Origin: an uncultured Gammaproteobacteria bacterium
Lineage (GTDB): Bacteria; Patescibacteriota; Microgenomatia; UBA8517
Direction of reading: 5' to 3'
DNA length: 64,000 bases
Assembly: GCA_964599625.1 (NCBI GenBank)
Contig: CAZRGC010000004.1
Location: 11,705-75,704, forward strand
Shown: positions 1 to 64,000 of the stretch, piece after piece
Layout of the letters: each line of letters starts with the position of its first letter
Position numbering within the stretch: the first letter of the stretch is position 1
Notes under the pieces: generated by a model
What the model was told of the DNA's origin: nothing
The model's input: only the letters and a program-made list of their open reading frames with translations
Databases searched by the model: none
Position numbers and translations under genes: made by a program

Positions 1-150
1 GGTATTGAATGCACCAACAAAAGTTGTATGTACTCTAACAGAACCCGCCCCCAGAAAAGTTATGGAGGTGGCGCAGGTCAAACCGGTTTTGACCGAGGAC
101 AAAGATCGCGATATAATCAAGGTAGCCGAGGAGATTTTCGGCAACTAAAT

Positions 151-432
151 ATGTTCGACAAATTTAAACAACTAGGACAGCTCAACGATATGCGCAAAAA
201 AGCGCAGGAACTCCAAAAAGAGCTGGAAAAAATAATTGAAACTTTGGAAAAGAACGGCTGGTCTGTTTCTGTCACTGGGGATCAAAAAATTAGGTATATC
301 AAAAAAGACGGTCAGGATATGAAAGAGCTGGTTGATTTGATTAATGAAGCAATGAAAAAAGTTCAAAAAGAATCCGCCAAAAAGATGATGGAAATGGGTG
401 GCGGCCTTGGCGGGCTTTTGGGACTTAAATAA
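151..432 (+). CDS. ybaB: Nucleoid-associated protein YbaB/EbfC family
   Basis: From Met at 151, MFDKFKQLGQLNDMRKKAQELQKELEKI matches the YbaB N-terminus pattern ([23 protein letters not shown]) and the C-terminal Gly-rich tail. The ORF stays open upstream to 28 with an RG/GG-rich extension, so the start is uncertain. Confidence 0.8.
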   Translation: MFDKFKQLGQLNDMRKKAQELQKELEKIIETLEKNGWSVSVTGDQKIRYIKKDGQDMKELVDLINEAMKKVQKESAKKMMEMGGGLGGLLGLK

Positions 433-492
433 CTTCAAAGGCAAAACTTCTTGATTAGTGAAAAAGCTTGTACATTTGTCTAAAATGTATTT

Positions 493-1875
493 GTGGACCG
501 CTCAAAAATATTTAAGATCGCCTCGACGCTAGTTATTTTTATAGGAGCTGTAATTGGTGTTTATCTTGTAGGAATAAAAACAGGTTTTATCAATAAAGCC
601 TCGGGTGTTGCTGCTGATATAGTTGTCGATGCAGGAAATACTTTCAAAAATCCGGGAGATTGTTGGAGAAATTTGGCCCAAGGTGGAGAGTCGGGGCAGC
701 GGATGCTTTCCGGAGTCATACCCCAAGTTAAAAAATTAGGACCAAATTACATTAGGATTGATCACATTTTTGACCACTACGAACTTGTGTCCAAAGACGG
801 CGGCGGCAATATTAATCTTAATTGGACAAAATTGGACGAAACTGTAAATGACATTAGAGCCACAGGGGCGACTCCTTTTTTGAGCCTTTCTTACATGCCG
901 ATTCCGCTTTCTGCAGACGGAACTGTTACAGGAAAACCTGCCAATTGGTCTGACTGGGAGTATTTGGTTCAAAAAACAATTGAACACTACAGTGGCACAT
1001 TGGGTATTTCGGGAGTCTATTACGAAGTTTGGAACGAACCTGATTTATTTGGAGAATTTAAAAACGGAGGAGCCAAAAGCTATCCAGAACTTTATGTCCA
1101 CAGTGTAAACGCAGCTTCCAGGGCGGCGGGGGTAAAGTATTTTAAGATTGGCGGACCGGGAACATCGGGCCTTTATAAAAACTGGATAGAGACGATGCTT
1201 AATCTAACACAGAACAAAAATGTAAGAGTGGATTTTCTGTCGTGGCACAACTATTACATGGATGCAGACCGTTACGACAAAGATATACAAAACATATTTA
1301 ATTGGATTTCTTCACACCCTGAATATGTGGATATAGAACTAGTCGTTTCGGAAATGGGAATCGATCCCAAAAATAATTCCGCGTACGACGGAAACTTGTC
1401 CGCGATAAATACAATATCTGCCGTTACTGCCCTGCAAGGCAACGTAAACAAATGTTTTACTTTTGAAATAATTGATGGTGAGGGTCCGTCTAAATTTTGG
1501 GGAAGATGGGGGATTTTAACTCATGGTAAATTCGGTGCACCGGAAGAAAAGCCCAGGTACCGTGCATTGCAATTTTTGAATAGAATGCAAGGCGATCGCA
1601 TATCGGTTAGGGGCTCGGGAAGTTGGGTCAAAGCTTTTGGTCGTCATGATGGAAAGAACCTTAGAGTTTTGGTTAGCAATTACGCCCCCGACGGACATCA
1701 GGAAGCGGTTCCTTTGAAACTTATAAATATTCCCTATAAAAAGTTTTCGGTTAAAACATTAAGATTTTTGGGTGCAACATCCACACAGTCTGTGGAAATT
1801 GATGGTGATAGTTGGAGTACCGAATTAGGGATGTCTCCAAATACCGCCGTAATAGTTGAAGTAACTCCAGAATGA
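493..1875 (+). CDS. Membrane-anchored glycoside hydrolase, clan GH-A (GH39/GH5-like)
   Basis: GTG start. N-terminal TM helix. YYEVWNEPDLFG acid/base motif typical of clan GH-A (WNEP). Candidate nucleophile region VVSEMGID. 460 aa. Confidence 0.5.
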   Translation: MDRSKIFKIASTLVIFIGAVIGVYLVGIKTGFINKASGVAADIVVDAGNTFKNPGDCWRNLAQGGESGQRMLSGVIPQVKKLGPNYIRIDHIFDHYELVSKDGGGNINLNWTKLDETVNDIRATGATPFLSLSYMPIPLSADGTVTGKPANWSDWEYLVQKTIEHYSGTLGISGVYYEVWNEPDLFGEFKNGGAKSYPELYVHSVNAASRAAGVKYFKIGGPGTSGLYKNWIETMLNLTQNKNVRVDFLSWHNYYMDADRYDKDIQNIFNWISSHPEYVDIELVVSEMGIDPKNNSAYDGNLSAINTISAVTALQGNVNKCFTFEIIDGEGPSKFWGRWGILTHGKFGAPEEKPRYRALQFLNRMQGDRISVRGSGSWVKAFGRHDGKNLRVLVSNYAPDGHQEAVPLKLINIPYKKFSVKTLRFLGATSTQSVEIDGDSWSTELGMSPNTAVIVEVTPE

Positions 1876-1920
1876 TTGTAAATTAGAATGCTTAACAGAT
1901 ATACATACAAACGCTAATTT

Positions 1921-2532
1921 ATGAAAATCGCCAGACCAATCGCAGCCCTAATTGAATCTTTTGGAAAACTTCCCGGTATTGGCCCTAAAAGCGCGCAGAG
2001 GCTTACATATTATTTGTTGCATGTTCCGCAAACTCAACTCGATGACTTTGCAGAAGCTTTGGCCCGCATAAAAAAAGATACCAAGTTATGTGGAGTCTGT
2101 ATGAACATCTCCGATTCAGATCCCTGCTCGGTTTGTTCTGATTTGTCTCGTGACAAAGCACAAATTATGGTTGTAGAGCAGCCTTTGGATATTCTTGCGT
2201 TTGAAAGGACAGGTAAGTACCGCGGACTTTATCATGTTCTTCATGGGGCCATAAGCCCGCTGGAAAATATTGGTCCGGATGAAATTTACATTGATCAACT
2301 TTTTAAAAGATTAGAGTTGGGCGGGATAAACGAAATTATTGTTGCAACCAACCCCACAATGGAAGGCGAAGCAACAGCGCTTTATCTTTCAAAAAAAATC
2401 AAAGAGGATTTTACAAACGGAAAAAGTGTTTCTGTTAGCCGCTTGGGTATGGGTATTCCAACCGGTGCCGATTTAGAATATGCTGATGAAATGACATTAA
2501 CACAAGCCTTGAACGGAAGAAGAGAATTGTAA
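1921..2532 (+). CDS. recR: Recombination protein RecR
   Basis: N-terminal HhH (LPGIGPKSAQRL). C4 zinc finger CGVCMNISDSDPCSVC. Toprim-like C-terminal region. 203 aa. Confidence 0.9.
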   Translation: MKIARPIAALIESFGKLPGIGPKSAQRLTYYLLHVPQTQLDDFAEALARIKKDTKLCGVCMNISDSDPCSVCSDLSRDKAQIMVVEQPLDILAFERTGKYRGLYHVLHGAISPLENIGPDEIYIDQLFKRLELGGINEIIVATNPTMEGEATALYLSKKIKEDFTNGKSVSVSRLGMGIPTGADLEYADEMTLTQALNGRREL

Positions 2533-2540
2533 CTAATCAA

Positions 2541-3104
2541 ATGCAGCAAAATCCCGCCCAAAAAGCCGTGAGTGGTGCAAAGGCACTTGCACAACAGATT
2601 GCAAAGCAAATCAATGACGAGTCACAAGAGGTATTAAGAACAGCGGCAAGTCAGGTGACAGGTAACGAAAAAGTCAGATCCAACGAGCAAGCACAGCAGA
2701 CTCCGCGCTCATCCGACGAACAAGCAAAACTTATAGCCCACCAACAGGAGCTTCAGGACAGGATGAAAAGCAGCAGGATGATGGACGCTTTTAAAAGAGA
2801 ACTGGATGATATAAGGAAGCAGGATGTTTTTAAGACTTTGCAAAGGAAAATTGCAGAAGGCGAGGAGCCGCCACTCACAGATTATCAAGAGCTTTCTATG
2901 GAACAAAGACAAGTGTTAAAAGCTCAATTGGAAGCGGCAATTTATCAAAAGAAGCAACGGGAATACCAAAAGTCATTGGAGTCTAAACCTTTGTTTGGTG
3001 GTTCCAAGAAAGGTCGTAAACAAGGTGGGGGTGGTAAAGGTCAAAAGGGTGAAATGGAAAAGCAACAAACAAGGGTTGAAAAACCGGTCCCTCCCTCGGG
3101 TTAA
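2541..3104 (+). CDS. Hypothetical Gln/Lys-rich coiled-coil protein
   Basis: Starts 9 nt after recR. Low-complexity Q/K/E-rich sequence with a Gly-Lys-rich tail. No recognisable domain. Confidence 0.4.
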   Translation: MQQNPAQKAVSGAKALAQQIAKQINDESQEVLRTAASQVTGNEKVRSNEQAQQTPRSSDEQAKLIAHQQELQDRMKSSRMMDAFKRELDDIRKQDVFKTLQRKIAEGEEPPLTDYQELSMEQRQVLKAQLEAAIYQKKQREYQKSLESKPLFGGSKKGRKQGGGGKGQKGEMEKQQTRVEKPVPPSG

Positions 3105-3110
3105 AGTTTA

Positions 3111-3149
3111 AAAAAACCGAGGCGGGAAATTTTTTATTTTTCCCGCCTC
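3111..3149 (-). terminator. Intrinsic terminator (usable from both strands) between convergent genes
   Basis: Stem GAGGCGGGA (3119-3127) pairs with TCCCGCCTC (3141-3149) around an AT-rich loop. On the minus strand the stem is followed by a T7 run. It lies between the + gene ending at 3104 and the - gene ending at 3158. Confidence 0.6.
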
Positions 3150-3157
3150 AGAGGCAA

Positions 3158-4063
3158 TTATTTGGCAAGCATTTCAGCAACATTAAGGTTTATCATTTCA
3201 CTTTGGACAGGTGTAAAAATGGATCCCCAGGGTTGCCCGAAATGGTGCATCTCGCTCCACATTATGTTGTAACTGGGATTGTAGTACGAAAAAAGCGGCC
3301 GACCGTTACAACTTCCCACCTGATATACCGGAGGGTTTTCCACTTTTGCTACGGCAGCTTTCAAAATATCCGGCTGATCATCGGCAAACCAGAGTTCGTT
3401 GTTTGGAAGGGATTCGGGGTTGCGATATGCCGGGTAGCCGTCATCCAAACCAAAGATATGGCCCATTTCGTGGGATACAACAAGATCTATGTTTGCGGTG
3501 TTTGCGGATATTGTTATTTCGTAATCGTAGGCGCTTGCAAAGGCTTCGTTTGAGTTGATTACAAATACAATAACTGCATGATCGGCTCTCGAATCAATCC
3601 TTTCTTTGAACGCATAAAATTCGTCCCAGTTCAGAAAGTTTGCAGAGTACTGCAGTAGGTTGATGCCGATGGGAATAGATCTGTCTATATACCCAAAATC
3701 CAGGTTGACGTCACCAAAGTTGGCCTTGATACCTTTGGTCAGTTCGGAGATTGTCTTGTCCGCCGCGCCTTCAGAAAACCCGACGGGCGCAAAAATAATT
3801 GCAAAATTATTTTCGGAAAAGTTTTCCTGGCCGACAATATTGAAATCCATCGTCTTTACCTGTTCAAGGTCGCCCTGTGCAATTATTTTGACAGCTTCTG
3901 GCGGAATTGGTGTGCCTGCAGCCGACTGGTCAACAAGATTGGAACTCGGCGTGATTGCGCAATAGTCATAGAGCTCAGACAAAGTTCTTGTGGCCTGTGC
4001 AGACGGGGCACAGGCTGTGAGGAACAGTAATCCGGTAAGGAAGATTTGGGCAAATTTCTTCAT
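3158..4063 (-). CDS. Lipoprotein zinc metalloprotease (HEXXHXXGXXD metzincin-like)
   Basis: Signal peptide with lipobox LTAC. Motif VVSHEMGHIFGLDDGY (HEXXHXXGXXD, snapalysin/metzincin-like). Confidence 0.6.
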   Translation of the reverse strand: MKKFAQIFLTGLLFLTACAPSAQATRTLSELYDYCAITPSSNLVDQSAAGTPIPPEAVKIIAQGDLEQVKTMDFNIVGQENFSENNFAIIFAPVGFSEGAADKTISELTKGIKANFGDVNLDFGYIDRSIPIGINLLQYSANFLNWDEFYAFKERIDSRADHAVIVFVINSNEAFASAYDYEITISANTANIDLVVSHEMGHIFGLDDGYPAYRNPESLPNNELWFADDQPDILKAAVAKVENPPVYQVGSCNGRPLFSYYNPSYNIMWSEMHHFGQPWGSIFTPVQSEMINLNVAEMLAK

Positions 4064-4158
4064 TGTTCATCCTTTTGATGTTAATGATCTTGCGAAGATG
4101 GAATTATACCATATTATAGGCTGGAAATATGTTCGCTGATGATTTTTGTCCACAAACT

Positions 4159-4167
4159 GCTAGAATT
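4159..4167 (+). promoter_or_regulatory. Extended -10 promoter element (TGCTAGAAT) upstream of cysS
   Basis: TGnTAGAAT about 40 nt upstream of the cysS ATG. No clear -35. Confidence 0.3.
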
Positions 4168-4206
4168 TAATTCGAAATACTTATTTTCATAATACATATT
4201 TTCATA

Positions 4207-5616
4207 ATGGATATTTGTTTGACAAATACAGTTTCTCGGAAAAAAGAAAAATTTGAACCCATCAAACTTCCAAATGTGGGAATGTATACCTGTGGCATGA
4301 CTGTTTATGACTATGCGCACATTGGACACGGAAGAAAATATGTGACAGACGATGTTCTCAAAAGAGTTTTGACTTTTGGAGGATACAAAGTTAATCATGT
4401 TCAAAATGTTACGGATGTCGGGCATTTGGTGTCCGATGGTGACGAGGGTGAAGACAAACTTGAAAAAGGTGCCACAAAACAAGGAAAAACAGTTTGGGAA
4501 GTGGCTGAATTTTTTACAAAAAACTTCTACGACTCAATGGATGCGCTCAATATCATTCGCCCGAACGTAATTTGCAAAGCCACTGACAATATTCCTGAAC
4601 AGATAGAAATGGTAAGAAAGCTTGTGGAAAAAGGTTTTGCCTACGATACTGTCGAAGCTGTTTATTTTGATGTCGCAAAGTTTCCCAAGTACGGTGAAGC
4701 CTTTGGTCAAAAGCTTTCCGAAAAACAAGTTGGGGTTCGCGAGGAGGTCAAGACTGATGAAAACAAACGCAATCCCCAGGACTTTGCGCTTTGGTTCAAA
4801 AGAGTTGGCAGATTCGAAAATCACACTATGCATTGGGATTCTCCTTGGGGCGACGGGTTTCCGGGTTGGCACATCGAGTGCTCTGCGATGAGCGTCAAAT
4901 ACTTAGGTGAACAGTTTGACATACACACAGGCGGAGAAGACCATATAAGCGTTCATCACCCCAACGAAATTGCACAAACTGAAGCGGCAACCGGAAAAGA
5001 ACCCTTTGTAAAATACTGGCTACACACCGCATTTCTAATGGTGGACGGAAAGAAGATGAGTAAGAGTCTTGGCAATTTCTATACCATTGAAGATGTGGTT
5101 AAAAAGGGAATATATCCTATGGCACTCAGATACTTATACCTGACCGCACACTACAGAGATCCAATGAATTTTACATGGGAAAGTTTGGAGGGGGCTCAAA
5201 GTGCGCTCGTTAGGCTTTGGAAAATCGTATCAGAACTTAGGAGCGAAAATGATAGAACGGTTTTGTCTGACGAAAAAATGAGCAAATTGGAAGAGTACAG
5301 AAATCGATTCCTTGATTCAGTTAACGATGATTTAAATACACCCAAAGCAATAGGTGTGTTGTGGGAAGTGGTCAAAAGCAACGTTCCTTCAACAGACAAG
5401 CTTGGTTTTTTGGATATGGCAAACGAAACATTGGGTCTTTGGCGGGAGAGTGATTTGGAAAAGATTGCAGCCCAAAAAGAAATCCCCGACGATATAAAAA
5501 AGCTTTTACAAAAAAGAGAGGATTTGCGTTTGCAAAAGAATTTTGAAGAAGCGGATAAAATCCGTGATGAAATTATATCTAAGGGCTTTGATGTTTCCGA
5601 CACCTCTGCAAAATGA
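4207..5616 (+). CDS. cysS: Cysteine--tRNA ligase
   Basis: HIGH motif (YAHIGHGR), KMSKS motif, and a class I CysRS N-terminus ([18 protein letters not shown]). Confidence 0.95.
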
Positions 5617-6260
5617 AAGTAACCGCTGTTATTTTTGATTTAAACGGTACAGTTTTAGACGATGAGGATCAATATGGCCTGGCATTCAATAAAATTTTGA
5701 GAAGTTTGGGTATAGACGCAAACAAAGAAATTCCTCAGACTTTGGGAATTGGAGTCAAGGAAAACTGGCCCCTCCTTATTGAAAAATATAATATAAAGAC
5801 AGATAAAACCCCGGAAGTCTTGGCACACGAAACGCAGGAGGCATATCTTGATCAGATAACAGGAATAAATGTAAGAACTGGTTTCGAGGAATTTGCAGAA
5901 GGGTTAAAAGATTCAGGTATAAAAATTGCACTTGCTACCAGTAACACCTGGGAAGTGGTTGACAAGATTTTATCCAAAGTCGAACTCGATAACTATTTTG
6001 AGGAAATAACAACTGCCGACGAAGTTGCCTATACAAAACCCGACCCCGATCTTTTTTTGCTCTCTGCTGACAAGCTGGGGGTGGAGAGGTCTGAGTGTTT
6101 GGTTGTCGAAGATGCTGTGAGCGGTGTTACCGCTGCACACCGGGCGGGTATGAAAGTTGTAGCAATATCACGGGATGACAATGTCGAACTTCTGAAAGAG
6201 GCAGACTTGGTTGTAGAAGGCTTTTCAGAACTTTCACCAAAGGTTTTGGCGGAGTTGTAA
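5613..6260 (+). CDS. HAD-superfamily hydrolase (beta-phosphoglucomutase/phosphatase-like)
   Basis: Motif I is FDLNGTV (a DxN variant of DxDGT). ATSNT motif II. Lys and EDAVSGV motif III/IV. Overlaps the cysS stop by 4 nt. Confidence 0.7.
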   Translation: MKVTAVIFDLNGTVLDDEDQYGLAFNKILRSLGIDANKEIPQTLGIGVKENWPLLIEKYNIKTDKTPEVLAHETQEAYLDQITGINVRTGFEEFAEGLKDSGIKIALATSNTWEVVDKILSKVELDNYFEEITTADEVAYTKPDPDLFLLSADKLGVERSECLVVEDAVSGVTAAHRAGMKVVAISRDDNVELLKEADLVVEGFSELSPKVLAEL

Positions 6261-6329
6261 ATAAAGAAAATATTGTAATTGCACTTTCAGTCATTGTATT
6301 ATGGTTTGTATACTATATATACTTAATCC

Positions 6330-7034
6330 ATGCCTACTCAAACAGATCAAAAATCTCCATTCGAAATAGTTACGCCCGCAAAATCAAAAAAGACAGGTAA
6401 TAAGGGTTTGATTGTTGCAATCTTGATTGTGGTTTTTCTTATTTTGAGCGTTGTTGCGGGTGTCCTTTTGGTAAAACAAAGACAAAATATTTCGGAGAAG
6501 GCGGCAGCAAACCTATGTCCTGCTGCTGAGGCCTGTCCCGTTACGACACAAAGAACACTTTTGCGAAATTGTCATCCTCCCGAGAGCGACGGCAGTCCCG
6601 CTGAAAGCCTTTGTAACGTTAGGGGAAGGGTTGAGTTTTGTGGCACTCAAAATTATTGTTGTCCTGGACCCAATCAGCCTTGGACAACAGACATGACTGC
6701 ATGTGCAACACCAACACCCAGTCCTACACCCACCGCGACTCCAACGCCTAGCCCAACCCCCACACATACCGCAACTCCTGCTGCAACCGCAACACCAACA
6801 GGAACCGCAACTCCTGCTGCAACCGCAACACCAACAGGAACAGGAACACCAAAAGCGACTGCGACTGCAACTGCCACAGCAAAACCAACAGCCAGTGCAA
6901 CCGCCACACCTGCGCCAACAACAGCATCTGCAACAGCCATGCCTATTCCAGTAACCGGAACAGATTGGCCAACGGTCGCAGCCGCAGCTTTGGGAATTGG
7001 CGTGATAATAGCATCTATACTAATTGCCCTCTAA
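6330..7034 (+). CDS. Cell-surface protein with N-terminal TM anchor, Cys-rich module, Thr/Pro/Ala repeat stalk and C-terminal hydrophobic segment
   Basis: TM helix at about residues 25-47. Eight Cys within about 60 residues. A TPTPSPTPTATP...TATPAATATPTG x2 repeat region. C-terminal IPVTGTD followed by a hydrophobic helix (LPXTG-like). Confidence 0.5.
   Translation: MPTQTDQKSPFEIVTPAKSKKTGNKGLIVAILIVVFLILSVVAGVLLVKQRQNISEKAAANLCPAAEACPVTTQRTLLRNCHPPESDGSPAESLCNVRGRVEFCGTQNYCCPGPNQPWTTDMTACATPTPSPTPTATPTPSPTPTHTATPAATATPTGTATPAATATPTGTGTPKATATATATAKPTASATATPAPTTASATAMPIPVTGTDWPTVAAAALGIGVIIASILIAL
6768..6839 (+). repeat. Perfect 36-nt tandem duplication (2 copies) inside the surface-protein gene
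   Basis: ACCGCAACTCCTGCTGCAACCGCAACACCAACAGGA at 6768-6803 is repeated exactly at 6804-6839 and encodes TATPAATATPTG twice. Confidence 0.9.
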
Positions 7035-7096
7035 GTAATTGGCTACAATTCGCTTCAAATACGGTATTTTGTTGACTCTCTACAATAGAAGTTAAT

Positions 7097-7420
7097 TTAA
7101 CTTAATTTAATTTTTTTGAGGTTAAACTGTTTTACAACTATGCCTATGTGGTCAATAAGCGGGAAGTGGCTTCTTACCTCTTGTTGGAATTTTTCGGCTA
7201 AGCCTCCTGTATAACTGCTATAGCCTGCTTTTTCGGAAGTTTTACAAAGTCTATCTTCCCATTCATGGATAATGGCCATTATCTTTTCTCCTTCGTGATT
7301 GAACTCTTCCTGGTATTTGTCTTCGTCCATTCCGTAGTTCATATGGACCTTGGCAAAATTGTCAAAGATTTCTTTGTTTTCGGTAACCATCCTGTCATAG
7401 TACTCTTTGTATTTGGTCAT
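7097..7420 (-). CDS. Hypothetical protein (107 aa)
   Basis: ORF with acidic/aromatic composition. No recognisable motif. Tandem with the next minus-strand gene. Confidence 0.35.
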   Translation of the reverse strand: MTKYKEYYDRMVTENKEIFDNFAKVHMNYGMDEDKYQEEFNHEGEKIMAIIHEWEDRLCKTSEKAGYSSYTGGLAEKFQQEVRSHFPLIDHIGIVVKQFNLKKIKLS

Positions 7421-7485
7421 GGCTCATTGTTATAAAAAATCAGGTTCAAATCAACTATTGATTTACAAAAAGTATAAGTCTAAGT

Positions 7486-8043
7486 TTAGTAGTTTTCTTT
7501 ACCGGGAGATCTTATTGTCCAGTCTTTTGCAAATGGAGTACCTTCAGTGGAAAGTCCCAGGTCTTTCATTCTTTTTATATATTCGGCTTCGTGATCTACT
7601 GGTTTGGGGCGGTCTGCTTCCATGCGTTTTATTATTTCTTCGCGTGTTTCATTGAACTTTGCTAGTGCTATCTGCCCCAATGTGTAGCCCGATTTATTTG
7701 GGTCGGGGATATTATGAAGCCAAAAAACAGGCGCATCTTCTTCCTTGTTATATCTCTTATATTCAGGACTCATCCTGGTTAGCCATGCGTTTGGATCTAC
7801 ACCTGTCAAAAGATATTCATATTCCAAAGGCATGAGTGTCTTGGCCAGTGTCATTTGTCTGGCACGGTCAAAAATCTCCATCACGCCTCCGTGGTTTTTA
7901 GCCTTGATTTGTACCTGGACTTCTTCAAATAATCTGTTGAATATGCGCCTGCTTGGATAACTCATAGTGTTGGATTTTACTCCTTGGGATGCCTTTAAGT
8001 CAAAGTTCTGGACAGCTTCCAAAATAGTGTTAGAATTTGCCAT
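7486..8043 (-). CDS. Hypothetical protein (185 aa)
   Basis: ORF with no recognisable domain. Its ATG (8043-8041) overlaps the divergent + gene start within the CATG tetranucleotide. Confidence 0.35.
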   Translation of the reverse strand: MANSNTILEAVQNFDLKASQGVKSNTMSYPSRRIFNRLFEEVQVQIKAKNHGGVMEIFDRARQMTLAKTLMPLEYEYLLTGVDPNAWLTRMSPEYKRYNKEEDAPVFWLHNIPDPNKSGYTLGQIALAKFNETREEIIKRMEADRPKPVDHEAEYIKRMKDLGLSTEGTPFAKDWTIRSPGKENY

Positions 8044-8659
8044 GAAAGAGTTGGGCTTCGAAAAACTTTTAGGAACTCCAAAAGAAGCCTTCGGTTTTTT
8101 GAAAAGCGTGTCGGTAGACGCTTCGCAAAGACTTTTTTATAGATTTTTTGCTGAGACTAATAACATTGATATCCCAAGTTTTCCACTTGGCGGTGAAGAA
8201 AATCTGGAACCTATACTTTCTTTTTTACCAAATGCGAGGGAGGGTTTTGCCTATGACCTCAGAAGCGATGAAATTACTCACGGACAAACCTCGGATATTT
8301 TGGCGATAACAACACCGGTAACGCTTAACGACCTGTTGACCGGACTGGAAATCAGAATCAAAAGAAAGGTGGAAAAGATGAATCCAAACCTGGCTTTGTA
8401 TCGTCACACAATTGCCACTTTATCGGTTCTTTCCGGACACGGAACTGTGGACAGAACTTCGTTTGCGAATGTGGGTGGAGGAATTTCTTATTGGCCAAGG
8501 GAACTGGACATTGAACATACTTGGGCTTTGATGGAAGAAATAGAAAATGCAACACGCGAAATGCTTTTGGATCCAAGCCCCACACACAATCAAAACTCCG
8601 CGGCCCGTGCTGCACACTTCTTTGCAGCTGGTGCTGTATTGGCAGAAAAATACAGGTAA
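8042..8659 (+). CDS. Hypothetical protein (206 aa; ORF open from 7967)
   Basis: Internal Met at 8042 gives a clean divergent arrangement with the minus gene. No recognisable domain. Confidence 0.35.
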   Translation: MKELGFEKLLGTPKEAFGFLKSVSVDASQRLFYRFFAETNNIDIPSFPLGGEENLEPILSFLPNAREGFAYDLRSDEITHGQTSDILAITTPVTLNDLLTGLEIRIKRKVEKMNPNLALYRHTIATLSVLSGHGTVDRTSFANVGGGISYWPRELDIEHTWALMEEIENATREMLLDPSPTHNQNSAARAAHFFAAGAVLAEKYR

Positions 8660-8703
8660 AAATTAAGTCAATTTTCAGCTTCGGCGTATAATATCAACTT
8701 ACG

Positions 8704-9357
8704 ATGAAAGTTCTTGTAGTAGAAGACGAACATAAAATTGGGAGTTCAATCAAGCGTGGATTTGAACAAGAAAGCTGGGCAGTAGACCTGGCTTTTGACG
8801 GCGAAACAGGTTTTGATATGGCCATGTCTGAGAGCTACGATGTCATAGTTTTGGATTTGATGCTTCCCAAAATGAACGGCTTAGAAGTTTGCAAGAAATT
8901 GCGTTCAGAAGGAAAACACACACCAGTTCTTATGCTTACAGCAAAAGGTGAGATGGGTGACAAGATGGATGGATTTGATTCAGGAGCCGACGACTATCTA
9001 GTAAAACCCTTTGCATTCGAGGAGCTTTTGGCAAGGGTCAAGGCAATTGGGAGACGTCCACCCGTAATCAGAAAAAATGTTTTAACTTCGGGGGACGTTA
9101 GTTTGGACACCACAAATTTTGTGGTTAAAAAGTCCGGAAATGAAGTTGCTCTTTCCAAAAAAGAATATTCTCTTTTGGAATTCTTTATAAAAAACAAGGG
9201 GAAGGTTCTTAGTAAAGAAAGTATAATTTCTCACGTTTGGGATTATGATGCAGATATTCTTCCAAACACAATTGAGGTTTTTGTGGGCTACCTGCGCAAC
9301 AAACTTGGAAAAGACTTCATACAAACAGTAAGAGGGTTTGGTTATAAAATAAACTAG
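8704..9357 (+). CDS. OmpR-family two-component response regulator
   Basis: Receiver domain (VLVVEDE...D...LMLTAK). Winged-helix C-terminal domain (VFVGYLRNKL...TVRGFGY). Confidence 0.9.
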   Translation: MKVLVVEDEHKIGSSIKRGFEQESWAVDLAFDGETGFDMAMSESYDVIVLDLMLPKMNGLEVCKKLRSEGKHTPVLMLTAKGEMGDKMDGFDSGADDYLVKPFAFEELLARVKAIGRRPPVIRKNVLTSGDVSLDTTNFVVKKSGNEVALSKKEYSLLEFFIKNKGKVLSKESIISHVWDYDADILPNTIEVFVGYLRNKLGKDFIQTVRGFGYKIN

Positions 9358-9358
9358 C

Positions 9359-10315
9359 ATGTTTAAAGAGGCTCGTATCAAGCTTACTTCCTGGTATTTG
9401 GCGATAATTATTACAATAAGTCTATCGTTTAGTTTTTTGATTTATACCAACATCAATAGAGAGCTGGTTAGAATCGAGAATTTTCAAAGGGCTAGAATCC
9501 AGAGGATAGTGGGTGGTTTTGACGGTATTTTTGCGCAAATTTCTCAGCCGGACTTGGATGCAATCGCTGATGCCCGTAAACGGATTATTTTTATACTAGC
9601 ACTTGTTAACTCATCCATTCTTCTTTTGGCAGGTGCCGGAGGCTACTTTTTGGCAGGAAGAACTTTGGATCCCATACGTAAAGTTGTAATTGGACAAAAA
9701 GATTTCGTGAGCAACGCTTCTCATGAGTTAAGAACACCTCTTACCACACTGAAAACCGAAATTGAAGTTGCTCTAAGGGATAAAAATCTTTCGCTTGCAG
9801 ATGCAAAAGCGTTGATCAAAAGTAATCTGGAAGAAGTGGAGAAAATCCAAAGACTTGCTAATTATCTTTTGAAACTCAATAAGTATGAATCGTCCCGCAA
9901 AATGGAGATGTCAAAAATCGACCTGAAAGATGTTGCCAATGAGGCAATCGGAAAATTGAAAGTTAAGAAGGATATTAAATCAAGTTTTGTTACAGGAAAC
10001 AAAGATGCTTTGGTAGAGCTTGTTTCGATACTTCTGGATAATGCTTTCAAATATAGTGGACCAAAGCATAGTGTTTCTGTGAATGTAGCAAAAAGAGTAA
10101 TTGAGGTTTCCGATAAGGGGATTGGAATTCCGGAGGAAGATATTCCTCATATTTTTGAAAGGTTCTATAGGGCCGAATCTTCCAGGTCCAAAAAGGACGT
10201 TGACGGATATGGGCTGGGTCTTCCGATTGCAAAAGAAATTGCAGACTTGCACGGAGCCACTCTGGAGGTGGACAGCGAAGTTGGCAAGGGAACGACAATG
10301 CGTGTTAAAATATAA
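9359..10315 (+). CDS. Two-component sensor histidine kinase
   Basis: Two TM segments. HisKA box SHELRTPLT. HATPase_c motifs (DNAFKY, GLGL, G-x-G). Starts 2 nt after the regulator gene. Confidence 0.9.
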   Translation: MFKEARIKLTSWYLAIIITISLSFSFLIYTNINRELVRIENFQRARIQRIVGGFDGIFAQISQPDLDAIADARKRIIFILALVNSSILLLAGAGGYFLAGRTLDPIRKVVIGQKDFVSNASHELRTPLTTLKTEIEVALRDKNLSLADAKALIKSNLEEVEKIQRLANYLLKLNKYESSRKMEMSKIDLKDVANEAIGKLKVKKDIKSSFVTGNKDALVELVSILLDNAFKYSGPKHSVSVNVAKRVIEVSDKGIGIPEEDIPHIFERFYRAESSRSKKDVDGYGLGLPIAKEIADLHGATLEVDSEVGKGTTMRVKI

Positions 10316-10317
10316 AT

Positions 10318-10617
10318 ATGCGACAGGGTTTTTTTCAAGCTTTGGGTGTCTCTTTGTATTGTGTACTGGTGGGTCTTTTTATGTGGAATTTTGGCAAGAT
10401 TGCCCCAAACGATAATCAGTCGTTTTTAATGCCGGTTGCATTTTTAACACTTTTCAGCACTTCGGTATTGGTTTGTGGACTTTTGGTTTTTTACAAACCA
10501 TACAAACTTTTTTTTGAAGGCAAGAAAAAGGAGGCAGCAGAAACTGTTCTTTTTACGTCAATCTATCTTTTGATTGTATTTGTGGTTCTGGTATCTGGAA
10601 TCTTGATCTTCAAATAA
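10318..10617 (+). CDS. Small integral membrane protein (3 predicted TM)
   Basis: 99 aa and hydrophobic. Starts 3 nt after the kinase gene, so probably co-transcribed with the two-component system. Confidence 0.4.
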   Translation: MRQGFFQALGVSLYCVLVGLFMWNFGKIAPNDNQSFLMPVAFLTLFSTSVLVCGLLVFYKPYKLFFEGKKKEAAETVLFTSIYLLIVFVVLVSGILIFK

Positions 10618-10669
10618 TATTCCCAATCATTCGGGATATTATGGACTCCATAAGTTTTAAGATGTAGAA

Positions 10670-11758
10670 TTGGTGTGTATGGTTAAAAATTTGTGGAAAA
10701 AAATTTTGGACTTCAAAAAGAAATCCGGAAAAAAATTTTGGATAATTTTGGCTGTTGTCCTTGTGATTGTTTGGAGAATGTTTTTTACTGCCGATAAGTC
10801 TGTAGCTTTCAAATCACAAAAAGTTGTTAAAGGAGATATTTTGGAGACACTTTCAACCACAGGAACAGTTAAGGCGGATGAATTTGCAAACATGACTTTC
10901 CAGTCTGGAGGAAGACTTTCCTGGGTCAAGGTCAAAAAAGGTGACGTTGTTAAAAAAGGTCAGCCTTTGGCGGGACTGGATACAGTGGTCCTTAACGCGG
11001 CCTATCAGCAGTCAGTCAATAACTACAGAAGTTATCAAGCGGCAGCTGAGAGTGCATTGGATTCGGTTAAAGGACACACAGGCGACGAGACGTATGCCCA
11101 GCGTGCCACAAGAACCGCAGCGGAAGTTGCTAGGGACAACGCTTACGATGCCATGAACGCGGCACTCCAGAATCTAAGATTTGCAAATCTTTATGCACCT
11201 TTTGATGGGGTTGTTGCCGAGGCAACACCTTCATTTGCAGGTGCAAACGTTACTCCTGCAAATTCTTCTTATGTGGTTGTTAACCCGGGAACAGTATATT
11301 TTGATACAGAAATTGCAGAAACAGATTTGCCAAAAGTTAAACCGGGACAAAGGGTAATAATAAAGTTGGATGCGTATCCCGAGGAGTCCATTGAAGGAAA
11401 AGTGGGAACAATTGGTGTTGTTGCTTTTACTTCATCTACCGGCGGCAATGCTTACTCTGTTCGCATTGAGCTCCCAAAAAATGTTGATTTCAAATATAAA
11501 GTGGGTATGGAAGGCGATGTCTCAATTGTTTTGGAAACAATTAAAAACATACTCAAGGTTCCTACATCCGCACTTATAAACGAAGACGACACAGATTTTG
11601 TTTGGGTATGGAAAGACGGTAAGATCTCCAAAAAGACGATTGGAATTGGCGGGGCATCCGACGAAGAAACCGAAGTTAAAACAGGACTTGAAGAAGGAGA
11701 TGTAATTATTACCGAGCCCTCCAGTAAGTTTTCCGAAGGTCAAAAAGTTAAAATTTAA
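10670..11758 (+). CDS. Efflux periplasmic adaptor (HlyD/MacA family membrane fusion protein)
   Basis: N-terminal TM. Biotinyl/lipoyl-like hairpin region, coiled-coil and beta-barrel pattern typical of MacA-type membrane fusion proteins. Sits upstream of MacB-type ABC genes. Confidence 0.75.
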   Translation: MVCMVKNLWKKILDFKKKSGKKFWIILAVVLVIVWRMFFTADKSVAFKSQKVVKGDILETLSTTGTVKADEFANMTFQSGGRLSWVKVKKGDVVKKGQPLAGLDTVVLNAAYQQSVNNYRSYQAAAESALDSVKGHTGDETYAQRATRTAAEVARDNAYDAMNAALQNLRFANLYAPFDGVVAEATPSFAGANVTPANSSYVVVNPGTVYFDTEIAETDLPKVKPGQRVIIKLDAYPEESIEGKVGTIGVVAFTSSTGGNAYSVRIELPKNVDFKYKVGMEGDVSIVLETIKNILKVPTSALINEDDTDFVWVWKDGKISKKTIGIGGASDEETEVKTGLEEGDVIITEPSSKFSEGQKVKI

Positions 11759-11760
11759 TC

Positions 11761-12447
11761 ATGTCTGCACTCATAGAGCTTTCCAATGTTAAAAAAAGCT
11801 ACAAACTGGGCGATGACGTAACAGTTGACGCGCTACGCGGTGTCAACCTTCAAATTAAAAAAGGCGAGTTTGTTGCAATAGTTGGGCCATCGGGATCTGG
11901 GAAGTCCACCCTTATGCATATGATTGGGATTTTGGACAAGCCGACAACCGGAACAATATCGTTGGATGGGCGAGATATAGGCAAACTAAACGAAGAAAAT
12001 CTGGCGGTTTTGCGAAACAAATACATCGGCTTTGTTTTTCAGGCTTTTAATCTTCTCACCAAAACTTCGGCCCGGGACAATGTGGAGCTTCCATTAATCT
12101 ATTCTGGTGATAAAAAAGAAGTCAGGTCCAAAAAAGCGGAAGAAGAACTTGTAAGAGTAGGGCTTGGAGAAAGACTTGATCACACACCCTCACAACTTTC
12201 GGGTGGACAGCAACAAAGGGTGGCAATTGCCAGGGCACTCGTAACCAAACCCAGTCTGATTTTGGCAGATGAACCAACAGGAAATTTGGACAGCAAATCA
12301 GGTGCAGAGATTTTGGAGCTCCTTAAATCCCTAAACAAAGCTGGTAACACAATTGTGTTGGTCACGCATGACATGGATATAGCAAAAAATGCGAAAAGAG
12401 TTGTAGAAATAAGGGATGGGGTAATTACCCGTGACAGAAAATTATAA
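11761..12447 (+). CDS. ABC transporter ATP-binding protein (MacB/LolD-type)
   Basis: Walker A GPSGSGKST. Q-loop. ABC signature LSGGQQQRVAIARAL. Walker B ILADEPTGNLD. H-loop. Confidence 0.9.
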   Translation: MSALIELSNVKKSYKLGDDVTVDALRGVNLQIKKGEFVAIVGPSGSGKSTLMHMIGILDKPTTGTISLDGRDIGKLNEENLAVLRNKYIGFVFQAFNLLTKTSARDNVELPLIYSGDKKEVRSKKAEEELVRVGLGERLDHTPSQLSGGQQQRVAIARALVTKPSLILADEPTGNLDSKSGAEILELLKSLNKAGNTIVLVTHDMDIAKNAKRVVEIRDGVITRDRKL

Positions 12448-12449
12448 CT

Positions 12450-13664
12450 ATGGCACTACCTGTAAGTGAAATAACAACATTGGCATTTAAGAGTCTGCTT
12501 AGAAACAAAACCAGATCACTTCTTACTATGCTTGGAATAATAATTGGAGTATCTGCTGTTATTCTTTTGATATCAATTGGAACAGGACTTCAAAAATACA
12601 TTACCGATCAGTTTGAACAACTTGGGGCAAATCTTGTTGTTGTTGTTCCTGGAAGAGTAGCCAGGGGCGGAGGCAATGCATTTGCAGGCGGTCCGCCTAA
12701 TTTCAATGGAAGTAAGTTAACACTCAATGACGCCGCAACTTTGTCAAGGCTTGGCGGTCCCGTGGAGATGGTGGGAACAGGAATCGAGAACCAAAGCACT
12801 GTTTCTTATAAAGGAAAAAATAAATACACAACCATTGCAGGAATGTCTGCCGAATATATAAAGATAAGAAACATAGATGTGGAAAAGGGACGAAATATTT
12901 CGGTTGCGGATGTTAAAGCCGAACGTCATGTGGTTCTTTTGGGTCAAAGTCTTGTGGATTCGTTTTTTGGACAAAGCGGTGCAATAGGCAGAGAAGTAAC
13001 GATAGGTGGACAAAAGTTCCAAGTAATTGGAATTCTTAAAAGTCTGGGAAGCGGGGGCTTGGGGGTGGATATTAATTCTTTTGCTGTTATCCCTGTAACC
13101 ACTGCTCAAAAAGTTTATGGTATGAAAACTGTAATGGTCATTGGAGTTAAATCCAAAAGCAAAGAACAGATAGACGAAACAATCAGTGTTGTCAAAAAAG
13201 AACTGCTGAAAAAATACAAAGATGACGAGTTTTCTGTGGTTGATCAGTCAAGCCTTATAGAATCAATTAATCAAATCTTGGGAGTAGTTACGATAGCATT
13301 GGGTGGAATAGCAGCAATCTCGCTTGTTGTTGGCGGTGTGGGAATTATGAACATTATGCTTGTGTCTGTTACGGAAAGAACAAGAGAGATTGGACTCCGA
13401 AAAGCTGTTGGCGCCAAGCCCAATGATATTCTTTATCAGTTCTTGATTGAGGCGGTAGCCCTTTCCATATCCGGGGGGATGATAGGTGTTTTGATTGGGG
13501 CCGGAGGCGCTGCCATAATCAATCAATTTGTTGCAACTTCTGTGAGCTTTTGGTCTGTTGCACTGGCATTCGGAGTTTCTGCGGGGGTTGGCATACTCTT
13601 TGGAGTAGCGCCTGCAGCACGTGCCTCAAAACTCAATCCCATCGAGGCCCTTAAATACGAATAA
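12450..13664 (+). CDS. ABC transporter permease (MacB periplasmic domain + FtsX 4-TM)
   Basis: N-terminal TM, a large extracytoplasmic domain, then three C-terminal TMs of FtsX type. Follows the ATPase gene. Confidence 0.9.
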   Translation: MALPVSEITTLAFKSLLRNKTRSLLTMLGIIIGVSAVILLISIGTGLQKYITDQFEQLGANLVVVVPGRVARGGGNAFAGGPPNFNGSKLTLNDAATLSRLGGPVEMVGTGIENQSTVSYKGKNKYTTIAGMSAEYIKIRNIDVEKGRNISVADVKAERHVVLLGQSLVDSFFGQSGAIGREVTIGGQKFQVIGILKSLGSGGLGVDINSFAVIPVTTAQKVYGMKTVMVIGVKSKSKEQIDETISVVKKELLKKYKDDEFSVVDQSSLIESINQILGVVTIALGGIAAISLVVGGVGIMNIMLVSVTERTREIGLRKAVGAKPNDILYQFLIEAVALSISGGMIGVLIGAGGAAIINQFVATSVSFWSVALAFGVSAGVGILFGVAPAARASKLNPIEALKYE

Positions 13665-13730
13665 TCTTCTTTAAGCTTTTTCTCAATTTTGATTGTTAAT
13701 ATCAATTCTCAGATGAAAGGAGGTGAAAAT

Positions 13731-14162
13731 ATGAAAAGAAAACAATTAATTGCAGTTATTCTTGCTTTGGGGATCATCGCCTCTGCAGGATATTTTGGAA
13801 CCACTTACGCTCTTGCTGAAGAAACAACTCCTGGATATTCAACTCTTGTTCAAAAGATTGCACAGAAGTTCAATCTCAAAGAGTCTGATGTTCAGGCCGT
13901 TTTTGATTCCGTAAGGGACGAACGTAAGGAACAGCACAAAGCTACGCTTATTGCAAATTTGGATAAAGCTGTTGCCGACGGGGTTATTACAGAATCCCAA
14001 AAACAAGCCCTTTTAACAAAGATGCAGGAGAAACACGATGCCAGAGTTGCAGACAGGACAACGATGCAACAGTGGTTGAAAGACCAAGGCATTGATGGCC
14101 AAAAACTGGCCAAGTATTTGATGCCAGGTAAAGGGAGACACTTTGGATTCAAGTTTCGTTAA
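13731..14162 (+). CDS. Secreted hypothetical protein with signal peptide
   Basis: Perfect SD sequence AAAGGAGGTG 6 nt upstream of the ATG at 13731. The ORF is open from 13689. Signal peptide MKRKQLIAVILALGIIASAGYF. No known domain. Confidence 0.45.
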   Translation: MKRKQLIAVILALGIIASAGYFGTTYALAEETTPGYSTLVQKIAQKFNLKESDVQAVFDSVRDERKEQHKATLIANLDKAVADGVITESQKQALLTKMQEKHDARVADRTTMQQWLKDQGIDGQKLAKYLMPGKGRHFGFKFR

Positions 14163-14214
14163 GAAGCTTGTCCTTTGACCCAAAAGAAGCTCGACGCATG
14201 TCGGGCTTCTTTTT

Positions 14215-14643
14215 TCATTTAACGATATCCTGTTTGGTTACAAACCCATCTTCCAGTATCTCTACTCTAATTCCACCAATGCTTATCCCTTCAACATTTG
14301 TAAATCTGCTTTTGAAGCCTTTTTTGCCTGATAACTTGTCGGGGCGGTCGCATGGGGTGCAGAGCTCCACACCACGCAACTTTATTCCATTAATTGTAAA
14401 AATTTTCCCAACTTGGTCGTTCAGCTCTTCCGCGGTTATTCCGTCAACCACAATATTCCGTCTTGTTTCTTCGGCCAAAAATTCAGTTTCCTGATTCTCG
14501 TTGGCCCTACTTATTGCGTCTTGGGTAATTATCGTAAGCTGCCTTATTTTGTTGTTGGGGTAGGCACCGTTTAGAATTTCTTCAGGTCCGCCAAAATACC
14601 TGTCTTTCAGACTGTCATCGACCATCATTCCATGCCCTGCCAC
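14215..14643 (-). CDS. MOSC-domain-like protein
   Basis: RRNIVVDGI...GKIFTINGIKLRGVELCTPCDRP matches the MOSC beta-barrel pattern (NIVV...G..L.V..PC). There is an upstream out-of-frame ORF that may be its N-terminus. Confidence 0.4.
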   Translation of the reverse strand: MAGHGMMVDDSLKDRYFGGPEEILNGAYPNNKIRQLTIITQDAISRANENQETEFLAEETRRNIVVDGITAEELNDQVGKIFTINGIKLRGVELCTPCDRPDKLSGKKGFKSRFTNVEGISIGGIRVEILEDGFVTKQDIVK

Positions 14644-14804
14644 CAGCCTGGCAAAAGTAATATTAGCATCTTGCCGCCGCCTCTGGGTTTTTCGGAATCG
14701 GCGGGAAGACTTAGGTAAATACCTGCAACAAATCCCTCTTTGTTCATTTTGAATATTCTACTTTTAAGCGTTGTCTCAGAAAAGTGGTAATATAATTTCA
14801 TTGC

Positions 14805-15290
14805 ATGGAAGAAAACAATCAAAACCAAACAGACGGAAAGAAAAACATAGTCCTTCCTGCAATTGCCGTTGTAGCAATTATTGTTGGGGGGTTTTTATTT
14901 ATGTCAAAGACCAATAAAAATACAGATATTCCTAGTTCATTGGATACCCCAATATCTGCAACTCCGGATGAATCGATGCAAGAATCTACAGGATCTGCAA
15001 ACGCAACATCGGGAAACATCAGGCAATTTACCATTGAAGGAAATAACTTTGCCTTTGATACAAAAACAATAACAGTCAACAAAGGTGACGTTGTAAAAAT
15101 TATTTTAAACAACACAGAAGGCAGGCACGACCTGGTAATAGATGAATTTAATGTGTCCACTCAAGTTTTGACCGCAGGACAAACTGACGAAGTTCAATTT
15201 ATTGCTGACACCGCGGGAAGTTTTGAATATTATTGCTCCATTGAGGACCACAGGGCAATGGGTATGGTTGGGCAGTTGATAGTTAAGTAG
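14805..15290 (+). CDS. Membrane-anchored type-1 copper (cupredoxin/plastocyanin-like) protein
   Basis: N-terminal TM. Copper ligands His (GRHDLVI) and the C-terminal motif YYCSIEDHRAMGMVG (Cys-x3-His-x3-Met), as in plastocyanin/amicyanin. Confidence 0.7.
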   Translation: MEENNQNQTDGKKNIVLPAIAVVAIIVGGFLFMSKTNKNTDIPSSLDTPISATPDESMQESTGSANATSGNIRQFTIEGNNFAFDTKTITVNKGDVVKIILNNTEGRHDLVIDEFNVSTQVLTAGQTDEVQFIADTAGSFEYYCSIEDHRAMGMVGQLIVK

Positions 15291-15326
15291 AGTTGCACTA
15301 TTCTTCGATTTCGATATAATGAATAT

Positions 15327-15740
15327 ATGAATTCCAAATACTACGATTGGATAAAAATATTGGCGGTTGTAGGGATTGGTCTTGCGCTATTTCTTCTTTG
15401 GGAAAGATATTTCACTCCTTCGTTTCAACCTTGTAATATAAATGCAACAGTTAATTGTGACGCGGTTATTTCCGGTTCGCTCGCAGACACACTTGGGATA
15501 CCCACCCCTTTAATTGGACTTACTGGCTATGTGATTATTTTGTTTGCCGCTCTAAAAAAGAATTCCAAGTTAATTCTTGGTATGTCGTCTTTTGGGTTGG
15601 CTTTTTGTTTGTATCTCCTTTATATGGAAGTGGTTGTTTTGAAAGTTTTATGTCCGGTTTGTCTTGCTTGCCAGGCGGACATGCTTACGGTTTTTATTTT
15701 GGGAATTCTACTTAACAAGAAAAAGCAATCCTCCGAATAG
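15327..15740 (+). CDS. VKOR-family thiol-disulfide oxidoreductase (DsbB analogue)
   Basis: About 4 TMs. Loop Cys pair (PCNINATVNC). Active-site CPVC within a TM helix. Confidence 0.65.
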   Translation: MNSKYYDWIKILAVVGIGLALFLLWERYFTPSFQPCNINATVNCDAVISGSLADTLGIPTPLIGLTGYVIILFAALKKNSKLILGMSSFGLAFCLYLLYMEVVVLKVLCPVCLACQADMLTVFILGILLNKKKQSSE

Positions 15741-15753
15741 TTTTTTTAATAGA

Positions 15754-17433
15754 CTACTTTTTTGCGGCCTCAATAAAACCCATAAATATCGGGTGTGGTG
15801 TTAGGGGGCGTGCAATATATTCAGGGTGAAACTGAGTTCCGATAAAAAACGGGTGATCTTCGATCTCCATTGCCTCAACAAGTTTTCCGTCAGGTGTTGT
15901 ACCGCTCACAACAAAGCCTGCTCTCTCAAGTTTGTCACGGTAGTCATTATTTACCTCGTATCTGTGTCTGTGGCGTTCGTATACGATATCTTTGTCTCCT
16001 TTGGGGGCGGTGTTTATTCCGTTTCCGTTGTTCCAGGGAGCAGATTTTTCTTTTCCAAACTTATTGTATATTTCCCAAAGTTTTGTTCCTTGTTTGATTT
16101 TACAAGGCCAACTACCAAGTCTTATTGTGCCTCCATATTGCATTTTTTTGAGGTATTCCACCTGATCCGGCATTATGTAAATGATCGGGTCGGGTGTTTT
16201 GGGATCAACCTCCATTGAGTTGCATTTTTTGATTCCCAAAACATTTCTTCCAAATTCTATAACAGACATTTGAAGGCCGAAACATAAACCAAGGTAGGGA
16301 ATTTTGTTTTCACGAGCAAACCTGACAGCTTTTATTTTTCCCTCTACACCCCGGCTGCCCCAACCTTGGGGCACAACAATGCCGTCAAACACCGAAAGAT
16401 CGGTTTTGCCCTTTTCGTATTCTGTGCTATCTATCCATGTAAGTTCAGCTTTTTTGCCCTGCGTCCATGCCGCTTGCTTAAGGGCTTCTATTACAGAAAT
16501 GTATGAGTCGGAAAGTTTGTAATCTCCTGTTACAAAATACTTACCCACCATGGCAATATTGACAGGGGACTTGGAAGTCTCACATTTTGTTACAAAATTT
16601 TTCCACTTGGTTATTTTGTCATTAGCTTTAGTCTTTTTTATTTCCAATTTTTCTATAATTTTTTCAGCCAGTTTTTGTTCACTCAAAAAGAGTGGAACTC
16701 TGTATACATTGGGAAGGTCTGGGTTTGCGATAATATTCTCTTTGGGTAAGTTGCAAAATACTGCAAGTTTTTCTTTGCGTTTGTCATCAATTGGATGTTC
16801 GCTTCTGGCAATAATAAAATCCGGTTGAATCCCCATACCGTTTAGTGTGTGAGTAGACTGTTGTGCGGGTTTGCTTTTCAGCTCACCAATGTTTTTGAGA
16901 AAAGGGAGGTATGTAACATGCAAATGGACAACATCTTTGGGGTTTCTAAGTTTCAAAATTCTATTTGCTTCAAAAAAAAGTATGTTTTGATATTCGCCGA
17001 CAGTGCCGCCGAGTTCAATTATCACTACTTCAGAGCCAGTGGCTTTGCCGGCTTCTTCAAATCTTTTAATTATCTCGTCGGTTACATGGGGAACCGCCTC
17101 TACATCTTCACCCTCGTAACCAAAAGCACGTTCGCGGTCTATAACTGCTTTGTAAATCTGCCCTGTTGTAATGTAGTTTTCTTTGCGCAAAGTTTGACCG
17201 GAAAACCTTTCGTAATTACCCATGTCTTGGTCTGTTTCCATTCCGTCTTCTAACACAAACACTTCGCCATGTTCTTGCGGCCTAATTGTCCCTGCATCAA
17301 TATTTAAATACATATCCACTTTGACGTTTGTGGACTTGATACCCTTGGAGTTAAGAAGCAAACCGATAGAGGCCGAGGTAACGCCTTTCCCAAGGCCCGA
17401 TACAACCCCACCGGACACGAAGACGAACTTCAT
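15754..17433 (-). CDS. pyrG: CTP synthase
   Basis: N-terminus MKFVFVSGGVVSGLGKG. Glutamine amidotransferase domain with GLCFGLQ and HPE motifs. 559 aa. Confidence 0.95.
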   Translation of the reverse strand: MKFVFVSGGVVSGLGKGVTSASIGLLLNSKGIKSTNVKVDMYLNIDAGTIRPQEHGEVFVLEDGMETDQDMGNYERFSGQTLRKENYITTGQIYKAVIDRERAFGYEGEDVEAVPHVTDEIIKRFEEAGKATGSEVVIIELGGTVGEYQNILFFEANRILKLRNPKDVVHLHVTYLPFLKNIGELKSKPAQQSTHTLNGMGIQPDFIIARSEHPIDDKRKEKLAVFCNLPKENIIANPDLPNVYRVPLFLSEQKLAEKIIEKLEIKKTKANDKITKWKNFVTKCETSKSPVNIAMVGKYFVTGDYKLSDSYISVIEALKQAAWTQGKKAELTWIDSTEYEKGKTDLSVFDGIVVPQGWGSRGVEGKIKAVRFARENKIPYLGLCFGLQMSVIEFGRNVLGIKKCNSMEVDPKTPDPIIYIMPDQVEYLKKMQYGGTIRLGSWPCKIKQGTKLWEIYNKFGKEKSAPWNNGNGINTAPKGDKDIVYERHRHRYEVNNDYRDKLERAGFVVSGTTPDGKLVEAMEIEDHPFFIGTQFHPEYIARPLTPHPIFMGFIEAAKK

Positions 17434-17578
17434 GTCCCCAATGCTATATTAGTAGCAGTTTCCAAGCAACTGGAATTATAAATATCAAAGTATATTTTTT
17501 ACTACTATATTTTTCGTGAAAATGGTGTATCGTGATTGTAGTAAACAATTATCGAACTAAAAACTTCCAAATAACTCC

Positions 17579-18898
17579 ATGCAATTTACACTATTTATTT
17601 CCAATTTGTCCGAAGATGTTTGGCCATTCATTGACACTATGGACAAAAAAACCAAGAAGGTAGAGATATTGGAGAATGCCTATTTGGCGGATCTTCATTT
17701 TATGGCTGGAGCAGGACTGAACAATCTTATTTTTGTAGGCCCAATGCCAATCGATCCTGTTTTGAAAAATTATTATTGTAAACTTTTCGGGATTAAAGAC
17801 ATTGTGGTTCTTAATCCCGAAAAGCACACGGGTAGAACTTGTATTGATCTTCTGAACGACAAAAAGACAATGGCGAAAATTGTCAAAATCACCAAAGGTG
17901 CTTCAAAAGTTAATCTTGTATCTTACTCGTCTACAGAAACATTTTTTAAACTTGGCAAAGAACTTGCTTCAAAGGGCGTAAAAGTTGCTTATCCCGAATC
18001 ACCGGTTAAAGGTGCCGGTTGGACCGTCGACTTTTTTGGCAGCAAGTCAGGAATAAGACAAACAGGCCAGATGATGCCCAAAGGATATATTTGCTCAGAT
18101 ATTCATGAGGCGGCTCAAATTGCCACAAACATGTACTTATATACCGGATCTGTGGTTATCAAAACCAACAAGGGTCATTCGGGTGCGGGTATTCTTATAT
18201 ATAGAAAGGGTGATCTCCCCAAAAATTATGACGATTGCCATCAAAAACTCGAGAAAACTTTGTTGGGGGAGGTCTATTGGCACAAGTTTCAAATAATCGT
18301 TGAAGAATATGTGGATCCGGACATGAGTGTTGGTGGGGGTTTTCCCAATGTCGAATTTAAGATTTCCGAAAAAGGTGAAATTAATTTTCTTTATGCCTGT
18401 GGAAACCGTGTCACAAAAGACGGAATTTTTGGAGGTGTTGAGATTGGGAAGGGTTCAATGGATGGCAAAAGCCCTCAGGAAATGAAAAAGGCCGCCGATC
18501 TTTTGGGGAGGGAGTATAAAAAAGCCGGTTATAGGGGATATTTCGATGTTGATTTTGTTTACGGAAAAGACAAAAAGTTGTATATAAACGAAAGTAATGC
18601 AAGAAGGACAGGAGGAACACACCTTTATCTTATTTGCGCTAAACTTTTGGGAAGTGAGTTTACCACCAAGTACTACACACTTTGCAAGAATATGCACTCA
18701 ATCAAAACTCCCGTTAAATCTTTTGAAAAACTTTTAGAAAAATATGAAGATTTGCTGTATGACCCAAAGAAAAAAGAAGGTGTAATATTCTGTTCCTCAA
18801 GCCTTTTGAAAGTTAACAAAATGGCCTACATTATTGTCGCCAAAAATAAAGAAAGGGCGGTTGCCCTTGAAGAAAAAGTTTATTTACTTGATAAATAG
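17579..18898 (+). CDS. ATP-grasp fold protein of unknown specificity
   Basis: VVIKTNKGHSGAGI (ATP-binding Lys/Gly loop), EEYVD, and YINESNARRTGGTH (E-x-N Mg-binding motif of ATP-grasp ligases). Confidence 0.5.
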   Translation: MQFTLFISNLSEDVWPFIDTMDKKTKKVEILENAYLADLHFMAGAGLNNLIFVGPMPIDPVLKNYYCKLFGIKDIVVLNPEKHTGRTCIDLLNDKKTMAKIVKITKGASKVNLVSYSSTETFFKLGKELASKGVKVAYPESPVKGAGWTVDFFGSKSGIRQTGQMMPKGYICSDIHEAAQIATNMYLYTGSVVIKTNKGHSGAGILIYRKGDLPKNYDDCHQKLEKTLLGEVYWHKFQIIVEEYVDPDMSVGGGFPNVEFKISEKGEINFLYACGNRVTKDGIFGGVEIGKGSMDGKSPQEMKKAADLLGREYKKAGYRGYFDVDFVYGKDKKLYINESNARRTGGTHLYLICAKLLGSEFTTKYYTLCKNMHSIKTPVKSFEKLLEKYEDLLYDPKKKEGVIFCSSSLLKVNKMAYIIVAKNKERAVALEEKVYLLDK

Positions 18899-19013
18899 CT
18901 TTGCCAGGTTTAGGACGTTTTTGGGTCCAAATTGCTTCAAAAACCAGTTGAGCGTATACTCGCACTAAGCACGAGGGAAAATGCCCTTTGATATTAAAAA
19001 GTAGGAGTGGGCT

Positions 19014-19874
19014 ATGGCCACACAAACCATTGCACAGAAAGTGCAACCTTTTTTGTTCATTCCGAGCAAAAAGAGCAACAAACAAGAAGTACTGGCAACA
19101 GAGGCTCTTGTTGCTGACCTAAACATTAGGATTGGGGCGATTAATACACGGCTTATGGACAAGACAGCTTTTTTGCCAGTCGAAACAGGGCCCGAGGAGC
19201 TTCGTAAACTCAAACGAAATCTGGAAGATACCAGGGATGCAAATCTGAAGGTCCTTGATGAACAAAGATTTCGCCTCTCCAGGCATGAACGTCACATCAA
19301 AATGGTCAGAGCAGGGTACCCGAATCAACTCGACCTTTCGTTTCTGGCTTCCACCAAAAACTTTCCAATAGGTGGAATTTTTGGCTTGGGGAGAACTCAA
19401 GCTTGGCCTGCTTTTGGGGTTGTAAATGTTCAGAACGAGGCAAAAACTTTCCAGATCGAAGCACGGGCTACAAGTAGTCCCTACGGAACAGACTCGTATC
19501 AGACCTATTTACCCAAACCGATGGGTCTACAGTATTCAGCTACCATTAATACACTCATCAAACTTTCGAAAAAAAGCGACTATTCAGGTGTCTTTTTGTC
19601 AGCCAAAGTTGGCGGAATAATGCCCGACACAACGCGTGACAAAATTTTGGAAGCGCTTGAGAAAAAGATTTTTGACCAGGTGTATATTGTATTCGAAGTT
19701 TTTGACTGGGAGTTGAATGTTGTCAAGCCTGTACCGCAAGATGACCCTATTGTAATAGGTTGGTGTAATGACACCGAACAGGCGTTCGTGATTGATATCT
19801 ATAACCCCACAGGGTTGGAGCAATACGTCGCCGATCAGTTTGGTTTCACCGCAACACTTCCCGAAGATCTCTGA
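19014..19874 (+). CDS. Hypothetical protein (286 aa)
   Basis: ORF with no recognisable domain. Followed by an intrinsic terminator. Confidence 0.35.
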   Translation: MATQTIAQKVQPFLFIPSKKSNKQEVLATEALVADLNIRIGAINTRLMDKTAFLPVETGPEELRKLKRNLEDTRDANLKVLDEQRFRLSRHERHIKMVRAGYPNQLDLSFLASTKNFPIGGIFGLGRTQAWPAFGVVNVQNEAKTFQIEARATSSPYGTDSYQTYLPKPMGLQYSATINTLIKLSKKSDYSGVFLSAKVGGIMPDTTRDKILEALEKKIFDQVYIVFEVFDWELNVVKPVPQDDPIVIGWCNDTEQAFVIDIYNPTGLEQYVADQFGFTATLPEDL

Positions 19875-19880
19875 GATTCC

Positions 19881-19918
19881 GCCCGTTAGGCAAACTATGC
19901 TTAACGGGCTTTTTTTTG
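19881..19918 (+). terminator. Rho-independent terminator
   Basis: Stem GCCCGTTA (19881-19888) pairs with TAACGGGC (19902-19909), followed by T8. Confidence 0.7.
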
Positions 19919-19966
19919 TGACCGCGAATTGTTGAAACTATCCTATAATAAGAGTATAATTCCGGC

Positions 19967-22192
19967 ATGGAAAGAGACTCGATTAAGTTGGACTACCCAA
20001 TGGCCGTTGGTGAGGCTAAAAAGCAGGAATTCAGGCATGGTGGAGTTTTGCTTCAATACCGAAGCAAAAACGGTTTGACCAGGCTTAAATCACCCTACGA
20101 ACTTGGTGTGGCTGATTTTGCTTCATTAGGGCTTGAAAACGCCCAGAAATTAAATAGCCACCTAAGAGAGACGAAATATCAAAAAACTATAGACATGGCT
20201 GAACGGGCAGCCAAACTTGTGGAGCAGGCTAAAACAGTTCATGTAGACGGTTTTTTGTTTCCCACAAAAGAAAAGCCTTTTACATGGGAACTCAGGCAAA
20301 AAATTGGTAAGGAAATTGAAAATCAAAAAAGACTACTCAAAAAACATGGTATTACAGAGGTAAAAGTTGGGGAAGAAATGGAGTTTGCCCTACCAGAAAA
20401 ACCTGTCGAAGGATTTTTTAAGTGGAGACAGGTTAAACGAACAATATTGGCAGGTTTAAGATGGGAGCTTTCAAAAGAAGAAGGCCCTACAAAAAGAAAA
20501 AGACTTAAGGAAAAAATCAGTCAGGTTTCCAAATTTAATGCCAGGGAGGTTCTAATGTATGACCTTATAGAACTTGATCCCAAAACAAGGGGAATTTTGG
20601 AACCACTATTTGGTGTTAGCAGAGACGGTGATGGTTACTACGACGCAAGAGGTGTGCTGGAGCTAAAATTCAAACCAACCGATCCAAATCAAGCAATAGA
20701 AAATAGAAAAACTGTACTTAAGACACTTTTTGACAAAGCGTTTGAATACGGACTGGAATTTCTGGATCAAGGACTTCCTGCATTTCATATAAATGTAAGC
20801 TTGTGGGACAAAAACGGGAATCTGTTTGCAGACAACCATCCTTCTTTTAATAGAAAAACCAAAAAAATCGTAGAAGGTGTAACTAGAGCTTTTTACGACT
20901 CTATGTTTGTACTAATGGGTAAATATGAAGCAAAGAGCGGAAATCTAAGAAAACTAAAGTTGGATGTAAATAGACTGGAAAGTCTGCGGTTTTCAAGCGA
21001 CAGGTTGGAGATAAGACCATCCGGGACCGACGGGATGCAAGACCCGGACATGATGCTTTCTGTTTTCCTTGCCGGGGCAATCTATGGATTGGAAAACAAA
21101 TGGAGAAATAATTTTGTAAGTGCCAAAAAAGTAAACAGTCCGACAGTTCACCACTCTCCAAGTATGGGTAAGGTTACTTCTCATGTAATCAATAACGCGA
21201 CAATAAAAGGTGATGGTTCATTGGATGTTGCAATGTTTTATATTAGGGAACACGACACAATTCTCGATTACGAACTGGGGATTACAGACGAGGAACCGGT
21301 AACCAATGTTCCTGGGTTTTTGAGAATGTTCTTCTCTTCGGATCACCTTCCTTATGTTGAAAAGTTTTTTAAACGTACAAAATATATTAAAAACAAAAAA
21401 GGTGAATACGAAATTATGTTTCCCGAAACCGCACCGGGCAAATACACTTTTTATTTACCATCACTCAATATGCAATACCTTCCAAAAGAATTGCGTGTAA
21501 GGATGATGAATGGGGAGGAGCTGCCCCGAAGTATCATGGAACAATACACACCGGTTGGAATGAGATTTCCCAGGATAGGTAAGTTTATAGATATCGATGT
21601 AAAAAGGTTGAAGAAAATTATTCAGCCCAGAGGCGTAAAATCAAAGTTTGTTGTCAGGTCCTACGACTACAACAAAAAAGCCTCCTCGGTTGTGCCAAGA
21701 AATTTTACAAATGAAGCCTGGGCAAGGTATCAACGTCTCAAATACAGCAGGACACTTGCGGGTACAATGAGCAAAGATGCCAAAAAGGAGTTTAAAAAGG
21801 CAGCCAGGAAGTTTGTTAAAAACGAAAGTGTTCCAAAAAAAGAACCCGTGACCCGAAAATCAGTGGCTTCCGCGTTTTTCCACAAAATAGCCGACCGTGA
21901 TTATTATCATCACAAAACACCTGCTTGGGTTTTGCAATATATTAAGGAAAGAGGAGAAGTGGAAGGCCAAGACTATTTGATGTCGAGTTTGCAGGTAAAA
22001 TTTGAAATGGTTAAAGACGGGGAGGCTTATGGTGTATTTTTAAAGAGAGTGCTTTATGGAATAAATAAGAGATATGTCAGAAAACACAAATATGTAGTTG
22101 ATGTTAAAGAGCACAACAACGGTTATTCCGACGTCACTGTGAGCATTAGCCCAAGACTTATGAAAGTTCTCAGAAAACTTGTCCAAAAGTAG
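19967..22192 (+). CDS. Glutamine synthetase-fold protein, type III-size (GlnN-like) carboxylate-amine ligase
   Basis: GEEMEFAL resembles the GS GPEPEFF motif. HINVSLWDKNGNLFAD aligns with GS HCHMSLSKNGVNLFAG. GNLRKL aligns with NSYKRL. RLEIRPSGTDGMQDPDMMLSVFLAGAIYGLENK aligns with [31 protein letters not shown]. 741 aa, similar to GS-III length. Confidence 0.5.
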   Translation: MERDSIKLDYPMAVGEAKKQEFRHGGVLLQYRSKNGLTRLKSPYELGVADFASLGLENAQKLNSHLRETKYQKTIDMAERAAKLVEQAKTVHVDGFLFPTKEKPFTWELRQKIGKEIENQKRLLKKHGITEVKVGEEMEFALPEKPVEGFFKWRQVKRTILAGLRWELSKEEGPTKRKRLKEKISQVSKFNAREVLMYDLIELDPKTRGILEPLFGVSRDGDGYYDARGVLELKFKPTDPNQAIENRKTVLKTLFDKAFEYGLEFLDQGLPAFHINVSLWDKNGNLFADNHPSFNRKTKKIVEGVTRAFYDSMFVLMGKYEAKSGNLRKLKLDVNRLESLRFSSDRLEIRPSGTDGMQDPDMMLSVFLAGAIYGLENKWRNNFVSAKKVNSPTVHHSPSMGKVTSHVINNATIKGDGSLDVAMFYIREHDTILDYELGITDEEPVTNVPGFLRMFFSSDHLPYVEKFFKRTKYIKNKKGEYEIMFPETAPGKYTFYLPSLNMQYLPKELRVRMMNGEELPRSIMEQYTPVGMRFPRIGKFIDIDVKRLKKIIQPRGVKSKFVVRSYDYNKKASSVVPRNFTNEAWARYQRLKYSRTLAGTMSKDAKKEFKKAARKFVKNESVPKKEPVTRKSVASAFFHKIADRDYYHHKTPAWVLQYIKERGEVEGQDYLMSSLQVKFEMVKDGEAYGVFLKRVLYGINKRYVRKHKYVVDVKEHNNGYSDVTVSISPRLMKVLRKLVQK

Positions 22193-22196
22193 TACT

Positions 22197-23738
22197 TCAG
22201 TAAATTAATGACTCCTGAAGATTTTTGTATTTTTCTCCGTCTATCTGTATATCATAGAAACTCCCCGTCGTTTTATACGGTTCAGCGCCAACGATTGAAC
22301 TAATTCTTTGGGCTTCTGAGTCACATTGGTGTTTTTTGACAATATCAAATATATAAATTTCAGGTGGTTGGGTTGTGCACACAATTCGTATTTTATCTGG
22401 CACGATCCTAAAGCATTCACCCTCTAAACTAACGGGACAAAATTCTTTTGGAAAAAGTTCATACTTGTCTTTGTTTACAAGATAATCGTAATACCAGACG
22501 TTTAATGACATCCAATATATAAGTTTGTTATTGCGCTCCGACAATACAAGCAACAAGGTTTTTTTATCAGTTTCACTTACCAGTTTTTGTGCATAATTTT
22601 TCGACAAACGGTAATGAGATTCGTTAAAGTTTCTAAGTCTGGGAAGTGAAGATGTTGGGATAATAATAAATATTAAAATAAAGACGACTCCAAATATAAG
22701 TCTAGATGGAAATTTTTTGAACGGTTTTTGTGACAGATTTTCCAATAAACATCCTAAAACTACGTAAAGAACCGGGTAAACAAATATTCCTTTATAAAAC
22801 TGACCAAACCTGGATATTAGCACTGTGGAAATAAACCAATATGCAATTAAAATCAAAACAGTTTTTTTTCGATTTTCGTTTTTAAACTTGGACTTTATAA
22901 GATAGGTAACCAATGAAATAATTAAAAACAAACCCAGAAAGACTGTCTCAGGTTTGTTGTAAAACTGTTGGATTATGTTTTCTATTACTCCGGGTTTGTA
23001 AACTTCTGTGGCAGGAAAAAACAGGTTTTGAAAGTTGGACTTTATAAAATTATATAGGGAAAACTGGAGAATAGATTTAAAGTTAAAAAGCAAAAAGAAA
23101 AATACAGTTGAAGCAACATACAAATACTTACTGGCAGTTTTCTTTGTGAGAAATACAATTAGAACAGCCGATAAGACAAGTTGAAAATTCAGAGCATAAG
23201 AGAATGTGGTTAAAGAAGCAGTCAAAAAAAGAGAAAAGATAATAAGGGGCGATTTCTGATTTTTACTAAGCAACTCTTTGATTAATATGTATAACGCAAC
23301 AAAAGCAAAAGGTAGCGGAAGATACGCAGAGTAGACTACAGTACTAACCTCAAGGAGAATAGGGGACGTTAGTGCCACGAGCATTGCAATTATACCTCCG
23401 CTCTCCGAACTCAAAAGTTTTGCAATTTTGTAAATTAATATTGGCAAGAGCGAAGTCAGAAAAATATGAAATACTAAGGTTGATTCATATGTGTTGTTTA
23501 CAAGTCTCAAAAAAGCCAACAAAAATGTGTAATAAGGTGGGTACCTTACATTGAGTCCTGAATTTGTGATTCCTTCCTGAACTATAAATTTACCGTCTTT
23601 TAGATCATTTACAATTTTTACCGCAAAAAACTGGTCGTTTGCAGTGTCTTGGAACCATACAAGATTTTGCAAAACTAATGCCAGTCTGAAAACAAAAAGG
23701 CATATGAAAAATATTGTTATTAGTTTACTTCTGATCAT
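22197..23738 (-). CDS. GT-C fold membrane glycosyltransferase (ArnT/PMT family-like)
   Basis: About 11-13 TM helices in the N-terminal two thirds plus a soluble C-terminal domain. Resembles GT39/GT83 topology. No sequence motif verified. Confidence 0.45.
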   Translation of the reverse strand: MIRSKLITIFFICLFVFRLALVLQNLVWFQDTANDQFFAVKIVNDLKDGKFIVQEGITNSGLNVRYPPYYTFLLAFLRLVNNTYESTLVFHIFLTSLLPILIYKIAKLLSSESGGIIAMLVALTSPILLEVSTVVYSAYLPLPFAFVALYILIKELLSKNQKSPLIIFSLFLTASLTTFSYALNFQLVLSAVLIVFLTKKTASKYLYVASTVFFFLLFNFKSILQFSLYNFIKSNFQNLFFPATEVYKPGVIENIIQQFYNKPETVFLGLFLIISLVTYLIKSKFKNENRKKTVLILIAYWFISTVLISRFGQFYKGIFVYPVLYVVLGCLLENLSQKPFKKFPSRLIFGVVFILIFIIIPTSSLPRLRNFNESHYRLSKNYAQKLVSETDKKTLLLVLSERNNKLIYWMSLNVWYYDYLVNKDKYELFPKEFCPVSLEGECFRIVPDKIRIVCTTQPPEIYIFDIVKKHQCDSEAQRISSIVGAEPYKTTGSFYDIQIDGEKYKNLQESLIY

Positions 23739-23785
23739 TAGTTTTTTTTGGATTGAGACTTTGCTGCTGATATTAACTACTTATA

Positions 23786-25000
23786 TTGCTACAATTACAT
23801 TTTGTAAATATGTTCAAAAGCAATAGAAACCTATTGATCATAGCCTTGGTGGCACTTGTCAATATGTTGGGATATGGAATTATTATCCCCATTTTATACT
23901 CGTATGCGAAAAAATTTGGGTTGACCGATTTCCAAAATGGCCTCCTGTTTGCATCCTTTTCGATTTGCCAGTTTATTTCTACTCCAATAATAGGAAGAAT
24001 GTCCGATAAATACGGAAGGCGTCCGTTACTCATTATTTCTATAACTGGTACTGCTATATCGTTCCTCATGATGGCTTTTGCACCTAATTTCATATTTTTA
24101 TTTTTGGCAAGAATGCTGGACGGTTTAACCGCAGGAAATATTCCTGTTGCCTTTGCTGTAATATCAGATTCCACAATTCCGGAAGACCGGGGAAAAGCCT
24201 TTGGAATGGTTAGTGCCGCTTTTAATTTTGGATTCATTTTTGGACCTGCTATATCTGCAATAACTTTAGGATTTGGAACCGGCGCCCCATTTTTAGTTGC
24301 AGCACTTGTAACCATTGTCGCTGTCGTTATTACAGCTTTGTTTTTACCTGAAACAAACAAACACATTGGTGAAGTTAAAAAAGAAAAAATTTTCGATTTT
24401 GCGAAAATGTGGCACACACTTTTTGAGCCGAATGTTGGACCAACATTCGTAGTTTCGCTTTTGTATTTTCTTGCTTTTTCCTGCTCTGTGATTTATGGAT
24501 TTCAACCTTTTGTCACCAAAGTTTTGGGAATATCTGCACAAACAAACTCAGTGCTTTTTACCATTTTTGGTATATGCGGATTAATAACGCAAACCTTTCT
24601 TGTACAATTTTTTAGTAAAAAGTGGGGAGTGAAAAAAGCATTTACAATGTCAATGTTATTGGTTGCGTTTTCATTTTTGTTGATGTTTTTGGCACGCTCC
24701 TTGGTTGTTTTTGGTGTGGCCATGGCAGTTTTGGCAGTGTTCAACGGAATCGGGCAGACCTTGATACCTGCCATTCTTTCCAAAGAGGCTGATGATAAAT
24801 CGCAGGGTTCAATAATGGGACTTAATGCTTCTTATCAAAGTATTGGGATGATAGTTGGACCAATTTTGGGCGGAATTATTGCCTCAGCAGTCTCTATTCC
24901 TGCTACTTTTTCGGTGGGTATGGTTTTGGTGTTGGTGTGTTATTTTTTGTCTTTCAAAATGCTTAGGCCGGGTGTACATAAAGAGTCTGCTTTTAGTTAA
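23786..25000 (+). CDS. MFS transporter (DHA1/TetA-like)
   Basis: 12 TM. Motif A-like GRMSDKYGRRP between TM2 and TM3. Alternative start at 23810. Confidence 0.8.
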   Translation: MLQLHFVNMFKSNRNLLIIALVALVNMLGYGIIIPILYSYAKKFGLTDFQNGLLFASFSICQFISTPIIGRMSDKYGRRPLLIISITGTAISFLMMAFAPNFIFLFLARMLDGLTAGNIPVAFAVISDSTIPEDRGKAFGMVSAAFNFGFIFGPAISAITLGFGTGAPFLVAALVTIVAVVITALFLPETNKHIGEVKKEKIFDFAKMWHTLFEPNVGPTFVVSLLYFLAFSCSVIYGFQPFVTKVLGISAQTNSVLFTIFGICGLITQTFLVQFFSKKWGVKKAFTMSMLLVAFSFLLMFLARSLVVFGVAMAVLAVFNGIGQTLIPAILSKEADDKSQGSIMGLNASYQSIGMIVGPILGGIIASAVSIPATFSVGMVLVLVCYFLSFKMLRPGVHKESAFS

Positions 25001-25045
25001 GTCTTCTTCACTGGATTTTTGTAGTATCGAATATATACTCACGAT

Positions 25046-25744
25046 ATGGCAATAGAAAATGAAATTCACGAGGCGCAAGCCAAGATCTTGACGGCACTTT
25101 TGTTTACCCCCGGGTCCAGGTTTAGAGACCTCAATAAACTAGGCCTTTCCACAGATCACTTTACATTTCATATTAAAAAATTATTGGAGTTGGGTTTGGT
25201 TTCCAAATCCGGAGTTAAATATTCACTTACAGAAAAAGGCAAAGAGTTTTCAAACAGAATGGACACAGACACCTCCAAGATAGAAAGGCAGCCTAAAGTT
25301 GCAGTGCTTGTGGTTGGTATTAAAAATATTGGAAGAAAAACTTTGATACTTACCCAAAAAAGACTTAAAGAACCATTTTACGGGTACACTGGTTTTATAA
25401 CTGGAAAAGTCAGATGGGGTGAAAGTCTTTTGCAAGCAGCCAAAAGAGAACTTTTGGAAGAATCTGGACTAAGTGCATCTAAAATCACTTTTTGCGGAAT
25501 CGAACACAAAACAGATGTTAAAGGCGGTGAGATTAAAGAGGACAAATTATTTTTTATTTATAAGGCAGAAATATCGAATGATAACCTTATAAAAAAGTTT
25601 ATCGGTGGAGAGAATAGATGGTTGGAAGTTGTGGAAGTCAGAAAAATGGAGAACAAATTTGGAGACATTGACGACATTCTGGAAATTGTTCAGAAAACAA
25701 ACATTACCTTCAAAGAAAACATATTTGAAATCATGGATTACTAG
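25046..25744 (+). CDS. Winged-helix DNA-binding domain fused to NUDIX hydrolase
   Basis: N-terminal wHTH (LTALLFTPGSRFRDLNKLGLSTDHFTFHIKKLLELGLV). Nudix box GKVRWGESLLQAAKRELLEESGL (Gx5Ex7REUxEExGU). Confidence 0.6.
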   Translation: MAIENEIHEAQAKILTALLFTPGSRFRDLNKLGLSTDHFTFHIKKLLELGLVSKSGVKYSLTEKGKEFSNRMDTDTSKIERQPKVAVLVVGIKNIGRKTLILTQKRLKEPFYGYTGFITGKVRWGESLLQAAKRELLEESGLSASKITFCGIEHKTDVKGGEIKEDKLFFIYKAEISNDNLIKKFIGGENRWLEVVEVRKMENKFGDIDDILEIVQKTNITFKENIFEIMDY

Positions 25745-25786
25745 TATCAGGAACATCTCAGACTTTTTGATGTAATATAATACTGT

Positions 25787-26494
25787 ATGGATGATGATCC
25801 TCAGGCAAAAGACTTGGTCCCCTTTGTTGGCGAGCCCGGTTTGGAAGATAAAGCTCAAAAGATATTAGAAGATACAATTTCTGAGGTAGGTAGAGAGGCA
25901 AGGGAAAAGGGCAGTTATTACGCAGTCCTCACTGAATCTCAAAAATCAGTTGTAAAAATGTTGGTTGAATCTAACTTTAATTATTATAACGACAGATTCA
26001 AGGTCGACCTCTACGAGTTTACAGAAGCAATGTCCGAAAACTACCTTGTAAAAACAAGAGTCTTTGCGCCAATTGTTGAACTCGCAGGATTCGAAAGCCA
26101 CGAAGAAGCTGGAGATATATCTTTTACGAAGGATACAGAAATGGCATGTCTTTCAGTTAACGGTTCTTATGTTATGACTGGGGCCGGGACTGTTGGTTCC
26201 GTTGAGGGTGGGCCGATGACTTATACAAGACTTCCGTTAAGAGAAGGTGACACAAAAGCGGTTAATGTGCATTACGACAAAGGAGTAAGGCTAACCTATG
26301 TTCCCGAAAGGGGCGACCGTTTCCACGCAATCACTCCCGGAGCGCCACTCCATACCTCGGCGCTTATAGAGGTTTATGCCAGAAATCCGGATACAAGTTC
26401 GGGTGATACAGTTGACGCGGTAGCGCACACTGTTACTCAGTCGTACACACATATTGACAGAAGAACCATGTCGGGCTTCAAACCTAGAGAATAA
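25787..26494 (+). CDS. Hypothetical protein (235 aa)
   Basis: ORF with no recognisable domain. In the operon with the Nudix gene. Confidence 0.35.
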   Translation: MDDDPQAKDLVPFVGEPGLEDKAQKILEDTISEVGREAREKGSYYAVLTESQKSVVKMLVESNFNYYNDRFKVDLYEFTEAMSENYLVKTRVFAPIVELAGFESHEEAGDISFTKDTEMACLSVNGSYVMTGAGTVGSVEGGPMTYTRLPLREGDTKAVNVHYDKGVRLTYVPERGDRFHAITPGAPLHTSALIEVYARNPDTSSGDTVDAVAHTVTQSYTHIDRRTMSGFKPRE

Positions 26495-27534
26495 TGAGTT
26501 TAAGAAATATTTTATCGGTGTTTGTATATTTGATGTTTGGTTTTGTTGTTGGATATTTCGCATATAAAAATTTTTACAAAATTTCACCTACTTTGGAGTT
26601 TGCAGGGAAAGGAAATGAATATATTCAACAAGATGTACCGTTTAAAGAACTTACAATTCCATTTCTTCGAAGCAGGAGTTATTCCTCCGAACTTGGAGAA
26701 ATGTCGGTTTACAAAAAATCCGCAAACTACACAAGTTATCTAACGAGTTACGATTCTGATGGTTTAAAAATAAACGGTTTGTTAACTGTCCCCAATAACG
26801 ATTTTGGACAAAAGCATCCTGCGATTGTTTTTGTTCATGGCTATATAGCCCCAACAATTTACAAAACAACAGAAAAATATGTGGAGTATGTGGATTATTT
26901 GGCAAGAAACGGATATGTGGTTTTCAAGATCGACCTAAGAGGTCATGGCGAAAGTCAGGGGGAAGCAAACGGCGCGTATTATTCGGGAGACTATGTTATT
27001 GACACCATAAATGCATACAAAGCTCTTGAATCGGCAGATTTTGTGGACAAAGGAAAAATAGGTTTATGGGGGCACAGCATGGCCGGGAATGTTGCGTTGA
27101 GGACAGCTGCTGTTCTTAAAAATATTCCCGCAACTGCAATATGGGCAGGGGCAGGGTTTACTTATACTGATCTTTTGGCTTACCGCATATCCGACAACTC
27201 ATATAGACCTCCTGAGCAGAACACTCAAAGAGCAACAAGACGCCAGGAACTAAGGAATACTTATGGAGACTTTGACCCAAATAGCGACTTCTGGAAGTTG
27301 GTTCCTGGGGCAAATTATCTTCGTGACTTTTTGGGAGTCATTGGACTTTTTCATTCTGCCGATGACGATGTGGTGAGTGTTGAATATTCCAGAAATCTCA
27401 AAAAACTATTGGATGAGGCGCAAGTAGAAAATGAATATCACGAATATGGTTCCGGAGGACATAATATTTCTGGGTCAAATTTCGGAAGAGCAATGCAAAC
27501 AACAGTTAATTTTTTTGACAAATTTCTTAAATAA
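26494..27534 (+). CDS. Membrane-anchored alpha/beta hydrolase (S9/dienelactone hydrolase-like)
   Basis: N-terminal TM. Nucleophile elbow GLWGHSMAGN (GxSxG). Downstream Asp (ADDDV) and His (GGHN). Start overlaps the previous stop (ATGA). Confidence 0.6.
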   Translation: MSLRNILSVFVYLMFGFVVGYFAYKNFYKISPTLEFAGKGNEYIQQDVPFKELTIPFLRSRSYSSELGEMSVYKKSANYTSYLTSYDSDGLKINGLLTVPNNDFGQKHPAIVFVHGYIAPTIYKTTEKYVEYVDYLARNGYVVFKIDLRGHGESQGEANGAYYSGDYVIDTINAYKALESADFVDKGKIGLWGHSMAGNVALRTAAVLKNIPATAIWAGAGFTYTDLLAYRISDNSYRPPEQNTQRATRRQELRNTYGDFDPNSDFWKLVPGANYLRDFLGVIGLFHSADDDVVSVEYSRNLKKLLDEAQVENEYHEYGSGGHNISGSNFGRAMQTTVNFFDKFLK

Positions 27535-27568
27535 CAAATAGTGCTGTTGGTGTTACAATGTTTCCAGA

Positions 27569-28279
27569 ATGGAAGACCGCCCACAGTCAGATGAAACAGG
27601 CAATGTCACCCCGGAGTTGTACGACATTTCACAACTTCCTGATAAGTCTTCATTTAAGGACGCAAACGGTTACAGAAAAGCTTTTGTTACTGCAATGAGG
27701 TCGGTTGTAGACCAACTTAAAACACAAATTGATCAGGGAAATAAAACAGATTGGGTGTTTCTTACCGGCCAATTTCGGGAAAAATACTTTGTAGATACAT
27801 TTGGGAATATTACCGATGATGATTGGGACTATGCAAGCCAAAGCGGTATAGGCGCCAGCAGTGAGTTGTCTTTTGCGTATGCACCTGTCCCCATGATGGT
27901 TCGTGTGTGGGAAGAAATGACAAAAGCACCAGGGCAGGAAAATTTAGCTTTTTACCGCGGTGCCGACTTGAAAGAAGACGGAAGTTTTGGTGCAGATTGG
28001 GCACCAGCAGGACTTACGGAGGCATTGGATTATGTAAAAAAGGGACAGGGTGGTGCCAAGGCAGAGACAAGAGAAAACCCTGGTTTGGTTGAGGTTTCAT
28101 TTAAATCTGTGGTTGAAGCATATAAAAAAGGTAAAGCGAGTTTGGAGCTGGAACATGGATTTGGAACCGGCTCTGTAAATTTTTTACTGAGTGGTGATGC
28201 TTTGAAAAATGTAAACAAATGGAAAGTAAGTAATAACGTGCCTCCAGTGGGTAATCTGGCGGCTGTTTTTGTATCCTAA
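27569..28279 (+). CDS. Hypothetical protein (236 aa)
   Basis: ORF with no recognisable domain. Confidence 0.35.
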   Translation: MEDRPQSDETGNVTPELYDISQLPDKSSFKDANGYRKAFVTAMRSVVDQLKTQIDQGNKTDWVFLTGQFREKYFVDTFGNITDDDWDYASQSGIGASSELSFAYAPVPMMVRVWEEMTKAPGQENLAFYRGADLKEDGSFGADWAPAGLTEALDYVKKGQGGAKAETRENPGLVEVSFKSVVEAYKKGKASLELEHGFGTGSVNFLLSGDALKNVNKWKVSNNVPPVGNLAAVFVS

Positions 28280-28281
28280 AT

Positions 28282-29262
28282 ATGGACCGTGCAGACAACA
28301 CACCAGTTACCGAAAAAAGCCGGGCAACAGCTTTGGAATCTTTCAGGACTAGATACATGTTGTCTCGTGATTTTGTTTTACCTGTAGACACCGAAAGTGT
28401 ATTAAGATCACTTGGAAATATTCCAGAACCCACGATTAGGCCACTTGTTGACAATTCGGTTAACCATAAAGATCAACAAAAATGGCGATCGCAGTTTATT
28501 AAGTTATTTTACACAGACACAAGAAACAAAGGAGAGATAATTGCAGATAATATTTTGGCAAACATTGAGAGGGTTGATCAAAAAACATTTGAGGAATCAC
28601 TGATTAATTCATTCAGGGCTTCTCAACGGGTTCTAACTCCCCAGGTGCTTGAGAAATCCTCGATTGTTTATTTTTCGGGAGGTGGAGAAAGGAGTACTGT
28701 TTGGGCAAGAAACTTGCTTAAAGATCATTTTCCACAAGATCCGATTACCAAGGTTGGTTTTTTGGACTATTACAGGAAGGATATTCAAAATGAAGACACC
28801 GAAGTCGGAATAATTATGGATGACGCAACATACTCGGGTAAACAGGTTAAAGACCATATAAGACGTGGTAAGGAAAGGTTTGGATTAAAACGGTTTGTGG
28901 TGATTGTGCCGTTTGTTACACAAGATGCAATAGACATAGTTAATGCAACAGCTCAAAACGAAGGAGTCAAAATAGATATTTTTTACGACAGGAAAATGAA
29001 AACCGCAAGAGAAATTTTAGGTGAGGCCGACTATGACTATGTCAGAAAGATGTCCAATCCAGGCGTGTTAAACACAGGTCAGACATTAACTTATTTTGCA
29101 CACAAAGTACCTGACTTCAGGAGTCTTTTTCCGTATATTGGAAACACAAGGCATGCTGAAGAAGACTCTAGAATAAATCCTTTGATAAAAGAGACCCCTG
29201 CCGTTTATAAAAAAGAATATTTTGACTGGCTCAAGTCCGTTGGTTTTAAGGGATTCAAATAA
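28282..29262 (+). CDS. Hypothetical protein with phosphoribosyltransferase (PRT type I)-like PRPP-binding motif
   Basis: VGIIMDDATYSGKQV matches the PRPP loop pattern (hydrophobic x3-4, D-D, x3, S/T-G). Starts 3 nt after the previous gene. Confidence 0.35.
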   Translation: MDRADNTPVTEKSRATALESFRTRYMLSRDFVLPVDTESVLRSLGNIPEPTIRPLVDNSVNHKDQQKWRSQFIKLFYTDTRNKGEIIADNILANIERVDQKTFEESLINSFRASQRVLTPQVLEKSSIVYFSGGGERSTVWARNLLKDHFPQDPITKVGFLDYYRKDIQNEDTEVGIIMDDATYSGKQVKDHIRRGKERFGLKRFVVIVPFVTQDAIDIVNATAQNEGVKIDIFYDRKMKTAREILGEADYDYVRKMSNPGVLNTGQTLTYFAHKVPDFRSLFPYIGNTRHAEEDSRINPLIKETPAVYKKEYFDWLKSVGFKGFK

Positions 29263-29268
29263 TTAATT

Positions 29269-30759
29269 ATGTCAGCGGAAAACAAAAGTCCCAGAGAAGA
29301 ATTAAGGAGTCAAATATCCAAAATCCCCGGGATTTTTGAGGGTGACAGCGGGAGATGGTGGTTCAAGGCCTACAAATTCCTGAGACAACAGGAAAACGAA
29401 TTCAACAAGTTGTCTCCCGAAATCCAGTCTTCAATTTCGCCATATCTTGCAATGGCACTAGACCTTGTTAGAAAAGAAGTTGGTGACACCAATGCCAATA
29501 ATGAAGCAGACGACCTGTCGAGTGCTCACAGAGCCGAGGCTATTATTATGAAAATCTCATACGAAATGGCAAAAAGATTTGAACCGGAAATAGACGATAT
29601 AAGAGAGAACAGACTTTCAATAGATGAAATCCTAAAAGCAAAATCTGATATGTTCAGGCTCCGGGGGTCAATGTTTGGAATAAAACTTCCTGATGGAGAA
29701 AATTACTATGAGGTTAAGTTGCCGGACGAAAACACGATTTGGTACAAAGGCGGAGTTTCCAGGTTGGTTTTAAATATCTTGGCAGGCGCAAAACAGGAAG
29801 TAATAATGGGGGATCTGCCGCCAAACGATCATGACGGCATAGCAATAGGGGATTTTGCAAAAGCCCATGAATTGGCAACCCAAATGGGAATAGATGCGGA
29901 TGGACTTGAGATGTGGAAAGGAAAAGAGCTTGACTTTGCAAGGTTTTGTTTGGGTCGGGATTCGACTCAGAACCAAGTAATGTTTGGCCGTGACGGAATT
30001 CATTTTTCTGATGCGGCCATGGATGCTGCAGAATCGGGCTATACGGAAATCGTTGGAAAATATATTCCCGAAAAAGCAATATACGGTGTGGACGTTGTTT
30101 ATTTGAAAGGTGCAGAACTGGCCAAGCCCAGGGGGCAAATGAGGCTTATAAAAGCTTTGAGTGAAGGAAAAATTTTATCTTTTGAACACAAGCCTTTGTC
30201 CAATAACATGGACGTTAGCCTTTATGTGATGTTTTTGGCCAAAAGGTGGTCCAAAAAAGAAAACTTTACCGACCTTATGCAAAACATGTTTGAAGTTCTA
30301 AAAAGAATGGGGCATGTAAGGGAAGGTGAAAAAAATATTTTTCAGGTTTTAAAAAGGGCGCACACTACATATCCATTTTTTGACTTTGACAGCGAGGTGA
30401 AAGATATTACCGAGGTTGTACGCTGGAAATCCAGAAAAATTGTTAAACAAATAGATAGGGAATTTGCTTGGCAATATCCCAACGATATCCCGATTGATTT
30501 GGAAAGAGCTCCCAATGATACTGTCCCCATTAAGATCACTCTGGAGGGGTTTTCCCCTAAGCCGGAAATTGGGGAATGGATTAATGATAAATGGAAAAAG
30601 TATTTGGAACACTCAAGACGTGAATTTAGGGAATATCAAAATTCTGATTTAAGTTCCGTTGAGAGGATGTTCAAAAAAGCCGACCGGGTGGACTTTGAAG
30701 ATATGGGGCTAGGATCTTCTGAATCAGGAATGTTTGTCGAAGGCCGGCCGGAGATTTAG
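29269..30759 (+). CDS. Hypothetical protein (496 aa)
   Basis: ORF with a weak GG...D.D pattern (YKGGVSRL...GDLPPNDHD) that could hint at a nucleotidyltransferase fold. Not established. Confidence 0.3.
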   Translation: MSAENKSPREELRSQISKIPGIFEGDSGRWWFKAYKFLRQQENEFNKLSPEIQSSISPYLAMALDLVRKEVGDTNANNEADDLSSAHRAEAIIMKISYEMAKRFEPEIDDIRENRLSIDEILKAKSDMFRLRGSMFGIKLPDGENYYEVKLPDENTIWYKGGVSRLVLNILAGAKQEVIMGDLPPNDHDGIAIGDFAKAHELATQMGIDADGLEMWKGKELDFARFCLGRDSTQNQVMFGRDGIHFSDAAMDAAESGYTEIVGKYIPEKAIYGVDVVYLKGAELAKPRGQMRLIKALSEGKILSFEHKPLSNNMDVSLYVMFLAKRWSKKENFTDLMQNMFEVLKRMGHVREGEKNIFQVLKRAHTTYPFFDFDSEVKDITEVVRWKSRKIVKQIDREFAWQYPNDIPIDLERAPNDTVPIKITLEGFSPKPEIGEWINDKWKKYLEHSRREFREYQNSDLSSVERMFKKADRVDFEDMGLGSSESGMFVEGRPEI

Positions 30760-30775
30760 TGCTTTTCTTCGAGAT

Positions 30776-30784
30776 GCTAAAATA
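30776..30784 (+). promoter_or_regulatory. Extended -10 promoter TGCTAAAAT giving a leaderless ABC-F transcript
   Basis: TGnTAAAAT ends 5 nt before the ATG at 30790. Same motif as at 32262 and 48327. Confidence 0.5.
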
Positions 30785-30789
30785 GCCAC

Positions 30790-32253
30790 ATGATACAAGT
30801 GCAGGACATGACCTTTTCTTATGGCGACAAGCCGCTATACGAAAAAGTAAATTTCGTTATTGGCAAAGGCCAAAAAGTTGGAATTGTCGGACCAAACGGA
30901 AGCGGCAAATCAACACTGTTGTCTCTGATCCGTGGTGAGGAAGAAGGTTTTACGGGTCGCATAAAGACACAGGGTAAAATTGCCCTGGTTCCTCAGGAGA
31001 TTAAACATGACCCGGATATGGAAAAATCAAAAACAGTTAGGGAATATGTGGATTTCCAGAGTTTGTATGACGACCACGAGATTAAAAAAATGCTTATCGG
31101 TTTAGAGCTTACCCTCGATTTGGATAAAAATCCAAAAGTACTCAGCGGTGGGCAAAAAACAAAGTTGGCGCTGGCCCGCGCTCTTCTTCAGAAACCCGAA
31201 ATTCTACTTTTAGACGAACCGACTAATTTTATGGATGTGGAAGGCAAGGCCTGGGTAATGGATTTTTTATCAACTTACTCGGGGACGGTACTTTTAATTT
31301 CTCACGATTTGGAGCTTATGGACAGGCACCTCGATAAAATTTTGGCTGTCTCCTCGTATAACTCGGAGATAAAAGAATACACGGGCAATTACTCCAATTA
31401 CCTTAAGCTCAAGAAAGACTACGAAGAAAAACAGAGAAGGGATAGGCGAATTGCTGAGCGCCACATAGCAAGGCTTGAAGATCATTATAAAAAAATGTCT
31501 AAGTTCGATTCCAAAAAATCAATTCTACGGAGAAAAATTGAAAGGGAAAAAAATACACTTCCAGAAGTTCCAGCTGAAATCAAAAAAATCAAAATTAGTT
31601 TACCCGAACCAAAGAGAGCAGGGGAAGTAATTATAAAAGCAACCGACATATCAAAAAGTTACAAAGACAAAAACGTTTTGGTGGATCTAAATTTTACGAT
31701 TTTAAGAAATGAAAGAATCACACTTGTTGGGCCTAACGGGGCAGGAAAAAGCACGCTGATTAAAGTACTTACAGGGATGGTTGCGCCAGATGCTGGTCAG
31801 GTTTTCCGTGACCAAAATTTATTGGTGGGTTATTACTCCCAGGAGTTTGAAAATTTTGATTTTACAAAAACTGTAATGCAAATTTTTTGTGAAAAAACAG
31901 GGCGCCCTGAGAACTTTGCCAGAAGTTTTTTGGGTAGATTTATGCTTTCGGGAAACAAAGTCTTTCAAAAGGTGGAAAGCCTTTCGGGAGGAGAAAAGAC
32001 AAGACTTTCGATTGCAATTCTTACTGCAGGGGAAAATAACTTGTTAATTTTGGACGAGCCGACTACGTATTTGGATGTTCTGAGTCAAAGAATAATTTTG
32101 GAAACTTTAAAGCAGTACCAGGGGACAATGATTTTGGTTTCTCATACACCTGAATTTGTAAAAGAACTAAAGCCAACCAAGGCATTTGTCTTTCCCGAGC
32201 AAAAGATGAAGTTTTGGGACGATGCGATCTTGAATAAGGTAGATGAGATTTAG
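30790..32253 (+). CDS. ABC-F family ATPase (translation factor-type, two NBDs, no TMD)
   Basis: Two Walker A sites (GPNGSGKST, GPNGAGKST). Two ABC signatures (LSGGQKTKLALARAL, LSGGEKTRLSIAIL). Inter-domain linker. Confidence 0.9.
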   Translation: MIQVQDMTFSYGDKPLYEKVNFVIGKGQKVGIVGPNGSGKSTLLSLIRGEEEGFTGRIKTQGKIALVPQEIKHDPDMEKSKTVREYVDFQSLYDDHEIKKMLIGLELTLDLDKNPKVLSGGQKTKLALARALLQKPEILLLDEPTNFMDVEGKAWVMDFLSTYSGTVLLISHDLELMDRHLDKILAVSSYNSEIKEYTGNYSNYLKLKKDYEEKQRRDRRIAERHIARLEDHYKKMSKFDSKKSILRRKIEREKNTLPEVPAEIKKIKISLPEPKRAGEVIIKATDISKSYKDKNVLVDLNFTILRNERITLVGPNGAGKSTLIKVLTGMVAPDAGQVFRDQNLLVGYYSQEFENFDFTKTVMQIFCEKTGRPENFARSFLGRFMLSGNKVFQKVESLSGGEKTRLSIAILTAGENNLLILDEPTTYLDVLSQRIILETLKQYQGTMILVSHTPEFVKELKPTKAFVFPEQKMKFWDDAILNKVDEI

Positions 32254-32261
32254 TCTGGAAA

Positions 32262-32270
32262 TGCTAAAAT
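32262..32270 (+). promoter_or_regulatory. Extended -10 promoter TGCTAAAAT upstream of ychF (near-leaderless)
   Basis: ATGCTAAAATAGCCCCATATG. The -10 ends 8 nt before the ATG at 32279. Confidence 0.5.
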
Positions 32271-32278
32271 AGCCCCAT

Positions 32279-33382
32279 ATGTCACTTTCTGTAGGAATTG
32301 TTGGTCTGCCTAATGTGGGGAAGTCCACGCTTTTTAATGCACTTCTCAAAAAGCAGCAGGCTTATGTTGCCAATTTTCCTTTTGCCACGATTGAACCAAA
32401 CATTGGAATCGTTCCGGTTCCCGACGAAAGACTTGGTAAACTTGCAGAAACTACAAAAAAGTCGGAAGGAATGAGTTCGCTTCCGCCAGAAGTTCCCGCA
32501 ACCGTTGAGTTTGTGGACATTGCAGGACTCATTGCGGGTGCAAGCAAAGGTGAGGGATTGGGGAATAAATTCTTGAGCCATATAAGAGAAACCTCCGCAA
32601 TTTGTCATGTACTTCGGGCTTTTTCCGATGCAGACATTGTTAAGCAGGGAATTACCGACCCCAAAACAGATTTGGAAACAATAGAAACAGAACTGGCCTT
32701 GGCCGACTTTCAGACATTGGAAAATCAAAAAGACCCGGGGCATACGTTGGACAAGGAACAACTAAAGCGCTGGGAAATAATCCAAAAACTCAAGAACGAA
32801 GTACAAAAAGGAGTTCCTGCAAGGGAAGTGGAGTTTACAGAAGAAGAGCAAAAAATTGTAAAGCAGTTGAGTCTTTTGACCAGCAAACCCATTATGGTTG
32901 TTTTGAACGTAGACGAAAATTCACTTAAAGATGCGTCAAGAATTGAAATTGAATACGCAGAAAAGTTGAAGCTCAACCCCGATCAGATTGTTGTTATCTG
33001 CGCTAAGACAGAGTCAGAACTTTCGGACCTTTCCCTCGAGGACCAAAAAATATACATGGAAGACCTGGGAATTAAAAAGTCGGGCTTGGAGCGCCTTATC
33101 CAAAAAGCATTTAAAACTTTGGGACTTATTACTTTTCTCACGGCTGGGGAGAAGGAAGTACGGGCTTGGACGATTAAAAACGGATTTACGGCTCCCGAGG
33201 CCGCCGGGACAATTCACACCGATTTCATCAAAAAGTTCATTAAGGCTGATGTTTGCGATTTTGAAAGCTTTGTCGGTCTTGATGGCTGGAAATTGGCGCG
33301 CGAAGGAGGAAAAGTAAGGAGTGAGGGTAAGGATTACATAATGAAAGACGGAGATGTAACGGAGTTCAAGATTGGGGCTTAG
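32279..33382 (+). CDS. ychF: Ribosome-binding ATPase YchF (Obg-like)
   Basis: G1 motif GLPNVGKST. NxxD variant. C-terminal TGS domain (DFIKADV...GDVTEFKIG). Confidence 0.95.
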   Translation: MSLSVGIVGLPNVGKSTLFNALLKKQQAYVANFPFATIEPNIGIVPVPDERLGKLAETTKKSEGMSSLPPEVPATVEFVDIAGLIAGASKGEGLGNKFLSHIRETSAICHVLRAFSDADIVKQGITDPKTDLETIETELALADFQTLENQKDPGHTLDKEQLKRWEIIQKLKNEVQKGVPAREVEFTEEEQKIVKQLSLLTSKPIMVVLNVDENSLKDASRIEIEYAEKLKLNPDQIVVICAKTESELSDLSLEDQKIYMEDLGIKKSGLERLIQKAFKTLGLITFLTAGEKEVRAWTIKNGFTAPEAAGTIHTDFIKKFIKADVCDFESFVGLDGWKLAREGGKVRSEGKDYIMKDGDVTEFKIGA

Positions 33383-34047
33383 TCGTGTTTACCTTCAAAA
33401 ACACCCAACTCTTCCAGATGGTTTAAAGCAGAAACAATTACTCTTTTGTCAGGGTTGTCCAAACGGCTTCCGTCTGGTCTTTTGTAGTTGTCTATAAATT
33501 TCAATGCTTTTTCTTTATCCCAACCAAAATGACTTGCGTTTGGGACATCTACATAATACTCACCACCATCGGATCCCACCATATAGTTTACAGGGGCAGC
33601 GTCAAACCAAGTGTTCATACCTGCCTTTTCCATTGTTTGTTCGATATTTTCAAAAGGATATTTGATCCTGGTATCCTTTTCGTTGACCATTTGCCTTTCG
33701 GTTGCTCCGTGGAAAGCGCTTGGGGGACTAGAGTAGTAAGTAGACTTGAACCTTGGAAAATTGTGAGGGAACAGTGTTGCAAGAATTCTTTGCGTATGAA
33801 AAATAACTTTGGCACGGCTTTCGGGAATATCTCTGTAATTGAATGCGGTTACAAATCTGTCCTGACCTTGGTGTTTAACAACTACAACTTCGTGGCCATT
33901 TCCGACAAAATCTAGCTCCGACTTTTTGTTGACCTCATGACCTATAACATACAGCTCCCCTATGGTCTTATGAACGTTTTTTGGTGTTCTTCTATAAAAT
34001 TCCCGTGCGAAAGTCTTCATTTTTGGTTCTCGGGGAGGCACTTCCAT
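33379..34047 (-). CDS. Hypothetical protein (222 aa)
   Basis: Convergent ORF overlapping the ychF stop by 4 nt. No recognisable domain. Confidence 0.35.
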   Translation of the reverse strand: MEVPPREPKMKTFAREFYRRTPKNVHKTIGELYVIGHEVNKKSELDFVGNGHEVVVVKHQGQDRFVTAFNYRDIPESRAKVIFHTQRILATLFPHNFPRFKSTYYSSPPSAFHGATERQMVNEKDTRIKYPFENIEQTMEKAGMNTWFDAAPVNYMVGSDGGEYYVDVPNASHFGWDKEKALKFIDNYKRPDGSRLDNPDKRVIVSALNHLEELGVFEGKHD

Positions 34048-34125
34048 AAGCCATTATATACTCATATCTCTCGCCGTCGTAGGATCGACGTAGCCATATT
34101 TCTATTGCTTGGCAGGCTTACAGCG

Positions 34126-34134
34126 TGTTATACT
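34126..34134 (+). promoter_or_regulatory. Extended -10 promoter TGTTATACT for the rpsF-ssb-rpsR operon (leaderless)
   Basis: TGnTATACT ends 7 nt before the rpsF ATG (34142). TTGCTT lies 19 nt upstream as a possible -35. Confidence 0.45.
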
Positions 34135-34141
34135 AGCCACT

Positions 34142-34423
34142 ATGAATAAATACGAACTTACTTTGGTTCTGGACGGCAAAGCAGGAGCCGCCAAAAAGAA
34201 GAAAGTAACAGAAACTTTGGAAAAAAATCTGGAAGCACTCAAGGGCAAAGTTACAGAATCTAAAGATTGGGGAGTTAAGGATTTGGCCTACAAGATGGGC
34301 AAAAGCACGACTGGTCTTTACCTGTATTTTGAATTAGAATTAGACGGCAAGGGAGCAAAAGCCCTTAACGAAAAGCTTAGAGTTGATTCCGAGATTTTGA
34401 GGTTTTTGGTAGTCAAACAATAA
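34142..34423 (+). CDS. rpsF: 30S ribosomal protein S6
   Basis: MNKYELTLVLDG...YLYFEL S6 pattern. The ORF is open from 34109 but the conserved start is at 34142. Confidence 0.85.
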   Translation: MNKYELTLVLDGKAGAAKKKKVTETLEKNLEALKGKVTESKDWGVKDLAYKMGKSTTGLYLYFELELDGKGAKALNEKLRVDSEILRFLVVKQ

Positions 34424-34906
34424 ATGGCACGAAGTCTTAATAAGGTAATGTTGATCGGGAATCTTACAAGAGACCCGGAGATGCGCTACACACCCCAGGG
34501 AACTGCGGTTTGTAGTTTTGGTCTTGCAACCAACAGACAATGGACTACCGAAAGTGGTGAAAAGAAAGACGAAGCAGAGTTTCATAACTTAGTTGCCTGG
34601 AATAAGTTGGCAGAGATCTGTTCACAACTTTTGAAAAAGGGAAGAAAAGTTTATGTTGAAGGGCGTCTGGCAACTCGCAGTTGGCAGGGCCAAGACGGAA
34701 GTCAAAAGCAAAGAACCGAAGTTGTGATTAGTGATATGGTGATTCTCGACAAAAAAGGAGATGAGCCGGGCGAGGTTGATTTGGGTGAGCCGATGGTAGA
34801 AAGCCAAGTAGCACCCGAAGAGGCATCACAAGCACCAGCAAAATCAGGAAAGAAAAAAGCAGAAGAAACTGTAGAAGAAGTTTCAGAAGAAGACATACCT
34901 TTTTAA
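34424..34906 (+). CDS. ssb: Single-stranded DNA-binding protein
   Basis: OB fold (NKVMLIGNLTRDPE...). Acidic tail ending in DIPF. Confidence 0.9.
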   Translation: MARSLNKVMLIGNLTRDPEMRYTPQGTAVCSFGLATNRQWTTESGEKKDEAEFHNLVAWNKLAEICSQLLKKGRKVYVEGRLATRSWQGQDGSQKQRTEVVISDMVILDKKGDEPGEVDLGEPMVESQVAPEEASQAPAKSGKKKAEETVEEVSEEDIPF

Positions 34907-34918
34907 TAATTTACTAAA

Positions 34919-35170
34919 GTGGCAAAGAAAGACAAAAAAAGAAAAGCAAGATTAGTACTAAAGCCGGTTCCGGTGAATTGTCCTTTTGACAAAACAGGCC
35001 AGGATCCTGATTACAAGGATATTGAAACTTTGTCCAAATATATCAGTGACAGAGCAAAAGTTGTAAGCAAGGACAGAACAGGCGTTTGCTCCAAACATCA
35101 AAGAAAGATTGCGGTTGCAATCAAACGAGCAAGACACTTGGGCCTCCTTCCATTTACTCCTCAGATTTAA
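34919..35170 (+). CDS. rpsR: 30S ribosomal protein S18
   Basis: DYKDIETLSKYISDRAKV...KHQRKIAVAIKRARHLGLLPF. Confidence 0.9.
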   Translation: MAKKDKKRKARLVLKPVPVNCPFDKTGQDPDYKDIETLSKYISDRAKVVSKDRTGVCSKHQRKIAVAIKRARHLGLLPFTPQI

Positions 35171-35215
35171 TTTTGATTATTGAGCAGTAGGTGTAAAACC
35201 GATACTATCATTTGT

Positions 35216-36451
35216 ATGTCTTTTAAGGCCAACTTCTCCAAAGTAAGAAATATTCTTCTTTCCGTTTTTGTTTTGGTTTTTGTTTTTTCTGGGGGTTATA
35301 CACTCGGCCACAGCGGATTCAAAGTGCAGGTCGACCAGGCTTACAAAGTAAAAATTGACAGGGATGTTCCCCCCGAAAAAGACGTTGACTTTAAGCTTTT
35401 TTGGCAGGTTTGGGACACATTAAGCGAACAATATTTTGATAAATCCAAACTTATTCCGGGTGAGATGGTGTATGGTGCCATCGAGGGTATGGTTTCTGCA
35501 CTTGGGGACCCATACACAATGTTTCTTCCTCCCAAAGAAAACAAAATTGTAGACGAGGATCTTAGCGGAAAATTCCAGGGTGTGGGAATGCAACTTGGTT
35601 TCAGAAACGACAAGTTGGCAGTTATGGCCCCCTTGGAAGGGTCGCCTGCAGAAGCGGCAGGGGTAAAGGCGGGGGATTATATTGTTCACATTACAGACAA
35701 GGATAAAGGTGTAGACATGAATACAAATGGGATTGCGCTTCCTTTGGCAGTGCAAACAATAAGAGGTGATGCAGGAACAAAAGTAACAATCACGTTCATT
35801 AGAGATGGAGTGAATAAACCAATTGTCTTGGAACTAACACGCGCACAACTCAATTTTCCGTCGGTATCGCTTACCTATGTCGGAAAAGACAAAAACATCG
35901 CAAGAATAAGAGTTGCCAAATTTGATGCGGACACGCCGCAGGAGTGGGACAAATCCGTGAATGAAATAATCACAAAGGGTGACGTCAAAGGTGTAATCTT
36001 GGATCTTAGAAACAACCCGGGCGGTTATTTGCAGGCTGCTGTGGACATTGCAGGGGATTTCATGCCCACAGGGTCACTTGTGGTCAAAGAGGCCAAAGGT
36101 GACGGAACCGAGCATGACTACAAAACCGATACATTGCCTAGGCTTGAAAAATACAAAACAGTGGTTTTGATAAACGGCGGAAGCGCTTCTGCATCAGAAA
36201 TTCTTTCGGGTGCACTTCGAGACCAAAAAGGAATCAAGCTTTATGGAGAAAAGAGTTTTGGTAAAGGCACAGTACAGGTTCCTTTAGATATTCCGGGTGG
36301 GAGCGGCCTCCATGTTACTGTTGCCAGATGGCTCACACCTGCCGGGACTTGGGTTCACGGAAAAGGTCTTGAGCCAGACACTGTTATCGAAATCAAAGAA
36401 GATGACACAGAAGATGTTCAACTCCAGGGAGCTGTTGATAGTTTCAAATAA
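35216..36451 (+). CDS. Carboxy-terminal processing peptidase (S41, CtpA-like)
   Basis: N-terminal TM. PDZ domain (GVGMQLG...GSPAEAAGVKAGD). S41 catalytic region VLINGGSASASEI...FGKGTVQ. ORF open from 35180. Confidence 0.85.
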   Translation: MSFKANFSKVRNILLSVFVLVFVFSGGYTLGHSGFKVQVDQAYKVKIDRDVPPEKDVDFKLFWQVWDTLSEQYFDKSKLIPGEMVYGAIEGMVSALGDPYTMFLPPKENKIVDEDLSGKFQGVGMQLGFRNDKLAVMAPLEGSPAEAAGVKAGDYIVHITDKDKGVDMNTNGIALPLAVQTIRGDAGTKVTITFIRDGVNKPIVLELTRAQLNFPSVSLTYVGKDKNIARIRVAKFDADTPQEWDKSVNEIITKGDVKGVILDLRNNPGGYLQAAVDIAGDFMPTGSLVVKEAKGDGTEHDYKTDTLPRLEKYKTVVLINGGSASASEILSGALRDQKGIKLYGEKSFGKGTVQVPLDIPGGSGLHVTVARWLTPAGTWVHGKGLEPDTVIEIKEDDTEDVQLQGAVDSFK

Positions 36452-36487
36452 TTTGAGTTTTTGACTTCAAAGGTTTACCATTCCTCT

Positions 36488-36700
36488 ATGAATAAAGAAA
36501 TTATCGAGCGTATCAAAGAGGGGATTAGGTTTGCTACCCAAAAACCAAGTGTGGCTGATTCAGTTTTAGATCCTATTCAGGAAAAGATCTTTGAAGTTGT
36601 GGACACAAAAGTCAAACCTATGTTAACTCGGCCTGGAGACAAATCTGGCAGAAGGTTTTTGTATGTTGACCCCAGAATCGATATTAAAGAAGTAGAGTAA
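36488..36700 (+). CDS. Small hypothetical protein (about 70 aa)
   Basis: Short ORF (open from 36461). No recognisable motif. Confidence 0.3.
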   Translation: MNKEIIERIKEGIRFATQKPSVADSVLDPIQEKIFEVVDTKVKPMLTRPGDKSGRRFLYVDPRIDIKEVE

Positions 36701-37396
36701 TTATTGGATGGTTTTGGTGAGCTCAGTTACTTTGTCCAAGTCTCCGTCTACAATTAGTTCTAATTTTCCCCATGATTTGCCCAATCTATGATCTGTAACC
36801 CTGTCTTGGGGGTAGTTGTATGTTCTAATCTTCTCGCTTCTCATCCCGCGTCCTATGGCGGATCTGTAGCCTGCAATTGTCCTCAACTTTTCTTCTTCCT
36901 CCCGTTCCCAGAGCTTAGATCTCAAAAGTGATAGTGCAATTTGTCTGTTTTGCTCCTGAAATCGCTCTTCGCGTGCAGTTACAACGATTCCGGTGGGTTT
37001 GTGGGTAAGCCTAACTGCTGTTGCGACCTTGTTTACATTCTGACCCCCATGCCCGCCACCAGTTGTGAATTGCCACTCAAGATCTTGCTGGTTGATGCTT
37101 ACTTCTGCCTCTTTTACTTCCGGGAGAACAACTACTGTGGCTGTGGAGGTGTGGATTCTTCCTCTTTTTTCGGTGTCGGGGACTCTTTGCACTCTGTGGA
37201 CTCCTGATTCGTTTTTGAGGACACCAAAGACACCCACGCCTGATATCCTGACGGTCTTTTCATCAAGTTGGATAAGTTTCCAGTTCTTTTTGAGCGCGTA
37301 GCGCATATACATTCTAAGAAGATCAGCCCCCCAAAGCTTGGCTTCGTCGCCACCTGTGGCTCCGCGGATTTCCAAATATACGGTAGAATTTTCCAT
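36701..37396 (-). CDS. Class I peptide chain release factor (RF1-like) lacking N-terminal domain 1
   Basis: GGQ motif ([12 protein letters not shown]). Codon-reader region [20 protein letters not shown] aligns with RF1 [20 protein letters not shown]. Starts at the domain-2 equivalent ([13 protein letters not shown]). The gene begins 15 nt after the rpmE stop, with no in-frame upstream extension. Confidence 0.8.
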
Positions 37397-37411
37397 GGGG
37401 GGTGGCCGGTG

Positions 37412-37720
37412 TTAGTTTTGGTTTCTAAGTTCTGCCAAAGATTCCGGTCTTGCAGCCTCTTCCTGAAGTTTTTTCTCTCTTTTTGCTTTCATTCTGTCGG
37501 CTTTGCTCATCACTTTCTTGGCACCCGCCAGTTTGGCACGGAAAGCGTCAACTCTACCTGCTGTATCTACAAACTTCATTTGCCCTGTGTAGAAAGGATG
37601 GCAGCTGTAGCAGATATCTACGCTGATTTGGGGAACTGCAGCACCCACGCTAAATGTGTTCCCGCATGCGCAGGTTACCTTTGCGTCGTTGTGCCAAGTT
37701 GGGTGGATTTTTGCTTTCAT
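37412..37720 (-). CDS. rpmE: 50S ribosomal protein L31 (Zn-ribbon type) with Lys/Arg-rich C-terminal extension
   Basis: MKAKIHP...CACGNTF...CYSCHPFYTG. A roughly 35-aa basic tail follows. Confidence 0.9.
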   Translation of the reverse strand: MKAKIHPTWHNDAKVTCACGNTFSVGAAVPQISVDICYSCHPFYTGQMKFVDTAGRVDAFRAKLAGAKKVMSKADRMKAKREKKLQEEAARPESLAELRNQN

Positions 37721-37726
37721 GAAGGC

Positions 37727-38647
37727 TCAATTATATCGTTTTTTCCTAAACTCCGCAATAAACACTCCGGAGAAAGTGACCAGGCATGCACCAATCGTGA
37801 CAGGGGTGATCTTTTCTCCCAAAAGTGCAACTGCCAAAATTGCCGAAAATATGGGATAAAGATAGGAAAAAATAGCTGTTTCGGAAAGTTCGATGGTCCT
37901 TTGAGCCCTGTTTACCAATGTATAGGCAAGCGTGCCTGATAAAAACGCCATATAAAAGACGCCCACATGATCCAAAATATCAGCAGATGTGAGCATGCTC
38001 ACAACGACCTCGGGTCTATTAATTATTAGAACCACAGGTGTGAGAGTGATAAAACCTATCAAGAATGAGTAATTAGCCAAAAATAGTGGCGATACATGTT
38101 CGCGCATCAGTTTTTTCGACAAAAGTCCTGCGGTTGCGCCACATATCAAAGAAAGAAAAACCAGGACATTTCCAAATAATTGATGAAAGAAAGTTGAACC
38201 GCCACCTTGAGAAAAAAGAGGCTCAAGTGCTATTGCTGTGGCGCCAAGGAATGTAATCAATGATCCAATTTTCATGCGTTTTGTAAGATGTTCTTTGAGA
38301 AAGAAAAAGCCAAATATCATCATAAGAATGGGGCCAAACAGAGATATCAAACTCATATCTAAAAGGGAGGTCTCGTTGGTGCCCCAAAACAAGAATCCCA
38401 GTGCAGCTGTTGAGTTCAAAAAGGCATAAAGTGTTGTGGTCAAAAATATTTTTAAGTTTTTGGGGCGGCCTGCCTTGAATTTAAGAAGCAAAAAAATACC
38501 AAGAACGGAGGAAAGAAAAAATCTGTAAAGCAGAAATACTTCTGGGGTTAAATCTTTCAGAGTGAGCTTGATAACTGGGCCGGCTACACCCCAGATTACA
38601 GCTACAATTAACAGTTCAAAATATGCTCTCAGACGGGCAGGATTCAT
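37727..38647 (-). CDS. EamA/DMT-superfamily transporter
   Basis: 10 TM with two EamA-like repeats. Confidence 0.75.
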   Translation of the reverse strand: MNPARLRAYFELLIVAVIWGVAGPVIKLTLKDLTPEVFLLYRFFLSSVLGIFLLLKFKAGRPKNLKIFLTTTLYAFLNSTAALGFLFWGTNETSLLDMSLISLFGPILMMIFGFFFLKEHLTKRMKIGSLITFLGATAIALEPLFSQGGGSTFFHQLFGNVLVFLSLICGATAGLLSKKLMREHVSPLFLANYSFLIGFITLTPVVLIINRPEVVVSMLTSADILDHVGVFYMAFLSGTLAYTLVNRAQRTIELSETAIFSYLYPIFSAILAVALLGEKITPVTIGACLVTFSGVFIAEFRKKRYN

Positions 38648-38658
38648 GTTTGTATTGT

Positions 38659-39861
38659 TTATTTAATTAAAGAAACCATGTTTTCAAAACTTGTGTTAAT
38701 TTGCTCACCAGTTGTAAGGTTTTTAAGAATCACTGAACTGTTGCCAATTTCATTGGGACCAATTATTACAACATATGGGATTTCCTTTTTGTTTGCGTAT
38801 TTGAGTTGTTTGTCTAACTTTGTGCTTTCGGGGTAAAGCTCAGTGTTAATATTTGCACTCCTTAAATTTTTGGCAACTTCCAAGCTTTTTTCTGCTACCT
38901 CTTCCGAAAATATAGTTACAAGGACTTTGGTGTTTTTTTCTGTGGGTATTAAGTTCAATTGATCTGCAGCCTCGACCGTTCTGTCAAAGCCGAATGCGAC
39001 ACCGGTTCCGGGAATATCAAAACCGGTTAAACGTTTCATCATTCCGTCATACCGCTCGCCACCACCAACAGAACCCACTGTGTAATCCTCAATTACGATT
39101 TCCCAGATTGGTCCTTGTGAATAAGAAAATGACCTGGCTAGGGTTGGTTCAAACCTGTAAAACTCACTGCCAAAGTCTGATTTTTCAAGGTATTGGGTTA
39201 TTTTATTAATGGTTTCGTCGGGTTTAATATTCAAAACTTGATCGAAATATTTTTCCGCAGCTGCTTTTTCTATGCCCTTGTTTATCATGTCGTTAAGCAC
39301 GCCTTCTTTCCCAATCTTTTTAAGCTTGTCGATGGCAACTATTGCTTCGTATGGGATATCTTTCATTAGATCACGGTTGTTGAATATAACTACGGGTTTT
39401 TTGAAGCCAATTGTTAAGTATGTATCCAAATTCTCTGCTATCACTTCAGCGTCTGCTGAGGGGGTTTTGACGCCAAAAATGTCGACATCAAATTGCGTAA
39501 ACTCCCGATATCTTCCTCGTTGAGTGTTTTCTGCCCTGAAAACTGATTGGCATTGAAATCTTTTAAACGGAAAAACTAGGCTATTTTGATTAGCTGCAAC
39601 ATATCTGCAGGTGGGGACAGTTTGGTCATACCTAAGCATAACTTCGCGGCCGCCATTGTCGGTAAATTTATAAAATAGTTTTTCATCTTCCCCGATTTCA
39701 CCCTTGAAAAGGGAATAGGGCTCAAGTGTGGGTGTTTCGATTTGCTCAAAACCCCATCTTTGTGCCACTTTGATCATCTTGTTTTTTACCCATAAACGTT
39801 TAGCCGTATCAGTTGGCAAAAAATCACGAAAACCTTTTAATGTCTGTAGTTTTTGGTTCAT
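38659..39861 (-). CDS. hisS: Histidine--tRNA ligase
   Basis: Class II motifs (GFRDFLP..., FQCQSVFRAENTQRGRYREFTQFDVDIFG, GGGERYDGM). C-terminal anticodon-binding domain. Confidence 0.95.
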   Translation of the reverse strand: MNQKLQTLKGFRDFLPTDTAKRLWVKNKMIKVAQRWGFEQIETPTLEPYSLFKGEIGEDEKLFYKFTDNGGREVMLRYDQTVPTCRYVAANQNSLVFPFKRFQCQSVFRAENTQRGRYREFTQFDVDIFGVKTPSADAEVIAENLDTYLTIGFKKPVVIFNNRDLMKDIPYEAIVAIDKLKKIGKEGVLNDMINKGIEKAAAEKYFDQVLNIKPDETINKITQYLEKSDFGSEFYRFEPTLARSFSYSQGPIWEIVIEDYTVGSVGGGERYDGMMKRLTGFDIPGTGVAFGFDRTVEAADQLNLIPTEKNTKVLVTIFSEEVAEKSLEVAKNLRSANINTELYPESTKLDKQLKYANKKEIPYVVIIGPNEIGNSSVILKNLTTGEQINTSFENMVSLIK

Positions 39862-39888
39862 TTTTTTAATATTAACATTATTGGTAGT

Positions 39889-40542
39889 TTAAATGTTGCC
39901 GCCATTATATTTAACAAAAAGCAATCTTTTGTTGTTCTCGGGGTCCGGGGGTAAACTTTCACCTCCTAGGACGAGTTCCATGCCCATGTTTCTGGCAGTG
40001 AACGCCATTGTGCTTGTGCGTGATGTTCTCAAAAGAAGCGGCAATCCAAGATCTATTCCTTTTTGGGCAATCATCCTTGTTATTTGGCCTCCGATGCCTT
40101 TTCCTTGTAACTCTATCTGGACCCCGACCTCCGATACGTAAAAATAATTTATATTTGGACGTATTACACTCACTATAAACTCACGGTTTTCTTCATTATA
40201 TTTTTTAAATGCAAAATCTTCACCGGAAAGTATGTAGCCCCAACCAAAACCTAATATTTTTTCATTCTCCTTGAAAATATAGCCGGTAGAACCTTCACCC
40301 GAAATTTCTTTAAGAATATATTCTGACGTCTGATTGATTGGGTAGGCTTCTTCCAGAACCACACCATTGCATTCCTCACACGGACCATTTGTTCCGGGAG
40401 GGAAGTTGTCGCCATAAAATTTGTCTTTAATGGGACATCTGCTTACCTCGTTCCATTCCGGACCAGCAAACACAGCCGCATACGTTCCTGCGGTTTTACG
40501 TATATCCTCGTTGTTTAATTTGTTTAGTATTTCTATGCTCAT
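39889..40542 (-). CDS. GNAT-family N-acetyltransferase
   Basis: Motif A QGKGIGGQITRMIAQKGIDLGLP. SD AAGGAGG 8 nt upstream. Confidence 0.55.
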   Translation of the reverse strand: MSIEILNKLNNEDIRKTAGTYAAVFAGPEWNEVSRCPIKDKFYGDNFPPGTNGPCEECNGVVLEEAYPINQTSEYILKEISGEGSTGYIFKENEKILGFGWGYILSGEDFAFKKYNEENREFIVSVIRPNINYFYVSEVGVQIELQGKGIGGQITRMIAQKGIDLGLPLLLRTSRTSTMAFTARNMGMELVLGGESLPPDPENNKRLLFVKYNGGNI

Positions 40543-40566
40543 TTTTGTTTACCTCCTTTGTTTTCC

Positions 40567-40622
40567 ACCAAAAAACCCTCGTTCACACGTCGAAAGAAAA
40601 ATCTTTCAACAAGGAACGAGGG
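40567..40622 (-). terminator. Intrinsic terminator (distal of two tandem terminators ending the upstream RNA locus)
   Basis: Stem CCCTCGTTC (40576-40584) pairs with GAACGAGGG (40614-40622). On the minus strand it is followed by U6. Also T-rich on the plus side. Confidence 0.6.
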
Positions 40623-40642
40623 TCTTTTTGTGGCTTTATAAC

Positions 40643-40667
40643 CAAAAAAAAGGACCTCCCGCGGTCC
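40643..40667 (-). terminator. Intrinsic terminator (GGACC-GCGGGA-GGUCC + U8) on minus strand
   Basis: Minus-strand hairpin GGACC/GGTCC (40652-40667) followed by a U8 run (plus-strand A8 at 40643-40650). Confidence 0.7.
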
Positions 40668-41527
40668 CATCCTTATTTCTTTGAGATATTCCTTCTCAAA
40701 GCTCTTAGTCCATCTCTACTTTTGCGGTGACAATGGTTGGAATCTTTTTACGCTTTTCCCTGCGTCAGGTATTTTGACCTGCTCCTCGCTTCGCGTGACT
40801 GAAGCTCAAGCGGATTTATTAAAATGTTATTGTAGTCTACAACTTATTTCTAACTTGTCAAATATTAGGCAAAGAAATACCCAGTTTCTTAAATGTCCGA
40901 GGACGAAACTGGGTTTTCTGACTTCCAAGGTTTTTACACTGCTAGTAGCAGAGCTCGGTTAACCTCGGACTCAGTACAGAGCATCTGATTCGGCACGTCT
41001 ACCGAACCGCTCTGGTTAAGGGATAGTGGGAAGGCCCGGGTTTTTTGTTTTACCTTCAGGTGGAGCGTCCGCAATCTGCGAATGCTGATCTGCACCCAAA
41101 GCAAAATCCCTTATTGCCTTCCAATTGTTGTGCCCGCGCGCGGCACTGCTAAAGAGCAACAACACCCTGACCAGTCAAGAAAAGGGCCACTTCCAGAAGC
41201 GTCACTACAGCGATGCTGCAGTTGGGTGTGACTCCCGGAGGGACCAAGTTCGCGGTTGAAATTCGCGACACTCCCTTTTCTATCCTAAGGCGGAAGAATA
41301 TACGTCCCGTGTGTCCATCGTAGCAGATGGGGGACCAAATCGGCTTAGCCGCACTGTGTGCAGGCGTTGGCCACAACTTGAGTTGAATGTGATTGGATCC
41401 GTACGGATCGAAATTTTCGGCCTAACTTACAAGCCGAAACCGGCGACCAAACAAGTGATCGGCGTTTTGGGCCTGTAAGTGCGCTGACGTGTAAATGTCT
41501 ATGTGCTTACCGGAATATTATTCCAGT
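40668..41527 (-). ncRNA. Unassigned structured RNA locus (about 860 nt); contains RNase P RNA-like conserved elements
   Basis: The minus-strand promoter TTGACA-17-TATAGT (see 41534..41562) predicts a TSS near 41527. Two tandem intrinsic terminators lie at 40567-40667. No credible protein ORF. Contains GC-rich hairpins and motifs resembling RNase P CR-I (GGAAGUGGCCC...CAGGGUG), CR-IV (AAGGCAAUAAGGG) and CR-V (ACAAAAAACCCGGGCCUU). Confidence 0.45.
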
Positions 41528-41533
41528 GTTGAC

Positions 41534-41562
41534 ACTATAGCATAAGAAAGAAGATTTGTCAA
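41534..41562 (-). promoter_or_regulatory. Near-consensus sigma70 promoter (TTGACA-17nt-TATAGT) on minus strand
   Basis: Plus-strand TGTCAA at 41557-41562 and ACTATA at 41534-41539 read as TTGACA and TATAGT on the minus strand with a 17-nt spacer. Confidence 0.65.
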
Positions 41563-41649
41563 GTATTATAGGCTACTAGAGCTTTGCTCATGGGATATTT
41601 ATATATAGTTTCTATTTTTGGGGTAATTCTAGCCTCTATTTTAACTTTA

Positions 41650-42120
41650 GAAAAAGAAAGAGACCTGGTCCTTTTGAATTTTTGGATGCGTTTTACGGCA
41701 TTTATTATTCTTGGGACCAGGTCTCGGGATTCGGGATAGGGGAGATGTTGTTTCTTGGGATTCGGGTTGGGCGTAGGCTGAAGGTCGCAAGTGACCAACA
41801 AAATACCGAGATGGCAGCCTAGCTTCCGAGGTTCCTTTGAAATCTCCCTTTCGTGCTTGATCTAAATGTGATGTAAATCGAGCTGAAAGCTTCCACACTT
41901 TGTCCCTGCCGCTTTTGTTGTCGGGCAATCCGAAGCGAAGGCCAGTGGCCTTGTCCGGTGGTTGGGACGATCGGGGAAGCTAAAGTGACCGGCTATCCAG
42001 CCAGTCTGGTATTGGTACTTGCGGACCTAAAGCTGCCGGCCAAAAATGGTCGGCAAGTTGAGATCCGTAAGCACACGGCTCTTTCTACACAATCAATATG
42101 TCAGGTGCAAGCTATCGCGA
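41650..42120 (-). ncRNA. Unassigned structured RNA locus (about 470 nt)
   Basis: Minus-strand promoter TTGACA-18-TATATT (42127-42156). Terminated by a long 12-bp stem (GAGACCUGGUCC...GGACCAGGUCUC) followed by UUUCUUUUUC. No ORF. Contains the direct repeat GGGAUUCGGG x2 on the complementary strand and several GC-rich helices. Confidence 0.4.
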
Positions 42121-42126
42121 AGGTAG

Positions 42127-42156
42127 TAATATACCACAGTCATTTTTGACTTGTCA
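42127..42156 (-). promoter_or_regulatory. Near-consensus sigma70 promoter (TTGACA-18nt-TATATT) on minus strand
   Basis: Plus-strand TGTCAA at 42151-42156 and AATATA at 42127-42132, with an 18-nt spacer. Confidence 0.6.
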
Positions 42157-42175
42157 ACACTATGTTGTGAAGCTA

Positions 42176-43216
42176 CTATGGGTTTTGGGTAACAAACACA
42201 GATCTTGCCATTTGAACACCTGTGCCGGAGCTTAAAGTTACGTAAACTAAAGAACTACCTTTTTCTATGTCTGTAGCTTTGATTTTACCTTGGTCTTCGG
42301 AAGCAAAATCATAAATAACAGTTTTCTTGTCATAGGCAATTTTTGTATCCGAGCCGTCGGAGCTTCGGGTAATACTAATGTCTTTTGTTGTTACTGTATT
42401 AACACTGGCAAGTACAACCTCCGCTTTGGATTCTGTAATCGCGTCCGTGATCAAAATCCTCTGGGCCGACAAAACCGAAGATGAATTTATGTAGCCCATT
42501 CCCACAATAAAGTCTCCGATTGCAATATCGGGAACCTTAACATTTCTAGTTGTTGTGCCTGAACTTTTAACAACACTTGTTTCGTCTTCTGAAGTTGCAA
42601 TCTGTTTTATTTCGCCTTTTGCTGTTTTGATTTGAATTGTGGAATCAGCAATATCGGTAACTGTTCCGATATATGCCTTGGGTTTATTGAGTGCCGCCTC
42701 TACCTTTTCTTGCACCTTTTGCCTAATTGAAGCTTCGTCTGATGCGTCAGACGAAGCAGGTGAACCAATACTTCCTCTGATCTGAAACGACGATGAGTAA
42801 ACCACTAATACTTTTTCAATACTTGGGGCGCCACCTTCGTCAAAACCTGTTAACTTTATTTGGTTGATTCCTGCAATCAAATTTATTTCCTCTGAAAATG
42901 TACCGTCCTCTTTGGACTTTGTAATATAGTCCTCGCTTTCACCGGAGATAATGAGAGTTGTGGAGGGTCTCGTAATGCCGGATATATTTATTGAACTTGT
43001 AGTTACAACATCTTCGTTTTCCGGTTTGTCCAGAGTGATCTTGAATTCCGAAGATGGTGTGGGGCCGGGTGTTTGTGTCTGTCCGGGTTGGGGAGTTGGT
43101 TTTATAGCCGAGTTAATTCGCCAAACGCCAAAAGCGATGATAAGACCAAAGGTAATACCAATACCTGCTGCCCATAAAACTTCTTTTCGCATCGCCTGAC
43201 AATATAATTGAAGCAT
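42176..43216 (-). CDS. Membrane-anchored hypothetical protein (Ser/Thr-rich, probably extracytoplasmic)
   Basis: N-terminal TM (VLWAAGIGITFGLIIAFGVW), a Pro/Thr-rich linker, then beta-rich Ser/Thr/Ile-rich repeats. No known domain. Confidence 0.4.
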   Translation of the reverse strand: MLQLYCQAMRKEVLWAAGIGITFGLIIAFGVWRINSAIKPTPQPGQTQTPGPTPSSEFKITLDKPENEDVVTTSSINISGITRPSTTLIISGESEDYITKSKEDGTFSEEINLIAGINQIKLTGFDEGGAPSIEKVLVVYSSSFQIRGSIGSPASSDASDEASIRQKVQEKVEAALNKPKAYIGTVTDIADSTIQIKTAKGEIKQIATSEDETSVVKSSGTTTRNVKVPDIAIGDFIVGMGYINSSSVLSAQRILITDAITESKAEVVLASVNTVTTKDISITRSSDGSDTKIAYDKKTVIYDFASEDQGKIKATDIEKGSSLVYVTLSSGTGVQMARSVFVTQNP

Positions 43217-43289
43217 GTTGTTTAGTCAAGGAAAATTTACATGTAAACCTATTGCCAACACTAAAAAGTTTTGTTAGAGTCTCTTTTGC

Positions 43290-43943
43290 ATGGACATTAC
43301 ATATTTAGGACACTCCTCGTTTAGAATCAAAACGAAAACAGCTACTGTTGTCACGGATCCGTTTGATACTCAAATGGTGGGAATAAAGTACCCGCAGCAG
43401 GAAGCCGATATTGTTACCGTTTCTCACGATCATGCAGACCATAACGCTGCCGACAAAGTTACCGGGGTAAGAAAAGTTGTCGAAGGCCCTGGGGAGTATG
43501 AGGTGATGGGTGTTTCCATTATCGGTTACAAAACATATCACGATTCAAAAAATGGAGAAGAAAGAGGTAAAAATACAGTTTATGTCTTTGAGACCGAAAA
43601 ACTTCGCGTATGCCATTTGGGGGATTTGGGGCATTCACTTTCGGAAGACCTTGTAAACGAACTTGGAGACATAGACATACTCATAGTCCCTGTCGGTGGT
43701 GATTACACAATTGACTCTAAACTTGCAGCTGAGGCCGTAAACAAGATTGAGCCTTTTATTGTGATTCCTATGCATTACCAACAAGAAGGTTTGAAAGCTG
43801 ACACATTTTCCTCACTAGACGGTGTGGACAACTTTTTGAAAGAAACAGGTTTAACAGTCGAGAATTTAGACAAGCTTACCATCAAAAAAGAAGACATTAT
43901 GGAAGATCAAAGTACAAAAGTGGTAGTTCTTTCAAGAAAATAG
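43290..43943 (+). CDS. Metallo-beta-lactamase-fold hydrolase
   Basis: SHDHADH motif (HxHxDH) plus downstream His and Asp ligands (CHLGD, PMHY). Confidence 0.7.
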   Translation: MDITYLGHSSFRIKTKTATVVTDPFDTQMVGIKYPQQEADIVTVSHDHADHNAADKVTGVRKVVEGPGEYEVMGVSIIGYKTYHDSKNGEERGKNTVYVFETEKLRVCHLGDLGHSLSEDLVNELGDIDILIVPVGGDYTIDSKLAAEAVNKIEPFIVIPMHYQQEGLKADTFSSLDGVDNFLKETGLTVENLDKLTIKKEDIMEDQSTKVVVLSRK

Positions 43944-43993
43944 TTCGCACTTTACGTCTGCCCATGACCCTTTATATCTTTATATAAAAAGTT

Positions 43994-45328
43994 ATGGCAA
44001 ACACACCCCCCACCTCACTCAAAGTTCCACCACATTCTCAGGATGCGGAAGAAAGCGTTTTAGGCGCAATGCTTATAGATAAAGATGCAGTGATAGCTGT
44101 TGCCGAGTTTTTGCACCCCGAAGACTTTTATGACGAGCGTTTGAAAGAGGTTTATGAAGCGTGTATAGAACTTTACGAAGATAGGGTCCCTATTGATGTT
44201 CTCACAGTTTCGGAAAAGTTGAAAAAAAGAAAAGGCCTTAAAAAAGTCGGGGACTCCTCGTTTTTGGCCGATCTTGCAAACAAAGTCCCAACAGCTGCGC
44301 ATGTGGAGCATTACGGCAGAATTGTAAAAGATACTTCCACAAAACGGGCACTCATGGCCGCTGCAACAAGGCTTGTGGAAATTTCGATGGACGAAGGCCT
44401 TGCCGCTAACGAAGTTTTGGATAAGGCAGAGAGTGAGGTTTTCAATCTGAGCCAAAGAAATCTCACAAAAGCATTCACTCCCGTTAGAGAAACATTAGCA
44501 GAGAGTTTTGACAGATTGGACGAACTTCATAAGCAAGGTGAAGGAATGCGGGGAGTGCCCACGGGTCTGCCGGACTTGGACGACGCCCTGGCCGGAATGC
44601 AAAAAAGCAATTTAATTATTTTAGCTGCCAGGCCCGGTGTGGGAAAGACTACATTGGCAATGAATGTGGCACAACACATTTCGGTCAACCTCAAACGACC
44701 TGTTGGATTTTTCTCATTGGAAATGAGCAAAGAAGAACTTGTAGACAGACTTCTTGTGGGTCAGGCCGATATTGACGCATGGAAACTAAAAACCGGAAAA
44801 CTTTCCGAGGACGATTTTACAAAACTCAGTAATGCCATGGGGGAACTTGCTGAAGCCCCCTTGTTTATTGACGATACCCCGGCACTTTCTGTTTTGGAGA
44901 TGAGAACCAAAGCCAGACGGCTTCAAGTGGAGAATGGTTTGGATTTTTTGGTGGTGGACTATTTGCAACTTGCTAAGTCACGCAATTTGGAAAATAGGGT
45001 TCAGGAAGTTTCGGAGATTTCCCAGGGAATGAAAAATATTGCAAGAGAGCTCAAAATTCCTGTAATGGTTCTTTCGCAATTGTCTCGTGCCGTGGAACAA
45101 AGAGGTGGCAATAAACCTCAGCTTTCAGACCTTAGGGAGTCGGGAAGTATAGAGCAAGATGCTGACGTTGTTATGTTTTTGTGGAGAGAAGACGCAGAGA
45201 ACGGGGAAAATATGATGTTGGATATTGCTAAGCACAGAAACGGTCCTTTAAGAAGTATACCGTTGCATTTCAAAGGAGACAGAATCAAATTCTTTGCACG
45301 CGACACTCATCATTCACAACCACATTAA
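43994..45328 (+). CDS. dnaB: Replicative DNA helicase DnaB
   Basis: N-terminal DnaB domain (PHSQDAEESVLGAMLID). Walker A ARPGVGKTT. RecA-like core with H motifs (GQADID, DYLQL). Confidence 0.9.
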   Translation: MANTPPTSLKVPPHSQDAEESVLGAMLIDKDAVIAVAEFLHPEDFYDERLKEVYEACIELYEDRVPIDVLTVSEKLKKRKGLKKVGDSSFLADLANKVPTAAHVEHYGRIVKDTSTKRALMAAATRLVEISMDEGLAANEVLDKAESEVFNLSQRNLTKAFTPVRETLAESFDRLDELHKQGEGMRGVPTGLPDLDDALAGMQKSNLIILAARPGVGKTTLAMNVAQHISVNLKRPVGFFSLEMSKEELVDRLLVGQADIDAWKLKTGKLSEDDFTKLSNAMGELAEAPLFIDDTPALSVLEMRTKARRLQVENGLDFLVVDYLQLAKSRNLENRVQEVSEISQGMKNIARELKIPVMVLSQLSRAVEQRGGNKPQLSDLRESGSIEQDADVVMFLWREDAENGENMMLDIAKHRNGPLRSIPLHFKGDRIKFFARDTHHSQPH

Positions 45329-45330
45329 GA

Positions 45331-45537
45331 TTATTCTACGTTGTCGTTTGCTCGCTGGGGGAAACTGGGTGAAGGATACATTTCGTTTGCGGGTTTTAGT
45401 GACTGTTCTATATCCAAAAGCGTTGTATTTGCTGTGGTCGGAAGTTTTTGCCCCGACAAAAGCATCTCAACCTGTTCTTGGTCAAACTTGGCAAATCTAT
45501 ATTGACTCAATAATTTTTCCAAAACGTCTCTTTCCAT
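45331..45537 (-). CDS. Small hypothetical protein (68 aa)
   Basis: Short ORF 29 nt downstream of the 305-aa minus-strand gene. No recognisable motif. Confidence 0.2.
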   Translation of the reverse strand: MERDVLEKLLSQYRFAKFDQEQVEMLLSGQKLPTTANTTLLDIEQSLKPANEMYPSPSFPQRANDNVE

Positions 45538-45565
45538 GTTTTTATTCTAACATTCCAGTCAAGCT

Positions 45566-46483
45566 TTATTTTTTTAGCTCGGGAAACAACTTTTCAAGTT
45601 CAAAAATTCTAAAATTTGTAACCGCATACTCAATTTCATTCTTGTCTCCATATTCCATTTGTTTTCCAGCTGCCAATTCTCTTGACCTCGTAGAAAGCAA
45701 AAGATGTTCTGTATAAATTTGTACAGGCACTTGAGGATTTCGGTTTGGGCTCTGTTGCAGCGATAACGAAAATTCCTTGCGAGCTCTTTCTCCCATTTTA
45801 TTCCAAACTGTTGCTGGAAGATGTGGATTTTCTGGTGATGTGTGTTCCCATACAAAGAATGTTTTCTTGTCTTTTTCTGCTGTAACATACCCGCTTAGTT
45901 TAAAAGCAGAATGGGGGATCAGTATGGTATATCTGTACTCCATTGATCTATTTGGGAGTCCGGGAAAGCTTGGTTTGTAGTCAGCACTCTCCTCCAAAAT
46001 AACCGGAGGTCTGTAGGAATCAACTCTTAAAACCTGATTGGACAAAGAGGTAAACATTGATTTGCCCACGTGCTTGTAAATTTCAGGCAATTCTTCTTCC
46101 ATCCCGCGTTCCAAAGCGGCATTGAACCCTTCGGTAGTGAGATTAAGTTTCTCGCGAAAAGAAACTCCTTCCATCCCTCGTTTTCTGACTCTACCATCGG
46201 CAAACTCCTGTCTGTCTTCTTTTAGAACGTAGAAATTGCCGTCCAAATCTCCCGCAAACACAAAAACTCCAACTTGCTCTACCTCGCGGATTAATTTACC
46301 TTCAGTGGTGTCAACCAGCCTGGAATCTCCATCCTGGAGTTCTTTGAGAAGTTTACCAATTGGTTTTGACCCAGGAGTAACACCCCAAAGTTTGTGGTTA
46401 ATTCCGTGCCCATCAAGCATAGCTGAAAGTCCCTGGAGGGTAATCTCTGAAGTAACTGCTTCCGCCTCTTTTGGTCGTGGCAT
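45566..46483 (-). CDS. Hypothetical protein (305 aa)
   Basis: ORF with no convincing domain match. Confidence 0.35.
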   Translation of the reverse strand: MPRPKEAEAVTSEITLQGLSAMLDGHGINHKLWGVTPGSKPIGKLLKELQDGDSRLVDTTEGKLIREVEQVGVFVFAGDLDGNFYVLKEDRQEFADGRVRKRGMEGVSFREKLNLTTEGFNAALERGMEEELPEIYKHVGKSMFTSLSNQVLRVDSYRPPVILEESADYKPSFPGLPNRSMEYRYTILIPHSAFKLSGYVTAEKDKKTFFVWEHTSPENPHLPATVWNKMGERARKEFSLSLQQSPNRNPQVPVQIYTEHLLLSTRSRELAAGKQMEYGDKNEIEYAVTNFRIFELEKLFPELKK

Positions 46484-46584
46484 GGGGCGATTGTAGTCCT
46501 ATAAATTAAAAAAAGCAAAAAAAAGGGTAAAAGGAGGAGTCGTCACCCTAAGGATCGAATTCTTTCCCCAAACGAGTCTTCGAG

Positions 46585-46669
46585 TGCCGGGGAGAGGAGT
46601 CGAACCTCCACGGGCTTTTGGGCCCACAGGTTTTTGAGACCTGAGCGTCTGCCATTCCGCCACCCCGGC
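46585..46669 (-). tRNA. tRNA-Leu (anticodon CAA), class II with long variable arm
   Basis: Reverse complement reads GCCGGGG-TGGCGGAATGGCAGACGC-TCAGGTCTCAAAAACCTG-TGGGCCCAAAAGCCCGTG-GAGGTTCGACTCCTCT-CCCCGGC-A. Anticodon loop CUCAAAA. 7-bp acceptor stem. No CCA encoded. Confidence 0.85.
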
Positions 46670-46808
46670 TCGTCGGAACGAGCTGCACTTACTGCACTAA
46701 AAATTGAAAATTTTCAGTGCTTGTCGCTTCGCTGTTCCTCCTCTCAAAATTGCAAGCAATTTTGTGCCTGAAAACAAATTATACTACAAGAAGGCTGAGA
46801 AGTTGATT

Positions 46809-47312
46809 TTAATTCAGTATCCACCAGAAGGAGGTGGCTATGATTATGAGTTGGGTAAGAACACCTGTCCAAACCTGCTTGGTGTCGACCTGTATTGAGC
46901 GTTCAAGATGAACCCACCAAACCATTAGCTTGCTACGGATCTTAAAATAATAGTAAGGGTATTTAACCACGTCAGAAAGAACAGAGAACAATGAACAAGC
47001 CAGAATAAGCAGAGCCAAGTTTTGATCGGGAAGTGCTTGTACAGAAAAATATACTCCTGTAGCAAACGCCAAACAAATATCAAGTGTAGCAATTAACGTG
47101 CTTTTGTCAGAAGGCTTTCCGTGTTTTTGTGTTTCCGTATAAATATGAGGATTCCAGTGGGGAACTTTGTCCAAAAGAAAATGACTGGCAAAAGACATGG
47201 GTATTGCAATCCAAGGGTTTGGGAATTTAGTGGCTATTGCAACCCCGACCGCCACGTGTGGTGTCTCAAGCATTGTAACCACAATGGTATATAATCTGAG
47301 AATGCTAGTCAA
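46809..47312 (-). CDS. Membrane protein, possibly membrane-bound metal-dependent hydrolase (YdjM/DUF457-like)
   Basis: Four hydrophobic segments with conserved-looking His residues (SHFLLDKVPHWNPH). The assignment is tentative. Confidence 0.3.
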   Translation of the reverse strand: MTSILRLYTIVVTMLETPHVAVGVAIATKFPNPWIAIPMSFASHFLLDKVPHWNPHIYTETQKHGKPSDKSTLIATLDICLAFATGVYFSVQALPDQNLALLILACSLFSVLSDVVKYPYYYFKIRSKLMVWWVHLERSIQVDTKQVWTGVLTQLIIIATSFWWILN

Positions 47313-47904
47313 TCTTGGAGTGGGACTCTCGGGAACCCTAATTTTCCTTTTTATCTTCTGGAAACGGCTAAAAGAGGACTATGCAAGTGATATTGTTTTT
47401 AAGTCGGCCACCTACATTTTAGCTTGTTTTTTGCTTGGATATGTTTTGTCTTTGAAATATTTACCTCAGGCATACCTGTATTTTATTTTTTTGGGTGTAC
47501 TAATTGGAGTTTGGTTAACAATATTTAAGCTTAAAATAAAATTTTATGAATTAACCGATGCAGTTATTATTGCATTTTTGCCATGGCTATCCCTCACATT
47601 TTTCAAAGATTCAATCCAAAGCAGTTCATTTGTTTCTTTTATCGCGTTTCTTTACGTTCTGTTGATAATTTTTCTTTATTATTATTTTGATACACACTAC
47701 AAAGAGTTTAGTTGGTACAAATCGGGTAAGGTTGGGTTTTCCGGTATGGCCGCTCTTGCCATAATTTTTCTGACCAGAAGTCTTGTTGCGGTACTGGGAA
47801 TATCCGTGTTATCCTTTGTCGGCAGATTCGAAGGAATAATAGCAGGGGCATTGGCATTTGCAGCGTTTTTGTTGTTGTACAATTTAGGAAGAAAAACACA
47901 GTAA
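47284..47904 (+). CDS. Hypothetical integral membrane protein (about 6 TM)
   Basis: Hydrophobic ORF, open from 47197. An internal Met at 47284 avoids the large overlap with the minus gene. Confidence 0.4.
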   Translation: MVYNLRMLVNLGVGLSGTLIFLFIFWKRLKEDYASDIVFKSATYILACFLLGYVLSLKYLPQAYLYFIFLGVLIGVWLTIFKLKIKFYELTDAVIIAFLPWLSLTFFKDSIQSSSFVSFIAFLYVLLIIFLYYYFDTHYKEFSWYKSGKVGFSGMAALAIIFLTRSLVAVLGISVLSFVGRFEGIIAGALAFAAFLLLYNLGRKTQ

Positions 47905-48317
47905 TGGCAAAAAATACAAAAAAAACTGAAGTTAAGAAAACCAAAGAAGTTGCACCTCCAAAATTTCCGGCTGGTCTGATGGCGCCGGTTGCCAATTTTC
48001 TTAAAAATAGAATAACGGAGTTGGAGAAGAGAAGGAAAGAAATCTCCAAGGAAGATCCTTTCAAAGATACTCAAAGGGCTACTGACAACGCTGCTCCTGA
48101 TATAGAAGCAGATGAACAGTTTGGACATGCCAGAACTTCAGCAATGAAAAGTCTTATTAGCAAAAGAATTGTGCAGATGAGAAAAGCTCTCTCCCGTGTA
48201 AATATAGGCAAATACGGTATTTGTGAAGAGTGTGGACAAATGATTGATACGGACAGATTAACCGCTTTTCCCGAGGCCACTTTGTGTGCCAAAGACGCAA
48301 GAAAGAGGGAAAAATAA
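47904..48317 (+). CDS. DksA/TraR-family C4 zinc-finger protein
   Basis: C-terminal CEECGQMID...C..C zinc finger (GKYGICEECGQMIDTDRLTAFPEATLCAKD) and coiled-coil region. Start overlaps the previous stop. Confidence 0.75.
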   Translation: MAKNTKKTEVKKTKEVAPPKFPAGLMAPVANFLKNRITELEKRRKEISKEDPFKDTQRATDNAAPDIEADEQFGHARTSAMKSLISKRIVQMRKALSRVNIGKYGICEECGQMIDTDRLTAFPEATLCAKDARKREK

Positions 48318-48326
48318 TCTTCATTT

Positions 48327-48335
48327 GCTAAAATA
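48327..48335 (+). promoter_or_regulatory. Extended -10 promoter TGCTAAAAT giving a leaderless RluA transcript
   Basis: TTTGCTAAAATAGCTACATG. The -10 ends 5 nt before the ATG at 48341. Confidence 0.5.
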
Positions 48336-48340
48336 GCTAC

Positions 48341-49045
48341 ATGGAACCCAAAATAATCTATCAGGATGATTTATTGTTTGTGGTGGACAAGCCTGCAGGC
48401 TGGATATCCAACGACTCCAATACTGTTACAACTCAACCGGTTGTTCAGAACTGGATACGGGACAATTTTGATTATCCTTTGAAAAATAACAAGGAGATGA
48501 GGGATGGAATTGTTCATAGGCTAGACAAAGAAACCAGTGGAATACTGGTTGTGGCAAAAACAGAGGAATCTTTTCTTAAACTTCAGGCAATGTTTAAGGA
48601 GCGTCGTGTAGAAAAAACATACACTGCATTGTGTCACGGCAAAATAGACCCTCCGGACGGAGTCGTGGAGGCAACAGTAGGGAGGTTGCCCTGGAGACGA
48701 GACAGATTTGGTGTGATGGAAGGAGGACGCGACTCTTTAACTCACTATCATTTGGTCAAGTTCTATAAAGGTGACAGGGGAGGCTACTCACTTACCGAGT
48801 TTTATCCCAAAACAGGGAGAACACACCAGATAAGAGTTCATGCTAAGCACATAGGTCATGCAATCGTGGCTGATGAGTTTTACGCAGGCAGAAAGACAGC
48901 CAGAAACGACCGTAAATGGTGCCCAAGACTTTTCCTGCACGCTTCCTCAATCAAGTTTCCGCATCCCCAAACCGGTGCCGAAAACGTATACCATTCCTCT
49001 TTACCGGAGGATTTAGCAGGAGCTCTCGATCACTTGGCTCAGTGA
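48341..49045 (+). CDS. RluA-family pseudouridine synthase
   Basis: Catalytic motif HRLDKETSGILVVAK. RluA family core. No S4 domain. Confidence 0.9.
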   Translation: MEPKIIYQDDLLFVVDKPAGWISNDSNTVTTQPVVQNWIRDNFDYPLKNNKEMRDGIVHRLDKETSGILVVAKTEESFLKLQAMFKERRVEKTYTALCHGKIDPPDGVVEATVGRLPWRRDRFGVMEGGRDSLTHYHLVKFYKGDRGGYSLTEFYPKTGRTHQIRVHAKHIGHAIVADEFYAGRKTARNDRKWCPRLFLHASSIKFPHPQTGAENVYHSSLPEDLAGALDHLAQ

Positions 49046-50697
49046 AAGGATGAGAAGTTGAGCTTTGGCCAATGAGATTTAAGTTGGTTCACTATAAAAG
49101 ATCCGGAAACTTTTTCGGGAATTACAACATATGTGGCACCCATAGCCTTTAGAAGTTCTTCGTGATCGTGCTCCTCAGCCCTTACAACTATTGTAGCCTT
49201 AGTTTTTCTTCTGCTGCATTCTTCCAATAGAAGCTCGTTGTCTCTTAAGTCTGATGCTGTGGAAATAATCAGTTTGGCATTTTCCAGCTGGAGGCTATCC
49301 AAAACTTCTGGGTCTCCAATATCTCCATAGACAGCATCTATGTTTTTATCTCGTAGTTTTTTAACAAGATTTGGATTGAAATCCATTACTGTAAATGGAA
49401 TTTTTTCTTTGGCCAAATAATTCACAATTGGTTCTCCAACTCTGTGTGCACCTATTACCACAACATGGTCGGCAAACTCCGACTCATTTTTGACCTCCAA
49501 ATAATGTGTTCCGACTTTCTTTTCCAGGATTCCCAAAAACGGCCTGAATAATTTATATATTCTTTTGGATGCGGAAATGAAAATTGAAGAGGCAATGATA
49601 GAGATGACTGCTACAGCTGCCATTACAGAAAGAGCCAGTTGGGAGGCAAGGTTAAACTGCACTCCAACCAAAAGAACTATTAGTGAAAACTCTGATATCT
49701 GAGAAAGATTGAGCGAGGTTTGAAAAATTGTGTGTTTTCTGAATCCGAAAACAGACAAAATTAGCGAATAAATTAATGGTTTTACAAAGATGGCAAAAAC
49801 GGTAAAAATCAAAATTGCGGGCCAGGCACTTGCCAAATCAGAGGCTCTTATTTGTGTACCCAGGTAAACAAAAAACAAAATTAAAAAGAAATCTCTCAAA
49901 GGTTTTATTTTGCCTTCTATTTGAAGATTGTAGGGAGAGGTGGCAAGCGCAACTCCTGCCAGAAACGCTCCGATTACAACAGAGAAACCGGATACTACCG
50001 CTAAAGACGTAAATATAAAACACCAAGATATTGCAGTAAAGAAAAGTAGCTCAGTCGACTTTGCTACTGCATCAAATATCTTTTCTAGAACGTATTTTGA
50101 TAGAACAAAAGCTAGTAAGAAAAGGCCAATGGCTTTGAGTACTAGTGTGAGTATCGGCAAACTTTGTTGCAATCCGAGATTGAGTGCTGAGTTTCCTACG
50201 GAAAGCATCATCAAAACGACCACGGCAACCAAGTCTTCTACAAGTAAAATTCCTATTGAAAGTTTACCGTAGAGCGAAGCCAAATCTTTTTTCTCTAAAA
50301 GCATTTTTATTACAACCACAGTGGAAGAGAACGCTAAACCAAGCCCCAGGTAAATGCTTTCTGTTGTTTGGAATCCGAGTAATTTTGATATATAAAAGCC
50401 GAGCAATGTAGATACTAAAACTTGAGCAATCGCCGACACGATAATGGGTGTTCCAAGAATTTTAACTTCCCTTAAGTCTAGTTCCATGCCTATCAAAAAC
50501 AGCACAAAAGCAATTCCTATTTCGGGGAATACTTCAAAAACTGTGGAATGTGTGGGATCGAATATTTTAAGAAATGAAAGCAATACACCCGATGTTAAGT
50601 ATGCAACTACAAGTGGTAATTTTAGTTTGTGCGCCAAAAAACCAAGCGAAACACACAATGATAAAACAATTGCGAGCTGGATAAATATATTCTCCAT
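49039..50697 (-). CDS. CPA2-family monovalent cation/H+ antiporter with C-terminal RCK (TrkA-N) domain (KefB/KefC-like)
   Basis: About 12 TM Na+/H+ exchanger domain, then a Rossmann GxGxxG region (VVIGAHRVGEPIV). Confidence 0.8.
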   Translation of the reverse strand: MENIFIQLAIVLSLCVSLGFLAHKLKLPLVVAYLTSGVLLSFLKIFDPTHSTVFEVFPEIGIAFVLFLIGMELDLREVKILGTPIIVSAIAQVLVSTLLGFYISKLLGFQTTESIYLGLGLAFSSTVVVIKMLLEKKDLASLYGKLSIGILLVEDLVAVVVLMMLSVGNSALNLGLQQSLPILTLVLKAIGLFLLAFVLSKYVLEKIFDAVAKSTELLFFTAISWCFIFTSLAVVSGFSVVIGAFLAGVALATSPYNLQIEGKIKPLRDFFLILFFVYLGTQIRASDLASAWPAILIFTVFAIFVKPLIYSLILSVFGFRKHTIFQTSLNLSQISEFSLIVLLVGVQFNLASQLALSVMAAVAVISIIASSIFISASKRIYKLFRPFLGILEKKVGTHYLEVKNESEFADHVVVIGAHRVGEPIVNYLAKEKIPFTVMDFNPNLVKKLRDKNIDAVYGDIGDPEVLDSLQLENAKLIISTASDLRDNELLLEECSRRKTKATIVVRAEEHDHEELLKAMGATYVVIPEKVSGSFIVNQLKSHWPKLNFSSFH

Positions 50698-50752
50698 TCA
50701 GTTATATTAGCTGATAATTTACACAAAGCTCAAGGCCTTATATTATCTAATA

Positions 50753-51685
50753 ATGGTGTCTTGGGGTTTTGTTACGTATATTGCTTCTTTTTTAGCTTTA
50801 CTCTTTGGTGCCGGGCTGATAATAAAATCAGTTGATAAGTTTTCTCATAAACTTAAGTTGTCTTCGTTTTCCGCATCCTTTTTCATACTTGGAATGCTTA
50901 CTTCAATTCCGGAACTTGCAGTCGGCCTTACCTCTGTGGCGGAGAACAAACCGGATATCTTTGTAGGTAATCTAATTGGAGGAATAGCGGTAATTTTCTT
51001 TCTTGTAATTCCTATTCTGGCAGTGTTGGGTAATGGTGTAACGATAGAAAGCCAAATAAACAGAAACAACCTGAAGTTTTCTTTTTTGGCAATGTTGACG
51101 CCAGCCTTGGCACTATATGACAGGAAGGTGGCCAACTTTGAAGGTATTCTACTGCTTTTGGTTTATGTTGTTATATTTTTTGTTGTTGAACAAAAAAAGG
51201 GAATACTCGACAAAAACACCGAGGTTCTTAAGGTTAAGTCGTACTCCTTAATAGATATTACAAAAATAATTTTTGGCGTTTTGATAGTTTTTGTTTCTAG
51301 TCAGATAATAGTAGATAACACTTTGGCTATTGCAACCGACCTTGGAGTTTCCACTTTTTATGTAAGCCTTATAGCTTTATCTTTTGGGACAAATCTGCCG
51401 GAATTTTCATTGGCTCTCAAGTCGATTTTCGCTCGAAGGAAAAGTATTGCCTTGGGGGACTACATGGGGTCTGCTTCTGCCAATGTGTTTCTTTTTGGAT
51501 TTTTAACTTTGCTGTCGTCGAAAGAAGTCTTTGTGTCTACAAATTTCTTAACAACTTTTGTGTTAATGGCCATTGGCCTGTTGATTTTTTACATACTTGC
51601 TATTTCAAAGGGTGGTATTTCCAGAAAAGAAGGTTTTGCATTAATGATTTATTACGTATTTTTTGCAGCCCTCGAGTTGTTGTGA
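50753..51685 (+). CDS. CaCA-family cation/Ca2+ antiporter (YrbG-like)
   Basis: Two alpha-repeat regions (GNLIGGIAVIFF and GTNLPEFSLAL). About 10 TM. Confidence 0.75.
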   Translation: MVSWGFVTYIASFLALLFGAGLIIKSVDKFSHKLKLSSFSASFFILGMLTSIPELAVGLTSVAENKPDIFVGNLIGGIAVIFFLVIPILAVLGNGVTIESQINRNNLKFSFLAMLTPALALYDRKVANFEGILLLLVYVVIFFVVEQKKGILDKNTEVLKVKSYSLIDITKIIFGVLIVFVSSQIIVDNTLAIATDLGVSTFYVSLIALSFGTNLPEFSLALKSIFARRKSIALGDYMGSASANVFLFGFLTLLSSKEVFVSTNFLTTFVLMAIGLLIFYILAISKGGISRKEGFALMIYYVFFAALELL

Positions 51686-51722
51686 AAACACAAATAAAGC
51701 ATTATTCTTAATATTACTGTTT

Positions 51723-52691
51723 ATGCCATCTGCCCATGGAAAATCTCCCACCGCGGGAGCAAGAAGACTTTTGGTCCGAAACAAAAGAATTGAGCGCGCC
51801 AAGGTAAAAAACAACTTTTCTGCTGTGTTGTTCAAAATTTCAGTTCCCTTTTTGATTATTCTTATGCTGTTTCTTTTTGTCAGATTCACAACAAAAGAAT
51901 GGAATGGTCATGACAAGGTTGGGTTGGTTTACAAAATAGAGTCCGGTGACGTTGGCGTGATTGTTGCCGACCCGGAGACGCCCGAACTTACAACATTTCT
52001 GATACCAGGTGACACACAAGTGGAGGTGGCGTCGGGATACGGCACACTCCGATTAAAGAATGTTTGGCAGTTGGGATTTAACGAAAAGCGCAAGGGGGAG
52101 CTTCTAAGTGCTTCTGTTACGAGGAATTTTTTAATGCCCGTGCATTTGTGGTCCGATAGCGATGCCCAAAAACTAAGTGACGGAAGCATGGTTGGTGTTT
52201 TTGAATTTATTTTTCTGCCAAAAAAGACAAACATGGCATTTGGAGACAGACTGATGTTTGGAATATTTGTTTTAAAAACAAAAAACATTGAAAAGACACA
52301 AATAGATTTGGCAAAAAGCCAATTCTTGCGCAAAGAAACACTCAAAGACGGTACCCCCGGATATGTTTTGGGTGGTTTGGTTTCCGGGCGGCTTACTGCT
52401 TATTTCTCGGATAACGATATTGCGGACAAAAATATAAGATTTGGAATAATAGACGGAAGCGGTGTTTTTGGTGAGGCAGCCAAGGTTGCCGAAATCATAG
52501 AAGTGTTGGGTGGCAAAGTTGTAAGTCTTGAAAAGAACCAGGTTGGTGTTTCAGGGATTTGTGAAGTTTCATCCAAAAACGTTTCTTTAGCCAAGAAAGT
52601 GGCTAAGATATTTGGGTGCACGTTCAATAATTCAAAAACAAATCTAGATTTGGAAATAAGTTTGGGGGACATGTTTTCCAAAAATTTTTAA
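51723..52691 (+). CDS. LytR-CpsA-Psr (LCP) family-like protein with LytR_C-like C-terminal domain
   Basis: N-terminal TM. FLIPGDTQVEVASGYGTLRLKNVWQLG resembles the LCP core SIPRDT.V.IPG.G..KIN.A. C-terminal IRFGIIDGSGVFGEAAKVAEIIEVLGGKV resembles the LytR_C pattern (V.NGSG..GLA). ORF open from 51663. Confidence 0.45.
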   Translation: MPSAHGKSPTAGARRLLVRNKRIERAKVKNNFSAVLFKISVPFLIILMLFLFVRFTTKEWNGHDKVGLVYKIESGDVGVIVADPETPELTTFLIPGDTQVEVASGYGTLRLKNVWQLGFNEKRKGELLSASVTRNFLMPVHLWSDSDAQKLSDGSMVGVFEFIFLPKKTNMAFGDRLMFGIFVLKTKNIEKTQIDLAKSQFLRKETLKDGTPGYVLGGLVSGRLTAYFSDNDIADKNIRFGIIDGSGVFGEAAKVAEIIEVLGGKVVSLEKNQVGVSGICEVSSKNVSLAKKVAKIFGCTFNNSKTNLDLEISLGDMFSKNF

Positions 52692-53387
52692 TTAATCTTC
52701 TGTGACTTCTTCGTTTGTTGTTTCCGGTTGTTCTTTGTGAACAAGCTCGGGAGGAGTGAACGAAACGTATTCAATTTTTTCTGTGGGAAAAGAAGGAATA
52801 TCCAAAGAATCTTCGTTTCTGTGAGTTTCTCTAATAAAAACAGTTATGTCTTTTGCTTGTACAGATTTAATTAATATCTGGTACTTAACACCTGATTTGA
52901 TCAAGTTTCTAAGTCTGGCTGCAATATCGTCAGGCACCCTTCCTATGTATTTATTGTCTTTGGTTGTTATAGATACCTTGTGTGAATAGCTGGAAATTTT
53001 TACTTCTTCACCTGGGTCCAGCGAACTAAAAACTTTTGTATCACCGACATTCATTAATTGTATAAGTTTGGTCTTACCCGGCTCCTCCAAAAATGCGTCT
53101 GATGAAACGATGTGGTTGGGATGAATATCTGTAGGCCCATCTAACACACTCCATTTTTCCAAGCATTTTTTGGCGATAGCGTTAACTGGGTCCAGTTTGA
53201 TTACCTTCCTGGCAGTATCTTTTGCTTTTTCCAAAGCTCCCGTTTCAGAATAGGCTTTAGCAAGCCTGTTGAGTGCGTCTACATCTTCCGAGTTATCTTT
53301 TAATATCTGAAGATTTATTTCTATTGCTTCTTTCCAGTTTCCGGCAAGTGCAAGTGATATAGCTTTTTGGGCAAGTGTTATTTCCAT
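52692..53387 (-). CDS. TPR-repeat protein
   Basis: N-terminal TPR-like helices (AISLALAGNWKEAIEINLQILK...ALNRLAKAYSETGALEKA). Acidic C-terminal tail. Confidence 0.5.
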   Translation of the reverse strand: MEITLAQKAISLALAGNWKEAIEINLQILKDNSEDVDALNRLAKAYSETGALEKAKDTARKVIKLDPVNAIAKKCLEKWSVLDGPTDIHPNHIVSSDAFLEEPGKTKLIQLMNVGDTKVFSSLDPGEEVKISSYSHKVSITTKDNKYIGRVPDDIAARLRNLIKSGVKYQILIKSVQAKDITVFIRETHRNEDSLDIPSFPTEKIEYVSFTPPELVHKEQPETTNEEVTED

Positions 53388-53476
53388 GAACCGTTTACTG
53401 TAATTGAGTATAGATAACCTTTTTTTGCTGTCAAGGGCTTTCCTGACCGAACAAAAACGGCTATACTACCACTTGT

Positions 53477-54217
53477 ATGAGCGGGCATTCACACTTCGCT
53501 ACCATCAAACGACAAAAAGCCGCAAACGACGCTGCTAAGGGCAATGTTTTTTCAAAAATGGCAAGGGCAATTATGATTGCCGCTAAGAATGGACCTGACC
53601 CCGACATGAACTACAAGCTGCGTTTCGAAATAGAAAAAGCCAGAGCAGTAAGTATGCCTAAAGAAAATATTGAACGCGCAATTGCTAAGGCCACAACCGA
53701 AGCTGCCAATATGGAAGAACTAACATACGAAGGTTATGGGCCTTTGGGCATTTCTGTAATTGTGCAGGCTGCCACAGACAACAAAAACAGAACCGCTCAG
53801 GAAATAAAAAACACATTTGATAGGGGAGGGGGAAGTTTGGGCGGACCGGGTGCCGTTGCTTTTAATTTTGATCCCAAAGGCTTTATGCTTGTCAAAAAGG
53901 GTGATGATCCAGAAACACAAATGCTTCAACTTATTGATGCAGGGGTGGAAGATATAACAGAGACTGCCGACGGTCTTGAAGTTTATACATCCCCCGACGT
54001 TTTGGGTCAGACACACAAAAAACTTACAGAAATGGGTTTCGAAGTTCAGGAGACAGAACTTCAAATGAAACCTAAGAATTTTATTAAGGCCAATACCCCC
54101 GAAGAGGCAACCAAAGTAATTAAGTTTTTGGATGCTTTTGAGGATTTGGATGATGTTCAGAAAGTTTTTTCAAATATCGAGGTAGATGAAGAAGTGATGT
54201 CTAAAGTAACTTCCTAG
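53477..54217 (+). CDS. yebC: YebC/PmpR-family transcriptional regulator
   Basis: MSGHSHFATIKRQKAANDAAKG...YEGYGP...family signature across the full length. Confidence 0.9.
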   Translation: MSGHSHFATIKRQKAANDAAKGNVFSKMARAIMIAAKNGPDPDMNYKLRFEIEKARAVSMPKENIERAIAKATTEAANMEELTYEGYGPLGISVIVQAATDNKNRTAQEIKNTFDRGGGSLGGPGAVAFNFDPKGFMLVKKGDDPETQMLQLIDAGVEDITETADGLEVYTSPDVLGQTHKKLTEMGFEVQETELQMKPKNFIKANTPEEATKVIKFLDAFEDLDDVQKVFSNIEVDEEVMSKVTS

Positions 54218-54225
54218 ATTTAAAA

Positions 54226-54993
54226 ATGTCCAAACGTCGACGATTTGTTTTAACTTCGCTACTACTTTCCCTTGGATTTGTTGGAATACAATTTCTAAAC
54301 GATCAAAACAGGTTTTGGATAATTGGTGCTTTGGGGATTTTGACAATTATCCTGTTTGTTTGGTCCCTTTGGGAAAATTTGGGGAAAAACACAACGCTTC
54401 TGACTTTAGTGCTTCCAACAGTGTTTACACTAGGGGTTGGAGTTTTTTGGTTCCTTTTGCCCATTAGCGTATATACGCGCATTCCGATTGTTATTTTTTA
54501 CGGGATTGGAATTTATGTTTTATGTTTAACAATGAATATTTATTCCGTTGCCACAAATAGAACTATAGCTCTTCTAAGGGCTGCTAGGGGGGTGGGGTTT
54601 GTTCTGACACTGGTTACCTCGTTTTTGGTTTTTGATGCAGTGATATCGCTAAAAAATCAGGTCTATATACTTATGCCTTTGGTGTTTTTACTTTCTTTCC
54701 CTTTGTACCTTCAAGGATTTTGGGCTGTTAATCTTGAAAAAACATTTTCAAAAGAACTGCTTTTGATTTCGGCGGTGTCCTCCCTTGTAACTGCAGAAAT
54801 TTCATTGGCCTTATATTTTTGGCCTGTAACAGTAGTGACTGGCTCACTTTTTTTGACAGTCACATTTTATATGCTTTTGGGTTTGGGTCAGGCAAAAATG
54901 GAGGACAGGCTTTTTCCTGCCACAATCAGGGAGCACCTTGTTGTGGGTGCCTTGGTATTTGTTGCAATGTTTTTAGCCACACACTGGGGCTGA
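54226..54993 (+). CDS. Hypothetical integral membrane protein (about 7 TM)
   Basis: Hydrophobic ORF, 255 aa, no known motif. Confidence 0.4.
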   Translation: MSKRRRFVLTSLLLSLGFVGIQFLNDQNRFWIIGALGILTIILFVWSLWENLGKNTTLLTLVLPTVFTLGVGVFWFLLPISVYTRIPIVIFYGIGIYVLCLTMNIYSVATNRTIALLRAARGVGFVLTLVTSFLVFDAVISLKNQVYILMPLVFLLSFPLYLQGFWAVNLEKTFSKELLLISAVSSLVTAEISLALYFWPVTVVTGSLFLTVTFYMLLGLGQAKMEDRLFPATIREHLVVGALVFVAMFLATHWG

Positions 54994-55071
54994 TAATTTA
55001 GCTTCATTTTATATTCAAAAATATTTCTCAAATAATTTTTTACAACCCACAAGACGGGGAGTAGGGGTGGA

Positions 55072-55090
55072 GGTGTGCACACCCTATAAT
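55072..55090 (+). promoter_or_regulatory. 12-bp palindrome GGTGTGCACACC abutting a TATAAT hexamer (operator-over-promoter candidate)
   Basis: Perfect palindrome at 55072-55083, immediately followed by CTATAAT (55084-55090). Lies in a gene-free AT-rich region. Confidence 0.3.
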
Positions 55091-55808
55091 TATAGGATAT
55101 TTGAATGTGAAAGTAAGATAGTTTTCACGAAAATTATAGGACATTTTCACAAATAGCGACCAAAAGACAAGTGCGAACAAAAACCGAACAAATTAAACAA
55201 CAGTTGGTGATACACAATGATATAGTTATCGTGCCTAAAAAAGCTAAAAATATCAAGTTTTACCCCTATTTAGTTATGTGGATATCTTGGAATATTAGCG
55301 GCATCAAAAGGTGGGTCACGCTACCGCCCTTAAATGTATATTGATGCCATGAATATAGACCAATCTGTTGGGAGAGTGCTTGTGCTGCAGAATACAAAGA
55401 CAATTTTAGAGTTATATTCTCCCTTGAGGCGTTGGTGAAATTATATGCGAACATGTGTTTGAGGATTATTTTAGTTCAATTAGTTATGTCGCACAATAAT
55501 ACTTTTGCGACGTATAATAAAACTATTTAGGGAGTACATTCAATAATGTATTTAGCCAAAAGTTTCGAATAACTTTACTTGCTTTTTTGGGTCCTGATTT
55601 AACCTGATAATTCTCCTTTTTAAAAACGTCATAAATTATGTCGCCCCGAACATATGCCGAATAAAAAAAACAACTTTTCAACCGGTGCCCTTTCCCCGAC
55701 TCCCCCGCAATTTGCAAATTAACGTTTACCCCGAAAATACGGGATAAACAAAGATGATGAGTATGTAGTCTTTTTGTTTAGACAGGCCTTAAAATCGATT
55801 ACAGAGGG

Positions 55809-55828
55809 CCCTGCCTGCCGGCAGGCAG
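55809..55828. repeat. Perfect 20-bp GC-rich palindrome CCTGCCTGCCGGCAGGCAGG
   Basis: Exact inverted repeat in an otherwise AT-rich spacer, 50 nt upstream of the 55882 gene. Could be a hairpin/terminator or a protein-binding site. Confidence 0.5.
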
Positions 55829-55881
55829 GTTGTATTTAGGCATGATTTGCGCCAAATATAAAATGTATGTAGAATTGCCGA

Positions 55882-56619
55882 ATGTCTCAAGAAACGGCTG
55901 CAAAAACCGACATTTTAGATTTTCTTACACCGGGACAAAAAAAATTAGTTGAAGGTTTTATAAATTTTTCGTTGGAAAAAATGGAAGTTGATTGGGACGT
56001 TGATCAGACATTGGCGTTAACAGAATATCCGGTAAAAGCTATCGTTGATAAACACTTTGGGACTAGTTACTTTTCACGAAAAATTGTCGGTTACGAAACT
56101 TTGACCAAATGGCTTACTGAAGACGGAATTACGGATTTGAAAACTGCTCAGGAATTCGAAAGCCGTATTTGGGTCAATGCAGATATTTTGTATCAGGCTA
56201 AACCAAATGAGTTTTTAAGGGATCTGTCGTATGCCATGTACAAGGCAAATATTCGGCAACATGTTACTACAGTGCGTGTGCCGGGACTTAGAATATCTAC
56301 ATATAAATGGCTAAGTGAGTATTTTCCATGGATACCTTCCGGAAATATTAATTTCAGAGTTGGTATGGGTATGTCCGGCCACGAATTTAAGCGCAGAACC
56401 GTGCTTGATATGTATGCCAAAAACCCTGAAGTTGTGCATGTTGATGATGATTCCAGGATAATTAAAACTCTTTCCGTGGATGCACCCAATCTCAAAATTA
56501 TTGGAATAAGATATCCGGACGAAGATGTCTCAGGTATAGAACATGCCGAAAACAGGGCCTTTTTGTATAGGGACGATTTAAACTCACTCATAAAACTCCC
56601 AACCGCAACATCTTATTAG
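55882..56619 (+). CDS. Hypothetical protein (245 aa)
   Basis: ORF with no recognisable domain. Immediately upstream of the recombinase gene. Confidence 0.35.
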   Translation: MSQETAAKTDILDFLTPGQKKLVEGFINFSLEKMEVDWDVDQTLALTEYPVKAIVDKHFGTSYFSRKIVGYETLTKWLTEDGITDLKTAQEFESRIWVNADILYQAKPNEFLRDLSYAMYKANIRQHVTTVRVPGLRISTYKWLSEYFPWIPSGNINFRVGMGMSGHEFKRRTVLDMYAKNPEVVHVDDDSRIIKTLSVDAPNLKIIGIRYPDEDVSGIEHAENRAFLYRDDLNSLIKLPTATSY

Positions 56620-56632
56620 TCGCACATTCTAG

Positions 56633-57625
56633 TTGACACCCTGTGAAAATATATTTAAACTGATTTCAGTGATGGCTGATCCCGCCCAAAATCAGTCCGA
56701 GATTCAGAAGAAAGTTAACCAATTTTTGGAGTATCTTCAGGTTGAAAAAGGTGCCTCTCCCCTAACCCTTCGTAACTATCGTCATTATCTTTCACGACTT
56801 ATTAACTGGATGGATTCAGAAGGACTGCACGAAGACTTAAGCGATATAAATCAGGAGATTGTCCGTAATTTCCGCGTTTTCCTTTCCAACCTTCCCGGAG
56901 AAAATGGTCAGTCGATGACCAGACGCACTCAGGGGTATCATGTGATTGCACTTAGGTCGTTCCTCAAATGGCTAATCAAAAACGATTACCCGGTTATGGC
57001 ACCTGATAAAATTGATCTGCCAAAGGTGGAAGAACGTCAGGTTAAATTTTTAAGCGGAGAACAAGTAGATAGGATTTTGAATGCACCCAGCCAGTCAACA
57101 ATTCAGGGGAAACGAGACAAAGCAATTTTGGAAGTACTTTTTTCTACCGGTCTGCGTGTTTCCGAACTTGTTAAATTGGATAGGGATAAGATTGATATGC
57201 AAAGACGTGAGTTTGGGATAATAGGCAAAGGCGGCAAAGCCAGAGTTGTGTTTTTGTCTTCCCGCGCAGTAGACTGGCTGGTTAAGTATCTCAATGAACG
57301 AGTTGATAAGTTCAAGCCTCTTTTTGTTCGCCACAAAGGCAATCTTGATCCGGGTACACCTGATGAAAAAATGAGGCTCACTCCCCGATCTGTCCAAAGA
57401 TTAATTAAAAAGTACTCTCACAAAGTCAAACTTCCAGTGGAGGTTACCCCGCACGTAATGAGACATTCTTTTGCTACAGATCTTTTGATTGCGGGAGCAG
57501 ACATAAGAAGTGTGCAGGAGATGCTAGGGCATAAAAACATTTCTACCACCCAGATCTATACACATGTAACCAACAAGCAACTAAAAGAAATACACGAAAC
57601 TTTCCACGGGAGGGGTAATGATTAG
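56633..57625 (+). CDS. Tyrosine recombinase XerC/XerD family
   Basis: N-terminal SAM-like domain (FLEYLQVEKGASPLTLRNYRHYL). Catalytic residues R (GLRVSEL), HVMRHSF (HxxR), and Tyr in TQIYTHV. Confidence 0.8.
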   Translation: MTPCENIFKLISVMADPAQNQSEIQKKVNQFLEYLQVEKGASPLTLRNYRHYLSRLINWMDSEGLHEDLSDINQEIVRNFRVFLSNLPGENGQSMTRRTQGYHVIALRSFLKWLIKNDYPVMAPDKIDLPKVEERQVKFLSGEQVDRILNAPSQSTIQGKRDKAILEVLFSTGLRVSELVKLDRDKIDMQRREFGIIGKGGKARVVFLSSRAVDWLVKYLNERVDKFKPLFVRHKGNLDPGTPDEKMRLTPRSVQRLIKKYSHKVKLPVEVTPHVMRHSFATDLLIAGADIRSVQEMLGHKNISTTQIYTHVTNKQLKEIHETFHGRGND

Positions 57626-57627
57626 AT

Positions 57628-59313
57628 ATGTCGGAGAGTTCGGGGTGGTCTTCATATGACGGTTTACCAGAAACCGCAAGAGATAAAGCTGAGTTTGACT
57701 CTGACAAAGCAAACCTTGCAACGGAGGATTTTAGAAAGCGTTTTGACGAGAAGATGGGATTGAGATACAAAAACCTTCGTGACAAAGATCAAGCTTTTAT
57801 AGATGAAGTATACAGCGCTTTTGGTTCTGGTGACCCGACAAAAGTAACTGAGATTTTAGACAACACCGACGGAGACAGGCATGACTATGTGTTATGGATT
57901 GGTGAGTGCAAAGAGGAATTCGATACTTTAGAAAAAACTGTGGATTTCATGGATGCGAGATATGCGGAGTATGTTAGGGAGGATCTGGAAACGGAAGTGC
58001 TCGAAGTAGTATCCCGAATAGACTTTGATAAAGCTTTAAGTAATATTTTGAGAAAAGGAAATATATACGACCTGGAAAGTTTTATGAAAAACGTTGCCTA
58101 TGTAAGAGAAGTCCAGCATATGGTTGTGACGGAGGATGGTGCACAAAATTTAGGACTTTTTGAGCTCACAGTTTTTAGAGACAGATTGCGGGCTGCGAGA
58201 GAGGATATGAAAGTCGGTGATTTTTTGAGTCACGGTTCAGACTTGGAATATGATTTGGAAGGAATCGCAGATGAGCCAAATATGGAAATGAAAGCTGTGC
58301 GGTTGCAGTCAGAAGTTGTCAGTTTGAAACAGGCTGTCAAAGCATATGCACAGAAGGCAAATTTGTTTGTTTGGGGTTCAGGGTCTTTTTCGTTCGACCA
58401 AGAAGAGTGTTTTGACTCATTGTTTAACGCACTTTCTAATGCTTATAAACCGGAGAACTATGTCAGTGACTATGCTGTAAAAAAACCTGATCCAAGATTT
58501 TTTGAATCTGCCGAAAAGTGGTTGATCAAAAAAAGAAGGCAGTTTGAACGGATTGGAGTTTTGCCGCCAACTGATTCGTCAAGGTATGAAAACCAAAAAG
58601 AGCGGGAATCTAACGACAAGGAAGCAATAATTGCCGGTATTGTTGTAAAAGGTTTTGACAATGACCCATATTTAACAAACGAAAGCGTCAGACTTACCTT
58701 GAAGTCTATAGTACCTGGGGAAACATTGAAAAAAGTTAAATCAATAGTGTTTTTAGAAGGCAAGGCCAATACAAGTCCCAGGTACGCGGGACGTCCAAAA
58801 GAAGAAACTGACATGGTTGCCGGAACGTGTTTTTACGAGTTTGACGACAATGAAGGAGAGCTTGTGGGGGCTGCAATCGAAATTTATGGTGAGGACGAGT
58901 CGGGAAAACTTGAAACTCACCAAAATAGACATTCAATATGGCATGAAATTGGACACGTTGCACATCAGAGTATGAGCGCTTCCGAGATTGAGGATTGGCA
59001 AAGAATCAGAACAGATGAGGTTTTTAGGATAACAACATATGTTCCCAGAGAGAAAGTCACAAAACCTCTGGAAGACTTTACGGAGACTTTTACATATTTC
59101 ATTGATCAGCCGACACTTTTGAAAGTCATCGCACCAGAACGCTATAAATTTATGAAGAAGTTTTTCGAAGACAGGTCTACAGATGCTGAGAAAACAGTTC
59201 TTAATAATTATCTTGCAATTACAGAAGTATTTCAGGAGGTTCAATGGAAGAGTCAAAACCTCTCACACGCGGAAATTGCTGAGGTGTGGAGGGAAACTGT
59301 TCCCCAAGACTAA
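57628..59313 (+). CDS. Large hypothetical protein with C-terminal HEXXH zinc-peptidase-like motif
   Basis: SIWHEIGHVAHQSM (HEIGH) with downstream Glu residues (EIEDW). Acidic N-terminal half. 561 aa. Confidence 0.4.
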   Translation: MSESSGWSSYDGLPETARDKAEFDSDKANLATEDFRKRFDEKMGLRYKNLRDKDQAFIDEVYSAFGSGDPTKVTEILDNTDGDRHDYVLWIGECKEEFDTLEKTVDFMDARYAEYVREDLETEVLEVVSRIDFDKALSNILRKGNIYDLESFMKNVAYVREVQHMVVTEDGAQNLGLFELTVFRDRLRAAREDMKVGDFLSHGSDLEYDLEGIADEPNMEMKAVRLQSEVVSLKQAVKAYAQKANLFVWGSGSFSFDQEECFDSLFNALSNAYKPENYVSDYAVKKPDPRFFESAEKWLIKKRRQFERIGVLPPTDSSRYENQKERESNDKEAIIAGIVVKGFDNDPYLTNESVRLTLKSIVPGETLKKVKSIVFLEGKANTSPRYAGRPKEETDMVAGTCFYEFDDNEGELVGAAIEIYGEDESGKLETHQNRHSIWHEIGHVAHQSMSASEIEDWQRIRTDEVFRITTYVPREKVTKPLEDFTETFTYFIDQPTLLKVIAPERYKFMKKFFEDRSTDAEKTVLNNYLAITEVFQEVQWKSQNLSHAEIAEVWRETVPQD

Positions 59314-59316
59314 CAA

Positions 59317-60747
59317 CTACAACCTCTCACCCACTGCGAGCGATATCTTTCGTCCCAGTGTAAACACCCTTTCTGTAATTTCCGAAATTCTTTCTTCTAT
59401 ACTACCTTCTGTTATTTCACTTTCAATTTTTTGAAGATCATCAAAGGCAGACTCGACATCGCTTTCGGTCATTTTTCTTGCAATACGGTCCGAGATCTCA
59501 AAGAGCCCAATCTGTTCCCCGCTGAATGACCGCAAATAAGGAATGATCACAAAGTGCTCAAGAAATTTCCTTCTAAACTGTTCTGTTGGAAATTCCTGTC
59601 CGTTAATGATTCTTTGTCGTATTTCGTGTCCCAAACTAAATGTTACTGACGGAGACATAAATTGTTTATGTAAATTTGCATCGGGGTTTTGATTTTTAAC
59701 AATTTTATAAAGATTTGTGTGTTGTTTGCCGTATATGACAGCCACCTTTTTACCCTGCCATTCCTTTTGGTTTTTTTCTATAAGATCCAAAAGCTCGACC
59801 GCGACAGTGTGGTCCCTGTCTATCATGGAAATTGATTCCCATTTCTGAAGTCCCAATAAATCAATATAAGCAGATTTGAAAAAGCCCAATGTGGCATGAT
59901 ATGTGGCCTCCTTTTCCATATCCTCGGCTATCCTGCTAGCTTTTGCACCCTCACTTTCCAAAGAAACATCAGCAAGATGAAGTTCTTTTCCGTTGAGGAT
60001 TGCCATGCTGATCAATCTTTTGATAAATGCGGACCCGTTTGGGTATTTGTTCATGAAGTATTCTTCAACTTTGCGGCTGGTTTGTGGATCACTTGCTACT
60101 GCGTTGTTTCGGGATATATCCACCGCCTCACTTTTGCCGGCTTCGGTTATGCCAACAGCTTCCAAAATAATTATGTCAGCATCCTTAACCTTTTCCCATA
60201 CGGGTTCTGCGTCGCGTTCTGAATGTCTTGTGAAGACAAAAGTGATGTCTGGTTTGGGCGGCTCCTTTACCTCTCCCATGGCAAAAATATTATTTCGCCT
60301 TTCTGTTGATAAAATTTTCCAGGGTTTCAGGTGTTCCTCAAGACGTTCGAATACAACTCCTTTTGCTTCTTCTGATGTTTTTTTCTTGGCTCCAATCAGG
60401 GTTGGTTCGTGGGTAAGTACTTTCTTGTCGTCTTCTGTGCGTTCTCCCAAGTCACCATCATCTAGTATGGCGAAGCCCTCCTCGAGTGAACTTTTTATCC
60501 ATTTAAAATATACTTTTAGTTTCGCGGTTCTGTATTCGGGTGTCAGAATTCCCCATCTGCTTTCGATATGCCTTAATATTTTGGTTTCGGCTTCGGATTG
60601 GATTTGTTCTTCGGTTTTTTCTGGTACCTTGGGAGCATCATCTTCTGCTTGTTTCTTTTGGTGGTGAGAAATTTTACGGTGCCTGGTTTCTTCACCAAAA
60701 TCACCCCATTTTTCTTCGAAATCGTCTAGTTCTCCGGTCATAACCAT
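59317..60747 (-). CDS. Hypothetical protein, paralogue of the 61313-62299 gene (TraB/GumN/PrgY-like family, tentative)
   Basis: ITFVFTRHSERDAEPVWEKVKDADIIILEAVG resembles the TraB-family LVGTAHVS...PDAVAVELD N-terminal pattern. Shares at least three collinear blocks with the 328-aa paralogue. Confidence 0.4.
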   Translation of the reverse strand: MVMTGELDDFEEKWGDFGEETRHRKISHHQKKQAEDDAPKVPEKTEEQIQSEAETKILRHIESRWGILTPEYRTAKLKVYFKWIKSSLEEGFAILDDGDLGERTEDDKKVLTHEPTLIGAKKKTSEEAKGVVFERLEEHLKPWKILSTERRNNIFAMGEVKEPPKPDITFVFTRHSERDAEPVWEKVKDADIIILEAVGITEAGKSEAVDISRNNAVASDPQTSRKVEEYFMNKYPNGSAFIKRLISMAILNGKELHLADVSLESEGAKASRIAEDMEKEATYHATLGFFKSAYIDLLGLQKWESISMIDRDHTVAVELLDLIEKNQKEWQGKKVAVIYGKQHTNLYKIVKNQNPDANLHKQFMSPSVTFSLGHEIRQRIINGQEFPTEQFRRKFLEHFVIIPYLRSFSGEQIGLFEISDRIARKMTESDVESAFDDLQKIESEITEGSIEERISEITERVFTLGRKISLAVGERL

Positions 60748-60779
60748 ATTTTACACCGTAAAAGAGTATAATCGTCAGC

Positions 60780-61316
60780 ATGTCAAAAGAATTGCCCGTA
60801 TTTTCGGGATGTGTAACCAAGGCCGAGAAGAAGTGGGTGGCGCGGGGTATAAACTCTGAGGTTTGGAGGCAAGGGCAACTTGCTTTTAAAATTTACAAAA
60901 ATCAGATTACAGGTGAGTCAAGTTTGAGCTTGGAGACTCTTGGGTTTTACGCCGAAGTTACTGCACAGGCCGCCGAGGTGGCAGCAAAAGACAGTTTTGC
61001 TCTTAAGCTTCCATTTCCGCTTGGTGAAAGAATTGTGGGGGTTAACAAATACCTGAAAATTCAAAAATGTGATGAACGTGGCAGCATTGAGGCTGTGATG
61101 CCATATGTAGAAGGAAAAAATTTGCTTGGTTCTGCGTATATGCTTGTACTTAATGACTGGCAAAGTTACTTTGGACAGGTGAATTATTATTTCGAAAATA
61201 AGCTGGGTGTGGAGGGGGTATTTGTAAGTCCCGTAAACGTAAAACCGGCCTCAAACAAACATCTGGTAATCACAGATTTGGCTGACGATATTACCTGGCT
61301 GCAAAAGCAATATTAG
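60780..61316 (+). CDS. Hypothetical protein (178 aa)
   Basis: ORF between the two paralogues. No firm domain. A weak kinase-like HLVITDLADD segment. Confidence 0.3.
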   Translation: MSKELPVFSGCVTKAEKKWVARGINSEVWRQGQLAFKIYKNQITGESSLSLETLGFYAEVTAQAAEVAAKDSFALKLPFPLGERIVGVNKYLKIQKCDERGSIEAVMPYVEGKNLLGSAYMLVLNDWQSYFGQVNYYFENKLGVEGVFVSPVNVKPASNKHLVITDLADDITWLQKQY

Positions 61317-62299
61317 TTTCTTTTGGTCAAAGCCCTTTTCCAGTACTTGTCCATAATTTCATTGCCAATTTTTCTTGAGTAAATGCTGACAAACGCACCT
61401 TTGGCATAGTTTAAATTTTGGTTCCAGTTTTTCTCCAATGCAAAAAGTTTATCTGTATATTTCCATACTTCTTTGTCCGGCATCATGCGAATAATTACTG
61501 CGGCAAGATCCATTTGTGTATGTTCGTCTGCGGAAAGTAGGCCAACAGCAGGGTAAATTAAAAATTCAGTAATGAAGTCCCTTTCGACGATTGATTCCAA
61601 AGCCAATCCGTTTTCTCCATTAAGTTTTCTGTTTTTGTATTCATGCATGAGGGTAAATGCGCCACCCGGTATCAGCTTGGTAAACTGTCTTTTTGTTCCG
61701 TATTCCGGATTTCTTTTTATAAAATCTATAGAAACTTTGGAGTGCGTTTGACCTTGTATTACTGCAATCTTTTTGCCGGCCCAGTTGTTGTTGGCTGACA
61801 AAACACTTTCTATTTGAGAAAGTGACAAGTTGTCTCTTTGTATAACACCCTCGGCCACCAGATCGTGATAAACTGCATAGTTTTCGTATGCTTGTTTTAT
61901 GTTGCCCATATCCCATTCGGATACAGCTTCTTTGAATTTTTCTTCCGCGGCTCTTGTATTGAGATATCCAATATGCCGGTCGTCGGAATCAATCAGAAAA
62001 AGTTGTTTTTGGGCGCGGACTGCCTTGCTTGTAATCCCTTTCCAAAAAGGATGTGCGTTGGGATATTTCCATGTTAGTTCCAAACTTCCTAATAGTCTGA
62101 AAAAGTGACCTTGTGTTTCGGCAACAGAGGTTGCGTCGCGCAGAAAATCTTTTCTTAAAGAGGCCGGCATGCCAATGCTTTCCAGCATTATAATTTGGGC
62201 ATCTTTTGCAGCATTCCAGACAGTATTCACATCCTCCGGATGGTGTCTGACAAGCAAAAACTTTATTTCCGGCAACGATCTTGTCTCAGATCTTTCCAT
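61313..62299 (-). CDS. Hypothetical protein, paralogue of the 59317-60747 gene (TraB/GumN/PrgY-like family, tentative)
   Basis: IKFLLVRHHPEDVNTVWNAAKDAQIIMLESIG matches the paralogue's TRHSERDAEPVWEKVKDADIIILEAVG. KKIAVIQGQTHSKV matches KKVAVIYGKQHTNL. C-terminal FITEFLIYPAV matches FLEHFVIIPYL. Confidence 0.4.
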   Translation of the reverse strand: MERSETRSLPEIKFLLVRHHPEDVNTVWNAAKDAQIIMLESIGMPASLRKDFLRDATSVAETQGHFFRLLGSLELTWKYPNAHPFWKGITSKAVRAQKQLFLIDSDDRHIGYLNTRAAEEKFKEAVSEWDMGNIKQAYENYAVYHDLVAEGVIQRDNLSLSQIESVLSANNNWAGKKIAVIQGQTHSKVSIDFIKRNPEYGTKRQFTKLIPGGAFTLMHEYKNRKLNGENGLALESIVERDFITEFLIYPAVGLLSADEHTQMDLAAVIIRMMPDKEVWKYTDKLFALEKNWNQNLNYAKGAFVSIYSRKIGNEIMDKYWKRALTKRN

Positions 62300-62342
62300 A
62301 ATATGGGGTATTTTAATACAAATGGTCTATGTTTTCACTTTC

Positions 62343-62960
62343 TTACTTTCTTTTTACAACCAAAGTTCCCGAACTTTCAATCCACCTTGATGTAATCCTT
62401 CCTGCGTTGGTCATGCTGTCTATAAGTCTGTGTACATATCCGCTGACGTTGTTCAAAACCAGGTCTGGGGTTTTGGTTTTTTCGCCAACATCAAGCATTA
62501 CTTCAATGAATTTTCTTCCCAAACCAAGCTTTCTATATTTATCTTCAACAAAAATTGTATCGCTACCCCTTGCCAGGTCGTATACACTTTTGAAAACAAC
62601 ATCCGATTTGAGGTCTGCAATATCCCCCTTGTTCATTACGTTGGAAAAAAAAGACTTTCCACTGGAAGTCCTTTCGGCAAAAAAGAAACCTATTGCGGTT
62701 GGCCTATCGTCATTGTTTACAAAATATCCTAATGTAAAAATTTGTTTCCCAATTTCTCCCCTGGTTTCTCTCATGCCAATTGTTACTTTTTTCCCATCAG
62801 GTGTTACAATGCCGGTGTTGAAGAGTTCGGGTCTGTTTACTTTCCTTGCTGCCCACAAGTGGTCTATATCATAGTCTCTTTCTTTTTGGGTCAAAGCCAG
62901 ATCAACTGAGGATCTAATCCTTGAATATATTTCCTGGGCACGGCTTCTCCCCTCTGTCAT
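62343..62960 (-). CDS. GNAT-like acetyltransferase (tentative)
   Basis: IFVEDKYRKLGLGRKFIEVMLD resembles GNAT motif A (R/Q-x-x-G-x-G/A). Confidence 0.35.
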   Translation of the reverse strand: MTEGRSRAQEIYSRIRSSVDLALTQKERDYDIDHLWAARKVNRPELFNTGIVTPDGKKVTIGMRETRGEIGKQIFTLGYFVNNDDRPTAIGFFFAERTSSGKSFFSNVMNKGDIADLKSDVVFKSVYDLARGSDTIFVEDKYRKLGLGRKFIEVMLDVGEKTKTPDLVLNNVSGYVHRLIDSMTNAGRITSRWIESSGTLVVKRK

Positions 62961-62969
62961 AAATGTATC

Positions 62970-64000
62970 TTACAATATTTCTTCCCAGGGAAGCCCTAGT
63001 TTGCCGAAGTGGCCATAGGAGGCTGTTTGAAGATAAATAGGTGAGCGAAGATTGAGTCTTTCGATGATTGCAAGCGGCCTAAAGTCAAAATGCTTTCTAA
63101 CATATTTACTTAAGCTTTTTCCGTTACCGTCTTTGGCCTCAATCATCAGGGGTTCGGCTTTACCGATAGCGTATGCAACGGAGACCAACACATCTTTAAC
63201 TAAACCTTTTGCCACAAGGTTTTTGGCGACAAAGCGGCACATATAGGCGGCGCTTCTATCAACTTTTGTCGGGTCTTTTCCGGAAAATGCTCCACCGCCG
63301 TGAGGAATAAGTCCCCCGTATGTATCAACCATAATTTTTCTCCCTGTGAGCCCTGTATCGGCAATAAACCCTCCAACTTCAAATTTACCCGTAGGATTGA
63401 CCAAAACTTCAACTCCCTCAAAGTCTTTACCCAAAACTTTTTTAATCAGTTTATTGGTTATTTCTTTTTTGATTGTTTCTTGAGTGACGCCCTTTTTGTG
63501 CTGAGTAGATACAAGGACTGTTTTTACTTTTCCGTTTTCTATTGTTACCTGGGCTTTGCCGTCCGGCAGAAGCCAAGGAACTTTTTTGGATTTACGTAGG
63601 TCCTCCAGACCTTTTGTAAGTTTGTGGACCAATGAGACCGCTTTGGGCAAATATTCAGGAGTTTCATTTGTGGCAAAGCCGTACATTATTCCCTGGTCCC
63701 CCGCTCCTCCGGTATCTACCCCCATAGCAATATCCGGGGATTGTTTGATTATATTTGTAACAAATTTCAGTTTTCCAGAATGACCAATATCTTTGTAGAC
63801 CTTTGAAGCAATTTTTGTGGCATCAAACTTTGCATGTGTTGTGAGTTCTCCGCCGATTACCAAAAGTCCATGGGCACCAAATGTTTCTATTGCAACACGG
63901 GACTTGGGATCCTGGCGCAAACACTCATCCAATATTGCGTCACTTATCTGATCGCATATCTTGTCCGGGTGTCCCGAGGTGACTGATTCAACGGTGTAAT
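62970..64000 (-). CDS. metK: S-adenosylmethionine synthetase (5' end beyond window)
   Basis: GGGAFSGKDPTKVDRSAAY signature. GHPDKICDQISDAILDE read in-frame to the window edge. C-terminal HFGKLGLPWE. Confidence 0.95.
   Translation of the reverse strand, partial: YTVESVTSGHPDKICDQISDAILDECLRQDPKSRVAIETFGAHGLLVIGGELTTHAKFDATKIASKVYKDIGHSGKLKFVTNIIKQSPDIAMGVDTGGAGDQGIMYGFATNETPEYLPKAVSLVHKLTKGLEDLRKSKKVPWLLPDGKAQVTIENGKVKTVLVSTQHKKGVTQETIKKEITNKLIKKVLGKDFEGVEVLVNPTGKFEVGGFIADTGLTGRKIMVDTYGGLIPHGGGAFSGKDPTKVDRSAAYMCRFVAKNLVAKGLVKDVLVSVAYAIGKAEPLMIEAKDGNGKSLSKYVRKHFDFRPLAIIERLNLRSPIYLQTASYGHFGKLGLPWEEIL

Follow-up and report, generated by a model that had tools for sequence, protein, structure and literature searches.

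Canonical bacterial release factor 1 (RF1) begins with a helical domain, domain 1, through which the E. coli protein touches the uL11/bL12 stalk and is functionally linked to RF3; to our knowledge, essentially every primary RF1 or RF2 described so far has this domain. The 64-kb stretch of DNA analyzed here (the window) encodes a release factor (RF) homologue of 231 amino acids (aa) in which this domain appears to be missing. The locus therefore raises the question of whether the short protein is real and, if so, whether it is the primary RF1 of the organism or an accessory factor. The gene and its upstream neighbor are arranged as follows.

36701..37396, minus strand: probable prfA orthologue (start, ATG; stop, TAA), whose 231-aa RF1 product has domains 2, 3, and 4 but no domain 1; based on the open reading frame (ORF) list, Pfam, NCBIfam, and BLASTP
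37397..37411, minus strand: C-rich spacer CACCGGCCACCCCCC, 15 nt, from the rpmE stop to the RF start
37412..37720, minus strand: rpmE (ribosomal protein L31, 102 aa), the upstream neighbor of prfA conserved in CPR; based on Pfam and NCBIfam

The sequence-only reading had placed the start of the protein at the equivalent of RF1 domain 2, and profile and pairwise comparisons agree. PCRF (PF03462) was matched only at positions 99 to 194 of the 194-position Pfam model, and the RF-1 domain (PF00472) was complete (positions 2 to 116 of 116; 119.9 bits). The NCBIfam prfA models aligned from positions 103 (103 to 336 of 347) and 111 (111 to 344 of 361), and BLASTP aligned residues 5 to 225 of the protein with residues 110 to 342 of E. 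coli RF1 at 45% identity (the E. coli sequence used is identical to PDB 5j30 over 360 residues). What is missing is the N-terminal helical domain 1, to which the first half of PF03462 corresponds; the first residue of the protein is equivalent to E. coli residue ~106 to 110.

The same reading held that the gene begins 15 nt after the L31 stop with no in-frame upstream extension and that domain 1 is truly absent rather than mis-called; both points stand. The rpmE product is complete (PF01197, Ribosomal_L31, positions 1 to 64 of 65; NF000612 at 89 bits), and the RF ATG, which shares its frame, lies five codons past the rpmE TAA. Because the complete rpmE ends so shortly before the RF ATG, there is no room for an upstream domain 1 segment. 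A frameshift hiding domain 1 and a hidden coding segment were both ruled out by the same complete rpmE and 15-nt gap. The spacer (37397..37411) contains no Shine-Dalgarno-like motif. The 102-aa L31 consists of a Zn-ribbon-type core followed by a Lys/Glu-rich C-terminal tail of ~35 aa. We considered this tail as a remnant of, or substitute for, domain 1 and rejected the idea: an L31 of ~100 aa with the same tail precedes prfA in many CPR loci, and since these include loci with full-length RF1 genes, the tail is a trait of CPR that has nothing to do with domain 1 loss.

The identical protein, with the same rpmE neighbor, was found in at least four independent SRA assemblies, and in all 20 of the closest species-level relatives the ATG lies 7 to 20 codons ahead of the motif at the domain 1/2 boundary. 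The protein database held at least 119 further nonredundant homologues of 230 to 250 aa at 81 to 94% identity, which, where named, are called either "peptide chain release factor 1" or [quoted passage not shown] RF1 without domain 1 is a real, natural minimal form and not an error.

Relatives were surveyed with one genome per species, and 80 loci (~1.3 Mb) were retrieved, covering 10 kb on either side of the RF gene. The 20 closest loci (L001 to L020; 59 to 92% identity), from Woesebacteria, Shapirobacteria, Gottesmanbacteria, and other Patescibacteria, all encode forms of 230 to 250 aa. Amesbacteria KKU58406.1 (256 aa), from groundwater genomes of 2015, is of the same domain-1-less type, and sequences of this type have been public since that year. 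Immediately upstream of the RF gene is rpmE in 21 of 21 truncated loci (window counted), and in CPR loci it is also immediately upstream of most full-length (~355 to 370 aa) and of shortened (~305 to 318 aa) RF1 genes. Loci from Dehalococcoidia, which are not CPR, do not have the rpmE-prfA arrangement. Because rpmE adjoins RF1 genes of every length in CPR, the truncated gene sits at the ancestral prfA position. A simple neighbor-joining tree of the shared region placed the window protein and L001 to L020 on one branch, sister to a 307-aa Curtissbacteria RF1. The absence of domain 1 is a clade trait, and the uncultivated organism itself belongs to the Microgenomates branch of the CPR/Patescibacteria.

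RF1 lengths among the relatives are graded, from ~355 aa through ~310 aa to ~232 aa. RF1s of 303 to 318 aa lacking the first 40 to 50 residues occur in Saccharimonadales, WWE3, Curtissbacteria, and others, and domain 1 is partly deleted in loci L021, L023, L043, L047, L058, L059, L072, and L079. One 303-aa protein (P0123) has a short domain 1 and has already lost a loop of domain 2 that is also missing from the truncated clade (see below). Two other proteins keep that loop: a 241-aa Yanofskybacteria protein (L063) has no domain 1 and branches elsewhere in the neighbor-joining tree, which likely reflects an independent complete loss of the domain, and a 242-aa protein (P0149) starts directly at domain 2 and may represent a further independent loss. 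In another relative (P0157; 259 aa), a Cys-rich N-terminal segment (CRLCGCG) stands in the place of domain 1.

Comparison with the RF1, RF2, and PrfH families, which the sequence-only reading had proposed, gave an RF1-type protein: NCBIfam scores were 293 to 301 bits for prfA, 193 for prfB, 67 for PrfH, and 46 for ArfB. The curated prfA cutoffs were nonetheless missed (293.1 versus 423.25 bits for TIGR00019; 301.1 versus 400 for NF001859) because the ~110 residues of domain 1 are missing. Classification as a PrfH- or ArfB-type rescue factor, raised as a possible objection, was ruled against. The PrfH cutoff was missed (67.1 bits versus 166.65 for TIGR03072), with an alignment over the GGQ domain only, as was that of ArfB (46.4 bits versus 100 for NF006718), and the protein has 231 aa with domains 2/4, whereas an ArfB has ~140 aa. 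No gene for an RtcB-family ligase is adjacent to the RF gene among its neighbors in the window.

The best PDB matches were the RF1 proteins of Thermotoga, Streptococcus, Thermus, and E. coli (E values of 3e-68 to 1e-54). In the comparison with ribosome-bound RF1 suggested earlier, a confident structure model built from a deep alignment (pLDDT 86.8) superposed on the open RF1 of 70S termination complexes (TMq 0.83 to 0.84; root mean square deviation, ~3 Å) and had the same fold. The GGDE, PxT, RIHT, GGQ, and switch-loop elements are all conserved. A model from a shallow alignment took the compact form of the free factor (TM 0.74 to 1rq0). In PDB models 6osk, 6orl, 6gwt, and 5o2r, RF1 is present only from residue ~97 to 110 to residue 351 to 356, and domain 1 has been described as disordered in several cryo-electron microscopy (cryo-EM) models of ribosome-bound E. 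coli RF1 (PMC6076264). The natural protein is thus roughly equivalent to the ordered portion of ribosome-bound RF1 in such models.

The functional elements of the protein are located as follows.

37343..37354, minus strand: GGDE (residues 15 to 18), tip of helix alpha5, from sequence conservation
37259..37264, minus strand: D45-E46, the junction left by the 10-residue domain 2 deletion specific to the clade, from alignment (E. coli RF1 residues 151 to 160, ASEGEHGGYK)
37172..37180, minus strand: PDT tripeptide (residues 73 to 75), the RF1-type PxT "anticodon," with P73 and T75 invariant
37040..37048, minus strand: GGQ catalytic motif (residues 117 to 119), invariant
36815..36862, minus strand: switch-loop region (residues 179 to 194), from alignment

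The retention of GGQ and the codon-reader loop, reported earlier from the sequence, is supported by a comparison of 87 diverse RF1s. Invariant across all of them are G15, G16, E18, Q70, P73, T75, E76, R80, T83, S84, and G117-G118-Q119, and D17 is invariant within the truncated family. The RF1-type readers are all present (G15-G16-D17-E18, Q70, P73-D74-T75, and I81-H82-T83); from established RF1-ribosome structures, we take the GGDE tip of helix alpha5 to be the reader of U1 of the stop codon. Mean column identity in the truncated family is 83%. Judging by this pattern of conservation, strong purifying selection acts on exactly the functional parts of the protein.

Two changes besides the loss of domain 1 distinguish the truncated proteins. 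The switch region has one residue fewer than that of canonical RF1 and reads GRGMR where the latter has GxGDR, and the 10-residue domain 2 loop is missing from every member of the truncated clade. Within this loop, Glu155/His156 of E. coli RF1 contact the anticodon stem-loop of the P-site tRNA (Graf et al. 2018, PMC6076264). The domain 2 deletion, the switch-region change, the clade-wide spread, and the intermediates all go beyond the sequence-only reading.

One claim of that reading did not hold, namely, that Asp in the reader tripeptide is unusual. No position of the decoding loop varies more than the middle residue of PxT; among 82 sequences this residue is V in 19, A in 14, T in 13, E in 13, D in 9, K in 6, S in 5, and N, G, and L in 1 each, and inside the truncated clade it is V in 7, T in 6, A in 3, D in 2, E in 2, and N in 1. 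Full-length RF1s with PDT are found as well, in Dehalococcoidia and Patescibacteria. Free variation at this position rules out PDT as a special decoding feature, and by the same comparison its Asp is no meaningful peculiarity.

All three stop codons are in use. TAA ends 36, TAG 17, and TGA 10 of the 63 ORFs in the window, where coding density is 89% under the standard code; for the 309 ORFs of the relatives' loci, the corresponding counts are 198, 52, and 59. Since TGA serves as a stop codon, RF2 activity must exist, and it is presumably supplied by a prfB gene elsewhere in the genome. Searches of all ORFs with phmmer found one RF1 per locus, and neither RF2 nor a second RF homologue, in the window and the 80 loci (~1.3 Mb). 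More broadly, no prfB, prfC, or prmC turned up in the window, in the ~8 kb added on its left side, or in the 20 relatives within 10 kb of the RF gene in either direction. The left extension, which also contained no second RF or other RF-related gene, was obtained through look-ups of edge proteins, and the right edge gave no new sequence. A Pfam scan of ten window ORFs picked by matching length contained no prfC or prmC, and jackhmmer, with PrmC of L064 as the query, found no PrmC in the window or within 10 kb in L001 to L020. In Dehalococcoidia and several CPR, the same search placed the PrmC gene immediately after prfA. prfC is nonessential and is reported not to have been identified in small genomes (PMC1586002), which is consistent with the sequence-only suggestion that prfC may be missing here.

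Taken together, these data indicate that the protein is, with good probability, the organism's orthologous primary RF1 (the prfA product) minus all of domain 1. The explanation that it is an artifact or a decaying gene, whether by miscalling of the start, frameshifting, misassembly, or survival as a pseudogene remnant, would fit a protein shorter than the family norm and below curated cutoffs, but it has a negligible chance of being correct given the 15-nt gap after a complete rpmE, the identical sequence in at least four independent assemblies, the same architecture and conserved ATG in each of 20 species-level relatives, the ≥119 further homologues of similar length, and the invariance of the catalytic and decoding residues. 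An accessory paralogue is another possibility. The known natural class-I RF homologues without domain 1, PrfH and ArfB/ICT1, are accessory factors (PMC1586002; PMC6514570), and the sequence sampled comprises 64 kb plus flanks and the relatives' loci; a second, full-length prfA could lie elsewhere in the genome. Against a rescue or specialized RF like PrfH/RFH or ArfB stand the scores far below both family cutoffs (67 versus 167 and 46 versus 100 bits), the lack of an adjacent RtcB gene and of an ArfB-like basic tail, and the stop-codon-reading residues, which are those of RF1 and invariant. Moreover, the gene occupies the rpmE-prfA position of other CPR, and no second RF homologue is present in the window or in the loci of the 20 relatives. 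We therefore consider an accessory role, with full-length RF1 encoded elsewhere, to be quite improbable.

A further possibility is that the protein is a release factor whose codon specificity has been altered or broadened, e.g., to UGA, through the Asp of PDT or a clade-invariant Lys-Arg (TEKRG), permitting the loss of RF2. TGA ends 10/63 ORFs in the window and 59/309 in relatives, yet no RF2 gene occurs in the sequences examined; the EKRG that follows PxT is clade specific; and RF specificity is reported to shift when charges near the tripeptide are changed (Uno et al. 2002, as it appears in the reference list of PMC1586002). However, the middle residue of PxT is free to vary in the clade (V, T, A, D, E, N), so no specific selection is apparent, the RF1-specific readers P73, T75, Q70, and T83 are all unchanged, and RF2 is not expected within the 2 to 8% of a genome that was sampled. 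Such a change in specificity thus seems very unlikely, and a primary RF1 reduced to domains 2 to 4 is the reading that we carry forward.

How would a primary RF1 of this kind act? Its codon specificity, its activity, and its independence from the stalk and RF3 are inferred from the sequence. The protein would enter the A site at UAA or UAG, where the GGDE helix tip would read U1, and PxT, Gln70, and Ile81-His82-Thr83 would read positions 2 and 3. Opening via the switch loop would then place GGQ in the peptidyl-transferase center, leading to hydrolysis of peptidyl-tRNA. Recruitment would proceed without assistance from the stalk and turnover without dependence on RF3, and exit would be either spontaneous or upon the action of recycling factors. 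The domain 2 loop that touches the P-site tRNA anticodon stem is also deleted in the clade.

Previous work bears on such a mechanism. Stop codon recognition and hydrolysis are reported not to require domain 1; engineered truncations are reported to keep codon-specific release, and truncated RF1 to be functional in living cells (Mora et al. 2003, cited in PMC1586002 and PMC6076264). The same reports ascribe to the domain a role in the link to RF3 and, via bL12/uL11, in the binding of RF1. Because domain 1 is reported to serve these two functions, stalk-free binding and RF3-free exit would be required of the truncated factor. Counting against the primary RF1 reading, E. coli RF1 has been reported to be inactive on ribosomes lacking L11 (a reviewer's remark in PMC1586002), and an RF1 without the L11-facing domain would therefore imply compensating changes. 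A more far-reaching version, which we regard as doubtful, is that a large Microgenomates branch terminates translation without ever engaging the GTPase-associated center, with both class-I factors lacking domain 1, RF3 absent, and the loop loss representing a re-tuned, factor-independent dissociation of the RF. At its extreme, one factor would serve all three stop codons. If this were so, the clade would offer a minimal termination system in nature, on which the purpose of domain 1 and RF3 could be tested.

In comparison with canonical RF1 (prfA; TIGR00019/NF001859), the window RF shares domains 2, 3, and 4 at 45 to 52% identity to RF1s of E. coli, Thermotoga, and others, as well as PxT, GGQ, the alpha5 tip, RIHT, the switch loop, the rpmE-prfA position seen in other CPR, and a modeled fold matching ribosome-bound RF1; it differs in lacking the ~105-aa domain 1 and the 10-residue P-site tRNA loop and in a switch region that is shorter by one residue. 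The E. coli RF1/RF2 versions engineered without their N terminus (Mora et al. 2003) likewise consist of domains 2 to 4 only, but these are laboratory constructs, tested on ribosomes that evolved with domain 1 and giving slow growth, whereas the window form is natural, fixed, and conserved in its clade. PrfH/RFH (TIGR03072) also lacks domain 1 and keeps a codon-recognition-like domain and GGQ (PMC1586002, PMC6514570). It has, however, a divergent decoding loop, an RtcB partner, and a sporadic distribution, while the window RF has an RF1-type loop, no RtcB, and vertical inheritance across the clade. ArfB/ICT1/C12orf65 share a GGQ domain without domain 1 but have no codon recognition domain, carry a basic C-terminal tail, and act independently of stop codons; in the window RF, domains 2/4 are intact.

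Natural domain-1-less relatives (PrfH, ArfB) and engineered truncations are thus already known. Full-text literature searches and a review of release factor evolution (PMC6514570) yielded no description of a domain-1-less primary RF1 in CPR, and, going by the literature searched, a domain-1-less orthologue of primary RF1 fixed across a bacterial clade has not been described. The laboratory truncations showed that release chemistry can do without domain 1 but that growth suffers when it is lost. A clade with a fixed domain-1-less RF1, along with intermediates in sister lineages, is therefore a natural experiment on what domain 1 contributes, and it shows the extent to which the termination machinery can shrink. 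The protein is also an annotation trap. Because it falls below the curated thresholds, prfA may be scored as missing in these genomes, and with a subthreshold prfA score and a "release factor-like" name, pipelines and marker gene sets may make the same call.

The window neighbors of the RF gene are rpmE, an EamA transporter gene, hisS, a small ORF, and an S41 peptidase gene. A 79-aa ORF (36461..36700, plus strand) converges on the RF gene, and because the stop codons of the two abut with zero intergenic bases, there is no space for a terminator between them. It has no Pfam match; independent assemblies likewise have a called gene at this position, of 70 to 77 aa. Elsewhere in the window, six long ORFs had no Pfam match at an E value of ≤1e-4, i.e., 19967..22192 (741 aa), 57628..59313 (561 aa), 59317..60747 (476 aa), 19014..19874 (286 aa), 3158..4063 (301 aa), and 45566..46483 (305 aa); long ORFs without a Pfam match are common in CPR genomes.

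Upstream of rpmE lie further genes and several candidate regulatory or structured RNA elements.

37727..40542, minus strand: tightly spaced genes (217-aa ORF, hisS, and EamA transporter) with gaps of 6 to 27 nt, from the ORF list
40647..40861, minus strand: promoter-like site (40861 to 40834) and reduced T-box-like leader (40819 to 40647) with a terminator hairpin and U-run; tentative
~41535 to 40880, minus strand: putative RNA unit 2, ~650 nt, with promoter TTGACA-17-TATAGT at 41562 to 41534
~42110 to 41640, minus strand: putative RNA unit 1, ~480 nt, with promoter TTGACA-18-TATATT at 42157 to 42128

No strong promoter-like site was found between the genes of the string 217-aa ORF-hisS-EamA-rpmE-prfA, and the five genes probably form one transcription unit. 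The T-box-like leader, at the head of this string, reached 27 bits, where the gathering score is 93 (E value of 2.5e-4 on a 321-nt stretch); it has a AGGAUGGGACCGCG box and a terminator hairpin with U8, and its stem I is drastically shortened. It is possible that the RF gene is cotranscribed with a T-box-controlled hisS operon.

The leader lies in a 1.6-kb, ORF-free, GC-rich region (40543..42175) that also appears to hold the two promoter-to-terminator units, arranged back to back. Over 1.3 kb of it (40870..42160, minus strand), GC content reaches 54% against a background of ~40%. Rfam gave no match for either unit even at an E value of ≤1, and a 21-mer metagenome scan for nearby noncoding RNA returned only a chance match in an unrelated gene. 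The promoters of both units match the sigma70-like consensus at 11 of 12 positions each and are the two best in a 6-kb region, and a hairpin with a U-run behind it closes each unit. Conservation of both units in a related species (L001, 4919..6175) is 73 to 74% identity, with long invariant blocks, in a comparison of two divergent sequences only. The minus strand of 40880-41500 has a fold z-score of -4.4, and on the single-sequence minimum free energy structure there were 14 and 20 two-sided compensatory changes, compared with 3 to 11 in slid controls. The two units are probably large structured RNAs of an as yet unclassified kind. A 65-nt hairpin of unit 1 also occurs in two Woesebacteria loci (L005 and L009).

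Follow-up and report, generated by a model that had tools for sequence, protein, structure and literature searches.

Within the 64,000-nucleotide stretch of a Candidatus Woesebacteria genome (CPR/Patescibacteria) that we analyzed, hereafter the window, lies a gene-free stretch of 1.6 kb. It is bounded upstream by p346, whose product has a weak Pfam match to PF09136, and downstream by an operon that includes hisS (Table 1). The synteny p346<-|->MBL->DnaB is kept in about 75 Woesebacteria loci. A preliminary description of the block had stated that it holds no credible open reading frame, and indeed the longest ORF on either strand of 40543-42175 is 93 aa. We propose that the block probably consists of three separate minus-strand transcription units, namely RNA1, RNA2 and a His T-box-type leader. 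The boundaries of these units, with both of their ends, are predictions that rest on consensus sequence signals.

Table 1. Features of the block and its neighbors, in window coordinates.
Feature	Position	Strand	Description
p346 gene	42176..43216	-	Upstream neighbor; ORF; membrane-anchored protein with Ig-like/Glucodextran_B-like domain
Promoter P1	42157-42128	-	TTGACA-18-TATATT, TG-extended -10; 11/12 positions
RNA1	about 42121→41650	-	Predicted structured non-coding RNA of ~470 nt, type A of the family
RNA1 hairpin P2	42014..42077	-	~23 bp, invariant core AACUUGCC...GGCAGCUU; family signature
RNA1 3' domain hairpin	41783..41796	-	GGUC-ACUUGC-GACC; invariant in type A
RNA1 C-rich stretch	41733..41747	-	CAUCUCCCCUAUCCC, just 5' of the terminator; invariant in the window, L006 and L103
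RNA1 intrinsic terminator	41650..41725	-	12-bp stem around ~40 nt, then UUUCUUUUUC
Promoter P2	41562-41534	-	TTGACA-17-TATAGT, TG-extended -10; 11/12 positions; predicted to drive RNA2
RNA2	about 41527→40871	-	Predicted structured non-coding RNA of ~655 nt; tandem paralogue of RNA1, long form
RNA2 hairpin P2	41422..41485	-	Copy of hairpin P2, CM match
RNA2 GCGCGC hairpin	41130..41146	-	GUGCC-GCGCGCG-GGCAC; self-complementary GCGCGC loop; identical in L006
RNA2 intrinsic terminator	40870..40914	-	ACCCAGUUUC/GAAACUGGGU, then AUUUCUUUG
Promoter P3	40861-40834	-	TTGACA-16-TAGACT; predicted to drive the his-operon leader
His T-box-type leader	40570..40827	-	Probable His-specific leader, ~260 nt; ultrashort Stem I
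Specifier hairpin	40788..40805	-	GCUUC-AGUCACGC-GAAGC; CAC (His codon) at 40797-40795
T-box sequence	40643..40671	-	GAUGGGACCGCGG; UGGG at 40669-40666; inside hairpin H1
Hairpin H2, second terminator	40570..40624	-	GACCCUCGUUC/GAACGAGGG, then U6; arms invariant in 10 leaders
Downstream operon	38659..40542	-	217-aa protein gene (39889-40542) and hisS (38659-39861)

The preliminary description had recognized two tandem RNA loci with two near-consensus minus-strand promoters and three terminators. Both promoters and all three terminators are present, at or within 1 nt of where it had placed them, and its picture of GC-rich, helix-rich transcripts is borne out as well, since the RNA bodies have 51-54% G+C, against 35-45% in the flanks, and fold with z = -6.8 and -6.0. 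The number of loci, however, must be raised to three; promoter P3 and the separate terminator of RNA2 had been overlooked. The size of ~470 nt suggested for the first transcript fits RNA1, whereas the ~860 nt suggested for the second does not hold: with its own terminator and with promoter P3 behind it, RNA2 is predicted to be about 655 nt long. The second and third terminators, which had been read as the 3' end of this longer transcript, belong instead to the last ~290 nt, where the His T-box-type leader has a promoter to itself. With 8 promoter-like sites, the region does not exceed chance when compared to the shuffle expectation of 6.8±2.9. The positions of the two 11/12 sites are nevertheless conserved among the homologous loci: an equivalent of promoter P1 (TTGACA-17/18) is found in 10 of the 11, nearly always with a TG-extended -10, and the upstream context CCTATAATAC of promoter P2 is common to the P1 promoters of other lineages. 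At the position of promoter P3, L103, L048, L104, L109 and L108 also have a TTGACA-16/18-TATAAT-like promoter.

The terminators of the two RNAs are conserved in a similar way. Downstream of RNA1, GAGACCTGGTCC (41725-41714) pairs with GGACCAGGTCTC (41671-41660) and is followed by TTTCTTTTTC; this terminator, which was missed by a terminator scan because its loop exceeds 8 nt, is kept with compensatory changes in L006 and L103. Downstream of RNA2, ACCCAGTTTC (40914-40905) pairs with GAAACTGGGT (40888-40879), followed by ATTTCTTT; the L006 counterpart, ACCCAGUUCC/GGAACUGGGU and then UUUUAACUUUUU, again shows compensatory changes.

Two observations that the preliminary description had named as arguing against RNA loci of a new kind, coding-type substitution in homologues and matches to standard RNA models, were not made. 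When translated, the homologues are interrupted by many stop codons; of 20 indels, only 3 have a length divisible by three, and substitutions fall about equally in each of the three column phases, with no 3-nt periodicity. Neither the gathering score nor a limit of E<=10 gave a standard rnpB, ssrA or ffs match. With Rfam 15, tRNA was the sole match in the 64-kb window at the gathering score; at E<=10 with permissive filters the block matched the T-box only, weakly, at 40647-40819. Searches of seven homologous loci against Rfam gave no match to RNA1 or RNA2, and ARAGORN found no tmRNA. The idea of a compound rnpB/ssrA/ffs cluster thus finds no support in Rfam or ARAGORN, while that of a large structured RNA of unknown class stands, since no Rfam family accounts for RNA1 or RNA2.

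RNA1 has an MFE of -165.3 kcal/mol (z = -6.8 vs dinucleotide shuffles). The plus strand also folds well (z = -7.7), so that thermodynamics does not settle the strand; we assigned it from the promoters, the U-tracts, the G-U pairs and the asymmetric CM scores (72 vs 17 bits). Homologues of RNA1 are found in L006, L103, L007, L048, L104, L109, L108, L111 and L112. Compensatory change is seen in 28 of the 104 pairs of the type A consensus fold and in 16 of the 120 pairs of the type B fold, and the single-sequence fold of RNA1, tested on its partner, gave 10-12 compensatory double changes vs 2-7 in slid controls. Support for the long-range helix P1 comes mostly from differences between subtypes, with little covariation within them, and cross-subtype alignments are poor in the middle region, which is hypervariable among close relatives. 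Toward the 3' end, the hairpin that is invariant in type A has a covarying stem in type B (GUGAUC/GAUCAC) and reads GACC/GGUC in L104. The UCUCCC part of the C-rich stretch CAUCUCCCCUAUCCC is complementary to an upstream GGGAGA (proposed helix P3), and equivalents of the stretch are UACCCCUUUU in type B and UUCCCACUAUCCC in RNA2.

RNA2 has an MFE of -240.1 kcal/mol (z = -6.0 vs dinucleotide shuffles) and a full-length homologue in L006 only (7568-6895). Its consensus fold is weakly tested because it was built from just two sequences; of its 171 pairs, 26 show compensatory change. When the single-sequence fold was tested on the partner, 21-22 compensatory changes were counted vs 4-9 in slid controls. 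Invariant blocks of 20-30 nt are shared with L006, and conservation runs along the whole length. RNA2 is also collinear with the L108 RNA, in which a hairpin GCAUCCC-AGCGCGC-GGGAUGC lies as far from the 5' end as the GCGCGC hairpin does in RNA2. Both RNAs are far better conserved than neutral sites nearby: RNA1 shares 75% identity with its counterpart in L006, the closest relative, and RNA2 73%, vs 20-41% at the 4-fold synonymous sites of the flanking genes. Comparison among lineages shows that RNA1 and RNA2 are under purifying selection and that covariation is present in hairpin P2 and several other helices.

Hairpin P2 ties the family together. Across 11 lineages 92.5% of its cells are paired and 9 pairs change on both sides, a result matched by 0 of 500 shuffles; the RNA1 copy scores 71.6-72.2 bits with the CM. 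When the CM was trained on RNA1 hairpins only, it found the RNA2 copy at 31.1 bits (E = 1.6e-6) and the copy in the L006 RNA2 at 19.5 bits (E = 0.004), and its other matches in the 64-kb window were the hairpin of RNA1 itself and weak opposite-strand echoes of both hairpins. In the window and in about 85 other Woesebacteria loci, hairpin P2 occurs at this site only, and in both RNA1 and RNA2 it sits 45-110 nt from a consensus promoter. The 5' domain of RNA2 aligns by nhmmer to the L104 RNA1 (E = 5e-4). Judged by the P2 CM, nhmmer, promoter context and collinearity with L108, RNA1 and RNA2 are paralogues.

The distribution of the family is narrow. In every lineage its members are flanked by p346 and the his operon, on the same strand and with a long-stem terminator at the end, RNA1 always directly after p346. 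In the p346 tree all carriers fall into one clade, with two nested losses (L110 and L015) and one internal deletion; this pattern shows that the family has a single evolutionary origin. Most Woesebacteria loci have no RNA at this site. In L101 the RNA is reduced to hairpin P2 and a terminator directly before hisS and resembles a cis leader; since L101 is nested inside the clade, this short form is a deletion derivative and not ancestral. We consider it likely that RNA1 and RNA2 represent an undescribed family of long structured ncRNAs limited to one Woesebacteria clade, with a breadth of 11 lineages, within which it is dispensable.

Narrow distribution, tandem duplication, a hypervariable middle and loss in some lineages might also be expected of decaying or selfish DNA (a pseudogene, a mobile-element remnant or a duplicated leader), or the block might hold genes for small proteins. 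We give such readings almost no credence. The 73-75% identity is kept where neutral sites are saturated, which largely refutes decay, and compensatory changes are in excess, blocks of 20-30 nt are invariant and promoters and terminators are conserved; moreover, no coding signal was seen, and blastn of the block against phage and plasmid collections gave no match. The RNAs also resemble RNase P RNA, tmRNA, SRP RNA and 6S RNA in size range, strong promoters and high predicted structure, and CPR RNAs are often divergent, so that highly divergent housekeeping RNAs may come to mind. This we regard as exceedingly unlikely: searches of the window and seven homologous loci, run with permissive filters, matched none of their models at E<=10, the middle region is hypervariable among close relatives, and an essential housekeeping role is incompatible with RNAs that are not universal among relatives, being absent from most Woesebacteria at this site and lost twice within the clade.

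The third unit is, with moderate confidence, a histidine-specific T-box-type leader before the hisS operon. Its Rfam T-box match reaches 27.0 bits (E = 0.0016) and that of L103 26.2 bits, both below the gathering score of 93; compared with RF00230, the leader lacks the greater part of Stem I, a deletion of 78 model positions. The leader is kept in at least 16 Woesebacteria loci, and the consensus fold of 10 leaders has 50 pairs, 18 of them with compensatory change. In the specifier hairpin the loop AGUCACG is invariant and the stem covaries (GCUUC/GAAGC, GUGUC/GACAC, UUGGA/UCCAA, CCGAA/UUCGG). At least 16 loci carry the T-box sequence GAUGGGACCGCGG without variation, and its motif GATGGNACCGCGG occurs in the window at 40659-40671 only. 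Relatives have tRNA-His genes with the anticodon GUG, an encoded G-1 and C73, and the UGGG is the complement of their C73-C74-C75-A76; C73 was found in 6 such genes, one of which encodes CCA.

The leader would thus read tRNA-His twice, through the CAC in its hairpin loop and through pairing of UGGG with the CCCA 3' end, and this reading would gate two terminators before the hisS operon. The first, H1, is GGGACC-GCGGGA-GGTCC followed by T8 (40668-40643); the second, H2, is in DNA GACCCTCGTTC...GAACGAGGG followed by T6 (40624-40570). In L104, H1 has no U-tract and H2 alone can terminate. The 5' arm of H2 has a possible second partner in the 3' arm of H1 (GAGGUC:GACCCUC). Hand-drawn alternatives (AAGGA:UCCUU vs GGGACC:GGUCC, and GAGGUC:GACCCUC vs H2) show little covariation, and the canonical A2 antiterminator helix cannot be drawn in the leader. 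As in T-box riboswitches (RF00230), the leader precedes an aaRS operon, its specifier matches the synthetase, it ends in intrinsic terminators and it carries ...GGAUGGGACCGCGG with a UGGG that matches discriminator C73 and CCA. Ultrashort-Stem-I T-boxes of actinobacterial ileS were reportedly described by Sherwood, Grundy and Henkin in 2015; like these, the leader has a Stem I that is a short hairpin with the specifier in the terminal loop. Unlike in the T-box riboswitch, its UGGGACC itself forms the 5' arm of the first terminator, and a second conserved terminator follows.

How RNA1 and RNA2 might act is a matter for more cautious proposals. Each RNA has a near-perfect sigma-70 promoter, a 5' domain around hairpin P2, a fast-evolving middle, a 3' domain with the C-rich strand, and an unusually long terminator. 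Going by this anatomy alone, we tentatively suggest, with somewhat less than even confidence, that both are transcribed abundantly as stand-alone genes and act in trans, most likely as scaffolds or decoys. Their partner, a protein or a further RNA, would recognize the invariant P2 core, the variable middle would be tolerated as a species-specific expansion, and the RNAs would be neither cis-acting attenuators nor housekeeping RNAs.

The main rival is that RNA1 and RNA2 are cis-acting leaders or attenuators of the his operon, stacked above the T-box, in which read-through at T1/T2 would respond to a signal such as tRNA-His, HisRS or a metabolite and supply extra transcription to the T-box leader and hisS. 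The three units are, after all, co-directional and directly upstream of the hisS operon in every lineage, and in L007 the RNA1 terminator lies ~65 nt from hisS, with no 10-of-12 promoter detected between them. In L101 the sole good promoter is P1, followed by hairpin P2, the terminator and, 37 nt on, hisS; inspection of this locus suggests a possible pairing between the 3' arm of its P2 (GGUUGG) and the terminator's 5' arm (CCAGCC). Nonetheless, the L101 short form is derived by deletion, and L006 retains both RNAs even though a T-box leader is no longer present before its operon. In all six loci that have a full T-box leader (6/6), RNA and leader are separated by an independent consensus promoter P3. 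The terminator stems of the family are 10-15 bp long and G+C-rich, and no conserved antiterminator that would compete with them was found in RNA1 or RNA2. Nor do RNA1 and RNA2 carry any T-box signature (no T-box sequence, no specifier) or a riboswitch-family match at E<=10. Tandem regulatory RNAs are a known architecture (PMC9481103), and tandem riboswitch and T-box leaders (PMC9481003-type review; PMC9481103) likewise place structured, terminator-ended modules in series before an operon. In the present block, by contrast, each module has its own consensus promoter, and RNA1 and RNA2 share no motif with the T-box module. On balance we regard the cis-acting reading as unlikely.

The scaffold or decoy proposal must also be weighed against base-pairing. 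RsaE/RoxS of Firmicutes are C-rich (UCCC-motif) sRNAs that occlude Shine-Dalgarno sequences, and RNA1 and RNA2 could be sRNAs whose C-rich stretch, CAUCUCCCCUAUCCC or UUCCCACUAUCCC, occludes the G-rich Shine-Dalgarno of targets. A C-rich segment 5' of the terminator is the sole 3' feature common to types A and B, L108 and RNA2; genes of this genome have strong GGAGG ribosome-binding sites (e.g. AAGGAGGU before 40542); and both RNAs have strong promoters and terminators of their own. They are, however, 5-10x the length of typical seed-type sRNAs, selection spans their whole length and not a single seed, the consensus folds pair much of the C-rich segment with GGGAGA or GGGG (helix P3), and specific target complementarity of more than 4-5 nt was not found. 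An sRNA role thus seems quite improbable.

OLE, ROOL and GOLLD are large ornate bacterial ncRNAs of unknown function whose cryo-EM structures are available (PMC12286853), and homo-oligomeric RNA-only assemblies (nanocages) occur among such RNAs (PMC12286853). No covariance model of OLE, ROOL, GOLLD, HEARO or other large Rfam ncRNAs matched RNA1 or RNA2, and the likenesses are those of general design. The family (470-680 nt) forms a G+C-rich island in an A+T-rich genome, lacks coding capacity, has covarying helices among invariant single-stranded blocks and is predicted to have its own promoter and terminator; as in GOLLD, one part of the RNA is conserved and another much less so. The GCGCGC-loop hairpin of RNA2 and L108 is a candidate intermolecular kissing loop of the sort by which those large RNAs are held together, although oligomerization is hypothetical. 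Unlike OLE, ROOL and GOLLD, RNA1 and RNA2 are chromosomal and occupy one fixed locus, are not borne by phages or prophages, are restricted to one Woesebacteria clade and have a middle that evolves much faster. It is a long shot that they are the first large "ornate" RNA class in CPR, acting by their own 3D architecture; such RNAs would either assemble themselves into RNA-only particles, with the conserved GCGCGC loop of the long form as one possible kissing contact, or work as ribozymes, and would be neither passive leaders nor seed-type sRNAs.

Few bacterial ncRNAs exceed about 400 nt and also have extensive conserved structure, and CPR/Patescibacteria genomes are about 1 Mb with little non-coding DNA; here one of these genomes devotes 1.1 kb to two paralogous RNAs with near-perfect promoters and a clear signal of purifying selection. 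The characterized long structured ncRNAs are ribozymes, ribonucleoprotein cores or, lately, RNA-only nanocages (PMC12286853), and in our literature searches we found no report of one from CPR/Patescibacteria. If RNA1 and RNA2 are true functional RNPs or regulators, they would represent lineage-specific RNA biology in an uncultured group. The probable leader, for its part, would carry the T-box mechanism into CPR bacteria in a stripped-down form, with a hairpin-loop specifier and a T-box sequence inside its own terminator, and may offer a useful natural minimal design for T-box studies. In several relatives the unit that it would control starts with the tRNA-His gene itself.

The stretch between the gene for a 217-aa protein (start 40542) and p346, a gene for a 346-aa protein (stop 42176), contains no ORF longer than 93 aa on either strand, in agreement with the protein-free block of the preliminary description. 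A consensus scan recovered the two promoters reported there, P1 and P2, each matching the consensus at 11 of 12 positions and each with a TG-extended -10, and the three terminators, with their U-tracts, were found as described. The scan also yielded a third promoter, P3, and directly ahead of it lies a fourth terminator-like hairpin. The signals thus give three minus-strand units where two tandem RNA loci had been proposed: the long structured RNAs RNA1 and RNA2, and unit 3, a His T-box-type leader continuing into the 217-aa gene and hisS. The earlier size estimate stands for RNA1; the second transcript, put at about 860 nt, is shortened by the terminator before P3. Promoter-like sites in the 4-kb neighbourhood number 8, versus 6.8±2.9 in shuffles, so that the case for real promoters rests on conservation. 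Consensus promoters of the RNA1/RNA2 family are kept in 10 of 11 lineages, with strong terminators flanking the other end, and P3 is kept ahead of the leader wherever a full T-box leader exists. G+C content reaches 51-54% at 40900-41500 and 41800-42100, as against 35-45% in the surroundings, and among the other window gaps that were folded none equals the block in G+C or structure. In type B, one of two RNA1 subtypes, the interval from the p346 stop to P1 holds a G+C-rich palindrome (e.g. GUUGACAGGGUGCGACCCUGUCAA) with a U-rich tail behind it, probably the p346 terminator. No such palindrome is present in the window, and p346 transcripts may therefore run into RNA1 there.

Coordinates of the block's features and of related elements (L-numbers are homologous loci in relatives)
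Feature	Position	Strand	Description
Promoter P1	42157-42128	-	TTGACA-18-TATATT
RNA1	about 42121→41650	-	~470 nt, bounds from promoter/terminator signals
RNA1 direct repeat	41752-41765; 41722-41735	-	CCCGAAUCCC(A/G)AGA
T1, RNA1 terminator	41725-41714 / 41671-41660	-	12-bp stem, then UUUCUUUUUC
Promoter P2	41562-41534	-	TTGACA-17-TATAGT
RNA2	about 41527→40871	-	~655 nt, bounds from promoter/terminator signals
T2, RNA2 terminator	40914-40905 / 40888-40879	-	ACCCAGUUUC / GAAACUGGGU, then AUUUCUUU
Promoter P3	40861-40834	-	TTGACA-16-TAGACT
Unit 3 leader	about 40827→40570	-	runs into 217-aa gene and hisS
UCCGY/GCGGR pairing	40813-40817 with 40657-40662		consensus fold
H1, first unit 3 terminator	40668-40643	-	hairpin with U-tract
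H2, second unit 3 terminator	40624-40570	-	hairpin with U-tract
217-aa gene	39889-40542	-
L31 gene	37412-37720
Release-factor-like gene	36701-37396	-	231 aa
Stretch without ORF >=100 aa	54994-55881		888 nt, 36% G+C
Type-B palindrome	L007 8095-8125; L104 5010-5045; L109 3508-3545		p346 stop-to-P1 interval
Leader-adjacent tRNA-His	L048 7179-7251; L020 1887-1959; L024 7862-7934; L039 7833-7906	-
Leader-adjacent tRNA-His	L004 176-250; L005 120-192
L112 leader	2525-2650		T-box 3' half replaced
Short HisRS-like gene	L006 4514-5398; L110 3555-4433; L103 7653-8531; many others

RNA1 and RNA2 are conserved, structured and non-coding. A coding reading of the block was rejected, every frame of the homologue translations being broken by stops; of the 20 indels that separate the window from L006, 17 are not multiples of three, and substitutions are spread evenly over the three column phases. 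In the same comparison 4-fold synonymous sites are saturated (identity 41% in DnaB, 35% in p346 and 20% in the MBL gene), while RNA1 and RNA2 retain 75% and 73% identity. Stretches of 20-30 nt in RNA2 are invariant, and 55 of its first 56 nt match. Beside these values, non-functional DNA is a very improbable reading. The minimum free energies are -165.3 kcal/mol for RNA1 (z = -6.8 versus dinucleotide shuffles) and -240.1 kcal/mol for RNA2 (z = -6.0). The opposite strand folds as well for RNA1 (z = -7.7) and more poorly for RNA2 (z = -3.45), so thermodynamics alone cannot set the strand, and folding energy was discarded as an uninformative indicator for RNA1. The minus strand is fixed by the promoters, by U-tracts that follow hairpins on that strand only, by the G-U/G-C/A-U series among covarying pairs and by strand-asymmetric covariance-model scores (72 versus 17 bits).

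The signature of the family is a hairpin of about 23 bp, the P2 hairpin (distinct from promoter P2), found in all members and beginning about 45 nt past the predicted 5' end. The basal and apical stems covary, and the core of the hairpin, AACUUGCC...GGCAGCUU, hardly varies and contains a C·C mismatch. Over 10 sequences 92.5% of cells are paired, with both-side changes at 9 of 23 pairs, values that none of 500 shuffles reached (slid controls, 25-46% paired). Compensatory changes occur in 28 of 104 pairs of the type A consensus fold (window, L006, L103), in 16 of 120 for type B (L007, L048, L104, L109) and in 26 of 171 for RNA2 (window, L006), these structures being derived from the same sequences used to test them. 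As a check, single sequences were folded and the partner's substitutions followed: RNA2 gave 21-22 compensatory double changes versus 4-9 when the 3' partners were slid by 1-3 nt, and RNA1 10-12 versus 2-7. Types A and B share one architecture. A short hairpin at the 5' side is followed by the 5' strand of a long-range helix, placed immediately ahead of the P2 hairpin. This helix is GUGUGCUU/AAGCACG in type A and GGUUCGCAA/UUGCGAACC in type B, and its support comes chiefly from that contrast and not from covariation inside either subtype. After the P2 hairpin comes a middle region (150-300 nt) that cannot be aligned from one subtype to the other. The 3' domain, which GGGAGA/UCUCCC closes in type A and GGGG/CCCC in type B, has an apical hairpin with a covarying stem. 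Next are a C-rich strand and a terminator with a 10-15-bp stem around a further small hairpin. RNA1 also carries a direct repeat, of which the second copy overlaps with the beginning of the terminator 5' arm; the L006 pair reads CGAAUCCCGAGA and CGAAUUCCGAGA. Several further ideas were checked by eye and dropped for want of covariation: a leader peptide across the P2 hairpin (frame not conserved), the hairpin as anticodon or acceptor mimic, pairing of its 3' arm with CCAACCAUUG of the T-box leader (breaks down in type A), kissing of an ACUUGC loop with its base (breaks down in L007), sites of the UGGN type in RNA1 terminators that would bind tRNA ends (not conserved) and the GGUC-ACUUGC hairpin as carrier of a CAY 'specifier' (CAA in L104).

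Rfam 15 at gathering scores found only a tRNA-Leu (46585-46669) in the whole window. A permissive search of 40300-42400 (relaxed filters, E≤10) gave one notable match, to the T-box (40647-40819, 27 bits, E = 0.0016; gathering score 93), and only noise for RNA1 and RNA2 (snoRNA, CRISPR-repeat and viral-UTR models, E>4). ARAGORN detected no tmRNA, the same Rfam search of seven homologous loci returned tRNAs and one more weak T-box match and nothing else, and blastn against phage and plasmid collections found no match for the block. The empty Rfam, ARAGORN and homologue searches leave the compound rnpB/ssrA/ffs cluster of the preliminary description unsupported; its other suggestion, a structured RNA of an unlisted class, gains ground, the Rfam search having left both RNAs without a family. 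A search of the literature on structured RNAs and T-boxes of CPR or Woesebacteria found nothing relevant. Since RNA1 and RNA2 match no described family, we rate them as a new, sequence-defined class. It is narrow, spanning 11 lineages of a single clade, and some members of that clade can dispense with it. That RNAs of this kind serve as housekeeping RNAs is hardly credible.

With the neighbouring DnaB as query and one genome per species, 80 loci were returned, nearly all from Candidatus Woesebacteria or Microgenomates MAGs. In almost all, p346 diverges from an MBL-fold hydrolase gene followed by DnaB, and in most, hisS or a 290-300-aa HisRS-like gene lies 20-300 nt past p346. The first RNA1 homologues came from three of them: L006 (CAZRJH010000001), whose DnaB is 96% identical to that of the window and which alone has an RNA2 homologue, L007 (LBVU01000002) and L048 (CP066686). 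Loci L101, L103, L104, L108, L109, L111 and L112 were added from a P2-motif metagenome scan and from p346 relatives followed by contig look-ups. The scan gave 16 matches, 3 of them real (L098, L102 and L101; the first two are the L007 genome); the one match in IMG/VR was discarded as a chance occurrence inside a coding region. No further copy of the P2 hairpin was found in the rest of the window or in about 85 other loci, and the 217-aa gene, tried as a route to homologues, led to 5 relatives on contigs too short upstream. The family counts 11 lineages, window included, and all fall in a single clade of the p346 tree, which also holds L110 and L015, without the RNA. L101 keeps just the P2 hairpin and terminator, immediately ahead of hisS. 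The simplest reading is a single origin followed by losses.

By blastn RNA1 and RNA2 share no similarity, and an RNA2 profile HMM matches itself alone. Detectable relatedness is confined to the 5' domain and the P2 hairpin: nhmmer aligns the RNA1 of L104 with the initial ~105 nt of RNA2 (E = 5e-4, in a small database), and a covariance model trained on RNA1-type hairpins alone finds the RNA2 hairpin at 41422-41484 (31.1 bits, E = 1.6e-6) and that of the L006 copy (19.5 bits, E = 0.004), its other matches in the 64-kb window being the hairpin of RNA1 itself and, weakly, the opposite strands of the two hairpins. The upstream context of promoter P2, CCTATAATAC-TTGACA, is common to P1 promoters of other lineages, and RNA2 and the L108 RNA, from a basal lineage, are collinear (P2 hairpin at 66-116 versus 88-139, GCGCGCGGG at 388-396 in each, C-rich CCCACCAU near 500 in each). 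Together these similarities indicate that RNA2 is a paralogue of RNA1, apparently a 'long form' of the family that was either retained or acquired again.

Unit 3 has a separate history. Its conserved elements in RNA1 loci (the 5' end AAUAAAUCC, a specifier hairpin with invariant AGUCACG loop and covarying stem, CAACCAUUGUC, GAGAUGGA and GAUGGGACCGCGG) recur in at least 10 Woesebacteria outside the RNA1 clade; the leader therefore predates RNA1, which was inserted between p346 and the leader. The consensus fold of ten leaders has 50 pairs, 18 with compensatory changes. CAC is a histidine codon, hisS belongs to the operon under the leader, and in relatives the genes for tRNA-His encode a G-1 and carry a GUG anticodon and C73 as discriminator, hence a 3' CCCA complementary to the leader UGGG. 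Unit 3 thus has two of the defining features of a T-box, a His specifier and a UGGG matching its tRNA; it misses the Rfam threshold because most of Stem I is absent, and its closest counterparts are T-boxes with ultrashort Stem I, a kind to which it adds a new form. An antiterminator could not be drawn in the canonical way. We propose by inspection, with little covariation behind it, a relay in which tRNA on the UGGG would compete with H1 (GGGACC/GGUCC then U8), the T-box sequence itself forming the 5' arm of that hairpin, and the freed GAGGUC would then pair with GACCCUC, blocking H2. The layout in L104 fits this relay: H1 lacks a U-tract, and H2 alone can terminate. The consensus fold also pairs the leader 5' UCCGY with GCGGR in the H1 loop (A8 columns 9-13 with 203-207), a possible long-range pairing or pseudoknot whose two sides are nearly invariant. 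In several relatives a tRNA-His(GUG) gene with encoded G-1 and C73 directly follows the leader, ahead of protein genes. So placed, the riboswitch would regulate the gene for its own tRNA ligand; in the window this tRNA gene is absent. A reading of GGTGGA after H2 as left over from a deleted tRNA-His gene was withdrawn, for it is a conserved spacer found also in tRNA-less loci. In the L112 leader both the starting AAUAAAUCC and the hairpin with the CAC specifier (GGAGUCACGAUCC) are retained, and a plain terminator (GGAACC-GAAA-GGUUCC then U6) replaces the T-box 3' half directly ahead of hisS.

RNA1 and RNA2 combine a hairpin core of invariant sequence and stems that covary with a hypervariable insert, which is tolerated, and with promoters like those of stable RNAs; this is the pattern of RNP scaffold RNAs. 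We therefore tentatively favour, at somewhat under an even chance, stand-alone trans-acting RNAs with a P2 core that a protein or some other RNA would recognise. The main rival, that they are cis-acting leaders, draws on their fixed position ahead of hisS and on L101 and L007, which have no strong promoter between the RNA element and hisS; neither a conserved alternative pairing fit for an antiterminator nor a specifier or T-box sequence was found in RNA1 or RNA2, and we consider this rival unlikely. Action as seed-type sRNAs, through the C-rich strand common to both subtypes, is a doubtful prospect. RNA1 and RNA2 are nearest in kind to the large ornate RNAs OLE, ROOL and GOLLD, which by cryo-EM form RNA-only oligomers via kissing loops and A-minor contacts (PMC12286853). 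They resemble these in size, conservation pattern and the conserved self-complementary GCGCGC loop of the long form, but they are not homologous, and an assembly of RNA1 or RNA2 would be hypothetical.

The surroundings of the block offer some minor observations. One further stretch of the window lacks any ORF of 100 aa or more (see table). The release-factor-like protein, of class I, has GGQ, PDT at the PxT position and no N-terminal domain, and starts 15 nt past the L31 gene; a prfB-type frameshift near 37400 was dismissed, the CTTTGAC site being absent there. The 217-aa gene, previously called GNAT, has no Pfam match at E≤0.001; among 5.8 billion clustered proteins it has 5 relatives, 1 carrying PF00583, and in relatives it and an M20 peptidase gene occupy the interval from the T-box leader to hisS. 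In many Woesebacteria the syntenic gene at the hisS position encodes 290-300 aa aligning to HisRS residues 1-297, and so is without the anticodon-binding domain; the window hisS is the full 400-aa form.
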